From NCBI GenBank assembly GCA_035299085.1, contig DATGXG010000026.1, positions 10,568-74,567 of the forward strand: DNA of 64,000 nucleotides. Reading direction: 5' to 3'. Shown here one piece after another: positions 1-64,000 of the stretch. How positions within the stretch are numbered: the first letter of the stretch is position 1; each line of letters starts with the position of its first letter. The notes under the pieces are model-generated. The model had not been told where the DNA came from. It worked only from the letters and a program-made list of their open reading frames with translations, and made no database searches. The position numbers and the translations under genes are program-made. The DNA comes from Bacteroidales bacterium (lineage in GTDB: Bacteria > Bacteroidota > Bacteroidia > Bacteroidales > UBA10428).

Positions 1-344
1 CATCCTGCACTCCATATTGTAAAGCTTCTTTTACCGGTTTTCTGAATCAACCGCTCAATACCTTCTTCAAGCAGATAATCAAAATGACCCGGTTCACGAA
101 AAAAATCGGTTTTGTTGGTCGTTACTGCATCAATCATCAGGGTGATCTCATTATGATCGCCTGATGAAAAGGCATAATCAACATATTCTTTGAAATTGCT
201 GAAATGTAATGCCTGTAGTCTTTTTTGCAGCCTGCATTGTAGAAGGGTCTTTTTAACGGGTGGTAGTTTTATCCCGTACTGGCTCATGATAAATGAGCTG
301 AGTCTCTTATATTCCCTTTCTTCTAGTTGTATTATATCAGCCAT
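1..344 (-). CDS. cheR: Chemotaxis protein methyltransferase CheR, N-terminal part (gene runs off the left window edge)
   Basis: Absent from the ORF track because there is no stop in the window. Manual minus-strand translation from the ATG at 344..342 gives MADIIQLEEREYKRLSSFIMSQYGIKLPPVKK...TNKTDFFREPGHFDYL...SFTIWSAGC. This covers the CheR N-terminal helical domain, the TxFFRE motif and the start of the IWSAGC SAM-binding motif. Confidence 0.85.
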   Translation of the reverse strand, partial: MADIIQLEEREYKRLSSFIMSQYGIKLPPVKKTLLQCRLQKRLQALHFSNFKEYVDYAFSSGDHNEITLMIDAVTTNKTDFFREPGHFDYLLEEGIERLIQKTGKRSFTIWSAG

Positions 345-345
345 A

Positions 346-513
346 TCAGGCAAGATCGGTATTTTCCCACATCATTGTTTTTTGGTGAAATCGCTGAACA
401 GGCGGTTGACCGGAAAGGTCATCGTTGCTGACAATCGAAGCTAAAATTCTTTCCACTTCACTCCTGAGATCAGTTAATTCATCTTTCAAAACCGGCGTAC
501 TCTTTTCCATCAT
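346..513 (-). CDS. Small hypothetical ORF (55 aa) between cheY and cheR
   Basis: Manual translation gives MMEKSTPVLKDELTDLRSEVERILASIVSNDDLSGQPPVQRFHQKTMMWENTDLA. Its ATG overlaps the cheY stop (ATGA at 510..513). Its TGA (346..348) lies 1 nt before the cheR ATG. It is below the ORF-track size cutoff and has no recognisable domain. Confidence 0.35.
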   Translation of the reverse strand: MMEKSTPVLKDELTDLRSEVERILASIVSNDDLSGQPPVQRFHQKTMMWENTDLA

Positions 514-872
514 GATAAAACTTTTTCGATCATTTTTTTAAATTCACTTATTTCAAAGGGCTTCCTGATCCATGCGGTGATCATGGCTTCTTTTGCCTTC
601 TGTTGCTTTTCTATGTTGGTATCGGTGGATAATACAAAAATGGGAACATATTTGTACACTTCACTGTTTCTTATATTTTTTATCAGTTCAGCACCGTTCA
701 TATTGGGCATGTTGTAATCGGTTATCAGCAGGTCCACCGGCCTGCCGTCAAATAAACCCAATGCTTCTTTTCCGTCAGAAGCTTCATCAACATGATATCC
801 CATGTTTTCAAGGGTCTTTTTGATTATTTGCCGTGAGGTGTTAAAGTCTTCAGCAATTACGATTCTTTTCAT
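510..872 (-). CDS. cheY: CheY-like single-domain response regulator (paralog 1)
   Basis: 120 aa and receiver domain only. Acidic pocket IAEDF, phosphoacceptor context LLITDYNMPNMNG, conserved ST (VLSTDT) and KP (IRKPF). Confidence 0.85.
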   Translation of the reverse strand: MKRIVIAEDFNTSRQIIKKTLENMGYHVDEASDGKEALGLFDGRPVDLLITDYNMPNMNGAELIKNIRNSEVYKYVPIFVLSTDTNIEKQQKAKEAMITAWIRKPFEISEFKKMIEKVLS

Positions 873-973
873 TATGAATATTTTTGCAGGGGTTTCTATG
901 GGTATACGTGAACATTAAAATGGGTTTACAGTTATAAGGAAAAAAATTTCAAGTATTTTATAACTATTTTTAA

Positions 974-1010
974 ATGTCAAAGTACAAATAATTATATGTC
1001 AGATGACATA
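974..1010. promoter_or_regulatory. Candidate operator: three ATGTCA half-sites, two forming the inverted repeat TATGTCA-GA-TGACATA
   Basis: Seen directly. ATGTCA occurs at 974..979, and the palindrome TATGTCAGATGACATA at 995..1010. It lies in the 193-nt divergent region between cheY (starts at 872, minus) and the Crp/Fnr gene (starts at 1066, plus). Confidence 0.25.
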
Positions 1011-1065
1011 ATACTATGCAGCTTTAATTGACCTGTTTCTGTTTCTCACTGTAAATGAAGTCATC

Positions 1066-1758
1066 ATGCCCGAAGTGTCCCATGAAAAGCAATGTAAGGA
1101 ATGCACCCTGGATTGTGTTTTTTCTTCTGTCCATGCCAAAGAACTGTCCGGTTTTCAGAATTATAAACGTGAAATTATTTTCAGAAAAGGTGAAACGCTT
1201 GTTAAGCAGGGAAGCATTCAGTCCACCATCCTGTTCATCAATGAAGGGTTTGTCAAACATACGATCGAAGGATATCACAATAAAGATGTCATCATCCGGT
1301 TATCCGGGAAGAACGAATACATTGGGCTGAACCTGTTATCATGGAAAAATGAGTCATTATACACCACGGAAGCTTTAAAAAAGACACGGGTATGCATGAT
1401 TGAATCGTCGTACTTCAGAAAACTTTATACAAATTATCCTGTTCTTTTTCTGCGGTTATTTACGAATTTCAGTGAAGAGCTTGATTACCTGTACGAAAGA
1501 CTAAAGATTATCGGTACAAGAAATATGCAGGGAAAACTGGCATCCGCCCTTCTTTACCTGTCGGATTATGGTCAGAAACAAGAAGACATTTATTCGCATA
1601 TTACACGAAAAGATCTGGCTGAACTTTCAGGAATGTCTGTTGAGAGCATGGTCCGGATGTTGAATGAATTTAAGCATGAAAAGCTGATTCAGATAAAGGG
1701 GAAGAATATTTTGCTCAATAATCCGGATATGGTCAGGATTCTATGCCGAGTAGGTTGA
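1066..1758 (+). CDS. Crp/Fnr-family transcription regulator with an N-terminal Cys cluster (FNR-like)
   Basis: 230 aa. cNMP-binding-type beta-roll (FRKGETLVKQGS...), C-terminal HTH (TRKDLAELSGMSVESMVRMLNEFK). Cys at residues 10, 13, 17 (CKECTLDC) and 110. Confidence 0.8.
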   Translation: MPEVSHEKQCKECTLDCVFSSVHAKELSGFQNYKREIIFRKGETLVKQGSIQSTILFINEGFVKHTIEGYHNKDVIIRLSGKNEYIGLNLLSWKNESLYTTEALKKTRVCMIESSYFRKLYTNYPVLFLRLFTNFSEELDYLYERLKIIGTRNMQGKLASALLYLSDYGQKQEDIYSHITRKDLAELSGMSVESMVRMLNEFKHEKLIQIKGKNILLNNPDMVRILCRVG

Positions 1759-2254
1759 TCGAATTCCAGTTAGTTGCTGATTTGATTTCTCTCAGGAAGC
1801 TGCAGCTGATCACACCGGCGAGAGTATCAAATACAACCTTTCTGCCTTTGTGACCTCCTACCTCTACCGAATTGACAACCAGGTTATGCTCTTTTACAAA
1901 GTCATAAGCTGCCCCGATATTCTTTTCAGCCACGTTAATGGTTGAATTCTCAATCCGCAATACAGAAGCACCACCGTATATTCTTACAAATATCCTGTTC
2001 TTCCTGGCCCCGGCCTGTATCATTTTATTCAGTAAAATCCTGAGAGAAGTGTCGCCGTATTTCAACGGGAGATCATCTTCTTTTTTATAAAAAGGCATCA
2101 TGTAATGATTCATGCCGCCGATCTTCATTTCCCTGTCATACATGCATACTGAAACACATGAACCCAGCACCGTAGATATCTTCATAGGTTCTGATGTAAC
2201 AATAAGTTCTCCGGGAAGGAGGTAGGTTATTTCATTGCATATAAACTCTGCCAT
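1733..2254 (-). CDS. cheD: Chemoreceptor glutamine deamidase CheD
   Basis: 173 aa. Contains VLGSCVSVCMYD (the CheD catalytic Cys context), GGMNHYMMP and IYGGASV. It is the last gene of the main che operon. Confidence 0.85.
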   Translation of the reverse strand: MAEFICNEITYLLPGELIVTSEPMKISTVLGSCVSVCMYDREMKIGGMNHYMMPFYKKEDDLPLKYGDTSLRILLNKMIQAGARKNRIFVRIYGGASVLRIENSTINVAEKNIGAAYDFVKEHNLVVNSVEVGGHKGRKVVFDTLAGVISCSFLREIKSATNWNSINLLGIES

Positions 2255-2299
2255 ATGCTTTCGTTTACGTCGGAATCACTTTTTTTGTTTGATTCAAAA

Positions 2300-3544
2300 T
2301 TAAAATCTGTAGAAGATAGTCGTCAGTAAACGGGTGTTCTGAACATAAACAGGATTGGCCAGTTTACCGTCAGGACTGCCGGTGCCATAGCCTGCACGCG
2401 TGTATTCCAGTTCGATTCCGGCATTAACAGGTCCTGCTTTAATCAGAAACCGGGGAGAGACTCTGAAAACACTCTTTACAGGCATTCCCATGGTGAAATA
2501 GAATGGCCCTTTTACATCTGACGCAGCACCTATGCATTCTGAATATCCGGCAAAAATACCTGTCTGAAATTTGTCATTCTGATAGCTAATTTCTGACCAT
2601 ATTGATGCTGTGCTTAAGGGCTCATAGCTTACAATTCCTTTTAAACTGTTGATTGTGTCTTTTACAACATATCCTCCGATACCCAGCAGATCGCTGCCAT
2701 TTTCAAGATAAACACCTTCAATCTTCCAGGTAAGTCTACGCAATACATATTTAAGATAGAATTCTGCCGAAATACCATCCACAGTACTAGAAGTCTGGTA
2801 CCCTTTCCCAGTCTTTATTTCAGGTTTGATTTTCTTATATCCGATATTGGTTCCTATCACTGTTTCGGTTGTACCTTTAATTCGTATCTCAGCCGAAACA
2901 ATTAAGTCGGGCATATGTGAATCTCTGAGATATTTGGAAGAGGTGCCTTCTGGTCCGTTCGAGCAATAATCCCTTTGTGTCAGCATTGTAAAACTTAACC
3001 GGAAGATTCCGGGCAGGTATGAAAATCCAACCTGGGGAGCTCTTGAAAAGGGCGCTATTGGTGATCCCGTATTAAATGAGAGCGTTGAAGGAAAGCATGA
3101 AGTGGCAAAAAACGGGTGCCAAGACTGACCTGCAATGATTTCCGCCTTCTCCCACCGTAATTTAAGATATGCATGCCGAAGTCGCAGCATATTTGTATTG
3201 GCATTGCTTCCCCCGAAAAAATCACCTTCAACAAGGCCGGAGACTTTCGCTTTGCCGACTTCAATTTCTGAAACGCTAACGGACAGATTGGATTGAATAG
3301 GCAGGAAATTTAAGGATGGTGCATCATTCAGATCTTTATGATCAGGATCAAATGATTGAGAAGCAGGATACAAAAGAAAATGTCCTTCACGTGCATTCAC
3401 TGTCTGGCGTGTATCGTAAAACAGATCTGTTTTTATCAACCCGGAAACTTTAACAGTGGCCGTATTGTTATTCTGACCGTTAACCAGGCTAAAGCCGGGT
3501 AACAGGAATATCAGGACTGAAAATGCAACATTCTTCATTATCAC
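2300..3544 (-). CDS. Outer-membrane beta-barrel / porin-like protein encoded inside the che operon
   Basis: 414 aa. Signal peptide MIMKNVAFSVLIFLLPGFSLVNGQ. Alternating beta-strand pattern throughout and a C-terminal aromatic terminus ...TTIFYRF. Its start overlaps the cheW stop by 4 nt (3541..3544). The family assignment (DUF1597-like porin) is only a guess. Confidence 0.6.
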   Translation of the reverse strand: MIMKNVAFSVLIFLLPGFSLVNGQNNNTATVKVSGLIKTDLFYDTRQTVNAREGHFLLYPASQSFDPDHKDLNDAPSLNFLPIQSNLSVSVSEIEVGKAKVSGLVEGDFFGGSNANTNMLRLRHAYLKLRWEKAEIIAGQSWHPFFATSCFPSTLSFNTGSPIAPFSRAPQVGFSYLPGIFRLSFTMLTQRDYCSNGPEGTSSKYLRDSHMPDLIVSAEIRIKGTTETVIGTNIGYKKIKPEIKTGKGYQTSSTVDGISAEFYLKYVLRRLTWKIEGVYLENGSDLLGIGGYVVKDTINSLKGIVSYEPLSTASIWSEISYQNDKFQTGIFAGYSECIGAASDVKGPFYFTMGMPVKSVFRVSPRFLIKAGPVNAGIELEYTRAGYGTGSPDGKLANPVYVQNTRLLTTIFYRF

Positions 3545-4023
3545 TGGGCTGCTTTTTCAGTGATTTCAGAAAGTTCATTTACACTCAACACATGATCCGT
3601 ATTCATTACCATAATGAATCTGCCATCACGTTCGATGAAACCGTCAAGGAATTCCGGGTTATATTTAATACCCAGGTCAGGAACCGATTTAATTTCCTTA
3701 AAATCGAATTCGATCACATCAGTTACCTGGTCAACAATTAATCCCATTAATACTATTTTATCATTTGAATTAATTTCCACAATAACCACCATTTTCTCAG
3801 CCAATTCATTATTCTCAATTTTAAAACGTTTATGCATATCAATAACTGGCACAATCGATCCCCTGAAATTAATTACACCGGGTACATATTCTGAAGAATC
3901 CGGTATCCGTGTTATTTTATCAAACTGAATGATTTCTAAAACCTGGTAGACACTGATGGCAAAATTCTCTGTGCCGATCTCCAGATTTATATAGCTCGTT
4001 TTTTTATCTATATCTGTAATCAT
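3541..4023 (-). CDS. cheW: Chemotaxis coupling protein CheW
   Basis: 160 aa single CheW-like domain (ITRIPDSSEYVPGVINFRGSIVPVIDMHKRF...GLIVDQVTDV). Confidence 0.9.
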   Translation of the reverse strand: MITDIDKKTSYINLEIGTENFAISVYQVLEIIQFDKITRIPDSSEYVPGVINFRGSIVPVIDMHKRFKIENNELAEKMVVIVEINSNDKIVLMGLIVDQVTDVIEFDFKEIKSVPDLGIKYNPEFLDGFIERDGRFIMVMNTDHVLSVNELSEITEKAAQ

Positions 4024-4026
4024 TGT

Positions 4027-6021
4027 TTAGTCTTTAAGTTTTGTGATATGATTAAAAAGAAAATTGGTATCCAGGATGAAGGCAAGGTCGCCATCCACCA
4101 GGATACTACCGCCTGAAAAATAAGGCTGGTTAACAAACAACTCACCTAATGGCTTAATAACAGCCTGGTGTTCTCCGACGATTTCATCGGCGATAATGGC
4201 GTATCGTCTGTCAAATTTGTTGATCACAACCACCATCTGGTCCTTCGATACCGATGAAGTGTAGCGAAACTGTTCCCGCAGAGAGACAAGGGGAATCGGG
4301 TGATTTTTATATTCCAGGTAACGATTATCCCTTTTATTCAGAATCTGCTGTTTTTCCCTGTAACAGTATTCAATATCCATTACCGGAATCAGGACTTTGG
4401 TTTCAGCAATATTCACCATCAGGGTATCCACAATTGTTAGTGTTGTGGGAAGCTTCATTGTAATTGATGTTCCCAGGTCCTTTTCAGTGAAGACTTCCAG
4501 ACTGCCACCCACACCGTTTAGCTCCTTTCTTACTACATCCATTCCAACGCCCCGGCCTGAAACAATGCTTACATTCTCATTCGTGGTGAAGCCGGGTTCC
4601 ATGATCATGGTGATCAATTCATCTTTTGTAACTACCTGGTCCTGTGTAATGAATCCCTTTTTAATAGCACATTCCCTCACACGGTCAAGGTTAATCCCGC
4701 TTCCGTCGTCCTGAACCTGAATGATAACGCTGGCGCCTGAATAAAAGGCGGTGATTTTTAGCAACCCTTCCTTTTTTTTGCCCTTTGCCAGTCGCTCTTC
4801 GGAAAATTCAATCCCGTGGTCAATGCTATTCCGTATTATATGCTGTAATGGACTTTCAATTGATTTAAGAATGGTTTTATCAATCTCTATATCCTGGCCT
4901 TCGATAAGCAGTTGCACATTTTTCCCCAGATCCCTTGAGAGATCCCTTACCTGCCTTTTAAACTTATTCAACAAACTGCCAACAGGTATAAGTCGCAGAT
5001 CAAGAGCATTGTTTCTGAACTTTTTTGTCAACTTCTCGATGTTTTCAAGGGCATTGTTAAGTTTGGAATCATTATACACCATAGCTCTTGCCTGAACAGT
5101 AGCGGTTTCAGTAACCAGCTCACTAACCAGGTTCATTAATTCATCCAGTTTATGCGATGAAACATTTACAGTTGTTTCAGTATCGGTTTTTACGGTTTCA
5201 GCCTGCACCTGGTTTGATGGTTCCTGAATGGCAGCGGCAACTGCTTCCTCTTTCACAATCTCAGGTAGTTTCTGAAGGTATTGACGGATATGTGCCGTTA
5301 TATCTTTCTTGTTTTTATATAACTTTTTAATCTTCAAATAAACATGGCCTTCAGGTTCAATAGATTCAGCGGTTACCGGCAGGACGCAAAATTCATCCTG
5401 TTCGTAGAAAAGAAATATATCATTCAGCTGTTCACGTGAAACGGTACTTCTAAGGTAAACTTCCCAGGAAGTAGTACAAATTTTTTCACGGTCAGAAGTA
5501 TTCTTTAATTTCCCCTTGTCATGAATGATGCAAACAAGTTGTCCGGACTGTTTCAATTCTTCAATTGAGTTCTCGGGTTTTAAGCCCCGCTCAAACACAT
5601 TCTTATCTGGTGTAAAAAGAATGACATAAGTATCCGTTTCATTTTCCTGAGAAACGGATTCCGGAGTATCAAGTTCATTGTGCAATCGCTTAAGATCATA
5701 ATCTGCCTCACTTTTTTTACCGTCAAGCATGGCCAGCATAGTATCTTTAGCCTTAAGGGTAGTATCAATGATCCGGCTGTCTGCCTTTAATTCCCCGTCC
5801 CTGATCTTCGAATAGAGGTTTTCAAATTCATGTGTAAGTCCCTGGATATTCCTGAACCCGACCATACCGGCCGAGCCTTTCAGGGTGTGCATGATTCTGA
5901 AAATACTATTGATAATCTCCGGATTGAGCGGATTCTGTTCCAGCCTCATGAGGTCATCCTCAAGTTGCATCAGCAATTCCTTTGCTTCTGTAACAAATCC
6001 CTGTATGAATTCATCTATCAT
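4027..6021 (-). CDS. cheA: Chemotaxis histidine kinase CheA
   Basis: 664 aa. N-terminal Hpt with MHTLKGSAGMVGF, dimerisation region, HATPase (IRNSIDHGIE..., DDGSGIN, GRGVGMDVV) and a C-terminal CheW-like domain. Overlaps the upstream cheY by 4 nt. Confidence 0.9.
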   Translation of the reverse strand: MIDEFIQGFVTEAKELLMQLEDDLMRLEQNPLNPEIINSIFRIMHTLKGSAGMVGFRNIQGLTHEFENLYSKIRDGELKADSRIIDTTLKAKDTMLAMLDGKKSEADYDLKRLHNELDTPESVSQENETDTYVILFTPDKNVFERGLKPENSIEELKQSGQLVCIIHDKGKLKNTSDREKICTTSWEVYLRSTVSREQLNDIFLFYEQDEFCVLPVTAESIEPEGHVYLKIKKLYKNKKDITAHIRQYLQKLPEIVKEEAVAAAIQEPSNQVQAETVKTDTETTVNVSSHKLDELMNLVSELVTETATVQARAMVYNDSKLNNALENIEKLTKKFRNNALDLRLIPVGSLLNKFKRQVRDLSRDLGKNVQLLIEGQDIEIDKTILKSIESPLQHIIRNSIDHGIEFSEERLAKGKKKEGLLKITAFYSGASVIIQVQDDGSGINLDRVRECAIKKGFITQDQVVTKDELITMIMEPGFTTNENVSIVSGRGVGMDVVRKELNGVGGSLEVFTEKDLGTSITMKLPTTLTIVDTLMVNIAETKVLIPVMDIEYCYREKQQILNKRDNRYLEYKNHPIPLVSLREQFRYTSSVSKDQMVVVINKFDRRYAIIADEIVGEHQAVIKPLGELFVNQPYFSGGSILVDGDLAFILDTNFLFNHITKLKD

Positions 6022-6383
6022 GCCAGAACTTTTTGAACCAGTTTCTTAAATTCAGTTATCTCAAAGGGTTTCCTTATCCAGGCAGTGATTTTTGCATCTC
6101 TTGCCCTTGCTTGTTTATCGATGTTCGTTTCAGTGGAGAGTACGAAAATCGGTATATATTTGTATACTTCTGTGCTTCGGATGTATTCTACAAGCGATCC
6201 CCCATCCATGTTTGGCATGTTGTAATCTGTAATCACAAGGTCAATTGTGCTTCCGTCGAAATATCGCGTGGCATCTCTTCCGTCAGCGGCCTCATCAACC
6301 ATATGCCCCATGCCTTCCAGAGTTTTTTTTATAATCTGTCTCGAGGTATTAAAATCCTCTACTACAATGATTCTCTTTTTCAT
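6018..6383 (-). CDS. cheY: CheY-like single-domain response regulator (paralog 2)
   Basis: Receiver domain very similar to the 510..872 product (VVEDFNTSRQIIKKTLE, VITDYNMPNMDG, VLSTET, IRKPF). I place the start at MKKRIIVVED (6383) rather than the ORF-track start at 6407, which would overlap the MCP stop. Confidence 0.85.
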   Translation of the reverse strand: MKKRIIVVEDFNTSRQIIKKTLEGMGHMVDEAADGRDATRYFDGSTIDLVITDYNMPNMDGGSLVEYIRSTEVYKYIPIFVLSTETNIDKQARARDAKITAWIRKPFEITEFKKLVQKVLA

Positions 6384-6403
6384 AACGAACAGGATTTCAG
6401 AAA

Positions 6404-8455
6404 TCAAAAGTTTTCGAAATCCTTGTCTGATGAAGCCACAGTCCCCAAAGTTTTCTTTGGTTCATGATGAAGGGTTTCCCTGATTTTAGAAGAAGCAGCC
6501 TTAGTTTGAGTTGCGTGTTTTTTGAAATTGTTTTCCCCGTACTTTTTCTGGATTTTATCTTCATCACCAACTTTGAAATAGGCGACAGCTTCTTTCAATG
6601 TTTCAGCCTGAGCGGATAGTTCTTCGGCACTGGTTGCCATTTCTTCAGAAGATGCAGCATTTTGCTGGGTAACGATATTCAATTGTTGAATGGCACTGTT
6701 TATCTGGTCAGCTCCTGAATTCTGCTCAACACTTGCTGCTGTAATTTCCTGGACCAGTTGTGAAGTTTTCTGTATTTCCGGTACCAAAGCCTCGAGAGAT
6801 TCGCGTGATTTTTCGGTAATCTTCAGACTATTCCTGGACAGGCTTTCAATTTCATCAGCTGCCAGTTTGCTTCTTTCAGCCAGCTTACGCACTTCAGCAG
6901 CCACCACAGCAAATCCGCGTCCGTGTTCACCGGCTCTTGCCGCTTCAACAGCTGCATTCAAAGCAAGAAGATTTGTCTGGAATGCGATATCATTAATAAT
7001 TGTTATTTTTTCAGCAATAGTCTGAATGGTGTCAAAACTTTCCCTTCCTATTTTGCTCATTTCTATCATACTATCGGTTGCCTTTCCGGAAATGTTCTCG
7101 GTTTGCCTTGCATTATCGGTATTTTGCTGGATATTGCTGACCATTTCTTCCATCGACGAAGAGATTTCCTCTGTAGATGAAGCCTGTTCAGTGGCTCCCT
7201 GTGATAACTGCTGTGAACCATTGCTGATTTGTGAACTGGCAGCGGCAATACTGTCGGCACCTGTTCTGATATTCAGCACAATTTCCCTCAATTTATCGAG
7301 CATTTGTGTAAGAGAATCTGCCAGATCTCCTATTTCATCATGCTGATCAACTATTAATGTAGCTGTAAGGTCGCCGCGTGAAATTTTCTTTGCAAATTCA
7401 ACACCCTGTTTAAGTGCACGGGTTATAGAACGGCTTAATGCAACAGTAATGATAATAAATATTCCTATTCCGATAAGTACTGCAACAAGAATGGCATATG
7501 TGGTTCTTCTTACAATTTTCAGAAATTCATCCTGGAAGATACTAGCGGCAACATATGATTCAATTTCAGGTAGATATTTATAATATTGTTTTTTAACTCT
7601 GCCTTCCCAAGAGTATTTTCCTGATCCATAGCCGCTCTTGTCATTTTGAAGCTGCTTGAAGAATTCGCTGTCTTTTTCGTTTGAACCTTCCTTGGTTGGA
7701 TGGATTATTAGGTTACCGGTATTGTCAACCAAAAAAGGATATCCTGAATCGAAATACTTTTTTGAACTAAAGTATTCTTTCAGAGAACTCATATCTTTCT
7801 CCGGTGTTCCTGTTGCCACTACCAGTTGTGTCCCGTCATTGAGTGTAAAACCTTTATAAGCTGTTAAATACCACTCGTCTAATACAACGGCACGGTCAAC
7901 AAATTCTTCGCCTTTGTCAAGCGCTAAAGCAACAGGTGAATCATTAGGAATCAAAGTATTAATTGCCCGGTTGCCATCCTTTTGGATAACAGATGTTGAG
8001 ATCCTGACATATCCGGCGTTTGTTTTTTGAAGAATGGTACAGACAACACCGGTTAGTTTAGAAACTTCATCCACATAAGTAGTACTATTATATAAACTAT
8101 TGCCATTAATTGTTACTTTTTTAATCTGAAGTTGCTGAACTTCTTTTGTAGACTGGTTTTTAGCTTGTATATCAAAAGATTGTCCGGTTGAAACCACATG
8201 GTTGTTTGTAAAAATCAGGTCAATTCCTACATCAGTGGCGCGCCTGGTTGTGTTTTGACCCTGTTTGATCTGTTCTTTAATAATTGAAGCCAGATCATTC
8301 ACCTGTTCAAACATTCGGGTATCTGTGTCATTAACAAGCTGCCTTCTTTGTGAGGTTATAGTATAAACCCCCAGCAACGAAATGATGACCACAAAAGCAA
8401 GGTTGAAAACAAGGTTCAACCTTGCACCAATCTTTAAATCATTTAATTTTTTCAT
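6404..8455 (-). CDS. Methyl-accepting chemotaxis protein with a large periplasmic Cache-like sensor
   Basis: 683 aa. TM1 ([18 protein letters not shown]), a roughly 280-aa extracytoplasmic domain with Cache-like motifs ([26 protein letters not shown]), TM2, HAMP ([13 protein letters not shown]), and an MCP signalling hairpin ([40 protein letters not shown]). Confidence 0.9.
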
Positions 8456-8622
8456 GAGATGTAGTAATTTGTAATTATTTCAGACGTTCTTGTTTACGAC
8501 GTTGAATACTACAATTCTTTAGTTATCTTTGCTTAATTTAAACCGGGTATAAAAGGAAAATAAAACCGGTACAAATAGGAAATTCTTACCAGTAAGAATA
8601 CTTAGGGAAAAATTGCAGGTAT

Positions 8623-9264
8623 TTATTTAAACAGGTTGTTTTTCAACCCAAATGAGATAAGTCCGGCTGTATTTTTTGATTCAGTTTTTATTTTTAAATT
8701 ATACCGGTGGTTCGTTATGGTTCTCACACTTACAAATAACTTGTCAGCAATTTCTTTATTTGAAAAACCGTTATATATAAGTTCCAGGATTTCAAGTTCC
8801 CTGCTTGTAAGGGAAATTTGGCTTTTCTGTTTTTTGTTATTCTCACCCAATTTCCTGGTGAAATAGGACATCAGTTCCTGGGAATAATAAACCTGTCCGT
8901 TTATTACTGCTTTTAAAGCCGTTGCAAGTCCTTTGTTATCGATATTTTTCAAAAGATAACCGTTAACACCTGCATCTATAAAATGCGATATCGTGTCATC
9001 CGAATCCAACATAGTAAGTATAACTGTCTTGATAGCGGGATAATCTTTTTTTATTGTCTTTAACGTTTCGTAACCATTCATACCAGGCATCATCACATCA
9101 AGAAGCACAATATCCGCTGGTTTTTTTTGTTGTTTATCAATGAATTCTTCGCCATTTGATGCCTCAAAAGCAAATTCAACAAAACTGAACCGTTTAATAG
9201 CCAATGCAACTCCGTTTCGATAAAAAATGTGATCATCCACAATAGCTACTTTAGGAAGATTCAT
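8623..9264 (-). CDS. NarL/LuxR-family response regulator (REC + LuxR HTH)
   Basis: 213 aa. Receiver (VAIVDDH..., VLLDVMMPGMNG) and C-terminal LTSRELEILELIYNGFSNKEIADKLFVSVRTITNHRYNL. Confidence 0.9.
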   Translation of the reverse strand: MNLPKVAIVDDHIFYRNGVALAIKRFSFVEFAFEASNGEEFIDKQQKKPADIVLLDVMMPGMNGYETLKTIKKDYPAIKTVILTMLDSDDTISHFIDAGVNGYLLKNIDNKGLATALKAVINGQVYYSQELMSYFTRKLGENNKKQKSQISLTSRELEILELIYNGFSNKEIADKLFVSVRTITNHRYNLKIKTESKNTAGLISFGLKNNLFK

Positions 9265-9275
9265 AGTAAGTGAGA

Positions 9276-10670
9276 TTAAAATGAGGATTTTGGAAAGTTC
9301 AGTTCAAAACGGATACCTTGTGTATCTTTCTTTATGAATTTATAGGTGCCCTGGTAAAAAATAATCCGGTTCAGAATAGATTTTAATCCGATACCTTTAT
9401 TCATTTTTAATTCGTTATTCAAATCAAAACCTTTTCCTTCGTCAAGATATACCAGTTGAATACTCTTAGCCCGGAACCATAAAATCAAAGAAATACTTCG
9501 GCTGCCTGAATGCTTCATCCCGTTATTTATTAGTTCAAGGACTATATGATAAAGCGATAGGATGAACGGGTTTTCCATCTGTTCTTCTTTACCCTTAATC
9601 TTTAGATTTATATTTACCTGGCCTGCCTTATTGATCTGATCGATCATCTTCTTCACTGAATAAGCAAGTCCCAGTTCAATCATATTATTGGGTGTGAGAT
9701 TGCTGGATATTGTCCTGATTCTATCAGATGCCTCATCAGTCATTTTTATAAGATAGTTCAACAACCTCACCTGTTTGCGGGGCTCATTTTTGAGAGATTT
9801 TAATTCGTTGATATAGAGCTTTATACCTGAGAAGAAAGGCCCGAGTTCATCATGTAAATCGGATGCGAACCTGTGTCTTTCATTCTCTTCTGTTTCAATT
9901 ATAGCCTGAATCAACCTTTTTTCGGTCTGTTTTCTTAGGGTTATGTCTCTTATTAGTGCCAGTAAAGCTTTCTTTTTTTTATACGTAATTAACCGGCTGT
10001 ATAATTTTATATATGCCAATTTATTATCCGGACTAATCAATTTGTATTCAACCGGGGGTAATGAGAAACCTTTCCTGATACTTTGCAATCTTTTCGTTAA
10101 TTTGTCCCGGTCTGATTCATCAATAAGACTGAAAAGATTTACATTTTTATCCATAAGATTGGCGAAAAAATCGATATGATGGATCTTCCGGTTGGCAGTG
10201 AGCATATTTCCCTTAAAATCAAGGATGAACATAGCTTCATCCAAAAATTCATCACTATTCAGAAAGCTAAGCACAGTCTGATCGAGGTTTTTAGCCACCT
10301 CATCAATGAATATTCCGCTCACAATACAATCTTCCCTGCTAAAATCACCCATACATCTAAGTTGTAATTCAAATCTGACCTGATGCCCCTGCTTGTCCCT
10401 GATTGTAATTTGTCTGGTTAAAGTTGGATTTTTATTGATCTGATTAAAAATCCCTGCTTCTTTCCCGGCAAAAATCCGGTATATATTTTCATTGGTTTGA
10501 TAGAATTCTTTAATGGATCGATACTTTAACAGCGATGCAAGCTTTTTGTTTATTAAATAGGATGTTCCTGATCGATTTAAAATAATAAAGCCGGGTTCAT
10601 GAATCTGACTTAGCAGAAAGACATACAGTTGCTGTTCAACTGCAGGATTTGCAGGCTGATCGGAGTTCAT
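9276..10670 (-). CDS. Cytoplasmic PAS-containing sensor histidine kinase (HisKA_3 / NarX-type)
   Basis: 464 aa with no TM segment. PAS-like N-terminal regions, H-box ERHRFASDLHDELGPFF, and HATPase (ELINNGMKHSG..., DEGKGFD, GIGLKSILNRI). Lies 11 nt upstream of the NarL-type regulator. Confidence 0.85.
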   Translation of the reverse strand: MNSDQPANPAVEQQLYVFLLSQIHEPGFIILNRSGTSYLINKKLASLLKYRSIKEFYQTNENIYRIFAGKEAGIFNQINKNPTLTRQITIRDKQGHQVRFELQLRCMGDFSREDCIVSGIFIDEVAKNLDQTVLSFLNSDEFLDEAMFILDFKGNMLTANRKIHHIDFFANLMDKNVNLFSLIDESDRDKLTKRLQSIRKGFSLPPVEYKLISPDNKLAYIKLYSRLITYKKKKALLALIRDITLRKQTEKRLIQAIIETEENERHRFASDLHDELGPFFSGIKLYINELKSLKNEPRKQVRLLNYLIKMTDEASDRIRTISSNLTPNNMIELGLAYSVKKMIDQINKAGQVNINLKIKGKEEQMENPFILSLYHIVLELINNGMKHSGSRSISLILWFRAKSIQLVYLDEGKGFDLNNELKMNKGIGLKSILNRIIFYQGTYKFIKKDTQGIRFELNFPKSSF

Positions 10671-10802
10671 ATTTTTCTGGTTTAGGCGGGCTGGTCACGA
10701 CAGTTAGTGACAGAATTAAAGGTAATAAAAAATCAGGGTGTTGTATTATTATTGCTATATAATTTATCAGGAGTTTTCTAGCTTTATTCAAAAATTAAGA
10801 CA

Positions 10803-11951
10803 ATGATAAAATCAGATTTGCCTAACGGTTCACATAATACACTGTGTGTGCATGCCGGTCAGCATACAGGGGAATTCGGCGGAATCAACACACCTGTTTA
10901 CACATCCACATCCTATGGGTATCTGGATACGGAAGACCGACTGTATCCACGTTACTTCAACATTCCTAACCAGAAAGCGGTGATAGATAAAGTGGCGGCC
11001 CTTGAAAAAGCTGAAACCGGGATTCTTTTCAGTTCCGGTATGGCAGCCGTAAGCTCAACGCTGCTTTCCCTTCTCAGTAAGGGTGATCATTGCCTGTTTC
11101 AAAGCGGGCTTTATGGAGGGACAATTCACTTTATCCAGCACGAATTTGAGCGGTTCGGCATCGATCATACCATACTTAAATCGAATGAACCTGAATCTTT
11201 TGCTCGTGCAATTAAAAAAAACACAAAAGTCATTTATGTCGAATCACCATCGAATCCGCTGCTGTCCATTATCGATCTTCGTGCCATAGCACAGTTATGT
11301 AAAAAGTATGGAATCGTATCGGTAATCGACAATACGTTTGCTTCACCCATTAACCAGAACCCGATAACCTTTGGTATTGATATAGTTCTGCACAGTGCCA
11401 CGAAATACCTGGGCGGTCACAGCGATATATGTGCCGGGGTTGTGGTTTCATCTGCGCCTTACATTCAAAGGATCACACAAACATCCATGAGCCTGGGAGG
11501 CAGCCTGAATGCGCTGATGTGCTACCTGCTGGAACGAAGCATAAAAACAATGGGCATCCGTGTTGAAAGGCAGAACAGAAATGCAGGTGAAATAGCGCTG
11601 TTCCTGCAGCAGCATCATTCGATTGAGAGAGTTTTTTACCCGGGGTTGGAAGCGCATCCGAATCATGCCATTGCTGCCAGCCAGATGTCGGGTTTCGGAG
11701 GCATGCTATCATTTGAATTAAAGGGCCAGGATACTACTGCCTTCCAGAAAAGGCTTAAACTTATTAAACCGGCTATGAGTCTCGGTGGTGTAGAAACCAT
11801 TATCTGTGCACCGGTTACCACCTCGCACCGCCTTGTTCCGAAGGCACAGCGTGAAGAGGAAGGTATAAGAGACAATTTGCTGAGGTTGTCTGTAGGAATT
11901 GAAGAGGTCAAAGATCTGGTTGATGATTTAAAAAACGCTTTGACTTTATGA
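10803..11951 (+). CDS. PLP-dependent Cys/Met-metabolism enzyme (cystathionine gamma-synthase / beta-lyase / gamma-lyase family)
   Basis: 382 aa. Contains the family PLP-lysine motif HSATKYLGGHSD, plus SGMAA and RLSVGIE near the C-terminus. Confidence 0.85.
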   Translation: MIKSDLPNGSHNTLCVHAGQHTGEFGGINTPVYTSTSYGYLDTEDRLYPRYFNIPNQKAVIDKVAALEKAETGILFSSGMAAVSSTLLSLLSKGDHCLFQSGLYGGTIHFIQHEFERFGIDHTILKSNEPESFARAIKKNTKVIYVESPSNPLLSIIDLRAIAQLCKKYGIVSVIDNTFASPINQNPITFGIDIVLHSATKYLGGHSDICAGVVVSSAPYIQRITQTSMSLGGSLNALMCYLLERSIKTMGIRVERQNRNAGEIALFLQQHHSIERVFYPGLEAHPNHAIAASQMSGFGGMLSFELKGQDTTAFQKRLKLIKPAMSLGGVETIICAPVTTSHRLVPKAQREEEGIRDNLLRLSVGIEEVKDLVDDLKNALTL

Positions 11952-11999
11952 AAAGAAAGTTAACCATTTTTTGTTAATTTCAGACCTGACACTTATTTT

Positions 12000-14900
12000 A
12001 TGCGTTTCTTTCACACTCTCGTTATCGCATTGTTATTTTTCAGCACTGTTTGCAGCCAGGCTCAACCTTCACTGAAAATTGATACAATTTATTTCCCGCA
12101 AAAAGAAGTAAGGAAAGTGCGGATTTCCTATAATGGTGAAATCTGGTTCTTTACAGGTTCTCCAACCGGAGAATTATACCGGATCACTCGTACAGGTAAA
12201 ATCGAAAATAAAACCGGCGAATTCGCCTCACTGTTATCCAATGGTTTAACAGACTTTGTAGTACCTGATACAAATCAACTGATTGCCGGTACAAATGACA
12301 ATTTTGTGTTTCATTACAGTAACGGTACTTTTAAAAATACAGTTACAGATCTGGGACTTGCTCCTACAGAAAATCATATTAATTCACTGTACCTGACAAG
12401 GCAAATATTGAGACAAAACGCAATAACCTTTGCTGATCAGATTCGTTTCGGAGTAGCCACAAACGGAAACGCATACCAGGGCACCTCTTTTGGGGATAAA
12501 CTTTATAAAATTGAATGCTATAACCAGTTAAACAGAAGCTTCCTCAGCAAAAACGATCCTTTTTTACTGGATATTCCCGTTCCTCATTTGTGTTCTGGTT
12601 TATGGATGTCCTGGCCTGTGTTTGATAATGCTCAATATGGCCGTCCCTTATGCGGCAACATCGATTATTATCAAAGCGGTTCTATATTATATTCATGGAT
12701 CGGTTTTGAGAAAGGTTATGTTACAAAAACAAATTATGATTATACTTACCCAAGATACCTGGAGTCTCAGGCAATCAGGGCTATGGCTGATTATGATGAC
12801 AGGTATGTGCTGATTGCTGCGGATAGCGGAATATATTATTCAAATACGTGGCAGGATCCGCACAAGATCGATTTGCCGCTGGGTAATATCCGGGTTTCTG
12901 ATATAGAAGTGTGGCAGGGCAATGTATATGCAGCCACAGAAAAAGGCTTAATCAGGCTTATCAGCACGAATTGCAACGATTTCAAAATTTCAATCGACCA
13001 GAATGTGCAATATGGTGATACCTTTAATCAAACTAAATTTTTATTTGAACCGGTCTTATACGGAGCTACAAAACGCTGCAAATGGGATTTTGGTGATGGT
13101 ACAGTTTCTGATCAATTATTTCCTGTACATACCTTTAATTCCCCGGGAAATTACAGGGTCACCCTCGAAGCATCAAATGGTGAGTGCAGGGATACTGTTT
13201 CAGCGCTGGCTGTAGTGTTCACTGATCATAACCATGTGGATCTGAAAAAATTAATTAATCTCGAGGTCGATGATTATACCTACCCGATGCCTGTAATTAA
13301 TATTGCTGATCTCGACGGAGACCAGGATCCGGATTTGTTTAGTTCCCCAACATCACTTTATAATTCAGACGGTAAAACTACTCCTCACTTTACTCCTATT
13401 GACCTGGTGCCCGATTCGATTATCGGTGACGAACCGTTCAACAGCTGGGTATATCAATCTCTCGTCGGTGATATGAATAATGACGGATTGAATGATATTG
13501 TTGCCAACACAAGGATTTTTATCAATAAAGGAAATTTCAGATTTGACGTTATTTCAATCGATCCTGAAGAATTTTTGCAAACTTATGTTGAAAATCTGCT
13601 TGACTATAATTACGACGGGCTTACTGATATTATCATAGGTACTGATTACAATTTGTTTGTGTACATCAACAAAGGGTCATTCAGGTTTGAAAAGAAAGTT
13701 CTCGCTAAGTATATTTATGAAACTGTTAATGGCATTCGTTGGATAGATATAGATAATGATAATGACAATGATATTGTAGTATCAGGAGTGTCTTCAGAAA
13801 GAGTCTTTCTAAATCAGAACGGGGAATACACTTCGGCAAATAATACTTTTTTCGACGGATTTCCTATAGACAGGTTTTATGCGGCAGATATGGACAATGA
13901 TCGAAAAATGGATTTTTATTTTTCATCAGGTTCAGAAAATTTCTTATATAAGGGTACAAACGGAAAACCTGTTCAGTACAATGATACCTGGCTCACAAAC
14001 GAAAGAAATCCTTTTTTCTTTAACAACCAATGCAGTGCATATAACGTGGCCTTCAGCGACCTGGATAACAATGGTTATACAGATTGTATCAAAAACACAC
14101 TGGACAATAAAACCAACCGTGTTTTCCTGAACCAGGGTAATATGATATTTGTGAATGACACAACAGGTTGTTTCGAAATCGACTCGATAATAAGAGAAAA
14201 CTCAATAACGGCGGCTGATATTTCAAATGATGGCAGAACAGATGTGCTCTTATGGGATGCCAATGATTACGACTCGGATGATTTTATCTTTTTAAACAAT
14301 ACTGTTAATTCAAACAACTGGATAAAATTTCACTGTTTTGGTAGTCGGTCCAATATTAATGCGATAGGTTCAAAGGTGTTTATCAAAGCAAGAATCAGCA
14401 ATAAGGATACATGGCAATACCGGGTCATTGAAGCTTCGGTGGATAAATATATACAGAACGGATATGAGGTACACTTCGGACTCGGAGATGCTGAAAAAGC
14501 AGATACAGTTGAAATTCTCTGGACTTCCGGACATCACAGCATATATACAGGCCTGGAAGCCAATAAAACATATAACCTGATCGAACCACTTATTCAGGTT
14601 GCTGATACCCTTGTTTGCGAAAACGTGAGGCCATTCATTCATTTACCGTTTTGTCAGTCAGTAGTATATGAATGGCAAAAAAATGGCCTTCCAGCTGAAT
14701 CCGTGAATAACCGGTTAAAGATAAGCAGCCCGGGAGTATACAGGTGTGTTATTCATTATGATGATTTTAATGATACTACTTCCTCGGTCACTATTCACCA
14801 TTTGCCGGTTTCGAGGTCGGAAATCCGGTTTGCAGGTGATAGTATATTTTGCCCCGGTGACAGTGCCCTTATCAGTTCAATTACTTACCCTGGCGCGGAA

Positions 14901-15758
14901 TACAAGTGGTCAGTTAACGGCAGAATATTAGCTGCTGATAACGACGACCGCTTTTATTGCCGGGATAGCATGTCTGTTCAACAATTTCTTACAAATGCCG
15001 CAGGATGTGTGGATACTTCAAATGTGCTTTTGCCCGGATTGTTCCCTTCTCCAGTAGTTCAATATGAAAATGTGGAATTTTGCAGGGGTGATTCAGCCAA
15101 AGTAGCATTGGACACGTTCTTCACTGAATACAATTGGTCAAACGGAGATACAACTTCTTTTACATGGGTTTATGAAAATGAACCGCTTTCAGTAAGAGTT
15201 ATGAACGAATTTGGCTGTATTTCAAATGATACAATCAATTATGCTGTTTATCCGCGACCTTATTTTGAGCTGGGTGAAAATGTATCCATTGGCTATACAG
15301 ATACCTATTCACTCATTCAATGCTATTCGGACCCCTATACTTATTTATGGAACGATACAATCGGCTTTTGTTCGAAATCATTTAGCGGAGATAAACTTAA
15401 TATTGGCGACCATAAGGTGAAGCTCACCATTATTAACCAGTATGGTTGTTTTTATTCAGACAGCATTCAAATAGAGGTTTTATTAAGCGTTAAAGATGCT
15501 GCCCTGAATGATAAAATCCTGTTTGTATTTCCGAATCCTGCTGATACCTACACGTCTCTTTATATTAACGGTTTTCTTAACAGTCCCAATACCGTGGTGG
15601 ATGTATTTAATTCGGGCGGCATCCTGGTTGACCATTTTCAATTGAATGTCCCGTCGCCTACCGTTTTTAATTATGATGTTACAAAACTAAGGGGCTTGAA
15701 TATTTTAAGGTTGACTGCTAATGGAAAATCCGTATCGGTAAGATTGATTAAAAACTGA
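12000..15758 (+). CDS. Large secreted FG-GAP/VCBS-repeat protein with a PKD domain and a T9SS C-terminal sorting domain
   Basis: 1252 aa. Signal peptide (LFFSTVCSQAQ), PKD motif (WDFGDGTVSDQLFPVHTFNSPGNYRVTLEASNG), repeated DxDxDGxxD FG-GAP-like motifs (DLDGDQDPD, DMNNDGLNDIV, DYNYDGLTDII, DIDNDNDNDIV, DLDNNGYTD, DISNDGRTDV). An ASPIC/UnbV-like segment (GSKVFIKA...GYEVHFGLGDA...VEILWTSG), Cys-paired Ig-like modules, and a C-terminal VFPNPADTYTSLYING...LRLTANGKSVSVRLIKN. Confidence 0.8.
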   Translation: MRFFHTLVIALLFFSTVCSQAQPSLKIDTIYFPQKEVRKVRISYNGEIWFFTGSPTGELYRITRTGKIENKTGEFASLLSNGLTDFVVPDTNQLIAGTNDNFVFHYSNGTFKNTVTDLGLAPTENHINSLYLTRQILRQNAITFADQIRFGVATNGNAYQGTSFGDKLYKIECYNQLNRSFLSKNDPFLLDIPVPHLCSGLWMSWPVFDNAQYGRPLCGNIDYYQSGSILYSWIGFEKGYVTKTNYDYTYPRYLESQAIRAMADYDDRYVLIAADSGIYYSNTWQDPHKIDLPLGNIRVSDIEVWQGNVYAATEKGLIRLISTNCNDFKISIDQNVQYGDTFNQTKFLFEPVLYGATKRCKWDFGDGTVSDQLFPVHTFNSPGNYRVTLEASNGECRDTVSALAVVFTDHNHVDLKKLINLEVDDYTYPMPVINIADLDGDQDPDLFSSPTSLYNSDGKTTPHFTPIDLVPDSIIGDEPFNSWVYQSLVGDMNNDGLNDIVANTRIFINKGNFRFDVISIDPEEFLQTYVENLLDYNYDGLTDIIIGTDYNLFVYINKGSFRFEKKVLAKYIYETVNGIRWIDIDNDNDNDIVVSGVSSERVFLNQNGEYTSANNTFFDGFPIDRFYAADMDNDRKMDFYFSSGSENFLYKGTNGKPVQYNDTWLTNERNPFFFNNQCSAYNVAFSDLDNNGYTDCIKNTLDNKTNRVFLNQGNMIFVNDTTGCFEIDSIIRENSITAADISNDGRTDVLLWDANDYDSDDFIFLNNTVNSNNWIKFHCFGSRSNINAIGSKVFIKARISNKDTWQYRVIEASVDKYIQNGYEVHFGLGDAEKADTVEILWTSGHHSIYTGLEANKTYNLIEPLIQVADTLVCENVRPFIHLPFCQSVVYEWQKNGLPAESVNNRLKISSPGVYRCVIHYDDFNDTTSSVTIHHLPVSRSEIRFAGDSIFCPGDSALISSITYPGAEYKWSVNGRILAADNDDRFYCRDSMSVQQFLTNAAGCVDTSNVLLPGLFPSPVVQYENVEFCRGDSAKVALDTFFTEYNWSNGDTTSFTWVYENEPLSVRVMNEFGCISNDTINYAVYPRPYFELGENVSIGYTDTYSLIQCYSDPYTYLWNDTIGFCSKSFSGDKLNIGDHKVKLTIINQYGCFYSDSIQIEVLLSVKDAALNDKILFVFPNPADTYTSLYINGFLNSPNTVVDVFNSGGILVDHFQLNVPSPTVFNYDVTKLRGLNILRLTANGKSVSVRLIKN

Positions 15759-15770
15759 AAATTTCAGTAA

Positions 15771-16397
15771 TTAACTGGCCACAAAAGGGCATTTTTTATA
15801 ATACGTTTCATCCTTAAGCTGGGTCACTAAAAATTCGGCCAGGTCAGCGGCACTCACTTTATTACCCGGGGCATCCGCCAGTTCAACAAATAATTTGCGG
15901 CGCGACAATGTCATTTCAATAGTCGGGCACCGTACAATGGTCCAATCAAGGTTGCTGGCCTTAAGCATTTCATACACGTTCTGCCGGGCTTTTGCCTTTA
16001 CGGGTACCATTTTTCGGATCAGCCATCCTGCAAGCCGCGTTTTTAATCCTCTTTTATCTTCTGCTGCCTGCAATCCCCAGCCTGCTATTTCAATATATCT
16101 TTTAATCTTCAGATTCTTCATTACCTTAATCAAATGGGAAACAGCCACGGAATTAATGGGAGGTTCACCCTTTGCAGGCCCCAGTGTGCTTATCACGGCA
16201 TGGCAACCTGTAACCAGTCGCTGAATAGTTGCATAGTTTCTTGCGTTGCCTGTCACCACTTCAACAAGAGGATCGATATTTACTGCTTTTTGAGGGTTCC
16301 TGACAAGCATTCTAACCGGGTATCCCTGTTTGACGAGTTCATCAACCACAAACTTTCCGGTTTTCCCGGTGCCGCCGAGAATCGCTACTTTATACAT
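15771..16397 (-). CDS. NAD(P)H-binding NmrA/atypical-SDR family protein
   Basis: Rossmann motif VAILGGTGKTGKFVV at the N-terminus. I prefer the start MYKVAILGG (16397) to the ORF-track start at 16412. Confidence 0.75.
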   Translation of the reverse strand: MYKVAILGGTGKTGKFVVDELVKQGYPVRMLVRNPQKAVNIDPLVEVVTGNARNYATIQRLVTGCHAVISTLGPAKGEPPINSVAVSHLIKVMKNLKIKRYIEIAGWGLQAAEDKRGLKTRLAGWLIRKMVPVKAKARQNVYEMLKASNLDWTIVRCPTIEMTLSRRKLFVELADAPGNKVSAADLAEFLVTQLKDETYYKKCPFVAS

Positions 16398-16432
16398 TTT
16401 AATTACCTGCACGTATCTGATCTTTAAGAAGA

Positions 16433-17326
16433 TTATAAAACAACAGTGATACCGGCTTCTTCAAGTTCTTCAACCTGTGATTGATTCACTTTGGTCCCGG
16501 TGAGGTTAACAAATTCAAGCTTTGGCAGTTCAAGGAGGTAGGAGATATCGCGGATGGAGTTGTTGGACAGGTTAAGCGATTTTAGATTCCTTAGATTTGA
16601 AAGCGTTTCAATATCTTCTATTTCATTGTCGGATAAATTCAGTTCTTCAAGCTGTGTAAGTTTCCAGAGGGGCGTTATATCTGATATCGAATTTTCTGAA
16701 AGGTCTATCACGATGGCATGAAGGCAGTACTGAATGCCATCGAGATCATTGATTCCTGATTGAGACAATTCAAATTCATCGAGATCTTCAAGATAATATG
16801 TTGGAAAGCCGACATTCAGATCGCCGAAAATTCTCATCTGGACACCTTCATAAAATGAATAGTATCTTTTCTTTGATCCGGAACGGTTAGTTTTTTCTCC
16901 GACGACTTTTCCGCTTGTATTTATGATGGTGAAATTTTCAAGGTTTATATCCCACTCATATACCGGTGAATAATCTATATCCTCATAATTTGCAAGCGTT
17001 GCGGCTATCTCATCAATTTTGCCCAGTCGCAGGATATGCGAATATCTCAGTAATCCGTCATGGTCTCCCGCTGCTGCCAGCCTGTCAATTTCCATACGAT
17101 GAAAGTCGCCCCTGTCAGGATGATACAGCATCATCATCCGGGCAAAATTTTTAGCGTCGTTTCCCGGTTCAAAAGCATCCGATTCACTTATGATTTCAGC
17201 AATCTGTTTAAGGGTGCCATATTGCTGTTCCCTGTATAAGCCAATCAGGGTAACGCTGATTTTATTCAAATTCGAATTCGAATAAGCTTCTTTTATGTTT
17301 TGATACAATTCAGATGTTGTCATCAT
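16433..17326 (-). CDS. Leucine-rich-repeat protein with an N-terminal HPD (J-domain-like) segment
   Basis: 297 aa. The C-terminal third holds about 4 short LRRs (IDLSENSISDITPLWKLTQLEELNLSDNEIEDIETLSNLRNLKSLNLSNNSIRDISYLLELPKLEFVNLTGTKV). The N-terminal region has NFARMMMLYHPDRGD, which resembles the helix II-HPD loop of J domains. No signal peptide. Confidence 0.6.
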   Translation of the reverse strand: MMTTSELYQNIKEAYSNSNLNKISVTLIGLYREQQYGTLKQIAEIISESDAFEPGNDAKNFARMMMLYHPDRGDFHRMEIDRLAAAGDHDGLLRYSHILRLGKIDEIAATLANYEDIDYSPVYEWDINLENFTIINTSGKVVGEKTNRSGSKKRYYSFYEGVQMRIFGDLNVGFPTYYLEDLDEFELSQSGINDLDGIQYCLHAIVIDLSENSISDITPLWKLTQLEELNLSDNEIEDIETLSNLRNLKSLNLSNNSIRDISYLLELPKLEFVNLTGTKVNQSQVEELEEAGITVVL

Positions 17327-17391
17327 TCAGAGAAATCCTTCTTTTTTTAACGACCATGAACTGCGGAAATTGCAATGGGTCATGATTTCTG

Positions 17392-17399
17392 CAAAATTA
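17392..17399 (-). promoter_or_regulatory. Candidate Bacteroidota -7 box (TAATTTTG on the minus strand) upstream of the LRR gene
   Basis: Exact match to TAnnTTTG, 66 nt upstream of the ATG at 17326. Confidence 0.25.
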
Positions 17400-17523
17400 T
17401 TACATTCACGTAAAATTTATCCAAAATAGTTCCTGAAAATCCGCATTTTATAAATTTATAGGGTAAAGTAATATTTTCCGGTCATCAATAAATAGAACAT
17501 TTCACCTAAAACTTCTCCTTTCC

Positions 17524-19803
17524 ATGAAACACAACTACATCTTCGCCTTACTTATCTCAACCCTGTTTAACCTAATTTTTGAATACAACTGTTATTCACA
17601 AACCAAACTTCATGTAGATGCAGAATATATAAAGGATGTTGTTTCGGATATTGCTTCCGACGATTACCAGGGTCGTGAAACCGGTACTGCCGGATGTGTT
17701 ATGGCCGAAGATTATTTTGCTGCCGAACTGCAGAAACTGGGCCTGAAACCAGCCGGTGATTCAGGTTCCTGGTTTTTTAATTATTCAATTCCAAAAGAGG
17801 AGTTTGACCTGACAGCAGGACTTACGATCGACAACAGGTCATTCTTCCAGGGATATAATGAGGATTTTTCAGTAGTTTATAAAAGTGAGCCCGGTGATGT
17901 CCAGGGTGATATTGTTTTCGCCGGTTATGGTATTTATAACCCGGAAAAAAACAGGAATGATTTTGATACGCTTGACCTTAAAAATAAAATAGTTTTAATG
18001 AAGCGAGGTGCCCCGCGTAATGACATACAGTCTTGGATGCCTTCCTGTATCGATTCGGTAAAGGCAGCATACTGTTACGAACACGGTGCTGTGGGAGTGT
18101 TATTTTATGAACCGCTTATTCGCACAAATCAGCGCATTCTGAAACCAACTTTTGGAAATCACCTGGCTATGGTAAGGGTAATTCCCTGTTTCCCTGTGTT
18201 TTCAATTGATGAGCGGGTTGTGCGGTTTATTTTTTCGCAAATGGGACAGTCGTATTACCGCATTAACAACTTGATTGAAACCCAGCCCGAATCCTTTGCA
18301 ACGAAAAGCACCTGTCATATGTCGGCTAGCGGTAAAAAGAACCAGTCGATTCATACCCGCGATGTACTGGGAATGATAAAGGGAACGGACAGGACTCTGA
18401 AAGATGAATTTATCGTTATAGGAGGGCATATTGACCATCTTGGCGCAGACGAACACGGAAAATTATGGAACGGAGCTGATGATAATGCCTCCGGACCTGC
18501 AGTTGCCCTTGGAATTGCCAGGGCTATGATCATGAACAAGTACAAACCCAGGCGGAGTATAATTTTCGCCGCATGGACCGGAGAGGAGATGGGGCTTCTG
18601 GGTTCAAAGGCATGGTGTGACCGCCCAACTGTTGATGCATCAAAGATTGTTGTATATTTCAATCTGGATATGGTAGCCGTAGGAAATGGAAAACTAAATA
18701 TGCCCGGCACTGCTTACGGTCCCGAACTGGCTGATTTCATTAAGGAAAATTTGGACACAGCCCTTCTCAGGAACATCATTTGGAGTGACGGAGGTATTTC
18801 GGGAAGCGATCACAGTAACTTTTTAAATCTTGGAATACCAGCATTTGCAGGGATGACAGCTGGTTCACATCCCGATTATCACCAGCCTGGCGATGATCCT
18901 GAAAAAATAAGTAAACCTGTGCTTCAGTTCACTGGCGATTTTATTGCTGCCTGTGTTACCGCAATTGCGGACAGCCGTTCCGACTTTAACCGCCTGGCAC
19001 GACAGGAGGAAAACCAGATGAGACTTATGTCATTTTCATTCTATCAGCCAATCAGTTTATCATCATGCAATGAAAAATTAAGTGAAACTAATTTCAGACA
19101 GGGACTTGTGAATTTCTCCAAATCACAGCCTTCCGCAGATCAGAATGCAAACTTCATCGGTTTATTAGCGGATCTTGACAGTGCGCTGCAAAAAAATAAC
19201 AACAAGTATGTATTTTCCACAAGTGCCTACGATGCGATGATGACCCGTGAAGGATTGCTTGCGGCTTTCAATCCCGCCGATGTCGGCATGGATGATCTGA
19301 AATTAAAAGTACTTGCAAGCCAGGGATACCGCATTGCCATAGTCGACAGCAAAAATGTAATTTGTACTGATACGGCCAGGATGAGACACTTTTTGACTAT
19401 TTGCCATCAAAACGGCCTGGGTGTAATTCTGAATAACTTACCTGTGCCCTGCCTGGAAGCCATCACATCCGAATCCGTTGATCCGGTGTTGATAATGAAT
19501 TCCGAATTTCTCAGCGACCGGATATTCAGTAATATCAAAGCCAAAGGCCACCTCATCATATTTGCATTGAAAAACAATGATATCATAAACCAGGAAAACA
19601 GAAATTTGGCCAGACTGATTGAACTGGCCGGCGACGATCATATTCTGATTTGTCCTTCGGATCTTGCTCCTGAAGATTTGCGGTACCTCAAAATGTTTGT
19701 CAGGCAGTACTCAAAGTCCGCTAAGGACAAGTCGCTGCAATATAAATTATTGAATGATAATTTCCGTGATTTTGCGGTAAAGTCGATGCAGCCGAATCTT
19801 TAG
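17524..19803 (+). CDS. Secreted M28-family aminopeptidase with a PA domain and a roughly 270-aa C-terminal extension of unknown function
   Basis: 759 aa. Signal peptide. M28 metal-ligand contexts GGHIDHLG, DDNASG, TGEEMGLLGS, NLDMVA and GSDHSNF. Residues from about 490 to the end have no motif I recognise. Confidence 0.8.
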   Translation: MKHNYIFALLISTLFNLIFEYNCYSQTKLHVDAEYIKDVVSDIASDDYQGRETGTAGCVMAEDYFAAELQKLGLKPAGDSGSWFFNYSIPKEEFDLTAGLTIDNRSFFQGYNEDFSVVYKSEPGDVQGDIVFAGYGIYNPEKNRNDFDTLDLKNKIVLMKRGAPRNDIQSWMPSCIDSVKAAYCYEHGAVGVLFYEPLIRTNQRILKPTFGNHLAMVRVIPCFPVFSIDERVVRFIFSQMGQSYYRINNLIETQPESFATKSTCHMSASGKKNQSIHTRDVLGMIKGTDRTLKDEFIVIGGHIDHLGADEHGKLWNGADDNASGPAVALGIARAMIMNKYKPRRSIIFAAWTGEEMGLLGSKAWCDRPTVDASKIVVYFNLDMVAVGNGKLNMPGTAYGPELADFIKENLDTALLRNIIWSDGGISGSDHSNFLNLGIPAFAGMTAGSHPDYHQPGDDPEKISKPVLQFTGDFIAACVTAIADSRSDFNRLARQEENQMRLMSFSFYQPISLSSCNEKLSETNFRQGLVNFSKSQPSADQNANFIGLLADLDSALQKNNNKYVFSTSAYDAMMTREGLLAAFNPADVGMDDLKLKVLASQGYRIAIVDSKNVICTDTARMRHFLTICHQNGLGVILNNLPVPCLEAITSESVDPVLIMNSEFLSDRIFSNIKAKGHLIIFALKNNDIINQENRNLARLIELAGDDHILICPSDLAPEDLRYLKMFVRQYSKSAKDKSLQYKLLNDNFRDFAVKSMQPNL

Positions 19804-19804
19804 G

Positions 19805-19930
19805 ATGAAATCGTTTGAATGAATCGTTTGAATGAAATCGTTTGAGTAACTTCTTTCAAACTCTTTTTCAAACTCTTTTTCAAACTTCTTTCAAACCTTT
19901 TCTTTAAACAGCGAAGCGTTCAAACTTCTT
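19805..19930. repeat. Composite tandem-repeat element A: 3 x ATGA(A)ATCGTTTGA followed by 4 x T(C)TTT(T)TCAAAC, plus degenerate tail copies
   Basis: Seen directly. Left array 19805..19845, right array 19851..19896. Tail copies are CTTTAAAC at 19902..19909 and GTTCAAAC at 19918..19925. The GTTTGAA core of the left units is the reverse complement of the TTCAAAC core of the right units. The element fills the gap between convergent genes. Confidence 0.85.
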
Positions 19931-20432
19931 ATTGGTTTACAGAATTCATCCCCGAACTCATTTCGGGGCTTGCATCCGCATTCCAGGTTTCAAGTTTGAT
20001 TTTAAGCGTGCCGTCAGGCTGCTGTTCCCAGATTGTCAGATATTTACCGGCGTCTTCATTAATTTCATCCGATTGAGGCATGGTGAAACGGATATTGAAT
20101 TTTCCGATTTCAAGGATCATGTTTTCACATGGAACCGCATAGATAGTCTGGACTTCAAAGGATTTTACCTTCATACCGGTTGTGCTCATTTCGACAGTCG
20201 ATTTTCGGATAGCTGGCAGTCCTTCAATCATATCAGCGTTATTGGGCATTGAAATGGCATCTTCGGTATAATAACTGAGTGTTTTTTCAGTATTTCCTTC
20301 CATCATGGCTTTAGCCATCTCCTGGTTAACACGGGTGACTTTTGCCTTGAGATCTTCAGTACTTTGGGCCTGTAATGCTAGAGCTGTCCATCCTAAATAA
20401 ACGACAGCAAGAATCATTGTTTTTTTTTTCAT
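19929..20432 (-). CDS. Secreted SnoaL-like / DUF4440-type (NTF2 fold) protein
   Basis: 167 aa. Signal peptide (MILAVVYLGWTALALQAQS). Has a YYTEDAISMP...IWEQQPDGTLKIKLETWN pattern typical of DUF4440-like proteins. Family call is from memory. Confidence 0.55.
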   Translation of the reverse strand: MKKKTMILAVVYLGWTALALQAQSTEDLKAKVTRVNQEMAKAMMEGNTEKTLSYYTEDAISMPNNADMIEGLPAIRKSTVEMSTTGMKVKSFEVQTIYAVPCENMILEIGKFNIRFTMPQSDEINEDAGKYLTIWEQQPDGTLKIKLETWNADASPEMSSGMNSVNQ

Positions 20433-20519
20433 ATAAGTGGATTTAGTGGTATTAACTCACTAACAAATGTTTTCGTGAATTGATCAATTTTTATGTAACT
20501 TCAATCTTTCAATTACATT

Positions 20520-20948
20520 ATGGAAAACACTATAGCAGAATGTATCCGGTTTGCCAATGAGAACAAGGTTTGTTTCCTGGCTACTGATGAGAATGGTCAG
20601 CCCAGAGTGCGTGCGCTCGGATTCTGGTTTGCCGATGAGACCGGGTTTTATTTTCAAACAGGAATGATTAAGGATCTTTTCAGGCAACTGATCAAAAACC
20701 CGAAAGCAGAAGCATGTTTTTATAAACACGGACCTGATGCCGGTATTACCATGCGCATTTCGGGGGAAACTGAATTCGTAAACGATAAAAGCTTAAAGGA
20801 AAAGGTATTAAATGAACGGCCTTTTCTTAAAGAATTTGGTTTAACTGTCGACAGTCCGGGACTTATTATTTTCCGGATTGCCCATGGAAATGCATTTTTC
20901 TGGACGATGGAAAATAATCTGAAAAAAAAGAAGCTTATTCCGTTCTGA
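20520..20948 (+). CDS. Pyridoxamine 5'-phosphate oxidase-like FMN-binding split-barrel protein
   Basis: 142 aa. Contains NKVCFLATDENGQPRVRALGFWFADETGFYFQTG, typical of the PNPOx-like family. Confidence 0.7.
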   Translation: MENTIAECIRFANENKVCFLATDENGQPRVRALGFWFADETGFYFQTGMIKDLFRQLIKNPKAEACFYKHGPDAGITMRISGETEFVNDKSLKEKVLNERPFLKEFGLTVDSPGLIIFRIAHGNAFFWTMENNLKKKKLIPF

Positions 20949-20961
20949 TTCAAACCGTCAT

Positions 20962-23169
20962 TTAAATCTTCTTTGTACGCAGCCGAAGACTGTTGGAAAC
21001 GACCGAAACAGAACTTAATGCCATTGCAGCGGCGGCAATCATAGGATTCAGCATGATTCCCCACAGAGGGTATAATATCCCGGCTGCAATGGGGATTCCT
21101 ATCAGGTTATAAATAAAGGCCCAGAACAGGTTCTGACGAATTGTGCCGACTGTGTATTTCGATAAACGAATGGCAGCCGGAATCTTGCTGAGATCGGACG
21201 ACATGATTGTCATACCTGCAACATCAATAGCAATATCGGCTCCCTGTGCCATGGCGACGCTTACATCAGCTTCAGCAAGTGCCTGTGAATCGTTCACTCC
21301 GTCACCCACCATAGCCACCACTTTACCCGTTGATTGCAGTTCTTTTATAAAAAAAGCTTTATCCGATGGCATCATATTCGCCCTGTAACGAGTGATACCT
21401 GCTCGTGAAGCTATAACCTTTGCCGTATGATCATTATCTCCTGTGAGCATATATACTTCAGCACCGGTTTTCTGTAATTCAGAGATTGCATCGGCTGTAG
21501 ATGATTTCAGGATATCGGCAAGTCCGATAACCGCAAGAAGCCCGTTTTCGTCTGCAAAAAGCACCACCGTGTTGGCCTCTTCCTGCATGGCATTTATATA
21601 CTGCATCTGTCCTGCACTTATTGGAATTTCCTCATCGGCAAGCAGTTTAATATTTCCTGTAAAAAATGATTTGCCGTCAAACCGTGCTTTGACACCTTTA
21701 CCCGGAAGATTTTCAAAAAAACCCGGTTCACTATATTCTCCTGTTTGTTTTGACAGCGAAGATACAATAGCAGAAGCCAAAGGGTGCGAAGATAATTTTT
21801 CTATAGAAATAAGCAGCCGGGTATAGGCAGGTATGTCCTTTCCTTCTGCAAACCATTTAATGCCGGTTACGGCAGGGTGTCCGACCGTCAGAGTACCTGT
21901 TTTATCCATCACAATGGCATTGATATCCCTTATCCTTTCAAGGCTTTCCGCGTCCTTGATAAGGATTCCGTTCCTGGCTCCTTTTCCCATACCCACCATG
22001 ATGGCAGTTGGTGTGGCTAATCCGAGCGCACATGGACAGGCAATGACAAGCACAGTAACCATGGCCAGAAGTGCCCGTGAAATGTCGCCACCAAAGAACA
22101 TCCAACCGGCAAAGCTCAACAGCGAAATAGTTATAACAACAGGCACGAAAATTCCGGCCACCCTGTCCACTGTTTTTTGCACAGGAGCTTTACTGCCCTG
22201 GGCTTGTTGAACCATTTGAATAATTCTTGAAAGAACGGTTTCGGAACCCACCTGTTTCGCAATCATTACGAAGCTCCCGTTCAGATTCATTGTGCCGGCA
22301 AAAACTCTGTCACCCTTTGTTTTGTCTACAGGCATCGATTCACCCGTGATTGTGCTTTCGTCAATTGAGGAGGTGCCTGAGAAGAATTCGCCGTCAACCG
22401 GAATTTTGTCGCCGGGTTTCACCCGAAGTCGGTTTTCATGCCTGACAAGGGATACGGGTACTGTTTTTTCATTTCCCTGTTCGTCGAGCATCACGGCCAG
22501 GTCGGGTTGTAATCCCATTAATTTCCGTATGGCAGAAGAAGTCTTTGATTTGGCTCTTTCTTCAAGGACTTTACCAATAAGAATAAAAGCTATTACAACG
22601 GCTGAGGCCTCATAATACACGTGCGGATGTAATCCCCTTGAGTGCCAGAAATGCGGATAGAAAGTGTTGAAAAGACTGAAAAGAAAGGCGATCCCGGTGC
22701 TCAAAGCAACCAGCGTATCCATATTGGCCTGCCCATGCCGTGCAAGCCGGAACGCGTTAATGAAAAAATTCCTGCCAAAAAAAACAAGAACAGGCAGGGT
22801 AAGTACAAGCATAATATAGTTGGCAAAAGGAACTGACATGAAAAACATGGAAATAACCATTACGGGAAATGCCAGTGCCAGTGCACCTGTCATATTGAAA
22901 AGCAGCTGCCTGTAGTGACTTTGTTGTTTTTCTTCGGCGCTCTCAGTCTTGTCTTCTTCAATGATGAGATCGTATCCTATCGAACGGATGGCTGATTGAA
23001 GTAAAGTGGCATCAACAGGCTCCTTAAACTCTATAACTGCTGACGAATTGGCATAGTTCACTGCTGCGCTGGCTACACCGGGCTGACGCTTCAGAGTTCT
23101 CTCCACATTCAGAGCGCACGAGGCACAGCTCATGCCTTCGACAGGATACGTTTTTGTAATTGATTTCAT
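20962..23169 (-). CDS. copA: Copper-translocating P1B-type ATPase
   Basis: 735 aa. N-terminal HMA domain with GMSCASCA, membrane CPC motif ([11 protein letters not shown]), DKTGTLT, TGD and GDGVNDS. Confidence 0.92.
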
Positions 23170-23182
23170 AGGTGACTACAGG

Positions 23183-23308
23183 CTATCCAAAAATCCTGCC
23201 AAGCCCAAACAATACGGCAAGCCATATCAAACCTTTAACCAGGAAGAAAAGAAATCCTATAAGTCCGATTCGTTTAAACCAATTGAAGGCAGATTTTTTA
23301 AAATGCAT
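23183..23308 (-). CDS. Possible 41-aa single-TM small protein upstream of copA
   Basis: Manual translation gives MHFKKSAFNWFKRIGLIGFLFFLVKGLIWLAVLFGLGRIFG. It has a basic N-terminus followed by one hydrophobic helix. It ends 13 nt before the copA start. No homology evidence. Confidence 0.25.
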   Translation of the reverse strand: MHFKKSAFNWFKRIGLIGFLFFLVKGLIWLAVLFGLGRIFG

Positions 23309-23319
23309 GAAAACATTTT

Positions 23320-25935
23320 TCAGGGAATAACAACTGTTGGCCCTGTAATGTTTATTTCATCACTTAGTGTATTTTTATCACCAGCAACCGGTTGTTTACC
23401 ACCGGCATATACAATGAATTTGCCGGCTTCTTCAACACGATTGTATTCTTCATTGATAACCGAAAAACTTTCAGCTTTCAAAACGAGTTCAACTTTTTTG
23501 GTTTCTCCGGCTTTAAGCATCACTCTTTTAAATCCGGCCAGTGCTTTAAGCGGAACAGGAACTGATGCGCCCTGGTTGGTCACAAATACTTCAACGACTT
23601 CTTCACCATCCATCTTTCCTGAATTGGTAACGTCAACAGATATCTTTACATCAGATCCGGCCGGCGATGATTCAGGAATGGTAAGATTTTTATATGTGAA
23701 TGTGGTATAGCTTAATCCGTAGCCAAAACCCCATAACGGTTCGCCTTTAAAATAACGGTATGTTCTGCCTTCCATGCGGTAATCCTTGAAGTCAGGCAAA
23801 TCGTTAACCGATTTATAGAAGGTAACGGGCAATCGGCCAGCCGGGTTGAAATCACCGGACAGCATGCGGGCAAGGGCTGTACCTGTGGCTTCACCGGGGT
23901 AAAATGCCTGGATAATTGCCGGAACGTTTTCATTTTCCCAATTCATAGCCATGGCACTGCCGCTAAAATTAACGTAAATAATGGGTTTGCCTGTTTTTTT
24001 GAGCTCTTTCAGCAGGTCTTCCTGAACAGAAGGAAGATTAATGTGAGTGCGGTCACCGTGTGAAAACCCGTCAATGCTGAGCGGCATTTCTTCACCTTCG
24101 AGACTGGAAGAAATACCACCGCAGAATACGATCACATCTGCCTTTTTGGCAGCATCAACCGCTTCTTTTTTGTAATCCTTTGATGTTTCAACCCATTCGA
24201 ATTTTGCTGAAGGTTCAACTGCATTGTTCCACCAGAAGGGTACCACAGTAAATGTAACTTCAAGATTATATTTCTGGCCTTTTACAAGTTCCACGAGATT
24301 TTTTCCGGGATCTTTCCCGTTAATTTTTACACGGGTATTACCTCCGAATGTAAAAGTACCTGATTTATCTGGAATAAGAATTCCTGTCCATCTAACTGAA
24401 AAACTATCTTCCATCTGGTTATCAACCGGTGAGCGCATCCAGTAAAAATTCACTGAGCTGTCAACACGCACAAATGCAGGCTGGCCTTTCAATCCTTCTT
24501 CACTGTAGTATTCAGCTTTAAGACCATTTTTAAGCGCTCCGTTTTCATCATGAAATAAATTCTTATACGGTACCGGCTGGTAATTGGTATAAATGCCGGG
24601 TACTATGGGACAACCGGCGGAATAAAGCACATTTTGCTTTCCCATCCTGGTTCTCAGTCCTGTGAGCGGTGTGATGGGAACTACAGGTTCCCCGTTGTAG
24701 TTAGCAATCAGAATGTCAAAGTTGTCGGCATTAGGTCCGATAAGAGCGATTTTCTTTCCTTTTTTCAATGGAAGGATGCCATCGTTTTTGAGCAGTACAA
24801 GTGATTTCTCGGCTGCTCTTTCCGCGAGTTGCAAATGTTCTTTGGAGCCTACAACTGAAAAGGGTATTTTGGAATAAGGAACCATGATATCCGGATCGAA
24901 CATTCCCAGTTTGATTCTGGCTTCAAAAAGCCTGAGAAGTGATGTGTTCAGGTCTTTTTCATTGATCACGCCGTTTTGTATGGCCGAATCAAGGTTGCTT
25001 ACAAGAAAACTGGCAGGAGTTTCACAATTCAGGTCTGTACCGGTGGAAACCGACCATCCCCAGGCACGGGATGAGTTCTCAACCACATGATGGGCGTTTT
25101 TTGTATAGAAATCACTGATGGCACCGCAATCCGATGTGATATAACCGGTAAAGCCGAATTCCTTTCTGAGAATGTTACTGAGAAGCAGGTCTGAGCCGCA
25201 GCATGGCTTATCACGGAACCTGTTATAGGCACACATTACCGATTGTACATTGGCTTCTTTCACCGAAGCTTTGAATGCAGGTAGGTAAGTATCATACAGG
25301 TCGCGGTCATTAACAAACACATTATCGACATGGCGGCTGTATTCCGGTCCGCTATGAACAGCATAATGCTTGGCCGTTGCAATGGTTTTAAGATAGTGAG
25401 GGTCATTTCCCTGTAATCCTTTAATGAAATTTACAGCCATTCTGCCTGTCAGATATGGATCTTCTCCGTAGGTTTCCTGGCCTCTTCCCCAACGGGGATC
25501 GCGGAATATATTGATGTTCGGCGACCAGAAGGTAAGTCCGGTATAAATGCTGTGCACATTGTTTTTAAGAAAATTATGATGCTTGGCCCTTGCTTCATCG
25601 GAAATAGCGGTAGCCACAGTGAACATCAGTTCTTCATCAAAGGTAGCTGCAAGACCAATAGCCTGTGGAAACACTGTGGCCTTACCGGCTCTTGCCACGC
25701 CGTGAAGGCATTCATTCCACCAATCATACTGCGGAATACCAAGACGCGGAATGGCTTCACTATGGTTGAAAAACTGGGTTACTTTTTCCTGCAAAGTAAG
25801 TCGCGAAACAAGGTCATATGCTCTTTCCTCAACCGGCAAAGACGGATCCTGGAAAGGATATTGATAGGTGGTTTGTCCGATGACAGTGAAAATTGCCGGA
25901 AGTATTAAACACAAGGTGAAAAGTATTCTGCGCAT
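23320..25935 (-). CDS. Secreted glycoside hydrolase family 3 beta-glucosidase with an inserted PA14 domain
   Basis: 871 aa. Signal peptide. GH3 N-terminal domain with nucleophile context GYITSDCGAI. PA14-like insert (LKAEYYSEEGLKGQPAFVRVDSSVNFYW). C-terminal fibronectin-like domain. Confidence 0.9.
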   Translation of the reverse strand: MRRILFTLCLILPAIFTVIGQTTYQYPFQDPSLPVEERAYDLVSRLTLQEKVTQFFNHSEAIPRLGIPQYDWWNECLHGVARAGKATVFPQAIGLAATFDEELMFTVATAISDEARAKHHNFLKNNVHSIYTGLTFWSPNINIFRDPRWGRGQETYGEDPYLTGRMAVNFIKGLQGNDPHYLKTIATAKHYAVHSGPEYSRHVDNVFVNDRDLYDTYLPAFKASVKEANVQSVMCAYNRFRDKPCCGSDLLLSNILRKEFGFTGYITSDCGAISDFYTKNAHHVVENSSRAWGWSVSTGTDLNCETPASFLVSNLDSAIQNGVINEKDLNTSLLRLFEARIKLGMFDPDIMVPYSKIPFSVVGSKEHLQLAERAAEKSLVLLKNDGILPLKKGKKIALIGPNADNFDILIANYNGEPVVPITPLTGLRTRMGKQNVLYSAGCPIVPGIYTNYQPVPYKNLFHDENGALKNGLKAEYYSEEGLKGQPAFVRVDSSVNFYWMRSPVDNQMEDSFSVRWTGILIPDKSGTFTFGGNTRVKINGKDPGKNLVELVKGQKYNLEVTFTVVPFWWNNAVEPSAKFEWVETSKDYKKEAVDAAKKADVIVFCGGISSSLEGEEMPLSIDGFSHGDRTHINLPSVQEDLLKELKKTGKPIIYVNFSGSAMAMNWENENVPAIIQAFYPGEATGTALARMLSGDFNPAGRLPVTFYKSVNDLPDFKDYRMEGRTYRYFKGEPLWGFGYGLSYTTFTYKNLTIPESSPAGSDVKISVDVTNSGKMDGEEVVEVFVTNQGASVPVPLKALAGFKRVMLKAGETKKVELVLKAESFSVINEEYNRVEEAGKFIVYAGGKQPVAGDKNTLSDEINITGPTVVIP

Positions 25936-25985
25936 TGCTTTTTTATTTTAGTTTGATAACATCAAATCTAAACATTTTATGCTTT

Positions 25986-26114
25986 AAGCGCAAGAATCCA
26001 AACTATGATCGCATCGCGATGGCTATCGAATATAATAGTCATCATTTCAAAGAGCAAGCCGATCTCGACCAGGTGGCATCCATTGTAAACCTGAGTGAAC
26101 CTTTAAACCTTTAA
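25986..26114 (+). pseudogene. Remnant of an AraC-family HTH domain (first helix-turn-helix only), truncated by repeat element B
   Basis: The frame starting at 25986 reads KRKNPNYDRIAMAIEYNSHHFKEQADLDQVASIVNLSEPLNL*. This matches the AraC-family pattern (hydrophobic-x-x-Y-I-x-x-H-F-x-x-x-I/L-x-L-x-x-L/V-A-x-x-x-x-L/M-S). There is no upstream start or N-terminal domain, and the frame dies inside the CTTTAAAC repeats. Confidence 0.35.
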
Positions 26115-26145
26115 ACCTTTAAACATTGGAACCTTTAAACCCTTG
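26097..26145. repeat. Repeat element B: GAAC-CTTTAAAC x3 in tandem plus one spaced copy
   Basis: Seen directly. CTTTAAAC at 26101..26108, 26109..26116, 26117..26124 and 26133..26140, with GAAC preceding at 26097 and 26129. Confidence 0.8.
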
Positions 26146-26253
26146 TTTTAGTGTATAGTCTGGTCCGACCCCGGAAAAAAAACATTTGCATCCTCTATTG
26201 TTTCGTTATAATTTCACGCAAATAAAATCAGAAAAAAGGAAAAGGGGCGGCAG

Positions 26254-28029
26254 ATGAAAAACGGACAGGGGTATACAAAAATAATCAATTGGTTTTCAGA
26301 TCGTTTTAATCACAGGCAGCAAATGTATGTGTTTAGCCTGTTCATTGGCATTGTCAGTGGGCTTGCCGCGGTGCTGCTTAAAAACACGGTTCATTACACT
26401 CACCAGTTTGTTCTTAAGTATGGTGGCTATTTCCAGATCAACTTCCTTTACCTGGCCTTTCCGATGCTGGGAATCCTGCTTACCGTCTTATATGTAAAGT
26501 ACCTGGTAAAAGATGAAATGGGTCACGGAATAACCAAAGTTCTCTATTCTATTTCAAAAAAGGGAGGTTTTCTAAGGCCTCATAACAGCTATTCTTCCAT
26601 TATTGCTTCAACACTGACAGTGGGTTTCGGAGGATCTGTCGGACTTGAATCGCCTATTGTGGTTACCGGGTCCTCCATGGGATCGAGCCTCGGAAGGCTT
26701 TTCGGCATGAATTACAAATCCATTACAACACTTATTGGCTGTGGTGCTGCAGGCGCAGTTGCCGGTATCTTCAAAGCCCCTGTAGCCGGTGTTGTTTTTG
26801 CACTGGAAGTGCTGATGCTTGATATCGGTGTGTGGTCGATTATTCCGCTATTGATATCGGCTGTAACAGGTGCCACAATATCTTACCTGTTCCTTGATCC
26901 CGGCGTTTCGCTGCATTATCCTGTTCAGGGCAATTTCAACCTGCACAATATACCTCTTTATATCGTTCTCGGTCTTTTTGCAGGTATCGTTTCGCTGTAT
27001 TTTACAAGGATGACCTTTTCAATTGAAAAACTCTTTGCAAAAATCGGCAGCCGGACTACACGGTGGATTATCGGCGGCCTGGTGCTCGGATTACTTATTC
27101 TTTTTCTCCCTTTACTTTACGGTGAAGGTTATGACATCCTGAATGATTTTCTCGAAGGTAATATCAGTTCAATCACCCACGGGAGCATATTCAGCGGCCA
27201 TGAAGGCAGTTTATGGTATTTTGTTGTCTTCATGGTGCTCGTACTTTTGTTCAAGCCAATAGCCATGACTGCCACAACCGGTGCCGGCGGGGTGGGGGGA
27301 ATATTCGCTCCTTCCATGTTCATGGGCGGTTTCACGGGGTACCTGGCTGCAAAACTCCTTAACCAAATCCACTTTATCAACGTACCGGAACAGAATTTCA
27401 TCCTGAGCGGCATGGCCGGATTAATGGCCGGCGTCATGCATGCCCCGCTTTTTGCCATCTTTCTCATTGCTGAGATCACAGGTGGTTATGTGCTGTTTAT
27501 CCCGTTAATGATTACCTCTACAGTTTCCTTTATTACCATCCGTTATTTCGAACCTCATTCCATTTACACACACCGGTTGGCAACGCGCGGCGAACTGATC
27601 ACTCACAACAAAGACAAAGCTATACTCACCCTTTTGGACATGGATAAGCTGATCGAAAAGGATTTCGTGCCTGTTACCCCGGCTGATTCACTAGGCAAGC
27701 TCGTAAAGGCTATTTCCCGTTCAAAAAGAAACTTGTTCCCTGTAATTACCGGCAAAAACATCCTGGTAGGTGTTGTATTGCTCGACAGCATCCGCCATAT
27801 CATTTTCAACAGTGAAATGTACAACCAGGTTTTTGTGCGCGACCTGATGCAGCCTCCTCCCACTCACATTTCGCCGGGTGATTCAATGGAAAGCGTCATG
27901 AAGAAATTCGAGGATAATGAAGCCTGGAACCTTCCGGTTGTAAACAACGGAGAATACATCGGCTTTTTATCCAAGTCGAAATTATTCTCCTATTACCGCA
28001 ACTGGTTGATAGAAATTTCGGAGGATTAG
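26254..28029 (+). CDS. ClC-family chloride channel / H+-Cl- antiporter with a C-terminal CBS pair
   Basis: 591 aa. About 10 TM helices. ClC selectivity motifs GGSVGLESP and GVGGIFAPS. The C-terminal tandem CBS region starts at about residue 455. Confidence 0.9.
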   Translation: MKNGQGYTKIINWFSDRFNHRQQMYVFSLFIGIVSGLAAVLLKNTVHYTHQFVLKYGGYFQINFLYLAFPMLGILLTVLYVKYLVKDEMGHGITKVLYSISKKGGFLRPHNSYSSIIASTLTVGFGGSVGLESPIVVTGSSMGSSLGRLFGMNYKSITTLIGCGAAGAVAGIFKAPVAGVVFALEVLMLDIGVWSIIPLLISAVTGATISYLFLDPGVSLHYPVQGNFNLHNIPLYIVLGLFAGIVSLYFTRMTFSIEKLFAKIGSRTTRWIIGGLVLGLLILFLPLLYGEGYDILNDFLEGNISSITHGSIFSGHEGSLWYFVVFMVLVLLFKPIAMTATTGAGGVGGIFAPSMFMGGFTGYLAAKLLNQIHFINVPEQNFILSGMAGLMAGVMHAPLFAIFLIAEITGGYVLFIPLMITSTVSFITIRYFEPHSIYTHRLATRGELITHNKDKAILTLLDMDKLIEKDFVPVTPADSLGKLVKAISRSKRNLFPVITGKNILVGVVLLDSIRHIIFNSEMYNQVFVRDLMQPPPTHISPGDSMESVMKKFEDNEAWNLPVVNNGEYIGFLSKSKLFSYYRNWLIEISED

Positions 28030-28030
28030 T

Positions 28031-28098
28031 AGCCCCGGCCTTAAGGCCGGGGACTATAAATCCGGGTCATCCATTGCCCCCGGCCTTAAGGCCGGGGC
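28031..28098. repeat. Twin perfect 20-nt palindromes CCCCGGCCTTAAGGCCGGGG (probable bidirectional terminator hairpins)
   Basis: Seen directly at 28033..28052 and 28078..28097, separated by 25 nt. They lie between the convergent ClC and DUF4389-like genes. Each can form a 10-bp GC-rich stem if the hairpin loop forms within the central TTAA. Confidence 0.8.
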
Positions 28099-28105
28099 TA
28101 TTGAA

Positions 28106-28690
28106 CTAAGCCTTTCCGTTAAACGGCGGATACTGATCGGTCAGAAATGCAATGTAAAGATTTACCCGTGTATTCCATCTCATGAGTCCGGTGACATATT
28201 CATGAAATACGGCAGGATACTTACCTGTGAAAAGAACAGCAAACCACGAGATGAAAACAATTACCATAGTGGCGATGGTTCTGAAAAATAATAAGAATCC
28301 ATGTGGAATCATAACATACAGCCAGCCCAGGAAAAGACGAAGGAGAAGCAAGACCCTGCTTATTTTTTCGGGATATTCCAGGTTGAAATTCAGGTTCTCG
28401 TCCTGAACATCCAGGCCAAAACCGGGATAACCGTCAGAAAGGTTCATCATTGCCGTGTTCACCCTAAGGTTCCAACGGTTGAAACCAACCTGGTAATCAA
28501 ACATGGTTTTGGGATATTTCCCTGTGAAGAGAACGATCCAGAAAGCTACAAAGGTCAGGATTGCAGACCAGATACCAAGGAAAAACAGGATAATTCCGTG
28601 AGGAATCGCAATGTACAGCCAGCCGAAAAAGGTGCGTAAAAGCAATTGGAGCCGCGAATAGCGGTCCTGTGTTTTAATTGTTAATTCCAT
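28106..28690 (-). CDS. DUF4389-like membrane protein with an internal tandem duplication
   Basis: 194 aa. Two homologous halves, each LLLR-F-GWLY--IPHG--LFF ... LFTGKYP ... RWN-RVN ... YP-F. Family name is from memory. Confidence 0.65.
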   Translation of the reverse strand: MELTIKTQDRYSRLQLLLRTFFGWLYIAIPHGIILFFLGIWSAILTFVAFWIVLFTGKYPKTMFDYQVGFNRWNLRVNTAMMNLSDGYPGFGLDVQDENLNFNLEYPEKISRVLLLLRLFLGWLYVMIPHGFLLFFRTIATMVIVFISWFAVLFTGKYPAVFHEYVTGLMRWNTRVNLYIAFLTDQYPPFNGKA

Positions 28691-28811
28691 GGAATGAGAT
28701 TTAAGTGGTTGATATACTAAATGTAAGGAATTATTAAAAATATGATGCTGCTGTTGGTTAATATCTCATAAACAATTGCAATTTTATTTTTTAACTCATT
28801 GGCAAAACCAT

Positions 28812-28819
28812 TACTTTTG
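28812..28819 (+). promoter_or_regulatory. Candidate Bacteroidota -7 box TACTTTTG upstream of glyA
   Basis: Exact TAnnTTTG match 19 nt before the ATG at 28838. It lies inside the longer ORF-track reading frame that starts at 28799, which argues for the shorter start. Confidence 0.3.
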
Positions 28820-28837
28820 AAACTAAAATTTACATCC

Positions 28838-30118
28838 ATGGAAAGAGATTCCCGCATATTCGAATTAATTACCCGTGAGAAAAACAGGCAACTGCACGGT
28901 ATTGAACTGATAGCATCTGAGAATTTCGTCAGTGACCAGGTACTGGAGGCTATGGGTTCATGCCTGACCAATAAATATGCCGAAGGACTGCCCGGCAAAA
29001 GATACTACGGCGGATGCCAGGTAGTTGATGAAGTGGAAAACCTTGCCATCGAAAGGATCAGGCAATTATTCAATGCAGCATGGGCTAATGTTCAGCCTCA
29101 CTCAGGTGCACAGGCCAACGCAGCCGTTATGCTTGCCGTACTCAATCCTGGTGACAAATTCATGGGTCTCGACTTATCCCATGGCGGTCACCTTTCACAC
29201 GGATCTCCTGTTAATTCCTCAGGAATTTTATACCAACCGGTCGCCTATACACTGAACCCTGATACCGAACGTGTTGATTATGATAAAATGGAGGAAATTG
29301 CCCTTCAGGAAAAACCGAAGCTTATCATAGCCGGTGCATCGGCTTATTCGCGCGACTGGGATTATAAACGCATGAGGGCTATTGCCGATAAAGTGGGCGC
29401 CCTGCTCATGGCTGACATTGCTCATCCGGCCGGTCTCATTGCCAAAGGTCTGCTGAATCATCCATTCCCGCATTGTCATATAGTAACCACAACCACACAT
29501 AAAACCCTGCGCGGTCCAAGGGGCGGTCTGATTATGATGGGACACGATTTTCCGAATCCATGGGGTATTACTACTCCGAAAGGAGAAATCAAAATGATGT
29601 CGGCCATGCTTGATATGGCTGTTTTCCCTGGTATCCAGGGCGGACCGCTCGAACATGTGATCGCTTCCAAGGCAGTTTCATTTGGTGAGGCATTGACTGA
29701 TTCTTACAGGGATTATGTGACCCAGGTGAAGAAAAACGCGGCTGCCATGGCAAAAGCCTTTATTGATAAGGGTTATAAGGTGGTTTCAAATGGAACCGAC
29801 AACCACTCCATGCTGATTGATTTAAGAACCAAAGTGCCTGAGGTTACAGGTAAAATGGTTGAAAATACCCTTGTGAAAGCCGATATCACCCTGAACAAAA
29901 ATATGGTTCCTTTCGATTCGCGTACTCCTTTCACCACATCAGGCGTGAGAGTTGGTACACCTGCCATCACGACAAGAGGCGCCAAGGAAGATCTTATTCA
30001 AACCATCGTTGAGCTCATTGATGATGTGATTATGCATATTGAAGATGAAAAAGTGATTGATGCAGTGAGGGGAAAAGTGAACCAGCTAATGAAAGACTAC
30101 CCGTTGTTTGCATGGTAA
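28838..30118 (+). CDS. glyA: Serine hydroxymethyltransferase
   Basis: [32 protein letters not shown]..., PLP-lysine context [14 protein letters not shown], and [13 protein letters not shown] place the start at 28838 (M14 of the track ORF). Confidence 0.93.
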
Positions 30119-30885
30119 TACTTACCTTTTTCGACCTTGAATGGTATAAATATCTTTTGATAATCGGAGCCGGCCTTGTTGCCGGCTTTATCAATACAAT
30201 TGCAGGCAGCGGTTCACTGCTTACGCTGCCTATGCTCATGTTTATCGGGCTTCCGCCAAACATGGCCAATGGTACAAACCGGATTGCCATCATGCTTCAA
30301 AGCCTTGTCGGTTCGCTGGGTTTCAGAAAGCAGGCGGCACTTGACCGGTCGACCGGGTTAAAACTCGGCATTCCTTCTGTACTGGGCTCCATTGCCGGTG
30401 CACTTATGGCACTTGCACTGAATGCCAAAGCCATGGAACGGGTCATCGGTATCCTTCTGATCATTATGTTCTTCTTTATCCTTTTAAAGCCGGAGGCATG
30501 GCTGAAAGGACAGAAAGAAAAGCAGATCCCTGCTTCAATCTGGCTCAATTTTATCGTTTTTTTCCTGATTGGCGTTTACGGCGGGTTTGTGCAGGCAGGT
30601 GTCGGCTTTTTCCTTCTTGGCGGGCTCGTACTCGGAGCCGGTATGGATCTTGTGAAAGCCAATGCCATTAAAAATTTCCTTGTTTTCTTATACACCCCTT
30701 TTGCCCTGCTGATTTACATGATCGGGCACCAGGTGGACTATAAATCGGGACTGATCCTTTCGATAGGAAGCATGACAGGAGCCTGGCTCGGAACAAAGTC
30801 GGCAGTAAGCTGGGGACCTGCCTTTGTAAGATATGTGCTTCTCGTGGCGGTTTTGATTTCCGCTGTTCAGCTTATGTTCTTCTGA
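30112..30885 (+). CDS. TauE/SafE (DUF81) family anion exporter
   Basis: 257 aa, about 7-8 TM helices. N-terminal [24 protein letters not shown] motif and a duplicated half. Overlaps the glyA stop by 7 nt. Confidence 0.8.
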
Positions 30886-31806
30886 TTACTCGAGTTTGAA
30901 GTGATAGGTAATTCTTCCTATCTGCCTTTGCGGGGCATCATCCTTTACATTGAATTTCGACTCCAGAGCGGCCTTTTTGGCAGCCGCATATAATGTATTG
31001 TCAACAATTGTCGAACCCTTCACACCGGGTGTTGCAGCAATTACCCTGCCGCTATTGTCAACTGTTATTTCAACAACAACAATACCTTCCCTCTGAATCT
31101 GGAAATCGGGTTTACGGATGAAGATCATTGAACGCCCGTCAAGGTTGAACGAAATGCCCGGACCTACGCCATCTCCAATGCCTGACCCAATACCTCCGCC
31201 GGATCCTCCGCCTGAACCTCCGCCGCTTCCCGGACCGGTTCCACCGCTTCCGCCCTGGCCATATAAAGCCGAACCCTGCTTGCCCCCGGGAACTCCCTGG
31301 TCGGTTGCCCCTTCGGTATTTCCCTGGCCTGTGCTAGAAGTCGCATTATTACTGGGCTTATAAAGGGCCGATTTATTTACTGTCTTTGGTTTTTCGGTTA
31401 CAGGCTGGTTGACCGGTTTTTTCGGTGTGGTTGTGGAAGAGACAACCTTTTTAGGCTCCGGCTTTTTTTCTTTTTTAGGAGTTTCGCTTATGCTGGCTGT
31501 TTCCTCGATGTCCTGAGACAACACTTCCTGCGGTTTGGTTTCAGCGGGTGGGGCAGGATTGGTTAGTTGAGTGAAATCGGGTATTGACAGATCCGACTGC
31601 TGCAATTCACCAAAACCAGCTTCGGCATAACCCAGGTTTACTTCAAGGTCCATACCTCCGCCTCCGCCACCCTCGGGATAGGGAGGAATGGGCGTATAAA
31701 TGTACGTAAAGAAAAGGATCAGGAATAAAATGATGCCTGTTCCGATCGATCCTGTATAGCCTACAACTTTAGCCTTAGTATATGTTTGTCGAGTTATTTC
31801 ACCCAT
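30886..31806 (-). CDS. tonB: TonB-like energy transducer
   Basis: 306 aa. N-terminal TM anchor, Pro/Lys-rich spacer (PAPPAETKPQE...KKEKKPEPKK...PKKPVNQPVTEKPK), a Gly-rich tract and a C-terminal TonB-type domain (GIVVVEITVDNSGRVIAATPGVKGST...GRITYHFKLE). Last gene of the exbB-exbD-tonB unit. Confidence 0.75.
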   Translation of the reverse strand: MGEITRQTYTKAKVVGYTGSIGTGIILFLILFFTYIYTPIPPYPEGGGGGGMDLEVNLGYAEAGFGELQQSDLSIPDFTQLTNPAPPAETKPQEVLSQDIEETASISETPKKEKKPEPKKVVSSTTTPKKPVNQPVTEKPKTVNKSALYKPSNNATSSTGQGNTEGATDQGVPGGKQGSALYGQGGSGGTGPGSGGGSGGGSGGGIGSGIGDGVGPGISFNLDGRSMIFIRKPDFQIQREGIVVVEITVDNSGRVIAATPGVKGSTIVDNTLYAAAKKAALESKFNVKDDAPQRQIGRITYHFKLE

Positions 31807-32203
31807 TTGGAGCCTTTGTTGCTAATATCATCCTTACATTAATCTTATTCCCTATCTGGAGAACATCCACCAAATTCTGTACCGGAATTGTGTTATCAAC
31901 CCTCAGAACAATGATGGGTTCTGTTTTTCCAGCTGTAGCTGTCAAAAGTACATTCTCAAGCTGGTCGAAACTTACCTGCTGCTTATTGACAAAATACTGG
32001 AGATCTTTTGTTACAGACAACGCGATCTCAGTTTTCCTGATGGTTTGATGGTATTTTGAATTGGGAAGAGTTAGCTTTACAACACTTGGACTGATAAGTG
32101 TTGATGCAATAAGGAAAAACAACATCAGGAAGAACATGATATCATTAAAGGATGAGGTATAAACCTCAGCCATGGCATTCTTCTTTTTCCTTAACTGTAT
32201 CAT
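31799..32203 (-). CDS. exbD: Biopolymer transport protein ExbD/TolR
   Basis: 134 aa. Single N-terminal TM (FNDIMFFLMLFFLIAS) and a periplasmic domain. Overlaps both neighbours. Confidence 0.85.
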   Translation of the reverse strand: MIQLRKKKNAMAEVYTSSFNDIMFFLMLFFLIASTLISPSVVKLTLPNSKYHQTIRKTEIALSVTKDLQYFVNKQQVSFDQLENVLLTATAGKTEPIIVLRVDNTIPVQNLVDVLQIGNKINVRMILATKAPNG

Positions 32204-32898
32204 TTTTTAACCGGTTCATTTAAAATGTCCATGAAATTCATGACGCTGAATTCAAGCTTATGAACAATTCTTTCCACCATGATATTCAGTGTATGATAGG
32301 CTATGAATGCCAGGATACCAACAAACAGACCTGAAGCACTGGCGACCATTTTTTCATACAAACCACCGGAAATAATCCCGATTGAAATATTATCGGAAAG
32401 TGAAATATTGTAGAAAATCTTAATAACGCCGATGATGGTCCCTATAAAACCAAACATTGGTGCAATACCGGCCACCACAGCCAGAACGCTCAGATGCTTT
32501 TCAAGGTTATAGATTTCAAATTTACCTACAATTTCAACTGATTCTTCAATTTCCTTCATGGGTCGTCCAAGCCTTGAAAGGCCTTTTTCAATCATGCGGG
32601 CCAGAGGTGATTGTGTGCTCTGGCAAAGGGCATGTGCTGAATCGATCTTTCCGTCATGGATATAATCCTTGATGCGGTTCATGAAGTTGTAATCCTCTTT
32701 TGAAGCGTAATTCAGCACAACCAGGCGGTTAAGGAAAATATAAATTGAAAGAAGAAGCAGGAATGCTATCGGAATCATCACCCATCCGCCTTTTTGGGCC
32801 ATATCCCAGTAATTCAGAGTGGCATGTGCACCCGTTTGGCCTGCCGCCAGACTATCGGCAGTCGTAGTCAATACATTTTGCAACAGAACGAAAAGCAT
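32200..32898 (-). CDS. exbB: MotA/TolQ/ExbB proton channel protein
   Basis: 232 aa. Conserved C-terminal TM pair with GIAPMFGFIGTIIGVIKIF. Confidence 0.85.
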   Translation of the reverse strand: MLFVLLQNVLTTTADSLAAGQTGAHATLNYWDMAQKGGWVMIPIAFLLLLSIYIFLNRLVVLNYASKEDYNFMNRIKDYIHDGKIDSAHALCQSTQSPLARMIEKGLSRLGRPMKEIEESVEIVGKFEIYNLEKHLSVLAVVAGIAPMFGFIGTIIGVIKIFYNISLSDNISIGIISGGLYEKMVASASGLFVGILAFIAYHTLNIMVERIVHKLEFSVMNFMDILNEPVKK

Positions 32899-32955
32899 AA
32901 GAATTTTTATTGGTTTGCTAAAATTAAATAAACGTTGAACACAGGTGTTTATTTT

Positions 32956-35900
32956 TCAAGGCAAGTTATTAACTACAGGCTTCTCATTGTCAGTATCGAC
33001 AGGCTCGGGACTTTCCTCTTTTTTTCCGAATAGCCGCCTGAGAAGTTCTCCGAGGGTATTGAAATCTTCTTTATATGTTATACCTAATCCCTGGGTGTAA
33101 GTTGAATTTTGTGTCAAACCCTGCTCAACCACCGATTCATTGTTGGAATGGTTGAATGTTTTTAACCTCAATTTTCCATTATCCGTCAGTTTATAATCAA
33201 TATCAAATTCACCCACAATCTGGTTCGTTGTGGAAGCAGCAGCGTTGGTTGACATGTCAACACTTCCGTTAATTATAAGCTTATTGTTGAAAAGCGGGTA
33301 AGAAAGAGCTACCTGGTATTCATCACTGTTCATCTCACGGTTTGACCTGTAATTTACGTTAACATCCAGGTCATTGACAATTTGAGACAACCAGTTGCTA
33401 AGCTGGTTAGATAGTAATTCACTGAAGTTAACCCCTGCAGCACTGGAATAAATGGAAGAGGACGAATTTGATACCGATGTGGCGCCCGAATATTGCCGGC
33501 CGTATTCCTGATTCAGTGAAAAGCGATTGGTTATCAGCAATGAAATAAACTGCTTCGTCTTCTCCTCCGTGGTAGCCATAGCTCCGTTCACTCTCAACCT
33601 TGTTGATTCGTCAGCATCAGGAAGGTAAACGTCGTAATTGATATCCGGAGACATCAGTTTTCCGGTTAATGTAACCCTGTCATCCACTTTTAACTTCTGA
33701 TCGTCTTCACCTCCTAACAGGTCAGCAAGCGATGAACGTGTCGAATAATTTGCAATCAGGTTAATTGTGGCATCCAGCGGATCGCCATCCCAGTGAATCG
33801 TACCTCCCGGTTCAATTGTAAGTTTCTTGTTGATTACCTTTTGAAGAGTGAACAGGTAATCCCCTTCTTCAATCACATAGTCGCCCGACATGGTAAAGCC
33901 GCCCCGACTGCTCATACGTATATCGAGGTTGCCGTTTCCTCTTCCCTTAATGATCTCGCCCAACACGGGGTCAATGATCATCTGTACTTCGGCATCAGGG
34001 GTCATAATCAGCTTGAATCTCATGTTTAAACCCGAGAAATCAGCCTGGTAGGTCTTGACCTCTTCAGGTTCATTGCCATCGTTTACATCGCTTACTTCAA
34101 TGAAAGGATATTCATTTAATTCACCGGTGTTGGACAATGGAATTTTGACATTTGTATTCTTGCCCGATGTAGCCACAATGTCCATTGTCATGGATCGTAA
34201 AGGACCCTGCATTTTAACGGTGCCTGTGGCATAGGCAGTGCCGTAAAACGTTTTATTATCAGCAAGAGTCGTATTCAGGCAGAGAAAATTTTCAGAACGA
34301 ATGTTCAGGTCAACACTGAGGTCCTTCAGGTATCTGCTTCGCATCACTCCGCTCAGATAAGCGGAGTTTCCTTTTGGATCGAAAACCCTTATCTCGTTAA
34401 AATACATGTTGTTGTTCTCAATCAGTATTTTGTCACTGAAGCTATACCTTGTTTTAAGGTAATTGATTGTAAACGCCGATTTCTGTAACGCTATTTCTCC
34501 ATTGAGAACAGGTTTTTTCAATGTACCCTTTAAGGTGGCCTTTCCTGATGCCATCCCCCTGATATCGCTAAAGACAGAATTCAAATAAGGGTTCAGAATG
34601 TTCATCCTTAATTTTTCAAGCCGGATATCAAAATCAATCCGGCCTTCATCCGTAGGCAGGTATTCACCTGTTATGTTAACCGTTTTGAGATTGTCCCTCA
34701 TGGCTGAAATGTCAAGCTCAATGGCCTTTTTACGGTTATTCCACGAAGAATTGATCTGCGTTGCCCCAAGCATTTCATTGTTTACAACAAGGCTGTCAAT
34801 GTGCAGCATGCTTGTAAAAAATGGCGTGGAATAAATGCCCGAAAGTTTGGCATTGCCGTTCAGAACACCATCCAGGTTATAGCCAGAGGATGCTGACAGG
34901 CTGTTGAGATTTCCAAGGTCGAAATGATTGAAAACAACCGTTACAACGTCCTCCGGGTTTTCTGTTATGTTACCGTCAATTTTGAAAAATTCGTTCAGGT
35001 GGTTTATGGCAATATTGTCAAACCGTATGGCTGAACTGTCGATCCTTACCATGCCCGGCTGTATGTTCCATACGGTATCACGGGCTATGAATTCAGACTT
35101 TTTAAAAGACACCTCAATGCCCGGCTTTGACATCAATGATGCCCGGTTGAATTTCGTCATAGCACTGATCATGCCTTTTGAGGTTACATCTTTCCAGTTA
35201 TTCCACTTAAGTTGAATTCCGGAAGTGTCATGGGCTGAGTTGGCAATTGCAGTGAAATTTTCAAACCGCAGGCGCTTTCCGAGTGACATGATTTCGCTGC
35301 CTGCTTCAAAATGCAACGATTCAGGAGATCCGGAAGCATTTATATTCAGGTTATCCCATATGATATTTTTTGCTTTTACATAAGCCGCTTCGAAATGCAT
35401 ATTCAAATCATGTCCTGTGCCGTTGTAACGCATGCTCATCAGGCTATTTTCTGCCACCCCGTAATCAGGAAGGAAAAAGTCAAACAGCGGCCGGATGTTT
35501 TTTATTTTTGAAGTAAAGGCAAGATCATAGGAGGAAAATTTCGGAATAGCTGCCGAATCAGCCAGGGATGGAAAGTAATCGAATATGAAATGTTTTACTG
35601 TTTCGGCCATACCTGTTAATTCATAATTTCCTGACAATTCCGCATCAAGGAAATCCGATTTCAGTTGTAAAAAGTTACCTGACGATCCGGATTTCGAACT
35701 CAGAGTCAGATCATAGACCTGAAGCTGCTTATCCTTTTTAACAAAGAGTGAATTGAGAAGCTTGATTTCTCCGTTCATTGTATTTATTGACTGCCCGTGT
35801 GCATTTGCGATCAGATAGCATGAGACTTTGAAATCAGGATCTTTTGGTGTGATGTTCAGCTCATATAAATTCGCATCGGTAATATTGGCCCTGAAATCGA

Positions 35901-37464
35901 AGTCCGGCACTGAATCTGTAATATCAACCCTTCCGAGGAATTCAAGATCGACATTCGGATCATGTACATTTACCGATCCGTTGAATGTACGGTTATTCAG
36001 GTCGCCCGACAGCGAAATATTGCTATATTCATATTTCATGAATTCAAACAAACCGATGTTGCCTTTAAGGGAAGCATGAACCGACTTGCCGGCAACCGAA
36101 GCGCCATCCACTGTTGCAGTCAGACTGATCTTACCCATTTTGTCCGAAGCATTCGCAAGTTCACCGATATTAAAATCCTGCGCGTTCAGCTTTCCCTGGA
36201 ATCCTAGTGTATTGGACGTGTCGGGCCGAAAAAGAAGGTCGGTACGAACAACCCCAAGAGCAGTATTGAATTTGCCATAGGCCACAAAGTCATTAATAAA
36301 GCCGGTGAAATTGCCATTGTAGGTTATTCTGCCCAGTTTATTCAATATTTCGGGAATACGTATGTTTTTCTGCCTGAAGAACTGGAGATTCTTCAGATCG
36401 GATTCCGATGTAATGAATTCATTGATATCAGCTACAATAAAAGTTTGTTTTATCTGCGGAAGTCCTTCAAAGCTCAGGTCACCTGCAAAGTGTGAATAAT
36501 TGCCAAAGCCCACGTATAGGTCCTTTCCCCTTAGATTATTAAGAGTTCCTGAAACACGGCCTGAAAATGTAACCTGCTGTTTAATATTCCTGAATGAGGG
36601 GGAAACATACGACAGGTCACTAAGGTTGAATACAGATCTATCAAGCCTTATGCGCAATTTCACAGATCCTGGAAATGAATCACCTTTCATCTGGCTGTAA
36701 CTGGCGAACCGGAGGGAAACCTCATCTCCTTTAATCTCGGATTCAGTTGTCCTGATTTCAAGATTCCTGAAGGAAAGAAATGTTTTGCTCTCACTGAAAA
36801 GACAACTCATGTTTTCCACAGTGAGCCCGCTTTTTTCTTTAAAGCTAAGCGATTTCACAAAAAATGAAAGAGAATCGGATGAAGGGCTAAAACGTCTTAC
36901 ATCAGCGTTCAGGCCTGTAGCCTGCATATCGCTGTAATTGATCCCGAAATCCTTTGGAACATAATTGGCATTTTTGAGACTGAATGTGCTGTTCCGGGTC
37001 CTCAGGTTATTCAGTTCAACAGTCCAGCCGCCCTTTGATTTTGTCCCGTTTCCCTTTAACTTGTCAAGAAAATATTTAATATTCAAATCACCGGCCGAGT
37101 CAATGGCCAGGTAAAATTTCCCCCTGTCCACATTGATGCTTCCTATTGAAAAGGTCTTTGCCACGGGATTAATGGAACGGATGCCTGCTGTGACTGAACG
37201 GGCATAAATGAGTGTATCACCTGTAATATCTTCAAGGTACACATCATTGATTCTTATTCTGTAAAAAAAAGCAATATCTATTTTCCCGATTGAGCAGCGG
37301 GTATTGAATTTTGCGGATACCTTATTCATTATGAAGGCGGCAATATCATTCTGTATCCGGTTACTTTGCAGTAGAAGGAAAGCGGATGCAGGCAGGGCAA
37401 AAACAATCAACAGCAGGATGGCTGTTATTTTTGCCAACTTTTTAATAATTTTGCGGCTTGCCAT
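32956..37464 (-). CDS. tamB: TamB/AsmA-like translocation and assembly module protein (DUF490 C-terminus)
   Basis: 1502 aa. N-terminal membrane anchor (ITAILLLIVFALPASAFLLL) and long repetitive beta-rich sequence. Sits divergent from tsaD, as is common in Bacteroidota. Family call is by architecture and context. Confidence 0.7.
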   Translation of the reverse strand: MASRKIIKKLAKITAILLLIVFALPASAFLLLQSNRIQNDIAAFIMNKVSAKFNTRCSIGKIDIAFFYRIRINDVYLEDITGDTLIYARSVTAGIRSINPVAKTFSIGSINVDRGKFYLAIDSAGDLNIKYFLDKLKGNGTKSKGGWTVELNNLRTRNSTFSLKNANYVPKDFGINYSDMQATGLNADVRRFSPSSDSLSFFVKSLSFKEKSGLTVENMSCLFSESKTFLSFRNLEIRTTESEIKGDEVSLRFASYSQMKGDSFPGSVKLRIRLDRSVFNLSDLSYVSPSFRNIKQQVTFSGRVSGTLNNLRGKDLYVGFGNYSHFAGDLSFEGLPQIKQTFIVADINEFITSESDLKNLQFFRQKNIRIPEILNKLGRITYNGNFTGFINDFVAYGKFNTALGVVRTDLLFRPDTSNTLGFQGKLNAQDFNIGELANASDKMGKISLTATVDGASVAGKSVHASLKGNIGLFEFMKYEYSNISLSGDLNNRTFNGSVNVHDPNVDLEFLGRVDITDSVPDFDFRANITDANLYELNITPKDPDFKVSCYLIANAHGQSINTMNGEIKLLNSLFVKKDKQLQVYDLTLSSKSGSSGNFLQLKSDFLDAELSGNYELTGMAETVKHFIFDYFPSLADSAAIPKFSSYDLAFTSKIKNIRPLFDFFLPDYGVAENSLMSMRYNGTGHDLNMHFEAAYVKAKNIIWDNLNINASGSPESLHFEAGSEIMSLGKRLRFENFTAIANSAHDTSGIQLKWNNWKDVTSKGMISAMTKFNRASLMSKPGIEVSFKKSEFIARDTVWNIQPGMVRIDSSAIRFDNIAINHLNEFFKIDGNITENPEDVVTVVFNHFDLGNLNSLSASSGYNLDGVLNGNAKLSGIYSTPFFTSMLHIDSLVVNNEMLGATQINSSWNNRKKAIELDISAMRDNLKTVNITGEYLPTDEGRIDFDIRLEKLRMNILNPYLNSVFSDIRGMASGKATLKGTLKKPVLNGEIALQKSAFTINYLKTRYSFSDKILIENNNMYFNEIRVFDPKGNSAYLSGVMRSRYLKDLSVDLNIRSENFLCLNTTLADNKTFYGTAYATGTVKMQGPLRSMTMDIVATSGKNTNVKIPLSNTGELNEYPFIEVSDVNDGNEPEEVKTYQADFSGLNMRFKLIMTPDAEVQMIIDPVLGEIIKGRGNGNLDIRMSSRGGFTMSGDYVIEEGDYLFTLQKVINKKLTIEPGGTIHWDGDPLDATINLIANYSTRSSLADLLGGEDDQKLKVDDRVTLTGKLMSPDINYDVYLPDADESTRLRVNGAMATTEEKTKQFISLLITNRFSLNQEYGRQYSGATSVSNSSSSIYSSAAGVNFSELLSNQLSNWLSQIVNDLDVNVNYRSNREMNSDEYQVALSYPLFNNKLIINGSVDMSTNAAASTTNQIVGEFDIDYKLTDNGKLRLKTFNHSNNESVVEQGLTQNSTYTQGLGITYKEDFNTLGELLRRLFGKKEESPEPVDTDNEKPVVNNLP

Positions 37465-37515
37465 AGTTTACACAACGTCAAAATTGCGAAAAAAGTTTTT
37501 AATTTAAAGGCAATA

Positions 37516-38538
37516 ATGAAATTAACCATCCTCGGTATCGAATCGTCCTGTGATGATACATCTGCTGCCATAATTGAAGACGGTCTGCTGCTTTCAAATA
37601 AAATTGCCAACCAGCAGGTACACAAAGAGTATGGCGGTGTAGTGCCCGAGCTTGCTTCGCGTGCTCACCAGCAGAATATAATACCGGTTGTTGACGCTGC
37701 TTTGAAGGAGGCAGATTGTACTGTTGCGGATATAGATGCCATTGCCTATACAAGGGGGCCCGGATTAATGGGTTCACTTCTGGTAGGTTCTTCATTTGCA
37801 AAAGGACTATCATTATCGCTCAGGGTTCCTCTTATTGACGTAAACCATCTTCTCGCTCATATTCTTTCTGTTTTCATACTGAAAAGTGAAAATGAAAAAC
37901 CGGTTCCCCGTTTTCCGTTCCTTTGCCTTGTAGTATCGGGCGGCCACACCTTGCTTGTGGTGATGAAGGATTACCTGGATATGCATATCATAGGACAGAC
38001 AATTGATGATGCTGCAGGTGAAGCGTTTGACAAGTGTGCCAAGGTGATGGGCTTTCCTTACCCGGGTGGCCCGTTAATCGACAAGTACGCGAAAGAAGGG
38101 AATGCAAACGCATTTGAATTTTCCAAAGCATCTGTAAAAGGCTTGGATTTCAGTTTCAGCGGGCTTAAAACATCATTCCTGTATTTCCTTCGCGACAGGA
38201 TGGCAGAGGACAGGGAATTTATGGCGAATAATACGAATGACTTGTGCGCTTCAATTCAAAAGGCCATTATCGATTCGCTCACACGCAAACTCGTTAAAGC
38301 GGCAGGAGAAACAGGGATTCATGATATTGCCGTTGTGGGCGGGGTTTCGGCTAATTCAGGACTCCGACAGGCAGTGTATGAACTGGGTGCCAAACGGAAG
38401 TGGAATGTGTTTATACCTCCGCTGCAGTATGCAACTGACAATGCAGCCATGATTGCAATCACAGGGTATTATAAAGCAAGACAGTTTCAGTACTCATCTC
38501 ATAATCTAACCCCGGTCGCCCGTTTTGATCAGTTTTGA
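37516..38538 (+). CDS. tsaD: tRNA N6-adenosine threonylcarbamoyltransferase
   Basis: 340 aa. ILGIESSCDDTSAAII, HxxxH metal site (NHLLAHIL) and VVSGGHT. Confidence 0.93.
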   Translation: MKLTILGIESSCDDTSAAIIEDGLLLSNKIANQQVHKEYGGVVPELASRAHQQNIIPVVDAALKEADCTVADIDAIAYTRGPGLMGSLLVGSSFAKGLSLSLRVPLIDVNHLLAHILSVFILKSENEKPVPRFPFLCLVVSGGHTLLVVMKDYLDMHIIGQTIDDAAGEAFDKCAKVMGFPYPGGPLIDKYAKEGNANAFEFSKASVKGLDFSFSGLKTSFLYFLRDRMAEDREFMANNTNDLCASIQKAIIDSLTRKLVKAAGETGIHDIAVVGGVSANSGLRQAVYELGAKRKWNVFIPPLQYATDNAAMIAITGYYKARQFQYSSHNLTPVARFDQF

Positions 38539-38829
38539 GCTAAAATAACTGTTCGTCAAAATAAATGTACCGTTGGTCAATTTTATAACCGCCTTTATAA
38601 TAATTAGTGAAACCGTAAACCAGCCATTTTTCCCGTTTATATCGGTTTCGGTCAACTGGCTTGGAACAAGGGATGCAGACATGATAAAACATTGAAAAAA
38701 GCCTCTGCGCTGTAGTACGGAATTTTATTATAAATTTGTTACAGCCGATCTTTTTTTTGGATTTATTCAGAAACATTTTGATTTTGTGGGCGTATAGGCT
38801 ACACACACGATTTATCATACAGCGATTTT

Positions 38830-39204
38830 ATGGATAACCTGCTGATCGAAAGTACCAAAAAAACACCTGATGTTGCCTTCAACAAAGATGGCAGAATGAG
38901 GATCAGCGGTCGTTCCATTCCTGAAGATGCTTCCAAGTTTTATGATGATCTTTTTGAGTGGGTTTATTATTATTGTCAAAATCCGCCTGAATCCACAACT
39001 ATTGATATTGAACTTGAGTATTTCAACAGTGGATCTTCAAAAGCATTGCTTCATATTTTAAGGGCCCTCAAGGATATTGTAAGAAAAGGCAATAAGCTTA
39101 CAATTAACTGGTATTACGAAGAGGGAGATGATGACATCATGGAAAGAGGGGAATACTACGAATCCATCCTCGAAATCAAATTCAATTTTATTCAGACGGA
39201 TTAA
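38830..39204 (+). CDS. DUF1987 / SiaC-family protein
   Basis: 124 aa. LLIESTKKTPDVAFNKDGRMRISGRSIPEDASKFYDDLFEWV...IELEYFNSGSSKALLHIL...INWYYEEGDDD matches my memory of the DUF1987 pattern (TP-V-F ... G-S-PE ... LEYFNS-S-K). Confidence 0.7.
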   Translation: MDNLLIESTKKTPDVAFNKDGRMRISGRSIPEDASKFYDDLFEWVYYYCQNPPESTTIDIELEYFNSGSSKALLHILRALKDIVRKGNKLTINWYYEEGDDDIMERGEYYESILEIKFNFIQTD

Positions 39205-39208
39205 AGAA

Positions 39209-39331
39209 GTGACTAGTGACTGGTGACTGGTGACTGGTGACTGGTGAAGGCCGGGGCTATAGGTATCCGGTATCCAGTATTCAGTATCCAGTATCCAGTA
39301 TCCGGCATCCGGCATCCGGTATCTTTTTTTT
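39209..39331. repeat. Composite tandem-repeat element D: about 5.5 x GTGACTG, spacer AGGCCGGGGCTATAG, about 8.7 x GTATCCR, then T8
   Basis: Seen directly. Heptamer array 1 at 39209..39247, spacer 39248..39262, heptamer array 2 at 39263..39323, T-run 39324..39331. ACTGG in array 1 is complementary to CCAGT in array 2. This gives 5-bp helices separated by 2x2 mismatches. Confidence 0.85.
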
Positions 39332-39362
39332 GCACTACCTTTACATTTAAACACCAATCGTT

Positions 39363-40463
39363 ATGAATAATAAGGTAATAGGCATGAAGTTGTCGTTCCT
39401 GCTCCTGGCAATAATTCTTTTATTGTATGCCCTCATTATGGCTAAGGAGTTTCTTTATCCTCTTACCTTCGGAATCCTGATATCTTACCTGCTTTACCCT
39501 ATTGTTAATTACCTTGAGAAAAGAGGTTTTCCCCGTATTTTCTCAATTCTTGTACCTATTATTCTCGCTGTAGCCATCGTGGCTATCATTGCCATAGCGG
39601 TTGTTAAAAGAATGAACCTGTTTCTGGACGACCTGCCACAATTTAAGGAGAAAACCATTGAACACCTAACAATCATCCAACAATACGTGGAAAACAATTT
39701 CGGGGTGTCGGCAAGCCGACTTAAAAATTTTATAGTGAACAGTATTTTCGACCTCGGCAAGCAATCGGGAAAACTATTTTCAGCTACAACCGGAACACTT
39801 TTCGCCCTTTTCATGCAGCCTGTTTATGTTTTTTTGTTCCTTTATTACCGTACAAAGTTTGCTTACTTCATTCTTCAGCTGACTGGCAGGGAATACAGGC
39901 TTATAACCATTAATATCTTAAGAGAAATCGCAACAGTGGTAACACGCTATATGCTGGGTGTAACCACAGTGGTGTTTATCCTGTGCTTCTTTAATTCATT
40001 AGGACTGCTGATTATCGGGTTGAAATATGCGCTCCTGATCGGGGTTATCCAGGCCCTATTCAGTTTTATTCCGTATTTCGGTAATGTGATCGGAGGAGCC
40101 ATGACATTGCTGTTCGCGTTGCTTACCCAGGATTCCGAGGTCATTGCCATCCGCATCCTTGCTTTTGTTTTCATCGTGCACTTTTTTGAAAATAATCTAC
40201 TTTCTCCCTATATAGTCGGGAATAATATCAGGCTTAATCCTTTTGTTATAATTATCGGACTTATAGCAGGTGCTATGATCTGGGGAGTTCCGGGCATGCT
40301 GGTTACAATCCCTTTTCTTGCCATGCTGAAGATAATTCTCAAAAGAATACCCCGTCTGGAACCCTATGCATACCTGCTGGGAACCCGTGGTACGAAGCGG
40401 CATGCTCTGACGAGGCAGAATTTGATGAGGTTCCTGGGGAAATGGAAGAAAAAGTCCGTTTGA
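39363..40463 (+). CDS. AI-2E family transporter (PerM/UPF0118)
   Basis: 366 aa, about 8 TM helices. Characteristic C-terminal region IPYFGNVIGG...LSPYIVGNNIRLNPFVIIIGLIAGAMIWGVPGMLVTIP. Confidence 0.85.
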   Translation: MNNKVIGMKLSFLLLAIILLLYALIMAKEFLYPLTFGILISYLLYPIVNYLEKRGFPRIFSILVPIILAVAIVAIIAIAVVKRMNLFLDDLPQFKEKTIEHLTIIQQYVENNFGVSASRLKNFIVNSIFDLGKQSGKLFSATTGTLFALFMQPVYVFLFLYYRTKFAYFILQLTGREYRLITINILREIATVVTRYMLGVTTVVFILCFFNSLGLLIIGLKYALLIGVIQALFSFIPYFGNVIGGAMTLLFALLTQDSEVIAIRILAFVFIVHFFENNLLSPYIVGNNIRLNPFVIIIGLIAGAMIWGVPGMLVTIPFLAMLKIILKRIPRLEPYAYLLGTRGTKRHALTRQNLMRFLGKWKKKSV

Positions 40464-40470
40464 TCAGGCT

Positions 40471-40658
40471 AAATGGTTCCAAATAGTTCCAAATAGTTCC
40501 AAATGGTTCCAAAGTGGTTTAAACGTGGTTCCAAATGGTTCCAAATGGCTCCAAAGTGGTTTAAACGTGGTTCCAAATGGTTCCAACAAGGTAACCTTGA
40601 AACAACCTTGAAACAACCTTGAAACAACCTTGAAACAACTTTGAAACAACTTTGAAAC
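40471..40658. repeat. Composite tandem-repeat element E: decamer array AAATGGTTCC (with a 42-nt higher-order duplication) followed by 6 x AAC(C/T)TTGAAAC
   Basis: Seen directly. Decamer-based array 40471..40584, containing two 42-nt super-units at 40501..40542 and 40543..40584. 11-mer array 40593..40658. Together they fill the whole convergent gap between the AI-2E gene and the cyclase gene. Confidence 0.85.
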
Positions 40659-40664
40659 AAATTT

Positions 40665-42062
40665 TTATTCTTCCACTATCAGATTCCTGATGCGTTCAAT
40701 CTGAAGTTGTTTATTAACCTCACGCAGATTACGGGCTGTTTCAGTAAAGTACTGGTGCCCGCTGATAAACTTTACCTGCATGCTGTTCCAGTCCTTAAGT
40801 GATTTTATTTTTGATCGTTCTTTCAGTTCCATGAAAAGCAGGTTTGAAACGGGGATCATATCACTTCTTCCAAGGTAATCGAGGTCTGCATCACACATAA
40901 TTTTCTCAAGCTTATTGGCTGGTCGGGGAGGCAGTTTGGTAGCCATGATCAGTTCACAGATTAAATCAATCTGTGCCGTAGTATAATAATATTCAGTGAG
41001 CATTTCCCGTGCCACAAGGCAGCTGAAGTATTCATGATTATCATACGATATGGTATGCCCGGCGTCGTGGAACAAAGCAGCGGTTTTCAGTAACAGCAGC
41101 TCTTCATCAGTCACACCTTCCCCGATTCCGATGAGTTCCACCTGGGTAACCACATCCACTGTATGTTTTATATTATGATAAAACAGACTGGGCGGCAATT
41201 CTTTTTCGAGCTTATCGAGTAAATATTCCTGTAAATCAGTGAACTGTATCAACCCAAAACGCAGGCTGAATTTTTTGTTTGGAATAATCCCCTTGCCCTG
41301 TAAAGAATAATCTGTCTTAATGCTTTTTACCGAATAGAGGGTGATTTCACCTTCATATTTAACCGGCATTTTTTTATAATACTCACAATTGAACAGGTCT
41401 TTTACAAGTTCGTATGTAGTAGCTGATATGAGTATTTGTCCTTCTTCACAAAATTGCCTGATGCGGGCGGCATGGTTAACTGTTTCGCCTTTAACCTCAT
41501 AATGAGGTCGTTTTTTACCGCTTACATCGGCAATTACTGTTCCTGTATGTATTCCGATCCGGAGTTTCCAGATATTGCTGAACGCATTGGTGCGTTGCAG
41601 ATCCCTGAAAAAGTATTGCATTTCAATAGCCGCCAGCAATACTTCTATCGGATTGGTTATATTTTTCTGCGGAATACCTCCTACAAGCATGAGAGAATCG
41701 CCGATTGTACGGATGCTGCGAACCGGGAACTTGGTTACTACCTGCTGAAGCTTGATAAAAATTTCATCAAGTGAATCCACATAAAGTTTTGGATCCTGTT
41801 GGGATGTAATTTGTTCAAAACCGATCACGTCAGCATATAAGACAGTTGCAGTCTTAAACCGCATTACATGCGATTTCTTTTCTGTGCCCGGCTTTGTTGA
41901 AATTTCATTTTTACCCAGTTTATTGAGGAGGACTTTATATTTTTCTATTTCCTGCGAAAGGAATTCATTTTGCCGGTTCAGTTTTTCATTCTCGGAAGTA
42001 AGGGATTTATTCTGAGAAATAATTTCTGCAATGTGCTTTAATATACCTGTTTTTCTGGGCAT
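40665..42062 (-). CDS. Coiled-coil + class III adenylate/guanylate cyclase + HD-domain fusion protein
   Basis: 465 aa from the ATG at 42062. N-terminal heptad-rich segment (SENEKLNRQNEFLSQEIEKYKVLLNKL). Cyclase motifs VLYADVIGFEQIT, IRTIGDSLMLVGG, RIGIHTGTVIADVSG and KGETVNHAARI. C-terminal HD motifs YHNIKHTVDV and AALFHDAGH. Confidence 0.8.
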   Translation of the reverse strand: MPRKTGILKHIAEIISQNKSLTSENEKLNRQNEFLSQEIEKYKVLLNKLGKNEISTKPGTEKKSHVMRFKTATVLYADVIGFEQITSQQDPKLYVDSLDEIFIKLQQVVTKFPVRSIRTIGDSLMLVGGIPQKNITNPIEVLLAAIEMQYFFRDLQRTNAFSNIWKLRIGIHTGTVIADVSGKKRPHYEVKGETVNHAARIRQFCEEGQILISATTYELVKDLFNCEYYKKMPVKYEGEITLYSVKSIKTDYSLQGKGIIPNKKFSLRFGLIQFTDLQEYLLDKLEKELPPSLFYHNIKHTVDVVTQVELIGIGEGVTDEELLLLKTAALFHDAGHTISYDNHEYFSCLVAREMLTEYYYTTAQIDLICELIMATKLPPRPANKLEKIMCDADLDYLGRSDMIPVSNLLFMELKERSKIKSLKDWNSMQVKFISGHQYFTETARNLREVNKQLQIERIRNLIVEE

Positions 42063-42124
42063 CAAATATCTACGTGACTAAAAATTACTATTCTTTTACG
42101 TTCACTATACCGGAAAAGGTTTAT

Positions 42125-42132
42125 TAATTTTG
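42125..42132 (+). promoter_or_regulatory. Candidate -7 box TAATTTTG upstream of uvrB
   Basis: Exact TAnnTTTG match 40 nt before the ATG at 42172. It overlaps the TTG used as the start by the ORF track, so the shorter start is favoured. Confidence 0.3.
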
Positions 42133-42171
42133 ACATTTGTCACTAAAAGATTGATAACCGGACTTAAAATC

Positions 42172-44181
42172 ATGGATTTCACTTTAAACTCACAATACTA
42201 TCCAACAGGGGATCAGCCCCGGGCTATTGAGCAGCTTACTTCAGGCATAAAGAGGGATCTGAAATACCAGACACTTCTTGGAGTCACAGGATCAGGCAAG
42301 ACTTTCACCATGGCAAACGTCGTAACCAAACTTAAACGGCCAACCCTTGTACTAAGTCATAACAAAACCCTTGCGGCACAGCTTTTTGGTGAGTTCAAGC
42401 AGTTCTTTCCGAATAATGCTGTTGAATATTTTGTTTCCTATTACGATTATTATCAGCCTGAGGCCTACCTGCCTGTAACGGATACCTATATTGAAAAGGA
42501 CCTTTCAATTAATGATGAAATAGAAAAACTCCGACTGAGCACCACGTCATCCCTTTTATCAGGCAGGCGGGATGTGATTGTGGTGTCATCCGTATCATGC
42601 CTTTATGGTATTGGCAATCCTGAGGATTTCCACAGCAATACAATCCAGATCAGCAGGGGAGATTCAGTGGGGCGGAATTCATTTTTACGACAGCTTGTCG
42701 ACAGCCTTTACTCACGCAATGAAAACGAGTTTAAAAGAGGAAATTTCAGGGTGGCCGGCGATACGGTTGATGTATTCCTGGCTTACAGTGATTACGCATA
42801 CCGGATTATGTTCTTCGGTGATGAAATAGAAGAGCTGAAAATGTTTGATCCTGAAACGGGCATAACGCTTGAAGAAATGGAGCATGCCTCCATTTATCCT
42901 GCCAACATTTTTGTAACAACAAAAAGCAGGATGTTACAGGCTCTCGAATTGATCCAGGTTGACCTGGGCAAACAGATTGCTTTTTTCAAGGATATAGGAA
43001 AACATCTTGAGGCGAAAAGGCTGAAAGACCGTGTAACGTATGATCTTGAAATGCTCCAGGAGCTCGGGTATTGCCCGGGTATTGAAAACTATTCAAGATA
43101 TTTTGACGGCAGGCCTCCCGGACAACGGCCATTTTGCCTGCTCGACTATTTTCCTGAAGATTTTCTTACCATTATAGATGAAAGTCATGTGACTATTCCC
43201 CAGATCAGGGCGATGTACGGTGGCGACCATTCAAGGAAGCAGACACTGGTTGAATATGGATTCAGGATGCCCTCGGCCATTGATAACCGGCCTCTTAAAT
43301 TCGAGGAGTTTGAGAACCTGGTAGGGCAGATGGTATTTGTTAGCGCCACACCTGCCGATTATGAACTAGAGAAGTGTGAGGGAGTAATTGTCGAACAGCT
43401 TATCAGGCCCACCGGTCTGCTGGATCCTGTAATTGAAGTGAAACCATCGCTTAACCAGATCGATGATCTCCTGAAAGAAATCAGGGTGTGCATTTCAAAC
43501 AACGAGAGGGTACTTGTGACCACCCTGACCAAAAGGATGGCCGAGGAACTCACCAATTATCTCGTTCGCCTGGATATCAAATGCCGGTATATTCATTCGG
43601 ATGTGGAAACGCTGGAGCGCATCGAGATCATGGAAGGGTTACGAAACGGAACCTTTGATGTGCTCGTGGGGGTGAACCTGTTACGTGAAGGACTTGATCT
43701 TCCTGAGGTTTCGCTTGTTGCGATACTTGATGCCGACAAGGAAGGATTCCTGCGTTCGGAAAGGTCACTAACCCAAACGGCAGGTCGTGCCGCTCGTAAC
43801 CTGAGCGGGCGGGTGATCATGTATGCGACAAACATGACCGAATCAATGAAAAAAACTATTGATGAAACTAACAGGAGACGGGAAATTCAGCTCGCATATA
43901 ACGAAGCCAACGGGATTACGCCGAGGCAGATCGTCAAGGCCGCTTCAAACATACTCAATGACATTCGTCGCAAAACCGGCGACCGCCAGGTATATGTTGA
44001 GCCGGAAAAGGTAGATGTCGCCGCTGACCCGGTGGTTCAGTATATGACAAAGGATGCGCTGCAAAAAGCAATGGACAAGGCAAAAAAATCGATGGAAAAA
44101 GCTGCATCCGAACTGAATTTTATAGAAGCAGCACGATTCAGGGATGAAATGCTGGCTTATAAAGATTTATTATCCAAATGA
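42172..44181 (+). CDS. uvrB: Excinuclease ABC subunit B
   Basis: Starts MDFTLNSQYYPTGDQPRAIEQL. Walker A GVTGSGKTFTMANV, DESH box, helicase C motifs and a C-terminal UVR domain (FIEAARFRDEM). Confidence 0.95.
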   Translation: MDFTLNSQYYPTGDQPRAIEQLTSGIKRDLKYQTLLGVTGSGKTFTMANVVTKLKRPTLVLSHNKTLAAQLFGEFKQFFPNNAVEYFVSYYDYYQPEAYLPVTDTYIEKDLSINDEIEKLRLSTTSSLLSGRRDVIVVSSVSCLYGIGNPEDFHSNTIQISRGDSVGRNSFLRQLVDSLYSRNENEFKRGNFRVAGDTVDVFLAYSDYAYRIMFFGDEIEELKMFDPETGITLEEMEHASIYPANIFVTTKSRMLQALELIQVDLGKQIAFFKDIGKHLEAKRLKDRVTYDLEMLQELGYCPGIENYSRYFDGRPPGQRPFCLLDYFPEDFLTIIDESHVTIPQIRAMYGGDHSRKQTLVEYGFRMPSAIDNRPLKFEEFENLVGQMVFVSATPADYELEKCEGVIVEQLIRPTGLLDPVIEVKPSLNQIDDLLKEIRVCISNNERVLVTTLTKRMAEELTNYLVRLDIKCRYIHSDVETLERIEIMEGLRNGTFDVLVGVNLLREGLDLPEVSLVAILDADKEGFLRSERSLTQTAGRAARNLSGRVIMYATNMTESMKKTIDETNRRREIQLAYNEANGITPRQIVKAASNILNDIRRKTGDRQVYVEPEKVDVAADPVVQYMTKDALQKAMDKAKKSMEKAASELNFIEAARFRDEMLAYKDLLSK

Positions 44182-44237
44182 CTTACGAAGTCATTTAATT
44201 TCATTTTTTTTCATTTATTTTGCGCAAAATTATTTTT

Positions 44238-44798
44238 ATGGGTAAAGTATCGGATATATCCAAAGGCACGTTTGTAAGATATAACGGCGAAATTTCAATT
44301 GTTCTTGAATACGAACACCGCACTCCGGGTAACTTAAGGGCGTTTTACCAGGTTAAAATGCGTAACCTCAAATCCGGCAGGTTAATCGAACAACGGTTTC
44401 GTCCCGATGATGAAATGGAAATTGTTAGAGTTCATTTTAAAGAACAGCAATTCCTTTATATAGACGGAACGAACGTGGTGGTTATGGATAATGAAACCTA
44501 CGATCAGCTTCATATACCCAGGGAAACAATAGGCGAGGGTATTGACCTCTTAAAGGAAGGTGCCAATATTAAAGTTTACTTTGACGGTGAAGAACCCATA
44601 TTTGCTGAATTGCCGGTATCCGTTGAAATGGAAGTGACCTATACAGAACCCGGCATGAAAGGTGATACTGCAACCCGTACCCTGAAAACCGCCACCATTG
44701 AAACCGGTGCCCAGGTGAAAGTTCCCCTCTTTATCAACATCGGTGACCGGATCAAGATTGACACCAGGACCGGTGATTATATTGAGAGGGTCAGATAG
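44238..44798 (+). CDS. efp: Translation elongation factor P (atypical loop tip)
   Basis: 186 aa from MGKVSDISKGTFVRYNGE. Three-domain EF-P pattern with C-terminal VTYTEPGMKGDTAT...VKVPLFINIGDRIKIDTRTGDYIERV. The loop reads HRTPGNLRAF instead of the usual KPGKG. Confidence 0.9.
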   Translation: MGKVSDISKGTFVRYNGEISIVLEYEHRTPGNLRAFYQVKMRNLKSGRLIEQRFRPDDEMEIVRVHFKEQQFLYIDGTNVVVMDNETYDQLHIPRETIGEGIDLLKEGANIKVYFDGEEPIFAELPVSVEMEVTYTEPGMKGDTATRTLKTATIETGAQVKVPLFINIGDRIKIDTRTGDYIERVR

Positions 44799-44803
44799 TT
44801 TTT

Positions 44804-44897
44804 AGTTTCATGTTGTTTCATATGTTTCAAATTGTTTCAAATTGTTCTGAAACTACTTTGAAACTAAATGAAACCATATGAAACAACTTTGAAACAT
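44804..44897. repeat. Composite tandem-repeat element F: 5 x GTTTCA-containing units, then 5 x TGAAAC-containing units, forming a long imperfect hairpin
   Basis: Seen directly. GTTGTTTCATATG (44812..44824) pairs perfectly with CATATGAAACAAC (44875..44887). Inner GTTTCA/TGAAAC blocks also pair. The element lies between convergent efp and fabI. Confidence 0.85.
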
Positions 44898-44900
44898 TCT

Positions 44901-45731
44901 TCAAGGGCATTCCTTAAACGACTTATCATATTGAGTCATTGCCCTCTCACTCATACCCATACTGCTGAAACCACCGTCGTGGAACAAATTCTGCATCGTT
45001 ACCTTGCGGGTGAGATCGGAAAAGAGCGTAATACAATAATCGGCGCAATCCTCTGCAGACGCATTCCCCAGGGGTGACATCCTTTCCGTGAAATCGATGA
45101 GTGAATCAAATCCGAACACTCCGCTACCGGCTGTTGTAAGGGTGGGCGATTGTGAAATGGTATTGATCCTTATTTTCTTCTCACGTCCGTAAATGTAACC
45201 GAAGCTGCGCGCAATGGATTCAAGCAGGGCCTTGGCATCGGCCATGTCGTTGTATCCGAACAAGGTACGCTGGGCAGCAACATAAGACAACCCGACTATT
45301 GAACCCCAGTCGTTTATGGCGTCCATTTTACGGCAGATCTGGATTACCTTGTGGAACGAAAGAGCAGATATATCAAGTGTTTTTAAATAGAAATCGTAAT
45401 TAATATTATCATAGGGAATTCCTTTTCTTACGTTGGGTGACATACCAATTGAATGCAGCACAAAGTCGAATTTACCGCCGAAAAATTCCATCGATTTACT
45501 GACGAGGTTTTCAAGGTCTTCCGTGCTTGTTGCATCGGCAGGCACAACAATGCTGTTGGTGGCTGCAGCCAGTTCATTAACTTCACCAAGTCTCATGGCT
45601 ACGGGTGTATTTGTGAGAACAATCCGTGCACCTTCTGCATGGGCTTTTTCAGCGACCTTCCATGCTATTGATCTGTCATTCAGGGCTCCGAAAATAATGC
45701 CCGTTTTTCCTTTCAGCAGATTATAAGCCAT
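44901..45731 (-). CDS. fabI: Enoyl-[acyl-carrier-protein] reductase (NADH), FabI type
   Basis: 276 aa. N-terminal GKTGIIFGALNDRSIAW and the catalytic Y-x6-K context (YNDMADAK) of the FabI SDR subfamily. Confidence 0.85.
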   Translation of the reverse strand: MAYNLLKGKTGIIFGALNDRSIAWKVAEKAHAEGARIVLTNTPVAMRLGEVNELAAATNSIVVPADATSTEDLENLVSKSMEFFGGKFDFVLHSIGMSPNVRKGIPYDNINYDFYLKTLDISALSFHKVIQICRKMDAINDWGSIVGLSYVAAQRTLFGYNDMADAKALLESIARSFGYIYGREKKIRINTISQSPTLTTAGSGVFGFDSLIDFTERMSPLGNASAEDCADYCITLFSDLTRKVTMQNLFHDGGFSSMGMSERAMTQYDKSFKECP

Positions 45732-45753
45732 TCTATTAAATTTAGTTATTCCA

Positions 45754-45761
45754 CAAAGATA
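45754..45761 (-). promoter_or_regulatory. Candidate -7 box (TATCTTTG on the minus strand) upstream of fabI
   Basis: Exact TAnnTTTG match 22 nt upstream of the fabI ATG (45731). Confidence 0.3.
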
Positions 45762-45769
45762 AAATAAGA

Positions 45770-47425
45770 CTACTTACCAAGCAATGCTCTTGCATTTTCA
45801 AGAGCCGCCGGAGTAACCTCTTCACCGCTAAGCATTTTGGCAATTTCCAAATGCCTTTCGCTTTCATTGAGTAGTTTCATTCGGGTAACCGTAGACTGAC
45901 CTTCATCGGTTTTATAAACAAGAAAATGATAATCACCTTTGCTTGCAACCTGCGGAAGGTGAGTGATATTGATGATCTGCATTTTTTCTGACATCCTGAA
46001 GATGATATTGCCGACGCGTTCGGCAATTTCACCGGATACTCCCGTATCGATTTCGTCAAAAATGATTGTCGGCAATCCCGTTGAATCCGACATCAGCGAT
46101 TTTATACATAACATGAGCCTTGAAATTTCACCGCCTGAAGCCACTTTGGCAATATCCTGAGGTTTCATGTTCCTGTTAGCTGAAAACATGAATTGTATAT
46201 GATCAGCACCTGTGGGAGTAAAATCGCCATTTGCATTGAGTGTAACGGCAAAACCGGCATTCGGAATACCCACTTCCTGCAACAGGCTGACGATCCGTCT
46301 TTCAAACTCCGGTACAGCCTTTCTTCTGTTTGATGAAAGCTCGCCTGCAATTTCCTGGAGAACCGAGTGATGTTCCTGCAATTTCTTTTCAAGTTCGGGA
46401 AGACCCTGCTCAAATGAATTAATTTCTGAAATTTTCTCCCGGAAATTTTCGCGTAAAGCTATCAGTTCATCCAAACCTGAAACCCGGTGCTTTTTTTCAA
46501 GATTAAAAAGGATATTCAGCCTGTCGTTTACTTCAGTCAATCTTTTGGGGTCAAAGGAAAGCTGATTATTCAATGAATCAATTTCCCCTGCAATATCCTT
46601 GAGTTCGATATAGGCCGAGTTGATCCGGTCGGCAAGGTTTTCGTTATTGTGCAGATATTTTTTTATTCGTGAAATGGCAGACAACGCATCCTTTACTTGC
46701 TGGACCGCAGACATGCTTTCGCCCTGGATATTTTCGAAGCTCTGCATCAGTGAATTCTTGATTTCCTCAGCATGAGTGAGCTTTTCAAGTTCAAGTTCAA
46801 GCTCTTCCTGTTCGCCGGCTTTTAGTTTTGCTTCATCAAGCTGGGCAAACTGAAACACGAAATAATCCAGGTCGGCTTTCATTTTAGCCGCATTCTCAGA
46901 AAGGTTCCTGTAATTCTTTTCTGTTTGGCGGTAATCAAAATAGGCAGTCAGATACCTGTTAAGCAATTCACCGCTGCGTGCATAGCTGTCGAGTACTTTT
47001 AGCTGGAAAAGGCTGTTTGAAAGATTCAGGTTCTGGTGTTGTGAATGGATATCGATCAACCGGCTTCCGAACTCGCTTAAAAGTTCAAGATTAACCGGTG
47101 TATCATTGATAAACGCTCTTGATTTTCCCGATGACAGGATTTCCCTTCGCACTATCGTCTGATTCGCGTAATCAAGTGCGTTATCGTTGAAAAAATTATT
47201 GAGCCTGTAATTCGTAATATCAAATGTGCCTTCGACAATGCATTTTTTTTCTTTATCATAAAGTACCGAGGTATCTGCCCTTCGACCCAGAATAAGGGCC
47301 AGAGCTCCGAGAAGAATTGATTTTCCGGCTCCTGTTTCACCGGTAATAATAGTCAGGCCTTTCTTAAATTCAATGTCAAGTTTACTGATAAGTGCATAAT
47401 TCTCAACGATAAGGTTGGAAAGCAT
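45770..47425 (-). CDS. recN: DNA repair protein RecN
   Basis: 551 aa. SMC-like. Walker A GETGAGKSILLGAL, long coiled coil, and C-terminal signature ASGGEISRLMLC with Walker B IIFDEIDTG. Confidence 0.9.
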   Translation of the reverse strand: MLSNLIVENYALISKLDIEFKKGLTIITGETGAGKSILLGALALILGRRADTSVLYDKEKKCIVEGTFDITNYRLNNFFNDNALDYANQTIVRREILSSGKSRAFINDTPVNLELLSEFGSRLIDIHSQHQNLNLSNSLFQLKVLDSYARSGELLNRYLTAYFDYRQTEKNYRNLSENAAKMKADLDYFVFQFAQLDEAKLKAGEQEELELELEKLTHAEEIKNSLMQSFENIQGESMSAVQQVKDALSAISRIKKYLHNNENLADRINSAYIELKDIAGEIDSLNNQLSFDPKRLTEVNDRLNILFNLEKKHRVSGLDELIALRENFREKISEINSFEQGLPELEKKLQEHHSVLQEIAGELSSNRRKAVPEFERRIVSLLQEVGIPNAGFAVTLNANGDFTPTGADHIQFMFSANRNMKPQDIAKVASGGEISRLMLCIKSLMSDSTGLPTIIFDEIDTGVSGEIAERVGNIIFRMSEKMQIINITHLPQVASKGDYHFLVYKTDEGQSTVTRMKLLNESERHLEIAKMLSGEEVTPAALENARALLGK

Positions 47426-47457
47426 ATCCTGTACAATTTAGTGCAAGATAATAAATT

Positions 47458-48363
47458 TTACTGGTTCGAAATCTTTCTGTATTTATCCCCGTGGGTCGGG
47501 TCAATCTGGTTAAGGATTGCCATAACGCGTTTCTTCTCATCGTCCATGGCTCCCTGGTACACATTCACAAACTCATCGGATTTTGCATCGAGAATGACCT
47601 GGAAAAAGTGCATGAACGGATCAGGGCGGTTTCTGTAAACACTTTGGAGAAGCACGAGGCTCTCTGAAATGGCAGTGCGGCCATCGGTGATCTTATCATA
47701 CATCATATCCAGCCCCAGGCGGTGGTATTTATAAATGAATTCTCTCACAGGGGCATAGTCATCATTGAGAATATTGTTAATCAGCCAGTACCGGTTCTTC
47801 CTGCTTGTGCTTTCACCTGCCCTCCAGCCCCTTTCGTTGGCGTTCTGTGCATTGTTTACAATTTTTTCTGCCCGTTGGAAAAACTCGGTTCCTGAATTCA
47901 GACCGAATGAATCAAAATCAAGACCCAAAATTACATTGGCATAAAAGGCCAGCATGGAGGTGAGATTCGAGAGATGTGATGTTTCACTGAATTCAAGTGG
48001 CTGGAATTCCTGGTACCTGAAATCAAGGTCGTTATCAATATAATTAAATAGAACAGTGTTGTATGAAGAATTAAATACCGGCCTTCTGACCTGTATCTGA
48101 AGCGTACCTTTGAACTGATCGGTTGAATAATCCTGTATATTGAACAGCATGCTGCATTCGATTCGTTCGTTGATGCCGAATTTGTAGTTCGTCCATGCCC
48201 TGCTGTTCATGAATTCATTAATGGCACTTTGAAGTGTTTCAAAAATCTGCCTGTTGGTTCCCTGCACTTTTGAAGAAGTAATACGCACATCACACCGCAA
48301 TTCCTGCGATCTGGCCTGGAATGCCAGGATAATGAAAAATGCAGCGGTAAAGATTCTTTTCAT
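47458..48363 (-). CDS. Secreted DUF4835-like protein (conserved coaBC-recN neighbour in Bacteroidota)
   Basis: 301 aa. Signal peptide MKRIFTAAFFIILAFQARSQ. The family call rests on size and on the coaBC-X-recN synteny as I remember it, not on a motif. Confidence 0.5.
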   Translation of the reverse strand: MKRIFTAAFFIILAFQARSQELRCDVRITSSKVQGTNRQIFETLQSAINEFMNSRAWTNYKFGINERIECSMLFNIQDYSTDQFKGTLQIQVRRPVFNSSYNTVLFNYIDNDLDFRYQEFQPLEFSETSHLSNLTSMLAFYANVILGLDFDSFGLNSGTEFFQRAEKIVNNAQNANERGWRAGESTSRKNRYWLINNILNDDYAPVREFIYKYHRLGLDMMYDKITDGRTAISESLVLLQSVYRNRPDPFMHFFQVILDAKSDEFVNVYQGAMDDEKKRVMAILNQIDPTHGDKYRKISNQ

Positions 48364-48920
48364 ATCAAAATTTGATTTGCCAGGTATTCAACAATGTCAT
48401 TGGCGACATCCTGTTTTGACTTTAACTCAAATTCAACCGGTTTATTGTTTCTGCCGATAATCGTAATCTTATTGGTATCGCTGTTAAATCCGGATCCTTT
48501 GTCAGACAATGAATTCAGCACGATGAAATCGAAATTCTTCCTTTCAAGCTTTTCCTGTGCATGTTCTATTCCGTTTTCCGTTTCAAGAGCAAAGCCGGCG
48601 AGAAATTGCTTACCGGTTTTAATCCTGCCGAGTGTTGCGGCGATATCCGGATTCGGTTCAAGTACAAGATTTATGTCGGCTTCTTTTCTTTTAATTTTAT
48701 GAGTAACCGGTGATTTCGGACGAAAATCAGCCACTGCGGCGGATAAAATGGCACCGTCTGTATGTTCGAAAATATCAAGGCACTCCCGGAGCATTTGTTC
48801 TGCAGTCTGCACCCGTTTAACATGTATGGCGGGATGCACTGCACTAATGGAAACCGGACCGCTAACAAGAATCACTTCGGATCCTTGGGATGCCAGTTCC
48901 TCGGCAAGAGCATAGCCCAT
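48360..48920 (-). CDS. coaBC: Phosphopantothenate-cysteine ligase (CoaB) portion of a frameshifted coaBC
   Basis: The track ORF starts at MGYALAEELA. The same frame stays open upstream to 49076 with no start codon. It encodes the missing conserved N-terminus LKGKKILVTAGPTYEPIDAVRFVGNYSSGK. Confidence 0.85.
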   Translation of the reverse strand: MGYALAEELASQGSEVILVSGPVSISAVHPAIHVKRVQTAEQMLRECLDIFEHTDGAILSAAVADFRPKSPVTHKIKRKEADINLVLEPNPDIAATLGRIKTGKQFLAGFALETENGIEHAQEKLERKNFDFIVLNSLSDKGSGFNSDTNKITIIGRNNKPVEFELKSKQDVANDIVEYLANQILI

Positions 48921-49012
48921 TTTCCCCGATGAATAATTACCGACGAACCGGACGGCATCAATCGGCTCATAGGTTGGGCCGGCGGTGACAAGAATTTTTT
49001 TTCCTTTAAGAA

Positions 49013-49582
49013 TCAGCGGGAGTTTTTTTTTTCGGCCGGATGGCTGAAAAAACCTGTGATCACTTCCATAATGCGTTCAGGTTCCTCCATCCGGCCTTTA
49101 CCTGAAAGGCCACTGGCGAGTTCACCTGTTGCAGGTTCCATGATATGATTACCGTAACCACGGAGAATCTCAAGGTTTTTCTGTGTGGATGGATGGGCAA
49201 GCATATCCAGGTCCATTGCCGGGGCAATGAAAACCGGGCACCGTGCTGATAAATATGTAGTAAGCAGAAGGTTATCCGCAATTCCGTGAGCCATTTTGGC
49301 TATTGTATTGGCGCTTGCAGGGGCGATAACATAAGCATCGGCCCATAACCCAAGGTCAACATGGCTGTTCCAGTTTCCGTTTGTGGGATCAAAGAAATCG
49401 GTAAGTATAGCATTTTTTGAAAGCGTGGCCAGTGTCAAAGGGGTAATAAACTCCTTCGACAGGGGAGTCATGATCACCCTGACCTCACAATTTTCCTTAA
49501 CAAGCAACCGAATCAGGGAAGCTGCCTTATAGGCAGCAATACTACCGGTAACACCGATTAATATTTTCTTCCCGTTAAGCAT
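49013..49582 (-). CDS. coaBC: Phosphopantothenoylcysteine decarboxylase (CoaC flavoprotein) portion of a frameshifted coaBC
   Basis: 189 aa. GKKILIGVTGSIAAYKA, PAMDLDM and a flavoprotein fold. It ends ...HPAEKKNSR* immediately after an A10 run (T10 on the plus strand, 49023..49032). Confidence 0.85.
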   Translation of the reverse strand: MLNGKKILIGVTGSIAAYKAASLIRLLVKENCEVRVIMTPLSKEFITPLTLATLSKNAILTDFFDPTNGNWNSHVDLGLWADAYVIAPASANTIAKMAHGIADNLLLTTYLSARCPVFIAPAMDLDMLAHPSTQKNLEILRGYGNHIMEPATGELASGLSGKGRMEEPERIMEVITGFFSHPAEKKNSR

Positions 49583-49591
49583 GGTAAAATA

Positions 49592-49921
49592 CTACTCCGC
49601 TTTACGGACGTAGATCTGATCGTTTTCAAATTCCTCAAGAGCGATCAGCGTATGCTTGGGCAATCTTTCATAAAACTTTGAAATCTCAATCTGTTCGCGG
49701 TTTTCAAATACCTCTTCGAGATTGTCAGTATAATTTGCAAATTCTTCGAGTTTGCGGTTGAGTTCTTCCTTTATTTCAACAGAAATCTGGTTGGCTCTTT
49801 TGGAGCAGATCATAACAGCTTCGTAAATGTTTCCCGTCTTCGCTTCAAGCATGTTAAGGTCTCTTGTAATAGTGGTAGACGGTGCTTTTGACTTTTTAAA
49901 ATCTGTATTTTGTTCCATCAA
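49592..49921 (-). CDS. rpoZ: RNA polymerase omega subunit-like protein
   Basis: 109 aa. GNIYEAVMICSKRANQIS resembles the RpoZ core motif. It sits between bamD and coaBC, as in other Bacteroidota. Confidence 0.6.
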   Translation of the reverse strand: MMEQNTDFKKSKAPSTTITRDLNMLEAKTGNIYEAVMICSKRANQISVEIKEELNRKLEEFANYTDNLEEVFENREQIEISKFYERLPKHTLIALEEFENDQIYVRKAE

Positions 49922-50742
49922 TTTTTAGTTAATTCGTTATCAGTGTCTTTAACATATTTGGAAGCTCGTTCATACATATCATCGGCTTCTTTTTTATTAT
50001 TACTTTGCGGAAACTCCGCAATAAAAGTATAGTACTCATCAATGGCATCCTGGAATCGCTCAGTCTGTTTTGAAGCAATGCTGTTCATAGCCAGCATGAA
50101 TTTCGATTTGAACAGCTTGAACATGATTTCTTCCCTGTACTTTGAATCGGGAAAATCAGCCAGGCAGTTACCGAGGGAAACTACAGAAGCTTTATAATCA
50201 TCCAGGTTATAATATAACTGTGCGGACAGGTATTCCTTCTCCATTAATTTTTCATTCAGTTCCTGGATAATCCTCTGACAATCAGCGATACGAGAACTAT
50301 TCGGAAAGCGGATCATGTAAAGCCTGAATGCATCAATAGCCTGGTTGGTGCTTGTCTGATCCAGTTCGGGTCGAGGCGACTGCATGTAAAAACAATAGGC
50401 TGTCATATATGACGCCTCTTCAATCAAATGACTGTTGCCGTACATCTGGACAAAATTGTCGAAATAGTGACCTGCTATAATATAATCATTCAATTTATAT
50501 TGGGTCATAGCCTGGAAATAATACACAGAGTCGGCCCTGCGCGTTCCTCTTATCAAAGGTGCAAGCTGATCAAATAATGTGGCCGCTTTCACATAATCCT
50601 CCCTGTCGTAATAATAAAAGGCCTTTGAATATTTTAAATTAATGTCATCGCTTTTAAGAATTTTCTCATAACCCGAGCATGAGAAAAACAGGATCATGCC
50701 GGTTAAAGCAATGATTGAAATATGTTTACGGTTTTTAAACAT
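49918..50742 (-). CDS. bamD: Outer membrane protein assembly factor BamD (TPR lipoprotein)
   Basis: 274 aa. Lipoprotein signal with lipobox FFSC. TPR-like repeats (YYYDREDYVKAATLFDQL, YFQAMTQYKLNDY, AQLYYNLDDYKASV). Confidence 0.8.
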   Translation of the reverse strand: MFKNRKHISIIALTGMILFFSCSGYEKILKSDDINLKYSKAFYYYDREDYVKAATLFDQLAPLIRGTRRADSVYYFQAMTQYKLNDYIIAGHYFDNFVQMYGNSHLIEEASYMTAYCFYMQSPRPELDQTSTNQAIDAFRLYMIRFPNSSRIADCQRIIQELNEKLMEKEYLSAQLYYNLDDYKASVVSLGNCLADFPDSKYREEIMFKLFKSKFMLAMNSIASKQTERFQDAIDEYYTFIAEFPQSNNKKEADDMYERASKYVKDTDNELTKN

Positions 50743-50850
50743 CGCGCAAAGTTACAAATTTTTAAGACAATACAATTGCAGATGATTCATTTTTAGAATT
50801 CGTAAAAGTAAATCTTATTATAGTTTTCTTGACGGTAATACAAAAAAAAT

Positions 50851-50858
50851 TACTTTTG
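50851..50858 (+). promoter_or_regulatory. Candidate -7 box TACTTTTG upstream of the alpha-oxoamine synthase gene
   Basis: Exact TAnnTTTG match inside the ORF-track N-terminal extension, 34 nt before the GTG at 50892. Confidence 0.3.
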
Positions 50859-50891
50859 CTTTCACTTTTATTAACTAAAATTCTTTTTGTC

Positions 50892-52139
50892 GTGGATATA
50901 TTTGACAAGATTAAAAAGAGCAGAGGCCCACTGGGACAATATCAGCAGGTCGCACACGGATATTTTATGTTTCCGAAGCTTGAAGGTGAAATCGGACCGA
51001 GGATGAGGTTCAGGGGAAAAGAGCTTTTGAACTGGAGTCTCAATAATTATCTCGGGCTGGCTAACATGCCTGAGGTAAGAAAAGCCGATGCTGACGCAGC
51101 TAAAGAATACGGTATGGCTGCTCCGATGGGTGCAAGGATGATGTCGGGACAGACAACCAAACATGAGGAACTTGAGAATCAGCTTGCTGAGTTTGTAGGC
51201 AAGGAAGATGCATTTCTGTTAAACTACGGTTACCAGGGCATGATGTCTATCATTGATTCCGTCCTGGGAAGAAACGATGTGGTGGTTTATGATTCCGAGG
51301 CACATGCCTGCATCGTCGATGGTTTAAGGTTGCATATGGGTAAACGTTTTGTTTATCCGCATAATAATATGGAAAAGCTGGAGAAGGAGCTCGAAAGAGC
51401 TACCAAGCTGGCTACTGAAACAGGCGGTGGAATCCTTGTAATCACTGAAGGTGTGTTTGGTATGGCAGGTGACCTGGGTAATCTGAAGGCAGTGGCCGAC
51501 CTGAAGAAAAAATTTGAATTCCGTATACTTGTTGATGATGCTCATGGTTTCGGAACTATGGGTAAAACGGGTGCCGGAACAGGTGAACATTTCGGCGTTC
51601 AGGATGAGATTGATCTCTATTTCAGTACGTTTGCCAAATCAATGGCCGGAATCGGCGCTTTCATAGCCGGTAAAGAAGATGTGATCAACTACCTGCGTTA
51701 TAACATGCGTTCACAGACATTTGCAAAATCACTGCCTATGCCTATGGTTATCGGTGCTTTGAAACGTCTTGAACTCATTAAAACACGCCCCGAGATCCGT
51801 GAAAAATTGTGGACTGTTGTAAACGCCCTTCAGTCGGGTTTCCGTGCAAAAGGCCTGAACCTTGGCAACACCGAATCCCCTGTAACACCTGTTTTTTTAT
51901 CAGGTACCGTTGCTGAAGCGACTAACGTGGTTATCGATCTTCGTGAGAATTACAAGATCTTCTGTTCAATGGTTGTATATCCTGTAGTTCCCAAGGATAC
52001 CATTATGCTCAGAATTATACCCACAGCTGCTCATACACTCGAAGATGTGGAGTACACTGTAAATGCATTTGCAGAAATCCAGGAAAAGCTGAAAGCCGGA
52101 CAGTTTAAGTCCGACAGGATTGCTTCCCTTCTCGGATAA
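50892..52139 (+). CDS. Alpha-oxoamine synthase family PLP enzyme (Kbl/BioF/serine-palmitoyltransferase-like)
   Basis: Proposed GTG start gives MDIFDKIKKSRGPLGQYQQVAHGYFMFPKLEG. LNNYLGLANMPEV, DDAHGFG and PLP-lysine context FSTFAKSMAG. The substrate (glycine, serine, cysteate or alanine) cannot be decided from sequence alone. Confidence 0.85.
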   Translation: MDIFDKIKKSRGPLGQYQQVAHGYFMFPKLEGEIGPRMRFRGKELLNWSLNNYLGLANMPEVRKADADAAKEYGMAAPMGARMMSGQTTKHEELENQLAEFVGKEDAFLLNYGYQGMMSIIDSVLGRNDVVVYDSEAHACIVDGLRLHMGKRFVYPHNNMEKLEKELERATKLATETGGGILVITEGVFGMAGDLGNLKAVADLKKKFEFRILVDDAHGFGTMGKTGAGTGEHFGVQDEIDLYFSTFAKSMAGIGAFIAGKEDVINYLRYNMRSQTFAKSLPMPMVIGALKRLELIKTRPEIREKLWTVVNALQSGFRAKGLNLGNTESPVTPVFLSGTVAEATNVVIDLRENYKIFCSMVVYPVVPKDTIMLRIIPTAAHTLEDVEYTVNAFAEIQEKLKAGQFKSDRIASLLG

Positions 52140-52146
52140 TCATCAT

Positions 52147-52176
52147 AAAAAAAGGCGCCTGAGGCGCCTTTTTTAT
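52147..52176. terminator. Bidirectional rho-independent terminator
   Basis: AAAAAAAGGCGCC-TGA-GGCGCCTTTTTTAT. An 8-bp stem (52152..52159 / 52163..52170) flanked by an A-run and a T-run, between convergent genes. Confidence 0.75.
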
Positions 52177-52179
52177 TTA

Positions 52180-52791
52180 TTACTTTTCGTTTTGGGCGGC
52201 GTGCCGCGATTTAATGCCAAGATAACCTCCATGATGCCTTTTGGCATAATCGGCTGCTGTAAACCCGATCTTCTTCATCATGAGTACTACCAGTGCGTCG
52301 CCAATGACGGTCATCACAGTGGTTGAAGTGGTGGGTGTGAGGCCGAGAGGACAAACTTCGGCGGGGTGACCGGTGGATATGGTTACGTCGGCAAGATGTC
52401 CGAGTTCACTGTCGGCATTACCTGTGATGACAATAGTATGCATGTTGTAACCCAGCCTTTTCGCCAATTCATATAATTCAAGAATTTCAAGAGTTTTTCC
52501 TGAATTCGATACAAGCAAAAGGATATCATTCGGCTGAATTACGCCAAGGTCACCGTGTTGTGCATCGGCAGGGTGCAGAAAAATGGCCGGGGTTCCGGTA
52601 GCTGATAAGGTAGTGGCGATGTTAAGGGCAATCTGACCGGCTTTTCCCATACCGCTGGCCACTACTTTTCCACCCTTACCATGAACACTTTCAAAGATAA
52701 GATCACAGGCCTTTTCAAAATTTTCGGTGGCTGGGATATTAAGAACGGCTTTTGCCTCTGCTTCAAGAATCTTCTTTACTTCGCTGCTCAT
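52180..52791 (-). CDS. SIS-domain sugar-phosphate isomerase, KpsF/KdsD-like but lacking CBS domains (probable arabinose-5-phosphate isomerase)
   Basis: 203 aa from MSSEVKKILEAEA. GKVVASGMGKAGQIA, LLLVSNSGKT and C-terminal HHGGYLG (the HPGGxLG-like motif that follows the SIS domain in KpsF/KdsD). No CBS pair follows. Confidence 0.7.
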   Translation of the reverse strand: MSSEVKKILEAEAKAVLNIPATENFEKACDLIFESVHGKGGKVVASGMGKAGQIALNIATTLSATGTPAIFLHPADAQHGDLGVIQPNDILLLVSNSGKTLEILELYELAKRLGYNMHTIVITGNADSELGHLADVTISTGHPAEVCPLGLTPTTSTTVMTVIGDALVVLMMKKIGFTAADYAKRHHGGYLGIKSRHAAQNEK

Positions 52792-52809
52792 TGTAGAAAT
52801 TTGAAGGGA

Positions 52810-52817
52810 CAAATATA
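52810..52817 (-). promoter_or_regulatory. Candidate -7 box (TATATTTG on the minus strand) upstream of the SIS gene
   Basis: Exact TAnnTTTG match 19 nt upstream of the ATG at 52791. It overlaps the TTG start used by the ORF track. Confidence 0.3.
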
Positions 52818-52827
52818 GTAAAAGCGC

Positions 52828-53080
52828 ACGTCATTGCGAGTAAGAACACCTTTTTAAAGATCACCCGGTGAAATGACAACATATTTACACAGAGGTTCAC
52901 AGAGGCACCACAGAGGTTCACAGAGAAAAAATCTGTTTTCTCAGTGGTTCTCTGTGTCTTCTCAGTGGTTCTCTGTGTAATAATGGTGAGGAAAAACAAA
53001 TCGTCATTAGTAGGAGCATGACTGAAATATGGATTTAGTATTGCTTCGCCTCCGCAAGAACCCGTGGCTCGCAATGACGT
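52828..53080. repeat. Inverted-repeat-bounded element G (253 nt): termini ACGTCATTGCGAG / CTCGCAATGACGT enclosing CACAGAG / CTCTGTG arrays
   Basis: Seen directly. 13-nt perfect terminal inverted repeats at 52828..52840 and 53068..53080. Inside, 4 x CACAGAG (52888..52924) face 2 x CTCAGTGGTTCTCTGTG (52940..52977). ATTGCTTCGCC at 53040..53050 resembles a motif in element H. Confidence 0.75.
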
Positions 53081-53085
53081 TCCCA

Positions 53086-55092
53086 TTATGTTATGGTTCT
53101 GTGCAAATGATAATCCATCTTTTTCAGCAGAAGTTCTTTATGGATGGGTTTTGAAACATAATCATCACAACCCGCGGCGAGGCATTTGGCCTTATCTTCA
53201 GACATTGCGTAGGCTGTCTGTGCAATTATGGGCACTGTAATTTTTTGCTCGCGGATCTTTTTAGTTGCGTCAAGGCCGCTCATTATCGGAAGCCGGATAT
53301 CCATAATGATAATTCCCGGTTTATTATTTATCGCCTTTTCAACTGCTTCTTCTCCATTTATGGCACGGTCAATTTCCATACCTGTTGCTGAAAGAACTTC
53401 CTGCAGGAATGCATAGTTCATATCGTCATCTTCAACAACAAGTACAGTTTTACCTTCAAATTGCATAATATCTTCTTTATTTATAAAGTTATCTTTTTCC
53501 TTAACCTTGTTCCTGATATGTTTCCGAGGAATTGAGAAATTAAACCTGGATCCCTTGCCCGGTTCACTTTCAACCCGGATTGTGCCTCCCATCAGTTTCA
53601 GAAGTCCCCTGCAAATCGACAGGCCAAGGCCCGTTCCTCCATAAATCCTGGATCCGGATTGCTGAATCTGCCGGAAAGGTTTAAAAATCGTTTCAATCTG
53701 TGATTCCGGAATTCCGATGCCGGAATCCTCCACAAAAAATTCAATCATTCCATTCTTGTCCCCGGCATGGAAACCAAAACGGATATGACCTTCCTCAGTA
53801 AATTTCAGGGCATTGTTCAGCAGGTTCATTAAAATCTGTCGCAACCGGTTTTCATCGGTAGTTATAACGGTGTCGAAGAACTGCGGATTGTAATCTTTAT
53901 AAAGAAGGACCGAATTTTTCCCCATCCTTTCACATTCTTTCAGGTACATAATGTAAAGGTCTTCAATTACCCGGGCAATCCGGCAATCTCTTTCGTTCAG
54001 AAGCATCTGGCCCGCCTCAATTTTTGAAATGTCTACAAGGTCATCAATTATATGAAGAAGCTGGTCATTGCATTTATTAATGACTTCAACGTAACTGTTA
54101 AAAGTAGGGTTTTCAGGCACTTCTCGAGTAAGTAGTTCTGAGAAACCGATAATTCCGTTCATGGGAGTTCGAATCTCATGGGATAAATTGGCGAGAAAAG
54201 CCGATTTCAGTCTGTCACTCTCCTGGGCCTTTTCTTTGGCAGATCTCAGTTCGGATTCAATTTCTTTCTGAAATGTTATATCGCTGGCAATCCCCACAAC
54301 ACGACGGATTTCACCGGATGAAACCGGAACCGGGAAAAGCCGCACCCAAAGCCAATGCACAGTTCCCTTGACATCGGTGACACGTATTTGCCTGCTGACG
54401 GGATCAGAAGAACGGTAATCGGCTTTAATAAGATCATAATAAATATGAAGGTCATCCGTGTGGATGATATTGGCTACCTCCTCAATGTGGTTATAAAACC
54501 TGCCAATATCATATCCGAATTTATCTTCAAGGGCATTATTGATATACAAAAGTTTCCGGCCTTCAGTGAGCCAGAAAATGTCATCAATGTTTTCTGCCAG
54601 TTGCCTGAACCTTAATTCGCTTTCCCTGAGTTGGGCTCTTGCCCTTATGATTTCATCAATATCCCGGGTAACAGACAATATATAATCTTCACCATTTAAA
54701 GACAGGATGGAGGCTGACATTAAAGCTGTTTTTATGGTACCATTTTTCAGCATAAAACGGGCTTCGAGGTTAAAAACCTTCCCGTTTTCCTGAAGGGCTT
54801 TTACCAGTTTTTTCCGATCCTCCTGATCATACCAGATATTAATGTCTTTGGAAGTTTTGCCTTCAACATCCTTCCAGGTGTATCCCGTGATGTGCGTAAA
54901 CCCTTCGTTGATATCAATAAACAGCCCGTCAGAGAGGCGGTTGATATTTATTGAATCGGGGCTGATTTTAAATGCAACCCTGAATTTTTCCTCACTCTCC
55001 CGCAAAAGCTCATATGTTTTCTGAAGCTTTAAGTCCTGTTTATGCAGCAACTGATTAAGATCCTGCACAGATATTTCTTCTTGTTTAGGCAT
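53086..55092 (-). CDS. Hybrid sensor histidine kinase (PAS-PAS-HisKA-HATPase-REC), cytoplasmic
   Basis: 668 aa. Two PAS-like regions, H-box [21 protein letters not shown], HATPase ([25 protein letters not shown]), and a C-terminal receiver ([26 protein letters not shown]). Confidence 0.9.
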
Positions 55093-55220
55093 GTAAGGCT
55101 TAGGTAATATTTCGCGAAAAAGAAGCGGTTTAATGCAATAAATTTAACATATTAGGTAAATAAATAAACAAAATTTAACTTTTTTCATTTTCCGTCACCA
55201 AAAGATGAAATTAATTCAAA

Positions 55221-55333
55221 TGGGGTACAAAACTCAAAAACGATAAAAACTATAATTTATACCCCAATAAAAAAGGGGTGATAATTTAAATTATATAATA
55301 AATAATAAAATATATCCTCAAAATATTGGGGTA
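55221..55333. promoter_or_regulatory. Three copies of TGGGGTA (two direct, one inverted) in the AT-rich leader of the porin-glnB-amtB operon
   Basis: Seen directly. TGGGGTA at 55221..55227 and 55327..55333, and TACCCCA at 55260..55266. TATACCCCAATA (55258..55269) is the exact reverse complement of TATTGGGGTATA (55325..55336). Confidence 0.3.
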
Positions 55334-55348
55334 TATTAAATATTTAAT

Positions 55349-55356
55349 TATTTTTG
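55349..55356 (+). promoter_or_regulatory. Candidate -7 box TATTTTTG upstream of the porin-glnB-amtB operon
   Basis: Exact TAnnTTTG match 28 nt before the ATG at 55384. Confidence 0.3.
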
Positions 55357-55383
55357 TCCCAAGAAAAACCAAAAACAACAGTC

Positions 55384-56061
55384 ATGAAAAAAGTACTACA
55401 AACTTCAGGTCTCGTTTCCCTAGTTCTAATTGTCTTTGCTATGAATGTGCAGGGACAGGAAACGGAAAGCAAAGCCGCTTTTGATGTGAAAATGGATATC
55501 TACAGTAATTATATCTGGAGAGGGTCAAAATTGGGAACCGGACCATCTCTTCAGCCAAGCGTAACTTTTACTGCCGGTGGCCTCACTCTGGGCGTTTGGG
55601 GTGCTTTTGATGCAAGTGGATATACAGAGGCAGATCCTTATATTTCCTATGCATTTCCTTTTGGTTTAAGTCTGGGTGTAACGGATTATTATTATCCCTC
55701 ATTAAAATTATCTGATTTTTCTGATTCTACTGGAAGTCATGCAATAGAGTTGAATGCCGGATTTACCACAGGTGGTTTATCACTTAGTGCCAATTACATT
55801 GTAAATGAAGCCGGAGGTGCGGCTTCGAAGGGCCAGGATATGTATTTCCAGGCAGGATATGCGTTTAAAAACTTTTCAGTCAGTGTGGGTGCCGGAGACG
55901 GTTGGCATACTACAAATGGGGATTTCAACGTATGCCATATCGGTATCGGCACTTCAAAAGAAATTAAAATCACCGATACCTTCAGTATACCGGTAAGCGG
56001 GCAGGTCATTGTGAATCCTGAGAAAGAAGCACTATATGTTGTCGTAGGGCTGTCACTTTGA
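55384..56061 (+). CDS. Small outer-membrane beta-barrel (TorF-like putative porin) preceding glnB-amtB
   Basis: 225 aa from MKKVLQTSGLVSLVLIVFAMNVQGQ (signal peptide). SNYIWRGSKLG...PSLQPSVTF and alternating beta-strands. The family name is from memory of similar genes upstream of amt operons. Confidence 0.5.
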   Translation: MKKVLQTSGLVSLVLIVFAMNVQGQETESKAAFDVKMDIYSNYIWRGSKLGTGPSLQPSVTFTAGGLTLGVWGAFDASGYTEADPYISYAFPFGLSLGVTDYYYPSLKLSDFSDSTGSHAIELNAGFTTGGLSLSANYIVNEAGGAASKGQDMYFQAGYAFKNFSVSVGAGDGWHTTNGDFNVCHIGIGTSKEIKITDTFSIPVSGQVIVNPEKEALYVVVGLSL

Positions 56062-56085
56062 TAAATCATCAAAACACCAATATAT

Positions 56086-56451
56086 ATGAAAAAAATCGAG
56101 GCAATAATCAGAACATCTAAGTTCGAAGAAGTTAAAACCGAACTTAAAAAAATCGGTATTGATTTCTTTTCGTACTGGGATGCTTCCGGTGTGGGTAATG
56201 AGCTGACCCGTGGTCACCATACCTACCGCGGAACGGTTTATGATACACAGTATATTCCCAGGATTTTTATATCCTTAGTCCTTCGTGATGTGAATGTTCA
56301 GAAAACGATCGATTGCATCCAGAAAGCTGCATTTACGGGTGAAGTTGGTGACGGCATGATTTTCAGTTACAATATTGAGGAATCTGTCAGAATCAGCAAC
56401 GGTGCCAGGGGTGAAGCATCCACTGCAGGACCGGGAGACTCATTACTTTAA
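56086..56451 (+). CDS. P-II family nitrogen regulatory protein (divergent)
   Basis: 121 aa. MKKIEAIIRTSKFEEVK, a T-loop-like TYRGTVY, and B-loop TGEVGDGMIF. Immediately upstream of amtB. Confidence 0.8.
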   Translation: MKKIEAIIRTSKFEEVKTELKKIGIDFFSYWDASGVGNELTRGHHTYRGTVYDTQYIPRIFISLVLRDVNVQKTIDCIQKAAFTGEVGDGMIFSYNIEESVRISNGARGEASTAGPGDSLL

Positions 56452-56475
56452 ATTCATAACGAAAAAATCATAGCC

Positions 56476-58023
56476 ATGAAAAAGAATTTGCTATTTCTAA
56501 TTATAGCGCTGGTACTGACATTAGGAGTTTCGGTGTTTACCAGCGCGCAGGAGCCTGTACCTGATCCTTCAGGCGTATCAACGGGAACCGCAAATGATGT
56601 ACCTGCAGCTACAGCAGGTAGTCCGACACTTGAAGAAGTGGCCGCTCAGGCCGGTCATAATAAGGTTGCCATCAATATGATGTGGGTCCTGATCACCGGT
56701 TTCCTTGTTATGTTTATGCAGGCAGGTTTTGCCATGGTTGAGGCTGGCCTTACCCGTGCAAAAAATGCTGCACATACGATGGCCATGAACTTCCTGATTT
56801 ATCCGTTAGGTATGATTGGATTCTTCCTAACCGGTTTTGCATTCATGTTCGGAGGGGTTGGAAGTCTTGGTACCCTTGGAGGGTTTGGAGGACTGAGTCA
56901 TGAGATTTCGATCCACCTGTTTGGAAAAACTTTTGATATAATCGGTTTTAAGGGTTTCGGGCTCGCCGGGGTATATGATGTGAGCGTGTTTGCCCTGTTC
57001 CTTTTCCAGATGGTGTTTATGGATACCACGGCCACAATACCTACCGGATCAATGGCTGAACGCTGGAAATACCTAGCATTTTTCATATACGGCATATTCG
57101 TTGGTTCTGTTATTTACCCGATATATGGAAACTGGGTATGGGGAGGTGGCTGGTTAGCCGACCTCGGTACAAATTTTGGACTCGGGCACGGACATGTTGA
57201 TTTTGCCGGCTCATCGGTTGTTCATATGACGGGTGGTGTGCTGGCCGTTGTGGGAGCAGCAATGATCGGGCCGCGTCTTGGAAAGTACAATAAAGACGGA
57301 TCAGCTAACGCTATCCCGGGTCATAACATCCCTATGGCTATTATCGGAACCTTTATCCTCGCATTCGGATGGTTCGGATTTAACCCGGGTTCAACGCTTG
57401 CAGGCGGCGATCTTAGAATTTCAGTTGTTGCCGTCAATACAATGATCGCCTCAGCAACAGGCGCAATTGCCTCTACTTTATACATGTGGATTTTCAAAAC
57501 CAAAAAGCCCGATCCCACCATGATGCTTAACGGTATGCTTGCCGGACTTGTGGCAATTACAGCACCATGCGGATTTGTTTCGGTAGGCAGTGCCGCACTA
57601 ATAGGGGTAATTTCAGGTGTGCTTGTTATTGAAGCCGCCTTCTTTATTGAAAGAAAACTTAAAATTGATGACCCTGTCGGTGCAATCGCCGTTCATGGTA
57701 TTAACGGTGCCTGGGGATGCCTTGCACTCGGTTTGTTTGCCGACGGAACATATGGTGATGGCTGGAATGGTGTTGCCGGCAAGGTTACCGGACTCTTTTA
57801 TGGTGACGGAGGTCAGTTTGTGGCTCAGCTGATCGGAGTAGCTACCAATATTATCTATGTAGGTGCAATTGGATGGGTAATGTTTAAACTTATTGATTTA
57901 ACAGTTGGCTTAAGGGTCGATCCCAAGATTGAGCTTGAAGGAGTTGATCTCGAAGAAATGGGTGTTGAAGGTTATTCGGGGGTTAAAATGGATAAAAATG
58001 TAGAAACACCACTTTCACGTTAG
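56476..58023 (+). CDS. amtB: Ammonium transporter (Amt family)
   Basis: 515 aa. Signal or TM N-terminus, QAGFAMVEAG, FAGSSVVHMTGG, and 11 or more TM helices. Confidence 0.92.
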   Translation: MKKNLLFLIIALVLTLGVSVFTSAQEPVPDPSGVSTGTANDVPAATAGSPTLEEVAAQAGHNKVAINMMWVLITGFLVMFMQAGFAMVEAGLTRAKNAAHTMAMNFLIYPLGMIGFFLTGFAFMFGGVGSLGTLGGFGGLSHEISIHLFGKTFDIIGFKGFGLAGVYDVSVFALFLFQMVFMDTTATIPTGSMAERWKYLAFFIYGIFVGSVIYPIYGNWVWGGGWLADLGTNFGLGHGHVDFAGSSVVHMTGGVLAVVGAAMIGPRLGKYNKDGSANAIPGHNIPMAIIGTFILAFGWFGFNPGSTLAGGDLRISVVAVNTMIASATGAIASTLYMWIFKTKKPDPTMMLNGMLAGLVAITAPCGFVSVGSAALIGVISGVLVIEAAFFIERKLKIDDPVGAIAVHGINGAWGCLALGLFADGTYGDGWNGVAGKVTGLFYGDGGQFVAQLIGVATNIIYVGAIGWVMFKLIDLTVGLRVDPKIELEGVDLEEMGVEGYSGVKMDKNVETPLSR

Positions 58024-58046
58024 GCCATATAAATAATCCTTTCATG

Positions 58047-58083
58047 AAAAATCCCCGGGAGATGGCCGGGGATTTTCTTTTTT
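58047..58083. terminator. Bidirectional rho-independent terminator
   Basis: AAAATCCCCGG-GAGATGG-CCGGGGATTTT. An 11-bp stem followed by CTTTTTTT, and preceded by an A-run that serves the opposite strand. Lies between convergent amtB and trpB2. Confidence 0.8.
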
Positions 58084-58101
58084 AACCGTGTAGGTAAAGC
58101 A

Positions 58102-59475
58102 TCAGGAAGGTTTCGGATAATTTTCCAGTTCCTTCAGGTTTCCGAATAATTCTGTATCCGACATTTCATGCTTCACCAGTTTACCTGTAAGGTATTTATC
58201 ATAACCAACAAGGTCCATTAAACCGTGACCGCTGAGATTGAACACAATTACCTTTTCTTTGCCTTCTTCTTTTGCTTTTTTAGCTTCCCTTATTGCACCT
58301 GCAATGGCATGAGTGGTTTCAGGTGCCGGAATTATGCCTTCGCTCCTTGTAAACAGGATACCGGCCTCATAACACTCAACCTGGTCAATGGCTACCGGGT
58401 TAATGAGCTTATCGTTCAGGGCTGCCGAAACAAGGGGACTCATACCATGGTAACGGAGTCCGCCCGCATGGATAGGCTCAGGGATGAAGTTATGTCCCAG
58501 CGTATACATAGGCAGCAACGGAGTCATTTTGGCTGTATCGCCGAAATCATAAAGGAAAGGCCCGCGGGTGAGGGTAGGGCATGAACTGGGCTCTACCGGG
58601 ATGATTTCAATCTGATCACCATGAAGCTTATCATAAATAAACGGAAATGATATACCTGCAAAATTACTTCCGCCGCCGGCACAGGCAATTACCACATCAG
58701 GTTTCTTTTCACCGAATTTGACAAGTTGTTTTTTCACTTCAAGACCAATGATAGTCTGGTGAAGCATTACATGATTCAATACGCTTCCCAGGCTATAGCG
58801 GGTCTGGCCGGTAGGATCCGTTACAGCAGCTTCAACGGCTTCACTTATTGCAATGCCAAGACTGCCGGGCGTGTCAGGATACTTCGCGAGAATATCGCGT
58901 CCTGCCTGGGTTTCCAGGCTGGGACTGGCAATGCAGGTTGCCCCGTAGGCATTCATAAGCAGTTTGCGGAAAGGTTTTTGGTCGAAACTGATGCGAACCA
59001 TGAAAACCTTGCATTCGAGACCTATTAAAGCACAGGCCTGCGAAAGGGCACTTCCCCATTGACCCGCGCCGGTTTCAGTTGTGAGCTTTTTAATTCCGAA
59101 TTGTTTGTTGTACCATGCCTGGGCAATGGCTGTGTTCAGTTTGTGACTTCCGGCAGGTGAAACGCTTTCGTTTTTATAATAGATCCTTGCCGGTGTTTTC
59201 AAAGCTGCTTCAAGCTCATATGCCCTGACAAGCGGTGTAGGCCTGTATAAAGCCAGCATATTGAGCACTTCTTCCGGGATATCAATCCACCGCTGCGTAC
59301 TTACTTCCTGCTCAATAAGATTCATAGGAAATACCGGCGCCAGCATATCGGGTGAAACCGGTTTTCCGTCAGGTCCCAGTGGCGGAAGCATTGGAGTGGG
59401 AAGATCGGGAGCCAGGTTATACCATTGAGTGGGCATTTCGGATGCCTCAAGGAATACTTTCTTAATTCGTGCCAT
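58102..59475 (-). CDS. TrpB2-type tryptophan synthase beta-like PLP enzyme (stand-alone)
   Basis: 457 aa (long TrpB2 form). PLP-lysine context [14 protein letters not shown], and GGGSNFAG. Confidence 0.85.
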
Positions 59476-59594
59476 GAGTTACTTGTTTATCGTTTAGAGT
59501 TTGACGTTGACGTCTGACTAAAATTTGAAAGGCACTAAATTAATGGTTTATCCCTAATTTACATAAAATTGCAGCGAAAGTTTATAAAGATTCT

Positions 59595-59812
59595 ACGTCA
59601 TTGCGAGGAGCTTGAATCACAATGATTATAGTACCAATTAATCGCGACGAAGCAATTTGCCCGCACTGGCAGAACTCTGCAAAAAGAAACAGGTGTAAAA
59701 TGTTACTTTGGAATCTGTGCTCTTTGAAGCGCCCTTCCTGTTCTGGTAGATTGCTTCGTCGACTTTTAATACTGCTATAATCAATTATAAATCAAGCTCC
59801 TCGCAATGACGT
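59595..59812. repeat. Inverted-repeat-bounded element H (218 nt): 21-nt perfect termini ACGTCATTGCGAGGAGCTTGA / TCAAGCTCCTCGCAATGACGT with nested internal inverted repeats
   Basis: Seen directly. Termini at 59595..59615 and 59792..59812. Nested pairs are TGATTATAG (left) and CTATAATCA (right), and CGACGAAGCAAT (59645..59656) with ATTGCTTCGTCG (59750..59761). It shares its first and last 13 nt with element G. Confidence 0.8.
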
Positions 59813-59817
59813 TTCCC

Positions 59818-60774
59818 TTAAATCGCCAAATGACTCAAATACCTTTCCGCCTCAATGGCTGCCTGGCAACCAGAACCTGCAGCGGTAACGGCCTGGCGAT
59901 ACACCTTGTCCTGTACATCCCCGCAGGCAAACACTCCTGGCACATATGTTTTTGGTGTACCCGGTATGGTTTTGATATAACCGGTTTCATCGGTTTCAAT
60001 ATACTGCTTGAATACTTCAGAATTGGGAGTATGACCAATGGCAAGGAAAAACCCGTCAATTTTTATTACTTCTTCCATTTCATCCACCTCTCCCTGGCGT
60101 TTTATGAGGACAACTTCCTGTACTACATCAGTGCCCCGTATTTCCTTTGTATTCCTTTCAAAAAGAACTTCAATATTCGGTGCGTTTTCAACCCGCATCT
60201 GCATGATTTTCGATGCTCTCAGAAAATTCTTCCTGACAATCAGATATACTTTCTTACACAAACCCGCCAGGTAAAGGGCTTCTTCGCATGCTGTATCACC
60301 TCCGCCTACGACGGCAACGTCCTTGCCCCTGTAGAAAAAACCGTCGCACGTGGCACATGCTGAAACACCCGATCCTTTATATTTATCCTCCGATTCAAGT
60401 CCCAGGTATTTTGCTGTGGCTCCCGTTGCAATGATTACCGTATCGGCTTCGAGCATGGTTTTATCATCAACGACAACTTTGTGCGGCGTTTTTGAAAAAT
60501 CAACAGCTGTCACAATGCCCCACCGGATGTCTGTACCAAAACGGGCGGCCTGTTCATCAAGGTCATCCATGAGTTTTGGACCTGTAATCCCTTTCGGATA
60601 TCCCGGAAAGTTTTCCACATCGGTTGTTGTTGTTAACTGTCCGCCCGGCTCAAGTCCCTTGTAAAGTACAGGATGCAAATTGGCCCGTGCTGCATAAATG
60701 GCAGCCGTGTAACCTGCCGGCCCCGATCCGACAATCAGGCATTTTACATGTTCAGAAGGTGTCAGGTTATTCAT
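59818..60774 (-). CDS. trxB: Thioredoxin-disulfide reductase
   Basis: 318 aa from MNNLTPSEHVKCLIVGSGPAGYTAAIYAARA. Redox-active CATCDG. The ORF-track N-terminal extension (to 60912) has no homology-like features. Confidence 0.9.
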   Translation of the reverse strand: MNNLTPSEHVKCLIVGSGPAGYTAAIYAARANLHPVLYKGLEPGGQLTTTTDVENFPGYPKGITGPKLMDDLDEQAARFGTDIRWGIVTAVDFSKTPHKVVVDDKTMLEADTVIIATGATAKYLGLESEDKYKGSGVSACATCDGFFYRGKDVAVVGGGDTACEEALYLAGLCKKVYLIVRKNFLRASKIMQMRVENAPNIEVLFERNTKEIRGTDVVQEVVLIKRQGEVDEMEEVIKIDGFFLAIGHTPNSEVFKQYIETDETGYIKTIPGTPKTYVPGVFACGDVQDKVYRQAVTAAGSGCQAAIEAERYLSHLAI

Positions 60775-60920
60775 TCCCGATGATGGCACCGGATCGGTGT
60801 GCAACGTTTTAAAAAAGCTCATGGAGATATCCTTATTATTATTTTTTGTTTTTACAGGGAAACAATAAATATACCAAAATCTTGTCTTCCAAAAAACATG
60901 ACAAAATTTCAAAACCGCTG

Positions 60921-60928
60921 CAAAAATA
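60921..60928 (-). promoter_or_regulatory. Candidate -7 box (TATTTTTG on the minus strand) upstream of trxB
   Basis: Exact TAnnTTTG match. It would give a leader of roughly 140 nt to the ATG at 60774. Confidence 0.2.
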
Positions 60929-60989
60929 AAACGGTGTTTTTAATTATATATCCTAACTTCGCAAAACAGGTGATAATTTTTCAATTTCA

Positions 60990-61922
60990 TTGATTATGAG
61001 GAAGATATTTACAGTTGGAGAAACTGTCCTTGACATACTTTTTAAAAATAAACTGCCCGTGACGGCAAAAGCGGGGGGTGCCTGCCTCAACAGTGCTGTT
61101 ACATTGGGCAGACTTAATCTGCCGGTATTCTTTCTTGGAGAATACGGTTTGGATGAAGTGGGAAACATAATTGATGAATTTCTGCGGGACAATCATGTTT
61201 CAACGGAATTCGTCTACCGTTATTACGACGGCAAATCAACGCTTGCCCTAGCATTTCTGAATGAAAACAATGATGCCAGCTATGATTTTTACAAGATATA
61301 TCCTGAACAACGCCTGGCAGTTAATTTTCCTGAAATTAACCAGGATGATATTGTATTGTTCGGATCCATTTACGCCGTGACCATTGAAGTCAGGAAAAAG
61401 CTGATGGAATTTATCCGGCAGGCCAACCGCAAAAAAGCGATTGTTATTTATGACCCGAATTTCAGGAAACAATACCTGCACACACTTACTACATTAAAGC
61501 CACTGATTCTTGAGAACTTCAGTCATGCCAATATTGTGAGGGGTTCCAATGAGGATTTTTCATTTATCCTCGGGTCAGACAACGCCGATGAAGCCTATTC
61601 TGAAATCAGGGACTTGTGTCCAAACCTCCTTTACACAGCCAATAAAAAAGGGGTGTTTATCCGAACGGCAAAAGTTGCTGCTAAATATCCGGTTAAAACT
61701 ATTGAGCCGGTGAGCACAATTGGGGCAGGTGATAATTTCAATGCAGGAATCGTATATTCATTATACCGGAATAACATAACGCACAGGGATCTGAACAACC
61801 TGGATGAAAAAGTATGGGAATCGATTGTAACCACGGCAGTTGATTTTGCCACTCACGTGTGTATGAGTTACGACAATTATATCGCAGACGATTTCGCGGA
61901 AAAATACCGGATTACCAGTTAA
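60990..61922 (+). CDS. PfkB-family carbohydrate kinase (fructokinase/ribokinase-like)
   Basis: 310 aa. N-terminal FTVGETVLDILF and C-terminal ATP-site motif STIGAGDNFNAG. Confidence 0.8.
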   Translation: MIMRKIFTVGETVLDILFKNKLPVTAKAGGACLNSAVTLGRLNLPVFFLGEYGLDEVGNIIDEFLRDNHVSTEFVYRYYDGKSTLALAFLNENNDASYDFYKIYPEQRLAVNFPEINQDDIVLFGSIYAVTIEVRKKLMEFIRQANRKKAIVIYDPNFRKQYLHTLTTLKPLILENFSHANIVRGSNEDFSFILGSDNADEAYSEIRDLCPNLLYTANKKGVFIRTAKVAAKYPVKTIEPVSTIGAGDNFNAGIVYSLYRNNITHRDLNNLDEKVWESIVTTAVDFATHVCMSYDNYIADDFAEKYRITS

Positions 61923-62323
61923 CTGTTTTTAGTCTCAAGAAAATGTTTTTCAAGTTCCTTTTTAATGTCCCCGGGAACAGGAACCGATTTCTGTTCAGCG
62001 AAATCGAAATGTACAAGCACTGCTTTTCCCTTGGCTCCTATTTTATCGTCCTGCCAGGCTTCCTGGTAAATTTCAAAGGATGAACGGCCAAGCCTCGTGA
62101 CCCAGCTTCTGATCTCCACATCACGGCCGTAATACATCTGGTTGAGAAAGTCAACTTCAAACCTTGCCAGGATGAGATTCCATTGTTTGAGGTCCAGGTC
62201 CTTATTAAAATACCGGAAGAAAGGGTTCCTGGCTGTTTCAAACCAGGTAGGCACCACGTTGTTATTCACATGTCCAAGTCCGTCTATATCTCCGAACCGT
62301 GGTGTAATTTGAAAGGAAAACAT
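61919..62323 (-). CDS. Hotdog-fold acyl-CoA thioesterase (4HBT/YbgC-like)
   Basis: 134 aa. RFGDIDGLGHVNNNVVPTWFE is typical of 4HBT-type thioesterases. Confidence 0.8.
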   Translation of the reverse strand: MFSFQITPRFGDIDGLGHVNNNVVPTWFETARNPFFRYFNKDLDLKQWNLILARFEVDFLNQMYYGRDVEIRSWVTRLGRSSFEIYQEAWQDDKIGAKGKAVLVHFDFAEQKSVPVPGDIKKELEKHFLETKNS

Positions 62324-62333
62324 ACTATATCGG

Positions 62334-62987
62334 TTAATTTGCGGAATTCATCATGGCATCAATGGCCGCCATCTGCTCAGTGCTCAACTGATTTACTGAC
62401 CCCATAACGGATGTTAACACAGTCATCCGGGCAGCAGCTTCAAGAACTTCCATCCTGTCAAAGGCGGTAAGCAGATCTTTACCAAGGCACACAATTCCAT
62501 GGTTTTGCAAAAGAATGACATTCGGAAGTGGGTTGAATTCTGAAGCCGTTTGAGCAGTTATTTCGGCCAGCCCGGTTGTTCCCATTAAGGCATAAGGCGC
62601 CAATGCAGGTTGTCCTAAAACCGCACGGGCTTCGGCAATAAGGGAACAGTTTATGGGTTGTTTCATGGCTGTAAATGATGTGGCTACCGGGGGATGGGCA
62701 TGTACAATGGCTTTCACATCGGGACGTACTTTGTATATTGCGGCATGCATGGCGCTTTCAATGCTCAACTTTAATTCAGGAGTGAGATTTTTCCCCTCAG
62801 GGTCCATAATGCCAATATGCCTGCCCCTCACAACAGCTTTGTCAATAGCCGAAGGTGTAATTAAAATTTCTTCACCGGTATGAAAGCTGATGTTGCCTCC
62901 CGAAGCCGTTGTCAATCCCCTTGAGTATAATCTGCGCATAAAGGATGCCACCTGTTTGCGAAGGAATTTAATTTCTTTGGAAGTCAT
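62334..62987 (-). CDS. Class II aldolase/adducin-family protein
   Basis: Probable start MTSKEIKFLRKQ (62987). TTASGGNISF and HAHPP metal-binding motifs. Confidence 0.8.
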   Translation of the reverse strand: MTSKEIKFLRKQVASFMRRLYSRGLTTASGGNISFHTGEEILITPSAIDKAVVRGRHIGIMDPEGKNLTPELKLSIESAMHAAIYKVRPDVKAIVHAHPPVATSFTAMKQPINCSLIAEARAVLGQPALAPYALMGTTGLAEITAQTASEFNPLPNVILLQNHGIVCLGKDLLTAFDRMEVLEAAARMTVLTSVMGSVNQLSTEQMAAIDAMMNSAN

Positions 62988-63072
62988 GCGTTTCAGATTA
63001 AAGCCCGATGAATAATTTTTTGCAAATTTACAATCGTAAGCCGCCATAAAAGTAATTAAAAAAGCGATTGTC

Positions 63073-64000
63073 ATGGAAGCGTTGTATTATGAACGAACTG
63101 ACGGTAAGATACGATGTACTTTATGCCCTCACTTCTGCCTTGTAACTGAAGGTAATACAGGCATCTGCAAAGTGCGGCGCAATATTGGCGGCAAACTGAT
63201 AGCAGAAACCTGGGGCAAACTTTCAGCCCTTCATCATGATCCGGTTGAAAAGAAACCCCTGTATCATTTCTATCCCGGATCCCATGTTCTTTCAATTGGC
63301 AGTGTCGGCTGTAATATGCGGTGTAAGTGCTGCCAGAACTGGCAGATTTCTCAGACTTCAATACGGGAATATCAATTCGACAGGAATTACCTGCCGTCTG
63401 AAATTGCCGGACTGGCCAAATCCGATACCAGGAACCTGGGCATTGCTTTTACCTATAATGAACCCGGAATGTGGTTTGAATATATGTTGGAAACCGCGCA
63501 GCTGGTTCATGAGGCGGGACTTAAGAATATCATGGTGTCCAATGGTTTTATAAGTGAAAAACCTCTGGATGATCTGCTTCAATATATTGACGCATTTAAC
63601 ATTGATATAAAGGGTTTCACTGAGGAATTCTACAGGAAGTTCACGGGATCATCGCTTCAGCCTGTTCTGGAAAGCCTTTATCGGATCCGCAAATCAGGCC
63701 GTCATCTTGAACTGACCTGTCTTGTGGTTCCGGGGCAGAATGATGATCCTGTTGTATTCAGAGATATGACAGAATGGATATGTGATGAACTTGGTCCTGA
63801 AACCATTCTTCATATTTCAAGATATCATCCGGCATATAAAATGGGACTGGAATCAACACCTGAGGAATTGATGGAAAACCTGCTGGATATTGCGGCTGAA
63901 AAACTGAATTATGTTTATGCGGGTAACATTTATTTGAAAAATTTCCAGGATACCGTGTGCAGTAAGTGTCATACAGTTGTTATCAGGAGGGCCGGATACG
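63073..64000 (+). CDS. AmmeMemoRadiSam-system radical SAM enzyme (AmrS-like), C-terminus beyond the window
   Basis: Absent from the ORF track because there is no stop in the window. Manual translation gives MEALYYERTDGKIRCTLCPHFCLVTEGNTGICKVRRN...HFYPGSHVLSIGSVGCNMRCKCCQNWQISQ...AFTYNEPGMWFEY. It has the N-terminal Cys motif plus the CxxxCxxC radical-SAM cluster typical of this PflA-like subfamily. Confidence 0.8.
   Translation, partial: MEALYYERTDGKIRCTLCPHFCLVTEGNTGICKVRRNIGGKLIAETWGKLSALHHDPVEKKPLYHFYPGSHVLSIGSVGCNMRCKCCQNWQISQTSIREYQFDRNYLPSEIAGLAKSDTRNLGIAFTYNEPGMWFEYMLETAQLVHEAGLKNIMVSNGFISEKPLDDLLQYIDAFNIDIKGFTEEFYRKFTGSSLQPVLESLYRIRKSGRHLELTCLVVPGQNDDPVVFRDMTEWICDELGPETILHISRYHPAYKMGLESTPEELMENLLDIAAEKLNYVYAGNIYLKNFQDTVCSKCHTVVIRRAGY

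Follow-up and report, generated by a model that had tools for sequence, protein, structure and literature searches.

What role can be ascribed to two different heptamer arrays that lie between the stop codon of one gene and the promoter of the next? The question is raised by element D, found between two co-oriented genes in a 64,000-nt stretch of Bacteroidales DNA (the window, meaning the whole stretch that was analyzed; G+C content 42%), the relatives of which are uncultured Bacteroidales MAGs. Genes are taken from a simple ORF map of the window and named after their Pfam assignments, and the locus is laid out as follows.

37516-38538, + strand: tsaD (ORF map and Pfam)
38830-39204, + strand: SiaC family gene (DUF1987), 124 aa, upstream of D (Pfam PF09345, E-value 3.5e-37)
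39209-39247, + strand: array 1, GTGACTG x5.6 with first unit GTGACTA, 5' arm of the predicted hairpin (Tandem Repeats Finder, period 7, score 71, 96% matches)
39248-39261, + strand: GC-rich spacer AGGCCGGGGCTATA, 14 nt, forming an apical stem with the first unit of array 2 in the predicted fold
39262-39323, + strand: array 2, GGTATCC x8.9, 3' arm of the predicted hairpin (Tandem Repeats Finder, period 7, score 75, 89% matches)
39324-39331, + strand: run of eight T (T8), candidate terminator U-tract, seen in the sequence and kept in the sister species (L038)
39336-39343, + strand: TACCTTTA, Bacteroidetes-type -7-like box (TAnnTTTA, aligned on TTTAC), conserved, 4 nt past T8
39342-39349, + strand: TACATTTA, overlapping TACCTTTA and reading TACATCTA in the sister species (L038)
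39363-40463, + strand: AI-2E family transporter gene, 366 aa, downstream of D (Pfam PF01594)
40665-42062, - strand: class III cyclase-HD gene (ORF map and Pfam)

Array 1 begins 4 nt after the SiaC stop codon, and array 2 includes the unit variants AGTATCC, AGTATTC and GGCATCC. The JGI gene call for AI-2E is a 359-aa form starting at 39384. Heptamer repeats are recognized by at least three head-to-tail 7-nt units in non-coding DNA, and D carries 5.6 and 8.9 such units in the SiaC/AI-2E gap. Tandem Repeats Finder and the sequence itself place the arrays, T8 and TACATTTA where the original prediction had put them, and the ORF map and Pfam likewise agree that D is flanked by two genes of the + strand; the spacer is present and GC-rich as described, but measures 14 rather than 15 nt. 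Two-unit patterns of either array match five times in the 64-kb window (0.18 expected), always within D. D is a real feature and not a product of chance. Within these 64 kb its units do not form a dispersed family, the remaining loci using different units, and a permissive Rfam search of 36-46 kb returned no match at D and only sub-threshold chance matches to hairpin-like models at two further arrays (E and F, below). An exact look-up of the - strand ORF that spans D (39058-39357), aimed at additional assemblies across D, gave no record. The 291-nt tsaD/SiaC gap contains a 92-aa ORF without Pfam match (38540-38818, - strand), which may not be real since it is called as a gene in a Logan contig and not in the JGI contig of the sister species.

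RNAfold predicts a + strand structure of -49.7 kcal/mol for positions 39200-39345 (z -2.35; 6 of 200 shuffles are equally stable), and the - strand of D folds at -39.9 kcal/mol. In the best + strand fold, ACUGG of array 1 pairs with the CCRGY motifs of array 2, and four 5-bp ACUGG/CCAGU helices are separated by 2x2 loops with U opposite U and G opposite A, which reproduces the segmented hairpin of the original prediction. D thereby has a stable predicted stem-loop downstream of a stop codon, as is characteristic of intrinsic terminators. Array 2 exceeds array 1 by about three units, and its last three units lie outside the main stem, the base of which is 15-22 nt upstream of T8 in the best fold; a 4-bp mini-hairpin (CCGG-CAU-CCGG) stands between them, 4 nt from U8. 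An alternative fold closed by the last CCGGU brings the base to 3 nt from T8 and is 2.4 kcal/mol worse than the best. The description of D as a terminator-like hairpin with T8 is reasonable, given that T8 is kept in the sister species and that canonical terminators occur in the window, but in the minimum-energy fold the main stem does not abut the T-run. A simple terminator scan of the sequence did not list D, and the window holds 45 runs of at least seven T on the two strands. Pairing in many registers, also proposed originally, survives to the extent that alternatives exist; register shifts cost about 3-8 kcal/mol, the ensemble is almost wholly in one register, and the others are hardly populated at equilibrium. 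The + strand advantage of D (12.9 kcal/mol) was considered as a sign of RNA-level function and set aside, being mostly compositional (null -8.1 +/- 3.4, p about 0.07).

The reading favored here, with moderate confidence, is that D would represent a rapidly evolving hairpin, built by slippage and accompanied by a U-tract, at the 3' end of the SiaC transcript, belonging to a local class of paired-array hairpins at gene ends, formed around a REP-like terminator relic and sitting at an inversion junction. The closest rival arises from the arms themselves. In a permuted-unit null, array 2 was swapped for arrays of a randomly permuted unit, by which tandem structure and composition are kept; 26-28% of these arrays are as stable as D, and 16-17% form as many pairs between the arms. 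The complementarity of the D arms alone is therefore not above chance for two GC-rich heptamers. (Reversing, complementing or reverse-complementing array 2 was tried as a control and replaced by this null, as it is uninformative for D, the units of which are near self-similar under those operations.) D may accordingly be neutral microsatellite filler in a lineage that gathers 7-12-nt intergenic arrays by slippage, its arms partly complementary by chance and without a role in transcription. Consistent with such an origin, series of non-complementary arrays lie upstream of AI-2E in five relatives (L007, L008, L028, L029 and L030), units are species-specific and lengths change freely, and heptamer arrays of no particular sequence turn up commonly among public viral contigs (6 to 67 stretches for each unit tried). 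Polymerase slippage has been put forward as the cause of the excess of heptamer repeats in bacteria (Mrazek 2007, cited by PMC4679880 and PMC4692102). This account is possible, though we regard it as the less probable one; it is opposed by the exact placement of D between a stop codon and a conserved T8, by a spacer apparently derived from a terminator-type palindrome and by the class of elements to which D belongs, which as a whole is complementary far beyond chance and enriched in convergent gaps.

The window holds five such paired arrays, namely D and the following four.

19794-19909: A, ATGAAATCGTTTGA / TTTCAAACTCTT, in a convergent gap (tandem-repeat search)
40471-40660: E, AAATGGTTCC x11 / AACCTTGAAAC x6, taking up all of the convergent AI-2E/cyclase gap
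44805-44896: F, GTTTCAAATT / TGAAACTATA, in a convergent gap
52888-52978, - strand: G, a paired array in a co-oriented gap

The permuted-unit null yields p<=0.01 for the arm complementarity of A, F and G and p about 0.04 for that of E on the - strand; E and F of the sister species (L038) and a pair in a further relative (L046) are significant as well. E folds at -37.4 kcal/mol on the + and -60.3 kcal/mol on the - strand, and the asymmetry between strands, as a raw difference not set against a compositional null, is far larger for E and for the sister E and F than for D. Three of the five pairs (A, E and F) lie in convergent gaps, so that paired arrays are found in three of six convergent gaps as against none of 12 divergent ones (Fisher p about 0.03), the remaining convergent gaps containing ordinary hairpins. 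Among arrays with a Tandem Repeats Finder score of at least 50, 10 of 12 are intergenic, while intergenic DNA makes up 7.4% of the window. Two of these are canonical terminators, AAAAAAAGGCGCC-TGA-GGCGCCTTTTTTATTT at 52148-52174 and CCCCGG...CCGGGG with a T-run at 58048-58085. These examples of a hairpin followed by a T-run indicate that the genome uses such terminators and that the paired arrays occupy places expected for them.

Two further kinds of intergenic element were observed in the window. A single array (AACCTTTA x5.5, 26098-26141) lies in a 318-nt divergent gap without a complementary partner, and its unit resembles those of E and F. The elements at 52829-53079 and 59596-59811 share a 12-14-nt terminal inverted repeat, (A)CGTCATTGCGAG; they have unrelated interiors and long hairpins, are MITE-like in appearance, and the first of them contains array pair G.

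The spacer at the center of D matches a palindrome found elsewhere. The segment AAGGCCGGGGCTAT (39247-39260) equals the right half of a REP-like palindrome, CCCCGG(CC)TTAA(GG)CCGGGGCTATTGAA, and is identical to the right half of TAGCCCCGGCCTTAAGGCCGGGGCTA, a perfect GC-rich palindrome of which two copies (28029-28101) occupy a 76-nt convergent gap and fold at -58 kcal/mol. A 12-mer of the spacer recurs exactly at 28090-28101 (0.14 expected), and AAGGCCGGGGCTAT aligns with CCCCGGTTTGAAAACCGGGGCTATTGAA in the SiaC/AI-2E gap of a relative with the ancestral gene order (L045). Judged by these matches, the palindrome at 28029-28101, its relative in L045 and the D spacer look like a REP-like family. 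We infer that a REP-like terminator palindrome has left its remnant in the center of D and that the arrays would have extended to either side of this remnant; ACTGG is similar in sequence to the lost 5' arm and CCGG(C/T)AT to the 3' arm CCGGGGCTAT. REP elements of Escherichia coli stabilize upstream mRNA and can terminate transcription. In the comparison with REP/BIME elements D matches by its spacer only, which is half of a GC-rich palindrome recurring in convergent gaps (a 14-nt half of CCCCGGCCTTAAGGCCGGGGCTA, found twice at 28 kb and once in L045); it differs in having no more than this half and in that its arrays are not copies of a dispersed consensus. A doubled palindrome of a different GC-rich family (GGGACATGTCATGACATGTCCC; L041, 12781-12821) is seen in the efp/adh convergent gap of another relative, where the window has F.

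How stable is D over short evolutionary distances? The original prediction held that a change in copy number could tune read-through into AI-2E, and copy number is indeed not fixed, being x5.6/x8.9 in the window and x4.6/x2.4 in a sister species (JGI contig L004/L038). The DNA of this species is 86-89% identical to the window, its SiaC protein is identical and its gene order unchanged. Its form of D consists of a GTGACTG-like array (x4.6), ATCCAGC ATCCGGC ATC (x2.4), one G and T8, without the spacer. It differs from the window by two indels, one of 51 nt and one of 13 nt, while T8 and the promoter region are conserved. D thus shows the length variation among close relatives at one locus that is typical of heptamer repeats. 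The short form folds weakly (-16.7 kcal/mol, z -0.36), which implies that a strong hairpin is dispensable in the sister species. E and F are found there in unchanged places with different copy numbers and partly different units, those of F (GTTCCATATT x7.6 / TGAAACAACTT x5.7) resembling the E units of the window; the sister E folds at -37.6 (-) against -21.6 (+) kcal/mol and the sister F at -59.1 (-) against -33.4 (+) kcal/mol. A TCATT x6 array (TCATTTATTT x3) between uvrB and efp (44191-44221) has equal copy number in L038 (15220-15250), unlike D, E and F. From this comparison D appears to be a young, lineage-specific element that changes its length several-fold between sister species.

Variation within populations is relevant to a second alternative, the conjecture that D is a tunable or phase-variable attenuator in which gain or loss of heptamers, or the choice of register, would set read-through from SiaC to AI-2E. 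Besides the difference in D between sister species, this could draw on samples SRR5823596-602, the contigs of which are 100% identical to the window within genes: E has two extra units in SRR5823600 (Logan) compared with SRR5823601, SRR5823596 and the window, and in five run assemblies the Logan contigs break off inside D, ending at 39237 or starting at 39290, although D contains no repeated 30- or 31-mer. Coexisting length variants would produce such breaks, which are equally explained by a loss of coverage over the hairpin and are to be taken as a lead rather than a finding. No D variant was seen within a strain, AI-2E has a conserved promoter box of its own, and registers other than the best carry the cost given above, which together make an attenuator unlikely. 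The position of the repeats points the same way: phase variation uses repeats in a reading frame or between promoter elements, while the D arrays lie between a stop codon and a T-run.

The promoter box itself was delimited in an alignment of AI-2E upstream regions from 11 sources, anchored at the start codon. All 11 share a conserved TAnnTTTA-C box (TAAATTTAC, TAATTTTAC, TATCTTTAC). A -7 box had been placed downstream of T8 at TACATTTA; this sequence is present, but the conserved box is the overlapping TACCTTTA, and the sister species has the degraded form TACATCTA in place of TACATTTA. In all relatives, those without arrays included, the AI-2E box comes after a T-rich stretch, so T8 could be a terminator tail, a part of the promoter region, or both. 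As the arrays lie wholly upstream of the conserved box, a change in their length would leave promoter spacing unaltered.

The same region is array-rich across the clade, with species-specific units. L041 has GTTTAATC x3.8 upstream of AI-2E, and L007, L008, L028, L029 and L030 have CAACTAA, CCTAACAG, TGCAGTCA, GCACATTA, GTTTTGCA or ATCTGCA; the neighboring arrays tested in L007, L008 and L029 are not mutually complementary under the permuted-unit null. In L046/L047 the transcribed strand reads (AATCAGT)n, spacer, (ACCAATT)n, TTTCTTTTT and promoter box, a layout as in D with significant complementarity. The pair is located at 1751-1853 of L046 (3292-3394 of L047) as a hairpin of AATTGGT x5 and ACTGATT x5. 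On the transcribed strand a T-run comes next and then the AI-2E box, and the TAACTGA heptamer of MacGregor (2015) occurs within part of the pair. Homology between its units and those of D was considered and is too ambiguous to call, because the two arms are near-complements of each other.

In nearly all relatives arrays immediately precede the AI-2E box, irrespective of which gene lies on their other side, and this invites a third alternative, in which D would be a promoter-upstream, protein-binding or DNA-structure element modulating the AI-2E promoter, as proposed for heptamer repeats of Nostoc and Beggiatoaceae. The arrays in question are CAACTAA (L007, L008, L028), ACCAATT (L046) and ATCTGCA (L030), and deletion of heptamer repeats altered recO promoter activity in reporter assays (bioRxiv 10.1101/2022.06.06.494920). 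The units are entirely different between species, which leaves no common binding site, repeats spaced 7 bp apart do not keep phase with the DNA helix, and the gaps of L041 and L043 are short with few or no arrays; a promoter element is accordingly improbable.

Comparison of gene order places D at a rearrangement. In five relatives with SiaC 89-95% identical (L041, L043, L045 and L046/L047) the genes run tsaD+ SiaC+ AI-2E- cyclase- uvrB+ efp+ adh-, and their SiaC/AI-2E gaps measure 30-161 nt and contain no arrays. The distant MAGs L007 and L008 have the cyclase gene and then AI-2E on one strand, in agreement with this order. Since AI-2E is on the opposite strand in relatives, it was inverted in the common ancestor of the window and the sister species, with D and E at the two junctions. 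Both inversion-bearing species have AI-2E in one orientation, and no inverted repeat shared between the D and E regions was found in either; nothing therefore points to an invertase cassette, and a site-specific invertible cassette for AI-2E was rejected as a candidate. L040 has no AI-2E gene; its 678-nt gap is occupied by an element whose terminal inverted repeats are long and GC-rich. A recombination or cruciform hot spot at the DNA level, by which D and E would have caused the inversion or belong to such a cassette, could appeal to their presence at both junctions and to the loss of AI-2E and gain of a TIR-bounded insert in L040, but is highly improbable given the lack of a shared inverted repeat, the single orientation in both species and the T-run and promoter region, which moved with the gene and so suggest that part of D was inherited rather than made by the break.

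The 3'-end hairpin reading can then be spelled out. Replication slippage would have extended two heptamer arrays, one to each side of what is left of a REP-like, GC-rich terminator palindrome. In the + strand transcript of SiaC, ACUGG of array 1 would pair with CCRGU of array 2 to give about 39 pairs in 5-bp segments, followed by U8, and the hairpin would most likely act as an intrinsic terminator and as a block to 3' exonucleases at the transcript end. D would insulate AI-2E, the conserved promoter box of which stands 4 nt after the T-run. The element is confined to the lineage with inverted AI-2E, where it forms one junction and E the other. Slippage as the generating process, termination and insulation are what we infer from features that can be read directly, namely the arrays, their predicted fold, the paired-array class, the change in length from one species to the other, the inversion and the spacer's origin.

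Several observations argue for a terminator. D starts 4 nt past the SiaC stop codon and ends in a T8 that the sister species conserves while 64 nt of array and spacer differ. Paired arrays are enriched in convergent gaps, A, F, G and others are complementary beyond chance, and the higher-scoring arrays are mostly intergenic (10 of 12). A fold that reaches within 3 nt of U8 lies just 2.4 kcal/mol above the best, the spacer matches a palindrome of convergent gaps at 28 kb and in L045, and a comparable architecture exists in an unrelated viral contig (L063). Against this stand the complementarity of the D arms taken alone (p 0.17-0.28), the 15-22 nt between main stem and U8, the silence of the terminator scan, the weak fold in the sister species, the possible membership of T8 in the promoter region, the frequency of T-runs and the mostly compositional strand asymmetry.

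Set beside known systems, D combines familiar things, intrinsic terminators and heptamer microsatellites, and is not a new kind of system. With intrinsic terminators, including the bidirectional ones of convergent genes, it shares a stem-loop directly past a stop codon followed by a T-run, and A, E and F likewise fill convergent gaps. An intrinsic terminator is one short GC-rich inverted repeat, whereas the D stem has about 39 pairs in 5-bp segments drawn from two tandem arrays; its main stem is also 15-22 nt from the T-run in the best fold, and its length differs several-fold between sisters. STRR are heptamer repeats of heterocystous cyanobacteria. Like these and other long simple sequence repeats of 5-11 nt (GGGAATC, TAACTGA), D is intergenic and varies in length and sequence among close relatives. 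In the STRR, GGGAATC and TAACTGA families one unit occurs at many loci, while here each locus has its own unit and the pairing of two different complementary arrays at gene 3' ends is the rule. GGGAATC belongs to Xanthomonas, where occasional inverted pairs are able to form stem-loops (PMC4692102), and TAACTGA to Beggiatoaceae, Cyanobacteria and some Bacteroidetes (PMC4679880). Simple-sequence contingency loci resemble D in having slippage-prone tracts near a promoter, and E varies between samples; they use 1-5-nt units in a reading frame or between promoter hexamers, whereas D lies past a stop codon and upstream of the box, and an on/off consequence of its repeat number is not evident.

Public viral contigs provide a wider background. 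(GTGACTG)3 is found in 19 IMG/VR stretches, two permuted controls in 11 and 67, and (CCAGTAT)3 in 6; GTGACTG was thus discarded as a special, widely used motif. At five of 83 distinct sites the unit recurs as an inverted array no more than 120 nt away, as opposed to none for the reversed-unit control, and related high-GC viral contigs carry (GTGACTG)n...(CAGTCAC)n with a fold of -72.8 kcal/mol. GTGACTG arrays paired with complementary arrays were observed in seven IMG/VR contigs (L048, L049, L053, L060, L064, L066 and L063). The last of these (7788-7870) reads (GTGACTG/GTGATTA)x6, TTTT, (AATTACG/AATCACG)x4 and CTTTTTT, a D-like layout with imperfectly complementary arms and a closing T6. Intergenic heptamer repeats and their variability have been described (PMC4679880, PMC4692102, bioRxiv 10.1101/2022.06.06.494920). 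A search of the literature for paired-array terminators, in Bacteroidetes or elsewhere, found no account of them; it yielded heptamer-repeat papers and the one remark on inverted GGGAATC arrays in Xanthomonas.

A broader and rather doubtful extension, offered as speculation, is that paired complementary microsatellite arrays might be an undescribed general route to new or altered 3'-end hairpins in bacteria and phages. Where a rearrangement has made a new gene junction, or around an old terminator relic, slippage would extend two arrays. Pairing would be kept by selection while terminator strength drifts or is tuned quickly, and D, E and F would be evolvable terminators of this sort, born after the AI-2E inversion.

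If the hairpins do terminate or stabilize transcripts, this lineage would have terminators made from microsatellites rather than from fixed inverted repeats, and terminator strength would differ several-fold from one sister species to the other, possibly also inside populations. D and its relatives would then illustrate how new 3'-end signals are provided once a gene has been inverted. If the arrays are mere slippage debris, they mark a lineage with unusually active turnover of intergenic repeats. Paired arrays break short-read assemblies at gene ends, and they could serve as high-resolution strain markers for this uncultured group of Bacteroidales.

Follow-up and report, generated by a model that had tools for sequence, protein, structure and literature searches.

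Results

Architecture of element F

We analyzed a 64,000-nt stretch of DNA (the window; positions 10,568 to 74,567 of contig DATGXG010000026.1, assembly GCA_035299085.1) from an uncultured Bacteroidales bacterium whose genome, here called G000, comprises 5.26 Mb in 67 contigs. In this window the convergent genes efp and fabI are separated by 102 nt from stop to stop, and the whole gap is occupied by element F (44805-44895), an intergenic, internally repetitive pair of fold-back arrays that begins 6 nt past the efp stop and finishes 5 nt short of the fabI stop (Table 1). Exact copies of GTTTCA start at 44805, 44815, 44824, and 44834 in the left arm, and exact copies of TGAAAC start at 44848, 44859, 44869, 44879, and 44890 in the right arm. 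These nine hexamer matches in 91 nt compare with 0.11 expected from the genome-wide frequency of both hexamers (1.19 per kb; Poisson P = 5e-15). Each arm holds at least three head-to-tail tandem copies in noncoding DNA with a period of 9 to 11 nt, rather than the heptanucleotide units of the classical STRR definition. The arms are identical at 37/48 positions once one of them is reverse-complemented; the left arm has more G than C and more T than A, and the right arm is its complement.

The initial annotation of this DNA had placed F between convergent efp and fabI, described it as internally repetitive, claimed a perfect 13-bp block, and related its unit to that of element E, but it assigned F no function. 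The ORF list bears out the placement, both arms do consist of tandem units, and the block is there (GTTGTTTCATATG pairing with CATATGAAACAAC). The second block of element E is (AACCTTGAAAC)x6, so that E and F do belong to a common GTTYCA/TGRAAC unit family. The count of five GTTTCA units facing five TGAAAC units was right for the right arm but not for the left, which has four complete units and a truncated GTTC at the apex.

Table 1. Coordinates of element F, its flanking genes, and related loci (window positions unless a G000 contig is named)
Feature	Position	Strand	Description
efp (elongation factor P)	44220..44798	+	ORF list; Pfam EFP_N/EFP/Elong-fact-P_C on identical Logan gene
efp stop codon TAG	44796-44798	+	Left flank of F
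F left G/T-rich arm	44805..44846	.	4 GTTTCA; spacers TGTT, TAT, AATT, AATT, then truncated GTT(C)
F perfect block GTTGTTTCATATG	44812-44824	.	13 bp pairing with CATATGAAACAAC at 44875-44887
F apex	44847..44850	.	CTGA loop (4 nt) closed by GTT/AAC; MFE structures
F right A/C-rich arm	44848..44895	.	TGAAAC x5; spacing 11, 10, 10, 11
fabI (enoyl-ACP reductase)	44901..45731	-	ORF list; Pfam adh_short/adh_short_C2 on identical Logan gene
fabI stop codon	44901-44903	-	Right flank of F
Element E	40471..40660	.	(AAATGGTTCC)x11, then (AACCTTGAAAC)x6 at 40593-40660; different convergent gap
Convergent gap with GTTTCA-then-TGRAAC layout	C45:47746-47849		Stop codon to stop codon
Convergent gap with GTTTCA-then-TGRAAC layout	C14:167467-167645		Stop codon to stop codon

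Folding, termination signals, and assembly

The folding calculations that the initial annotation had proposed returned a long stem that is strong on both strands (about -35 kcal/mol, z of -5 to -6). F folds at -35.4 kcal/mol (z = -5.2) as plus-strand RNA, at -34.7 kcal/mol (z = -5.8) as minus-strand RNA, and at -25.9 (z = -5.8) as single-stranded DNA, and no shuffled sequence matched its fold (0/200). The stem comprises 35 to 36 pairs, all of them Watson-Crick (25 to 26 A-T, 10 G-C, and 0 G-U). Its energy density of -0.34 kcal/mol per nt is the median for convergent gaps of this genome, 42% of which are more negative. The earlier description of the stem as far longer than that of an ordinary intrinsic terminator thus holds for length (35 bp versus 5 to 14 bp) but not as a mark of special strength.

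As a hairpin between convergent genes, F resembles bidirectional intrinsic (Rho-independent) terminators, but it differs from them in stem length and in lacking a G+C-rich stem, a 3' U-tract, and a 5' A-tract. Neither our own scan nor a tool scan found an intrinsic terminator or U-tract in the gap on either strand. The flanks are also the reverse of what a terminator shows: a T-run precedes the stem on its 5' side, and the 3' arm is A rich. Identity as a canonical terminator is ruled out by the lack of a G+C-rich stem and of a U-tract. A search of F against Rfam gave no family at the gathering score. A CRISPR repeat was also rejected, as RF01362 (CRISPR-DR49) reached 30 bits against a gathering score of 41 and there are no spacers; the other subthreshold Rfam matches were miRNA precursors and generic hairpins. 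The Bacteroidetes -7 motif (TAnnTTTG) was not found in the gap.

Short-read metagenome-assembled genomes are prone to misassembly at palindromes and tandem repeats, and F could on that account be a chimeric palindromic join or a set of collapsed repeats. The sequence across F is, however, 100% identical in two independent Logan assemblies, SRR5823602 (3,831 nt compared) and SRR5823597 (a 1,054-nt contig), and the unit number is the same in both of these runs, which contain the strain. F is also shorter than a typical read, lies in conserved synteny, and has a relative in an unrelated metagenome contig (L151, described below). Because the two assemblies come from different runs and are identical, we conclude that F is not an assembly artifact, a reading whose probability we regard as negligible. 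For same-species variation, just the two identical Logan contigs were found; our metagenome and genome scans yielded no closer strain.

The efp-fabI gap in related genomes

We compared the gap in 14 same-genus genomes from a genome search and in five metagenome contigs. This comparison, which the initial annotation had also proposed, upheld the architecture in part: it recurs with the same cores in L151 and with different units in G020 (L017), but about 15 of some 20 distinct congeneric gaps have no repeat hairpin. About a dozen of the congeneric gaps are just 4 to 22 nt long and without structure; in G001 and G019, for instance, the gap is TAGTTTTTCA, two stops plus four T. Three gaps of 130 to 140 nt (L005, L007, and L008) hold a canonical hairpin and a T-run, G020 (L017) has an 86-nt hairpin of inverted heptamer-like repeats, and the more distant L160/L161 and L162 carry heptamer arrays directly past the efp stop. 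Since most congeners lack it, F is dispensable for efp and fabI.

L151 is metagenome contig Ga0105101_10007383, in which (T)AGTTTCAGR is repeated eight times and is followed by five units of TGAAAA/TGGAAC/TGAAAC. The core and the order are like those of F, whereas the spacers and the unit counts (8+5) differ. Taken by itself, the L151 gap sequence reaches -44.3 kcal/mol on the efp-sense strand versus -29.1 kcal/mol on the other, and in L151 and L017 the efp-sense RNA folds better than the antisense RNA by 6 to 15 kcal/mol. A tree built from the UvrB C-terminus, Efp, FabI, and the RecN C-terminus (843 columns) unites G000, L151, and G003 in a clade with a support of 97, and L151 is the closest to G000 in the four-protein comparison (89.8% identity). 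G003 has no element; its stop-to-stop sequence is the 11-nt TAGCCGGATCA, with 5 nt between the stop codons. Given this absence, one origin followed by loss and two independent origins are equally parsimonious, and a nucleotide tree addressing the origin of F relative to the L151 element left the branching unresolved. F is fast-changing, in that unit number and sequence turn over between relatives.

A genome-wide class of repeat arrays

F is one case of a genome-wide repeat class and not a special device. Tandem Repeats Finder reported 1,322 arrays in G000, which merged into 900 loci; periods of 7 (319) and 8 (230) nt were the commonest, and periods of 10 and 11 nt accounted for 72 and 59. When genes were called crudely by longest ORF (4,148 ORFs, 91.5% coding), 73% of the array loci were intergenic. 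Their density per kb was 2.4 in convergent, 1.6 in co-directional, and 0.57 in divergent gaps, and the number of loci per gap was 0.36 in convergent versus 0.10 in divergent gaps (p = 3e-24). The median distance from a stop codon to an array was 4 nt. More than 100 unit families are present in this genome. Arrays with the GTTTCA core occupy about 20 further loci, element E included, and the layout of GTTTCA followed by TGRAAC recurs in three more gaps, two of them convergent (Table 1). A gradient of unit homogeneity along arrays, a sign of directional growth, was not found.

Arrays often face their own complements: taking all unit families together, reverse-complement unit 6-mers occurred 1,598 times in the 120-nt array flanks versus 271 to 397 times for two control word sets. 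Eighty-two array-rich gaps in G000 fold at -0.3 kcal/mol per nt or stronger, and such hairpin-type gaps are commoner in the convergent (40/78) than in the co-directional (38/145) setting (p = 2e-4). Canonical terminators were less frequent in array-rich gaps, both convergent (10% versus 37%; p = 5e-6) and co-directional (3% versus 14%; p = 9e-5). This depletion could reflect functional substitution, a reading confounded by the little other DNA that array-rich gaps contain. Retention of the hairpins for their RNA predicts that G-U pairs should make the transcribed strand the better folder in co-directional gaps. We observed otherwise: across the genome the sense strand has no stability advantage over the antisense strand (70:72 overall, with 20:18 and 13:9 among the strongest folders).

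The 7- to 8-nt array signature was absent from three genomes belonging to other families. Array densities in sister species are similar (9 to 26 per 100 kb, periods of 7 to 8 nt), but the units mostly differ. GTTTCA arrays occur in about 5 to 8 of 35 species of the genus, and the looser pattern GTTTCA-N3-5 x3 abounds in G000, G014, G045, G010, and G022, with few or no occurrences in the other species. Among the 35 species, the 11-nt variant TTGAAACAACY is confined to G000. Judged from these sequence comparisons, the unit families act as a common library from which each species amplifies its own selection. Some array loci nevertheless last for a long time. In an RND efflux cluster of G000 (AcrB x2, HlyD, and OEP), nearly every intercistronic gap holds GTTYCA arrays, and the orthologues in G014 and G010 (65 to 73% protein identity) have arrays of the same family at orthologous junctions. 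Such persistence could reflect selection rather than neutral turnover.

The G/T-rich arm comes first

The arrays obey a polarity rule, to which F conforms: the arm richer in G and T precedes its complement. An arm with G>C came first and an arm with C>G came second in 75/82 hairpin gaps (p = 2e-15), and the first arm was G+T rich in 71/82. Since the two strands of an inverted repeat read alike, this polarity belongs to the hairpin and not to the direction of a gene. In the left and right thirds of a gap, the ratio of G>C to C>G arrays was 37:3 and 5:42 where the genes converge, 107:23 and 10:71 where they are co-directional, and 11:2 and 3:9 where they diverge. Single arrays follow the rule as well (odds ratio, 20; p = 4e-20), and gaps with two arrays had the order G then C in 56 cases and C then G in 2. 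On the sense strand, arrays past stop codons were G>C at 203:51, while arrays ahead of start codons, including those absorbed by the ORF caller, were C>G at 107:43. Among eight sister species, 80-kb samples replicated the rule (27:10; p = 0.008). Read 5' to 3', the G/T-rich strand leads from the flanking gene into the gap, so that two facing arrays form a hairpin.

Two possible causes of the polarity were rejected. A filter acting through stop codons does not account for it, as a bias of 86:16 persists when both strands have equal stop-codon content. An ORF-calling artifact at gene starts was discarded because no more than 16 arrays fall within the 5' ends of ORFs and the polarity persists. 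The same geometry has been published for heptamers of Xanthomonas and Nostoc by Rehm et al. 2015, who reported 70 to 75 convergent inverted pairs per genome (PMC4692102). The ORF nearest to such a repeat is in almost every case the one on its 5' side, irrespective of orientation, and repeats that follow an ORF lie on the coding strand, 0 to 50 bp from the stop (PMC4692102).

Candidate protein partners and mobility

A BLAST search found no second copy of F in G000, the best other match being 47 nt at 89%. No target-site duplication flanks F when the filled site is compared with the empty site TAGTTTTTCA, and no conserved termini or loop were found. With neither a second copy nor a target duplication, F is not a discrete copy of the MITE or REPIN type. 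G000 has six matches to Y1_Tnp (RAYT-like); three of these, on C5, C23, and C38, have G+C-rich palindromes of the REP type on their flanks. A RAYT link was rejected, since none of the six Y1_Tnp genes (0/6) is flanked by GTTTCA or other short-repeat arrays. A link to PF13366 nuclease genes was dismissed as well, those genes being bracketed by other word repeats and not by GTTTCA. Ku/NHEJ fails as a genus-wide cause, with Ku present in only 3/25 congeners. SbcD is missing from G000, from most of the genus, and from many outgroups; its absence would make long palindromes tolerable, but because many outgroups lack it too, it is at most permissive.

PF05635, a four-helix bundle, is the protein family encoded in 23S rRNA intervening sequences and also holds the Avd proteins of diversity-generating retroelements. 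All five PF05635 genes in G000 (5/5) lie between inverted arrays, G-rich arm first, each with a different unit. In G000 as a whole, complementary arrays bracket only eight ORFs, four of which are PF05635 genes (p = 3e-11). The arms around one of the genes, C25:14789-15184, are of F's own GTTYCA family, and this cassette is also found in G014 and G010. The 4-nt loop of F has no ORF for a four-helix bundle, which sets F apart from an intervening sequence-like cassette. In Coxiella a 28-bp stem that contains tandem heptamers encloses a homologous ORF and is cut by RNase III (PMC4990558). By analogy, the parallel suggests that F-type stems may be RNase III substrates and that F may be a cargo-less relative of the PF05635 cassettes.

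Discussion

The architecture of F, its neighbors in the same genome, and its counterparts in related species indicate that it is a member of a known STRR/LSSR-type kind in its inverted-pair form. We think it probable that F, as two short tandem arrays in inverted orientation, originated at the DNA level, through slippage and the copying of one arm from the other. A DNA-level origin is favored because of strand symmetry: F has no G-U pairs and nearly equal energies on both strands, and the genome-wide ratio is 70:72. The element would have started from an efp-fabI gap of originally 4 to 20 nt from stop to stop, and the repeat pattern points to growth by slippage during replication or repair synthesis together with copying between the arms. 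Such a history would not require selection for a specific RNA or for a protein-binding function. When transcribed, F would probably form a long 3' stem, and by analogy it is possibly an RNase III substrate. Read-through transcripts of either gene would carry a 35-bp A-U-rich duplex that begins 6 nt past the stop. The likeliest effect would be that of a 3' stem that slows 3' exonucleases or serves as a target of RNase III, without intrinsic termination; such an effect has been proposed for the STRR hairpins of cyanobacteria and demonstrated for the repeat-bearing stems of 23S rRNA intervening sequences. Several observations count against a neutral DNA-level reading. A same-core hairpin lies in the same gap of L151, which belongs to the same clade as G000. 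To this may be added the persistence of the RND efflux arrays, the depletion of terminators in array-rich gaps, the sense-strand bias of L151 and L017, and the identity of F in the two sequencing runs, which show no change in unit number at this locus.

Selection at the RNA level is the subject of a different explanation, in which F serves as a bidirectional transcription barrier or as a 3'-end stabilizer of the efp and fabI mRNAs and takes the role that a canonical bidirectional terminator has in other species. Its position exactly between two stop codons and its folding on both strands fit this idea, as do the canonical hairpin and T-run in the orthologous gap of L005, L007, and L008, but F has no U-tract on either strand, and its flanks run opposite to those of a terminator. 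The scarcity of canonical terminators in array-rich convergent gaps and the excess of hairpin-type arrays there also speak for an RNA role, and L151 keeps the architecture with an efp-sense strand 15 kcal/mol more stable than the antisense. Yet about a dozen congeners manage with short, structureless gaps, and no sense-strand advantage exists genome-wide. The polarity, moreover, is equally present at gene starts, which a function at the 3' end leaves unexplained. We consider such a selected RNA element unlikely. In a further explanation F would be a nonautonomous mobile element (a MITE, a REPIN, or a cargo-less intervening sequence) that was inserted as a unit and is moved in trans by, for instance, a transposase of the RAYT type or a PF05635 protein. 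This would account for the presence and absence of the element across species and for the distribution of the GTTTCA unit family, which is found at more than 20 loci and only patchily within the genus. When F is aligned with the L151 element, the match is slightly better in reverse complement, and the association of PF05635 genes with inverted arrays, including GTTYCA arms in one case, points in the same direction. This explanation is nonetheless improbable for an element that is single copy and has neither a target-site duplication nor conserved termini or loop, in a genome whose RAYT-like genes adjoin G+C-rich palindromes instead and whose more than 100 unit families stand against just five PF05635 genes.

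The right-arm spacing of F (mean, 10.5 nt) and left-arm spacing of 10, 9, and 10 nt place the core once per helical turn, and each unit contains an AAA/TTT tract, as might be expected if a DNA-binding protein recognized sites in phase or if the DNA were intrinsically bent. The commoner 7- and 8-nt units share the architecture and polarity of F and cannot be helically phased, however; the spacers of F are not conserved, most congeners lack F, and our analysis found no candidate binding protein. We therefore hold phasing to be very improbable. A more speculative proposal, which we rate as distinctly unlikely, concerns the class as a whole: the polarity rule, seen in about 90% of array hairpins and at gene starts as well as stops, would be the trace of an undescribed DNA-level process that builds the hairpins inward from both flanks, with PF05635 proteins as trans-acting partners and F as a cargo-less member. 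A candidate for such build-up would be slippage-prone repair synthesis from both 3' ends of a break, and the resulting geometry would be like that of two telomeres fused head to head.

The element alone is of little importance, being a dispensable repeat hairpin. Its class matters more: arrays of this kind fill roughly one in three convergent gaps in the genus, follow a strict polarity that is also reported in Proteobacteria and cyanobacteria, and are tied to the long-puzzling protein family of 23S rRNA intervening sequences. If the origin of the arrays and the precedence of the G/T-rich arm were explained, a widespread property of the DNA between bacterial genes would be accounted for. For annotation, elements of this kind should not be labeled terminators or small RNAs, and they are likely sites of assembly error and of strain-level variation in length.

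Several described systems resemble F in part. Like the REP/BIME/REPIN-RAYT elements of Proteobacteria, F is extragenic and hairpin forming and belongs to a class enriched at 3' ends and in convergent gaps (PMC3116915). REP elements, which are thought to stabilize upstream mRNA, are however discrete, conserved palindromes of about 20 to 40 nt that occur in many near-identical copies and are tied to RAYT (PMC3116915), whereas F consists of tandem units, is single copy, and has no link to the RAYT-like genes of its genome. Direct repeats of the heptamer TAACTGA, found in Beggiatoaceae, cyanobacteria, and a few Bacteroidetes, share with the F class an abundance in intergenic DNA, a sporadic phylogenetic distribution, and strain-specific paths; unlike F, they are mostly direct, lie just upstream of start codons, have a single reported inverted case, and are built of another unit (PMC4679880). 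A further relevant group, as cited in PMC4679880, is that of the long simple sequence repeats (Mrazek et al. 2007). Cyanobacterial STRRs are likewise short intergenic tandem repeats capable of forming hairpins; a hairpin-forming example lies between hupS and hupL, and transcript stabilization or translational coupling has been proposed for such hairpins (as summarized in PMC2670836). The STRR units described there are 7 bp long and lie inside an operon, whereas the 9- to 11-nt units of F lie between convergent genes.

Further close parallels are the G-rich heptamers GGGAATC of Xanthomonas and GGGGA(T/C)T of Nostoc, which occur as convergent inverted pairs (PMC4692102). In both these systems and the F class, intergenic arrays often form convergent pairs able to adopt a stem-loop or cruciform, the 5' end of the G-rich strand adjoins the nearest ORF, usually a few nucleotides from the stop, and between species the lengths vary while the single or inverted type tends to persist (PMC4692102). 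F differs in phylum and in its A/T-rich 9- to 11-nt units, which have no G-runs and so no quadruplex potential, and G000 differs in having its many unit families in place of one dominant heptamer. Finally, the 23S rRNA intervening sequences with an S23p/PF05635 ORF in Coxiella burnetii and Leptospira have, like F, a long stem of inverted repeats that includes tandem short repeats (PMC4990558). F lies outside an rRNA gene and has no ORF in its loop, and RNase III cleavage is known for the stems of the intervening sequences (PMC4990558).

Genes enclosed by inverted arrays

Every one of the five PF05635 genes of the genome occupies the loop between two short tandem arrays that are inverted relative to each other, the G-rich arm coming first, and the array unit (listed in the table) differs from gene to gene. 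Such bracketing is rare, with only 8 of 4,148 ORFs enclosed in the same manner. PF05635 is the 23S rRNA intervening-sequence protein family, an Avd-like four-helix bundle.

The four PF13366 (GxxExxY/PDDEXK_3) genes are also all bracketed by inverted repeats, here of 30 to 65 nt and made up of short words that recur, CGCAGAG and CACGAA among them; the GTTTCA family is not represented at any of these four genes. A candidate nitroreductase-like ORF, so named by eye, has a complete hairpin on both sides, in which (AATGTGCY)n is followed by a conserved loop of ~30 nt, GATTCTCCATAGTTACATCATT, and then by (AGCACATT)n. Conservation in this octamer family thus extends to the loop as well as the arms.

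Arrays in intergenic gaps

Compound arrays of the GGAATGAA, GGTTCCAAA, and CCTTGAAACAA types occupy almost all intercistronic gaps of an RND efflux gene cluster outside the window. The orthologous clusters of two sister species (G014:C4 and G010:C11) carry arrays of the same families at matching junctions, despite protein identities of only 65 to 73%. In more distant relatives, too, heptamer arrays stand immediately 3' of the efp stop codon, so different unit families have repeatedly colonized the efp 3' flank.

In co-directional gaps of the whole genome, the purine-rich arrays AAGGAGT (8:0), AAGGAATG (6:0), and AAAGAATG (5:0) are found on the transcribed strand only, and a strand bias particular to the family is likewise seen for AACAGACT (29:8) and AGCATCC (3:15).

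SbcD and a separate repeat system

A search of 41 genomes found bona fide SbcD to be absent from the host genome and most of the genus, where the only matches above the cut-off (G001, G019, and G023) are all split; among 16 outgroup genera, full-length copies occur in six. The genome also holds small Y1-transposase (RAYT-like) genes on three contigs, with G+C-rich REP-type palindromes on their flanks (CACCGGCTTTCAGCCGGCGC and AACCACTCCGTGGTT, for example); together these form a REP/RAYT-like repeat system distinct from the arrays.

Coordinates of arrays and associated genes
Feature	Location	Detail
PF05635 gene	C39:41850-42251	GTAATCG
PF05635 gene	C59:5002-5352	AGACTATT
PF05635 gene	C25:14789-15184	GTTCCA-type
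PF05635 gene	C39:22714-23091	GGGGAGAA
PF05635 gene	C45:198709-199068	GTAGGCT
PF13366 gene (L251)	C38:120662-121012	
PF13366 gene (L252)	C52:3567-3917	
PF13366 gene (L253)	C39:19121-19471	
PF13366 gene (L254)	C37:26810-27157	
Nitroreductase-like ORF	C65:3320-4140	
RND efflux cluster (L250)	C25:6769-23094	two AcrB-type pumps, HlyD, OEP
Y1-transposase gene	C5:6900-7346	
Y1-transposase gene	C23:50004-50450	
Y1-transposase gene	C38:36700-37161	
Array after efp (L160/L161)	Ga0105101_10001273, Ga0105100_10002290	GACAAGT then GGTAATT heptamers
Array after efp (L162)	Ga0265327_10000935	CAATTGT heptamers
Array	window 19805-19909	TTTCAAACTCTT-type
Array	window 39209-39323	(GTGACTG)x5.6 then (GGTATCC)x8.9
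Array, uvrB-efp gap	window 44191-44221	(TCATTTATTT)x3
Array	window 52888-52978	(CACAGAGGTT)x3.7 then CTCTGTG-type

Follow-up and report, generated by a model that had tools for sequence, protein, structure and literature searches.

A decayed intergenic composite of CGTC-tagged repeat units and a nested CACAGAG hairpin in an uncultured Bacteroidales bacterium, and its probable link to small GIY-YIG nuclease genes

Introduction

CGTC-tagged REPs were surveyed in 2013 by Di Nocera, De Gregorio and Rocco, who found no dedicated enzyme for them (PMC3733652). In that survey the stems were 8–9 bp and the loops 4–5 nt long, with odd loops in the Bradyrhizobium class CGTC-1. A small nuclease and its repeat target have been described together in the Ssn system (Chenal et al., Nat Commun 2025; PMC11893778), in which SsnA, a GIY-YIG nuclease of 94 aa with a single domain, targets the Neisseria repeat NTS/dRS3 (CGTCATTCCCGCG...GCGGGAATC). 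Binding by SsnA is confined to the single-stranded DNA hairpin form of the repeat, and the cut falls a few bases 5' of the CGTC tag. Across bacteria, ssnA genes are flanked by inverted copies of such motifs (PMC11893778). REPIN/RAYT systems and BIME or NIME mosaics are of the same general kind: inverted REP doublets are non-autonomous units tied to a single-copy nuclease-type gene that has the same repeats on its flanks, and REPs are joined with other repeat modules between genes.

Here, we have analyzed element G, an intergenic repeat at 52828-53080 of a 64,000-nt stretch of DNA (the window, to which all positions without a contig name refer) from an uncultured Bacteroidales bacterium with a genome of 5.26 Mb in 67 contigs and 42% G+C. 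The original prediction, made from the sequence of the window, had offered three identities for it: a MITE-like non-autonomous element, a REP/BIME-like structured terminator or an invertible segment.

Element G and its locus

Element G separates two genes of the minus strand, namely an upstream hybrid kinase gene with PAS, HisKA, HATPase and receiver domains (53086-55092) and a downstream gene for a SIS-domain protein (52180-52817; ATG at 52789-52791). As had been described, it is bounded by perfect 13-nt terminal inverted repeats, ACGTCATTGCGAG being present on the plus strand (52828-52840) and again on the minus strand (53068-53080), and both of its neighbors are close. The kinase stop codon (53086-53088, minus strand) is 5 nt from the 13-mer and 6 nt from its CGTC core, and on the other side the SIS gene has its -7 box (TATATTTG; 52810-52817, minus strand), by our measurement, 10 nt from the left terminus. 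Elsewhere in the window ACGTCATTGCGAG could be identified only at 59595 and 59812, where it belongs to element H, giving four matches versus 0.02 expected by chance. Using a permissive Rfam threshold over 52000-60500, we found no match on G or H; the only matches in this region were weak ones to an ordinary terminator at about 52148-52210. A 107-codon ORF that spans G had no family match and is spurious. A literature search by sequence returned only unrelated primers, and a metagenome search for strain variants with a 30-nt flank gave no match.

From left to right, G proved to be a decayed composite. It begins with the REP head CGTCATTGCGAG preceded by an A (52828-52840, plus strand), whose 11-mer core is present 274 times in the genome. 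This head (52829-52840) is bare, since its 3' half, GAAGCAATC, is absent on the left side, and it is followed directly by the 40-nt left module of a nested insert, here called X (TAAGAACACCTTTTTAAAGATCACCCGGTGAAATGACAAC; 52841-52880, plus strand; about 20 genome copies). Next comes a hairpin made of heptamer arrays, located where they had been predicted: a left arm of four CACAGAG words at 10/11-nt spacing (52888-52925, plus strand), the loop AAAAAATCTGTTTT (52926-52939) and a right arm that reads CTCAGTG, CTCTGTG, CTCAGTG and CTCTGTG (52940-52977, plus strand) and is an imperfect reverse complement of the left one (53-nt arms, 72% complementary). The right module of X (52978-53013, plus strand) ends in the variant head CGTCATTAGTAG (53002-53013), after which there remain GAGC and 22 nt from the start of a long-arm loop (ATGACTGAAATATGGATTTAGT, family consensus TGATTATAG; 53014-53039, plus strand). 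Compared with C2:96556-96933, which is an intact form of the same composite with the same insert followed by a complete element, the rest of this long arm and the whole element centre are deleted in G. The right terminus consists of one short-arm REP unit on the minus strand (CGTCATTGCGAG-CCACGG-GTTCTTG-CGGAGG-CGAAGCAAT; 53040-53080), whose inner stem is degenerate (CCACGG versus CGGAGG) and which has lost its conserved C/CTGCC tail, with ACTAAA in its place at the deletion junction. The motif ATTGCTTCG, previously noted in the interior of G, is indeed present at 53040-53048.

In the predicted fold of G (-85.9 kcal/mol, z = -5.1), an outer stem of 13 bp encloses an interior that is branched and has the array hairpin as its main part. 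Element H (59596-59811; 216 nt) is an intact miniature that has two long arms and no gene, and for which a single long hairpin of about 110 bp is predicted (-97.3 kcal/mol, z = -10.4). G and H are members of one family with different interiors, as had been proposed, but the family is far from limited to these two copies.

The family of CGTC heads

A genome-wide search for the head core CGTCATTGCGA revealed 274 copies, which form 82 inverted (convergent) pairs, mostly 170–230 nt long, and 110 single heads; besides G, 81 pairs have the same termini and geometry. All heads begin with CGTC and the base before it varies, so that CGTC is the true boundary of the element. On the basis of arm type, 168 heads were classified as long-arm, 74 as short-arm and 32 as other. 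In a typical pair (H included) the left arm consists of CGTCATTGCGAGGAGC, a stretch of about 34 nt containing TGATTATAG and then GCGACGAAGCAATCTGCCnGnACAGGnA, and is followed by a variable centre and its own mirror image; short-arm heads have a small stem-loop in place of the 34-nt stretch. The layout of a unit is CGTC, ATTGC, GA, a variable 6-bp stem-loop or a loop of about 35 nt, GAA, GCAAT and C. The stem is thus made of two parts, of 5 and 6 bp, with a 2 x 3 internal loop between them, and ends in a 7-nt loop in the 74 short-arm heads and in an insert of about 35 nt in the 168 long-arm heads.

Among 33 distinct short-arm units, the outer ATTGC/GCAAT stem was invariant, and the inner 6-bp stem had compensatory double changes at four of its six pairs, with 99.2% of cells paired. 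The covariation score of 0.308 was reached by none of 500 shuffles (0.072) and fell to 0.05 or less with slid partners. Thus, the REP head unit is a hairpin under constraint. The variable loops of the two arms of an element did not covary, their identity being 0.625 within elements and 0.637 between elements. As the variable loops are no more alike within an element than between elements, a whole-element hairpin is not maintained there, and the arms behave as independent units rather than as one co-evolving stem.

With regard to the flanks, no consensus could be found in the 5–9 nt between stop codons and heads. The GGGAA flank reported for G and H is shared by these two elements, but it is a coincidence and not a family feature. 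The outer flank is A-rich in about half of the heads and would, on the other strand, correspond to a short U run after the hairpin. The suggested check for target-site duplications was negative for the copies of this genome (0 direct repeats of at least 4 nt versus 0.46 expected).

The same 16-mer head is widespread and could be identified in Bradyrhizobium, other Alphaproteobacteria, Chlorobi, Ignavibacteriota, Chloroflexi and others, usually as CGTCATTGCGAGGAGCGAAGCGACGAAGCAATCC in inverted dimers. Its abundance in Bradyrhizobium and other Alphaproteobacteria is one of several points in which the family agrees with the CGTC-tagged REPs; the others are the CGTC tag, the AT with which the stem begins, the shortness of the tail, the high copy number and predominance of inverted dimers, placement within about 20 nt of gene 3' ends and rarely between divergent genes, patchy abundance in related strains, and presence in several phyla including Bacteroidetes (PMC3733652). 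The size of the stem-loop is different: here the stem has two parts, of 5 and 6 bp, and carries either a loop of 7 nt or a large insert. In addition, unlike the repeats surveyed in 2013, full copies here contain a GIY-YIG gene, as in the Ssn paper of 2025.

Position relative to genes and history of the site

Analysis of the 82 pairs showed that 45 lie between same-direction genes, 29 between convergent genes and 5 between divergent genes, and 1 lies inside a gene, whereas the background contains 2729 same-direction, 563 convergent and 554 divergent spacers. Pairs are thus enriched between convergent genes and depleted between divergent genes, and the intragenic copies amount to this single pair and 10 single heads. 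More than half of the heads (144/272, 53%) had a long ORF reading toward them with its stop codon no more than 40 nt away. The distance from stop to head peaked at 5–9 nt (62 heads; mode 6–7 nt), with a median of 11 nt.

Six species of the same genus keep the kinase-SIS arrangement with spacers of about 45–150 nt, and neither a head nor a CACAGAG array was found in these six spacers. The number of 12-mer heads was patchy across the genus, from 0 to 139 in 18 species versus 220 in this genome, and a reversed-motif control gave 0–1 in the same 18 species. The simplest reading would be a gain of G in this lineage, at a point between the stop codon of the kinase gene and the SIS promoter. It should be noted that the nearest relatives are about 72–75% identical in the SIS gene, so that the exact insertion junction is unreadable. 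Taken together, the 274 heads, the empty sites in relatives and the patchy copy number favor a proliferating element over conserved intergenic DNA, which were the two outcomes that the original prediction had set against each other.

The GIY-YIG nuclease cassette

The only genes found inside full elements were two 97-aa single-domain GIY-YIG genes (C39:33242-33532 and C39:37437-37724; 88% identical). Each occupies the centre of a complete long-arm element, the whole cassette being 545 nt, and both are flanked by inverted copies of their own hairpin repeat. PF01541 spans residues 5–77 of the proteins (E = 5e-15), no second domain was found, the best match among solved structures was the UPF0213 protein 1zg2 (E = 6e-5), and NCBIfam contained no specific model. 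When the 82 pairs were compared with the 545-nt cassette, 73–77 aligned to its first ~80 nt and 59–77 to its last ~85 nt, and no pair aligned to the gene except the second cassette itself. Because the pairs align to the ends of the cassette and not to its gene, about 75 of the 82 pairs (the H type) are gene-less miniatures of the GIY-YIG cassette.

The association of gene and repeat extends to other organisms. Homologues of the same genus (the five closest, at least 60% identical, and a 53%-identical one in relative G003 were scored) were flanked by the same heads or by the compensatory variants ATTAC..GTAAT, ATTCC..GGAAT and ATTTC..GAAAT; the head pair of the G009 homologue was direct, not inverted. 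At 80 loci from other phyla, with relatives 51–67% identical, YGTCAT pointed inward on both sides in 50 versus 3 for a control motif, and the 35 inverted head pairs at these loci with 10 nt or more in common all had the sequence (C/T)GTCATTGCGA(G), with TGTC head variants flanking homologous genes in other phyla. A tblastn search with the nuclease at 120 random head-bearing loci from other phyla found no match, which is to be expected as the repeats are dispersed. Within the genus, a close nuclease homologue was present in four of seven repeat-rich and one of 11 repeat-poor genomes (one-sided Fisher p ~0.05), a modest association.

In many respects this arrangement resembles the Ssn system: a small single-domain GIY-YIG protein (97 versus 94 aa in SsnA and about 94–150 aa in the Ssn system), a gene between inverted hairpin repeats with CGTCAT at their start and a conserved C directly after the palindrome, and hundreds of gene-less copies between genes. 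The invariant Y8, Y19 and E66 of the GIY-YIG protein are spaced exactly like the catalytic Y6, Y17 and E64 of Neisseria meningitidis SsnA. On the other hand, the motif is here ATTGCGAG...GAAGCAAT, which has an internal loop plus either an inner stem that covaries or a loop of about 35 nt, and most copies are paired miniatures that keep ~25–40 nt of cassette sequence per unit. The published SRM string, HGTCWYN(0-2)YYVSBRHN(0-5)WNVSBRGN(0-2)RNCYNB, matched the Neisseria NTS but none of the 274 heads, and the family is therefore at best a different motif class. By analogy, the 97-aa GIY-YIG protein and its repeats may work like an Ssn/SRM pair of a variant motif class, as a candidate rather than a proven member. 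The likeness to REPIN/RAYT also has its limits, because the gene is here a GIY-YIG gene and not a Y1 (HUH) transposase gene and the tag is CGTC rather than GTAG.

Insert X and the CACAGAG arrays

The left module of X is present at about 20 loci of the genome, always right after a REP-head-like 12-mer, and carries three different payloads, of which the CACAGAG hairpin is the one found in G. We also considered the third payload as a possible autonomous element, which was rejected since it was only another repeat of ~300 nt with no gene. The sequence of the type CGTCATTAGTAGGAGC had 13 genuine copies, all of them after X sequence (15 matches at no more than two mismatches, two of which were spurious). 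X bodies are 94% identical to each other, whereas the adjoining arm loops are 59% identical, which is the background level. Thus, the insert is young and its hosts are different old units occupied at the same position, where X was either inserted or arrived by recombination.

The nearest printed analogues of heptamer-array hairpins are the cyanobacterial STRR and the intervening sequences of 23S rRNA. Arrays of at least three CACAGAG words occur at 13 loci of this genome, some without CGTC heads, and arrays of a comparable 4 + 4 design are present in further genera and families of the order, ones that lack the CGTC repeat. In relative G003, of the same genus, a PF13366 gene (GxxExxY, PD-(D/E)XK) lies between arms of three CTCTGNG and four CACAGAG words. 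In the genome under study, all nine PF13366 (GxxExxY) or PF05635 (four-helix-bundle) genes with examined flanks lie between inverted arrays, each with its own word, and the CACAGAG word was found at none of these nine. The interior of G, with its 4 + 4 heptamers in 10/11-nt phase on inverted arms, is of the same build, but it is gene-less and is contained in the conserved carrier module X lodged in a REP head. It is thus an orphan gene-less hairpin of a second repeat class, the GxxExxY type.

Origin of element G

On the basis of the above results, we consider it likely that G as a whole is a decayed non-autonomous mosaic of two nuclease-associated repeat classes. The outer frame would be a remnant of two CGTC-tagged REP hairpin units paired in inverted orientation, whose heads may be, or may once have been, recognition sites of the Ssn-like nucleases encoded at C39:33242 and C39:37437, and the family probably spread by means of those nucleases or together with them. 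A younger X module, bringing the 10/11-nt-phased CACAGAG/CTCTGTG hairpin, would have been placed directly after the left head, and a subsequent internal deletion would have taken away the centre together with half of the left unit. G is probably inert today and can have little local effect beyond that of a stable hairpin at the kinase 3' end; a role as the 3' hairpin of the kinase transcript is possible.

Other explanations have to be weighed against this one. G might have been selected as a structured RNA or DNA element of the REP/BIME type that terminates or insulates transcription between the kinase and SIS genes or stabilizes the kinase mRNA. The proximity of heads to stop codons, the enrichment of pairs between convergent and same-direction genes, as for REPs (PMC3733652), the good fold of G and the U run that follows about half of the hairpins on the other strand would all agree with such a role. 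However, six relatives manage without G in spacers of 45–150 nt, the copy itself is damaged, the variable loops do not covary between the two arms of an element, and a simple scan for intrinsic terminators gave no match at G, so that we regard selection for such a role as unlikely. What holds of the predicted REP/BIME-like terminator is the nature of the termini, which are CGTC-tagged REP hairpins, while the role of a long terminator is only possible.

Origin as a classical MITE, that is, an IS deletion derivative moved by a DDE or Y1 transposase via the 13-nt terminal inverted repeats, appears very improbable. The many copies with terminal inverted repeats, conserved ends and heterogeneous interiors have the appearance of a MITE, and the genome contains six Y1 (IS200-like) genes; but target-site duplications are absent, and the parent cassette carries a GIY-YIG nuclease gene and not a known transposase gene. 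The Y1 transposases were considered as mobilizing enzymes and rejected, as none of the six genes is flanked by a head or has sequence in common with G or X. The MITE-like label is therefore appropriate in the sense of non-autonomous, gene-less miniatures of a 545-nt cassette, and not in the sense of elements that share their ends with a transposase. Least probable of all, to the point that we give it hardly any weight, is an invertible switch bounded by the 13-nt inverted repeats. Its perfect inverted termini, the one feature in its favor, are shared by the other 81 pairs, no recombinase gene was noticed among the neighboring ORFs examined, and inversion would change little because the interior of G is nearly palindromic; the absence of a TAnnTTTG promoter box from G, reported before, was confirmed and also speaks against a switch.

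Significance

The kind of element described here is already known from the papers of 2013 and 2025, and the present motif class, with its paired miniatures and nested repeat, is a variant of it. A broader and much more tentative possibility, to which we give a rather low probability and which we put forward as speculation, is that CGTC repeats of the ATTGCGAG type and the 97-aa GIY-YIG genes form a distinct pan-bacterial Ssn-like branch missed by the published motif search, that the cassette is a true selfish element shedding MITE-like paired miniatures, and that the heads serve as specific landing pads for a second parasite, the X module with its heptamer hairpins of the GxxExxY type. If so, G would record nested parasitism between two nuclease-linked repeat systems.

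G itself matters little, being a broken copy with no demonstrated function. For annotators, it is a warning that the 107-codon ORF predicted on it should not be taken for a gene, and that the intergenic 'palindromes' of these genomes combine at least two repeat systems in mosaic form. The family is of more general interest. It connects a very widespread repeat, enzyme-less in the survey of 2013, with one particular gene for a small nuclease; the same head, CGTCATTGCGAG...GAAGCAATC, spans Bradyrhizobium to Bacteroidales, and its common paired form is a gene-less miniature of the nuclease cassette. The 97-aa proteins and these repeats provide a natural candidate enzyme/target pair outside the published Ssn motif definition, with a possible new specificity of single-strand-specific cutting.

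Tandem arrays around genes and in relatives

In this genome, all nine of the four-helix-bundle (PF05635) and GxxExxY (PF13366) genes with examined flanks were found to be bracketed by inverted tandem arrays, including those at C39:41913-42230, C59:5026-5340, C25:14849-15163, C45:198721-199041, C52:3567-3917 and C39:19121-19471 (C numbers denote contigs). The array word was approximately 7-8 nt long and differed for every one of the nine gene copies. The CACAGAG hairpin, the heptamer-array hairpin inside element G, occurred singly in this genome, whereas in the same-genus relative G003 such units formed head-to-tail clusters of at least five, repeating roughly every 100 nt (loci L140, C19:242000-242600, and L139, C10:333900-335050, on contigs of that genome).

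Other features in and near element G

An ATG-initiated ORF of 107 codons (window 52763-53086, minus strand) spans all of element G; nothing in Pfam matched it, and the repeat almost certainly creates it as an artefact. The alpha-oxoamine synthase and SIS genes converge on a GGCGCC hairpin set between an A-run and a T-run (window 52148-52210). This arrangement resembles an intrinsic terminator of the ordinary, bidirectional kind; only weak, sub-threshold matches to Rfam sRNAs were obtained there.

GIY-YIG genes and the position of CGTC heads

Two genes for 97-aa GIY-YIG proteins resembling SsnA, the single-domain nuclease of Neisseria, were located, each within a full CGTC-repeat element, elsewhere in the same genome than the window (C39:33087-34142 and C39:37282-37927). 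At the former locus, the nuclease gene is followed by a 129-aa ORF, read from its sequence as putatively YraN/UPF0102-like, which is itself closed off by two further right-arm units.

At many sites in this genome, the 20-40 nt separating a stop codon from the CGTC head, where the REP hairpin unit begins, were often occupied by tandem heptamer arrays (for example, C33:67593, C24:149533 and C23:10692), with words such as CTGGATA/CTGGATG, GGTTTGA and GGAGTAG, among others; thus, the two repeat systems are frequently juxtaposed. Genome-wide, the commonest position of the CGTC head was 6-7 nt past the stop codon, and no consensus could be observed in the intervening bases. If the nuclease acted as its Neisseria counterpart does, cutting a few bases 5' of the CGTC tag, cleavage would fall just beyond the stop codon.

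Follow-up and report, generated by a model that had tools for sequence, protein, structure and literature searches.

A 218-nt palindrome behind trxB in a Bacteroidales genome belongs to the CGTC-tagged REP repeats

The element under study, H, lies between two genes read on the minus strand in a 64-kb stretch of DNA from a Bacteroidales bacterium (the window, by which we mean the whole stretch that was analyzed). A composite element of the same family, G, is present at a second locus of the window. The genes and features on which the following account relies are listed here by position.

52828-53080, no strand assigned: element G, composite, of the same family as H; besides a single short unit that is intact (53040-53079, minus strand), it contains a long-loop arm in degenerate form, 10-nt repeats in an inverted array, and, at 52828-52840, a second CGTC terminus
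58102-59475, minus strand: gene for a TrpB-like PLP-dependent enzyme, the next gene downstream of trxB (NF009057, 709 bits)
59595-59812, no strand assigned: element H, 218 nt, in which two CGTC-tagged REP-type units and a spacer make up a dimer with the tags outside ("HH") (from inverted repeats, folds, and a fuzzy unit pattern)
59595-59615, plus strand: left terminal inverted repeat of H, perfect, 21 nt, ACGTCATTGCGAGGAGCTTGA (sequence and repeat search)
59596-59656, plus strand: unit 1 of H, on the side of the TrpB-like gene, made up of the CGTC tag, ATTGC-GAG, GAGC, a 33-nt AT-rich loop, CGAC, and GAA-GCAAT (fuzzy pattern; core and insert borders equal the consensus of 283 foreign units)
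59657-59749, no strand assigned: spacer of H, 93 nt, between the two units, with weak CTRCC/GGCAR pairing at its two ends and the rest poorly conserved relative to the orthologous element of a close relative (L002)
59750-59811, minus strand: unit 2 of H, on the trxB side, with the same core as unit 1 and a 34-nt AT-rich loop (sequence and fuzzy pattern)
59792-59812, minus strand: right terminal inverted repeat of H, 21 nt, the exact reverse complement of ACGTCATTGCGAGGAGCTTGA (sequence and repeat search)
59818-60774, minus strand: trxB, thioredoxin-disulfide reductase (TIGR01292, 385 bits against a cut-off of 343), with its stop codon TAA at 59818-59820 and its 3' end abutting H

Both the sequence itself and an inverted-repeat search confirmed that H is a nested palindrome of 218 nt with perfect 21-nt termini, as a preliminary description of this DNA had proposed. 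The search returned an outer pair of inverted repeats of 29 nt that is 90% complementary and an inner pair of 64 nt that is 70% complementary. The further paired blocks attributed to H are also present in the sequence, namely, TGATTATAG (59623-59631) with CTATAATCA (59775-59783) and CGACGAAGCAAT (59645-59656) with ATTGCTTCGTCG (59750-59761), and the central region that they enclose, previously put at about 90 nt, measures 93 nt. Each arm is laid out as CGTC-ATTGC-GAG-GAGC, followed by the 33 or 34 AT-rich bases and then by CGAC-GAA-GCAAT-C, and the exact cores CGTCATTGCGAG and GAAGCAAT are present in both arms together with the insert borders GAGC and CGAC. The tails that follow the arms are CTA and TTG, and those of the L002 arms are CTG, a minority type (13 of 283 units). 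The TATAAT contained in CTATAATCA suggested a sigma-70 promoter within H; a promoter scan found none there, and Bacteroidota promoters are in any case unlike the sigma-70 type.

The proposal that most of H can form one long stem-loop as RNA, or a cruciform as DNA, agrees with the predicted folds, which give a single long hairpin on either strand. As RNA, the minus strand folds at -97.3 kcal/mol and the plus strand at -98.1 kcal/mol (z = -11.1 and -12.1, respectively), with none of 200 shuffles being as stable, and the fold computed for DNA reaches z = -9.1. Taken alone, the arms are not self-folding (z = -1.6 and +0.7), unlike the short units of this family (z = -2.9 for a unit from L002), and the AT-rich insert of 33 to 34 nt pairs only with that of the partner arm. 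These AT-rich loops, the large size of 218 nt, and a gain that can be dated are what is distinctive about H.

H and G had been assigned to the same family, and this stands to the extent that both belong to one repeat family; the overlap between them is limited to the 13-nt ends and the GAAGCAAT block, the interiors being unrelated. A 17-nt terminus occurs four times in the window, where 0.03 occurrences would be expected, and these four are both ends of H and both ends of G. The short unit in G reads CGTCATTGCGAG-CCACGGGTTCTTGCGGAGGC-GAAGCAAT, and the element ends 5 nt after the stop codon, at 53086, of a gene for a hybrid histidine kinase. Within the 64-kb window, a fuzzy search located the family at these two loci, with three full units and one terminus (shuffle mean, 0.06).

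Beyond the window, we searched species-representative genomes for the unit pattern CGTCATTGCGAG-N(10-40)-GAAGCAAT. There were at least 120 matches in genome contigs, with at least 10 phyla among the matches listed. These include Bradyrhizobium and many other Alphaproteobacteria, Rickettsia and Tisiphia, Gammaproteobacteria, Pedobacter, Sphingobacterium, Tannerella, Rikenella, and other Bacteroidales, as well as Ignavibacteriota, Chloroflexota, Patescibacteria, Planctomycetota, Myxococcota, Armatimonadota, Zixibacteria, Thermodesulfobacteriota, and Bacillota. About 34 chance matches are expected in the genome collection, a figure that is our own estimate and not the output of a tool. We take the genome matches to be real family members because they have in common further features that lie outside the search pattern: a pyrimidine precedes CGTC in 231 of 283 units, the tail after GAAGCAAT is CCA in 159, and GAGC opens the insert in 119 while CGAC closes it in 177, both of these being the borders seen in H. 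Viral contigs yielded at least 120 matches to the unit pattern, and metagenomes yielded at least 120 to its long-loop version; arms of the H type, with their long loops, gave no match in viral contigs. Unannotated copies are also carried by plasmids of Methylocystis, Methylosinus, Novosphingobium, Legionella, Halomonas, and cyanobacteria.

In each unit, a (Y)CGTC tag that stays unpaired is joined to a 5-bp foot (ATTGC/GCAAT), above which come an internal loop rich in purines (GAG/GAA) and an insert that varies and that forms a small hairpin in most organisms. The inner stem covaries, with 32 two-sided changes compared to 9.8 in shuffles, none of 500 shuffles reaching 32, and the tandem G.A/A.G positions of the unit are replaced by Watson-Crick pairs in other copies. 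The first two foot pairs, A-T and T-A, are invariant in the 63 aligned units, an invariance that is forced by the search pattern. Altogether, 813 tags formed 345 neighbor pairs at distances of up to 450 nt, comprising 243 with tags outside, 18 with tags inside, and 84 in tandem. The tags-outside dimers measure 61 to 219 nt, with a single one of 414 nt beyond that range, and cluster at about 80 to 90, 115 to 125, and 150 nt, which places H at the long end. Among the long-loop matches listed from metagenomes, a 219-nt dimer with an AT-rich loop (L145) is the only element comparable to H; the others mostly carry unrelated GC-rich loop modules and come from soil. Of the units in a small set of lower-GC loci, those placed between genes of the same direction numbered 18, compared to 4 between convergent and 2 between divergent genes.

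These properties correspond to a kind of repeat that was defined by Di Nocera, De Gregorio, and Rocco as the super-family of CGTC-tagged REPs (2013, BMC Genomics 14:522; PMC3733652). According to that paper, the super-family is marked by an unpaired terminal CGTC (or TGTC or CCTC) at one end of a palindrome, by complementary A and T at positions one and two of the stem, and by a short unpaired tail, mostly CCA. The same text describes these REPs as occurring mainly as HH dimers, with tags outside and TT dimers being rare, around spacers of 20 to 100 bp that vary in sequence and length; as intergenic, between same-direction or convergent genes and near the 3' end of the upstream open reading frame; as abundant within the genomes of their hosts; and as present in five phyla, including Bacteroidetes (PMC3733652). 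They are presented there as having no dedicated transposase, associations with transposase genes arising only by chance (PMC3733652), and a later survey of HuH enzymes that cites the paper ties no HuH subclass to CGTC repeats.

The ATTGC-type unit agrees with this super-family in the following respects. CGTC stands directly before the ATTGC foot in both arms of H and in the units of G, and the foot leads with the A-T and T-A pairs; CCA is the tail of the family majority, though not of the H arms. Tags-outside dimers prevail, and H is one of them. Both H and G lie 5 nt past a stop codon and between genes read in the same direction, and the family extends over many phyla, Bacteroidetes among them, with no transposase associated in the loci examined. 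Loci that carry the present unit also contain classic CGTC REPs such as CGTCATTCCCGCGAAAGCGGGAATCCA and CGTCATGGCCGGGCTTGTCCCGGCCATCCA, and a CGTC-AT...AT-CCA frame is common to both kinds; in the window and its relatives, classic perfect-stem CGTC palindromes were not above chance. H adds a member to a repeat class already known from Bacteroidetes.

Given this match to a catalogued Bacteroidota repeat, the reading of H as a new family with a site-specific motif is not borne out; the repeat class is known and the motif is not a rule of the family. The end of H does lie close behind the trxB stop codon, as had been noticed: 5 nt (GGGAA on the minus strand) separate the two, and the CGTC tag starts 6 nt after the stop. 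What does not generalize is the pattern of a stop codon followed by GGGAA(A)CGTC, for which the orthologous H of L002 reads TAG-AGGCA-TCGTC, and for which 238 foreign dimers display no strong base preference beyond the pyrimidine adjoining CGTC. GGGAA precedes the tag at three of the four occupied sites and was not found in the family at large.

The relation to the subdivisions of the super-family is less direct. CGTC-1 to CGTC-4 are described as having perfect stems of 8 to 9 bp and loops of 4 to 5 nt, with atypical loops in the CGTC-1 of Bradyrhizobium, and the peptides listed for them include VIPAKAGI, VIAGLDPAI, VIPWLDHGI, RHSELVSGS, and others (PMC3733652 and its supplement). The present unit differs in its 5-bp foot, GAG/GAA internal loop, and variable-length hairpin, with loops of 33 to 34 nt in H, and the listed peptides imply the stems ATTCCCGC, ATGGCCGGG, and ATACCGTGG, not ATTGCGAG, in a comparison made through these peptides. 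Judged by these descriptions, the ATTGC-type unit fits the CGTC super-family but does not appear to fit the four catalogued families; it could correspond to the atypical-loop CGTC-1 of Bradyrhizobium. Neisseria dRS3 and Rickettsia RPE-4 and RPE-6 have been equated with CGTC-1 and CGTC-4 units in the same paper (PMC3733652). The present unit is likewise found in genomes of Rickettsia and Tisiphia, but dRS3, RPE-4, and RPE-6 have stems of the ATACCGTGG and ATTCCCGC types. Moreover, RPEs are often located in frame inside genes, whereas H is intergenic. A literature search with DNA and peptide strings of the repeat returned unrelated primers only.

Comparison with relatives makes it possible to place the arrival of H and G. 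Close relatives of the TrpB-like protein are numerous and are annotated to Bacteroidales metagenome-assembled genomes (MAGs). In L002, whose TrpB-like protein is 97% identical, the H and G sites are both occupied. The H orthologue there, with the termini TCGTC...GACGA, has arms that are about 93% to 95% identical to those of H and a spacer that is largely different and contains indels, and it folds at -101 kcal/mol; the G site holds a 181-nt dimer of one short unit and one long-loop unit. In four other relatives with the same gene order (L006, L369, L370, and L373; 89% to 91% identical), the region between trxB and the trpB-like gene is 139 to 213 nt long and has no unit, these genomes being too diverged for the exact insertion boundaries to be read; L369 and L370 also have an empty G site. 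A fuzzy unit search counted three units for the window and four for L002; the 20-kb loci of six other relatives had none (shuffle mean, 0.06). The simplest reading of these sequence comparisons is that both H and G arrived in an ancestor shared by the window organism and L002. Between the two orthologous copies of H, five arm substitutions break pairs and one is compensated, the latter being the outermost pair (A-T to T-A), which the automatic count misplaces through the alignment and which was corrected by eye. As the arm changes are uncompensated, the long helix is without visible selection.

The same comparisons bear on whether H could be a functional RNA, that is, a 3'-UTR stabilizer, a terminator, or a small RNA selected for the regulation of trxB or of the TrpB-like gene. 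Its fold is very stable, the L002 copy also folds, and the hairpin begins directly behind the trxB stop; furthermore, transcription has been described for many REPs, as have effects of these on the stability and translation of mRNA (PMC3733652 and PMC12306157). Nevertheless, we consider such a role improbable as the reason for the element. The element is absent from that site in the four syntenic relatives, where a conserved trxB 3'-UTR structure had been envisaged, and the orthologous copies, which could have been linked by compensatory changes, differ by broken pairs in their arms and by a poorly conserved spacer. Both strands fold equally well, which argues against an RNA specific to trxB. 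Neither is there any strand asymmetry of G-U pairs in 173 distinct inserts (the tagged strand has 26, the other 39) or any orientation bias among single units between same-direction genes (10 on the gene strand and 8 on the opposite one). The sequence behind the hairpin on the minus strand is AGAATCTTTATAAAC, which has no T/U run, and a terminator scan found no terminator-like minus-strand site at H; since no U run follows the hairpin, H is not a classical intrinsic terminator. Rfam returned no match on G or H, either at the gathering score over the whole window or at E <= 10 over 52700 to 60000, and at gathering scores there was no match on the units of 18 other unit-bearing loci. Because of the empty sites in four relatives and the uncompensated arm changes, we regard H as an insertion and not as a conserved trxB RNA.

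If H is an insertion, one has to ask whether it is a classical miniature inverted-repeat transposable element (MITE), a deleted insertion sequence whose 21-nt termini would be recognized by a DDE transposase encoded elsewhere, which would move the element by cut-and-paste. The perfect 21-nt terminal inverted repeats, the length of 218 nt, the intergenic location, and a site that is occupied or empty among relatives would all suit such an origin. The Correia/NEMIS, Nezha, and Chunjie MITEs, elements of 100 to 400 nt with terminal inverted repeats and long hairpins that often lie at gene ends, resemble H in their termini, their hairpin, and their position behind a gene. MITEs, however, come with target-site duplications (often TA) and a related insertion sequence. 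We found no target-site duplication at H or at G, and in 238 distinct tags-outside dimers the direct repeats abutting the element were as in shuffled partners. A parent insertion sequence with the same termini was seen in none of the loci examined. A MITE also requires two ends, whereas the "terminal repeat" of H is a 12-nt tag plus foot that is also found as single unpaired units in many phyla, and tandem arrangements exist as well (84 pairs). No transposase is enriched near the units in 2.95 Mb of unit-bearing loci; protein families within 600 nt and within 1,500 nt of units showed no enrichment of any kind, the recurring "proteins" next to units being spurious open reading frames that read through the repeat (RHCEERSDEAIQ, DCFVASLLAMT, and similar ones) and the other neighbors being ordinary metabolic genes and phage structural genes. 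The chance nature of transposase associations described for CGTC REPs in PMC3733652 points in the same direction, and we judge a MITE origin to be very unlikely. Still further from being credible is the idea that H is a one-off local palindrome, made by replication template switching or inverted duplication, with a merely coincidental likeness to G. Long palindromes can arise in this way, and the arms of H are homologous over their whole length; yet the cores of these arms recur without change in a family of which hundreds of copies were sampled elsewhere, and the same unit types are carried by G in the same window and by both L002 loci.

We therefore return to H as a noncoding, nonautonomous REP-type repeat, in which two inverted CGTC units with tags outside form an HH dimer that would be moved in trans, and we think that this is probably the correct account. 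The obvious parallel is with REPINs. These elements, formed by GTAG REPs, and their RAYT transposases were reportedly described by Bertels and Rainey in 2011. A REPIN consists of two inverted REPs and a spacer that together make one long hairpin and is thought to be the mobile entity; it is intergenic, leaves no target-site duplication, and is mobilized in trans. The layout of H is equivalent, with two inverted units, a spacer, and one long hairpin, but its tag is CGTC instead of GTAG. REPINs are also accompanied by a cognate RAYT gene that has the same REPs on its flanks, whereas no RAYT gene was seen near CGTC units in the window and the 2.95 Mb of unit-bearing loci, where a regular expression for the HuH/Y1 transposase motif likewise had no match. 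By analogy with RAYT acting on GTAG REPs, the HH dimer would be inserted as one unit, in the form of a single-stranded DNA hairpin, by a putative enzyme supplied in trans, and this enzyme would cleave at or next to the CGTC tag.

An insertion at this position may have consequences for the gene in front of it. Since the hairpin starts 5 nt past the stop codon, H is predicted to be transcribed together with trxB and probably protects the 3' end of the trxB mRNA. The transcribed element may also slow the termination of trxB translation, a suggestion modeled on Escherichia coli, in which REPs reduce translation when their distance from a stop codon is below 16 nt (Liang et al. 2015, cited through PMC12306157). 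Any such effects on trxB would be side effects of the insertion and not the reason for the existence of the sequence.

A broader and decidedly tentative idea, which we would not expect to hold in its full form, is that the ATTGC-type CGTC unit represents a single, near-invariant hairpin scaffold, present in at least 10 phyla and on plasmids and viral contigs, that takes up modular loop inserts, H being a lineage-specific expansion of it. Examples of such inserts would be the 33- to 34-nt AT-rich loops of H and the conserved GC-rich modules of 36 to 40 nt in soil metagenomes. REPs that coevolve with a lineage-specific RAYT are not expected to keep one sequence across phyla. If the scaffold reading is true, the constancy of the sequence across phyla would therefore point to a widely transferred mobilizing enzyme or to recognition by a universally conserved host factor.

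For annotation, H and G are to be treated as REP-type repeats and not as genes, riboswitches, or a new transposon. We know of no transposase or function that has been assigned to CGTC-tagged repeats since the 2013 catalogue. The present analysis widens the range of one unit type by many further phyla and by plasmids and viral contigs, describes a unit family without target-site duplications, and adds one dated gain in a Bacteroidales lineage for which occupied and empty orthologous sites are clear. The H locus may be used in the search for a mobilizing activity and to ask whether a hairpin placed 5 nt past the stop codon lowers trxB expression.

The status of H and G as repeats is compatible with short-read assembly breaks in this region. 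A Logan contig breaks 31 nt inside H, which fits either a repeat or strain variation; because the arms have only 21 nt in common, this break is no evidence on the copy number of H. Outside H, at about 59530 to 59594 and upstream of the trpB-like gene, lies a conserved block, TTTATAAACTTT..TGCAATTTTATG..TTAATTTAG, which is kept with or without the element; among the relatives that lack H, it is more diverged in L373 than in L006, L369, and L370, where it is conserved.

The CGTC-tagged unit that builds the element H and its composite relative G has a scaffold of CGTC-ATTGC-GAG, a variable insert and GAA-GCAAT. In soil-metagenome units with long inserts, the insert consists of conserved modules of its own, among them CAACGGGTCGCGCGAATGCGCGCCCGATGACAGGCTCCG, GACTTGTCCGCCGTAGCTCAACGAGCGAAGGCGGAAG and TCGCGACAAAATTGCAAAGCAATTTTGCGCTGAAG, each of which occurs on many contigs (L129-L248, among the matches listed). 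Because such conserved modules recur, the scaffold seems to accept modular, structured inserts. Units were also seen as same-strand triplets in two viral contigs, in one as a tandem spaced by 156-159 nt and in the other with 3.2-3.4 kb between units.

L135 5359-5425, example of a long-insert unit, soil metagenome
L322 3095-3441, three tandem same-strand units, viral contig
L269 232-6861, three widely spaced same-strand units, viral contig

A perfect-stem palindrome, CGTCATTGCGGGCTTGACCCGCAATCCC, found in a Bacteroidales MAG from termite gut (L061), begins with CGTCATTGCG, as does the ATTGC-type unit, and looks like an intermediate between this unit and the classic CGTC REPs.

H and G follow the stop codons of trxB and of a hybrid histidine kinase gene, respectively, and the five bases between stop codon and CGTC tag are GGGAA or TGGGA at both, as well as at the G site of L002, a 97%-identical relative with both sites occupied; at the H site of L002, AGGCA takes their place.

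Window 59813-59817, five bases from stop codon to tag, H
Window 53081-53085, five bases from stop codon to tag, G
L002 16393-16397, five bases from stop codon to tag, relative

Among 238 dimers from other organisms, no similar motif is seen before the tag. The shared bases could be a coincidence, mark a local target or have been copied from one site to the other.

The two ends of the 6656-nt short-read contig L001 (Logan SRR5823602), which encodes a 457-aa TrpB-like protein identical to that of the window, lie 31 nt into H and within G's array of 10-nt repeats, respectively; H and G therefore break assemblies.

The intergenic DNA of the window holds many tandem arrays with periods of 7-13 nt, often as two side by side and mutually inverted, such as AAATGGTTCC (x11) adjoining AACCTTGAAAC (x6), or GTGACTG (x5.6) adjoining GGTATCC (x8.9).

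Window 19794-19909, intergenic short-period array
Window 26098-26141, the same
Window 39209-39323, the same
Window 40471-40660, the same
Window 44805-44884, the same
Window 52888-52978, the same

At the intergenic spot of H, the arrays differ from relative to relative: L002 carries ATCCAGY (x5), L370 has AAGATTA-type arrays flanking the region upstream of the trpB-like gene on either side, and L373 has arrays of GATTTAC. The GC-rich palindrome CCCCGGCCTTAAGGCCGGGG, present in two copies 43 nt apart (window 28030-28100), is a small hairpin repeat of a different kind from the H/G unit. A 300-nt direct repeat (71% identity; window 506-805 and 6014-6313, 5.5 kb apart) probably reflects paralogous genes.
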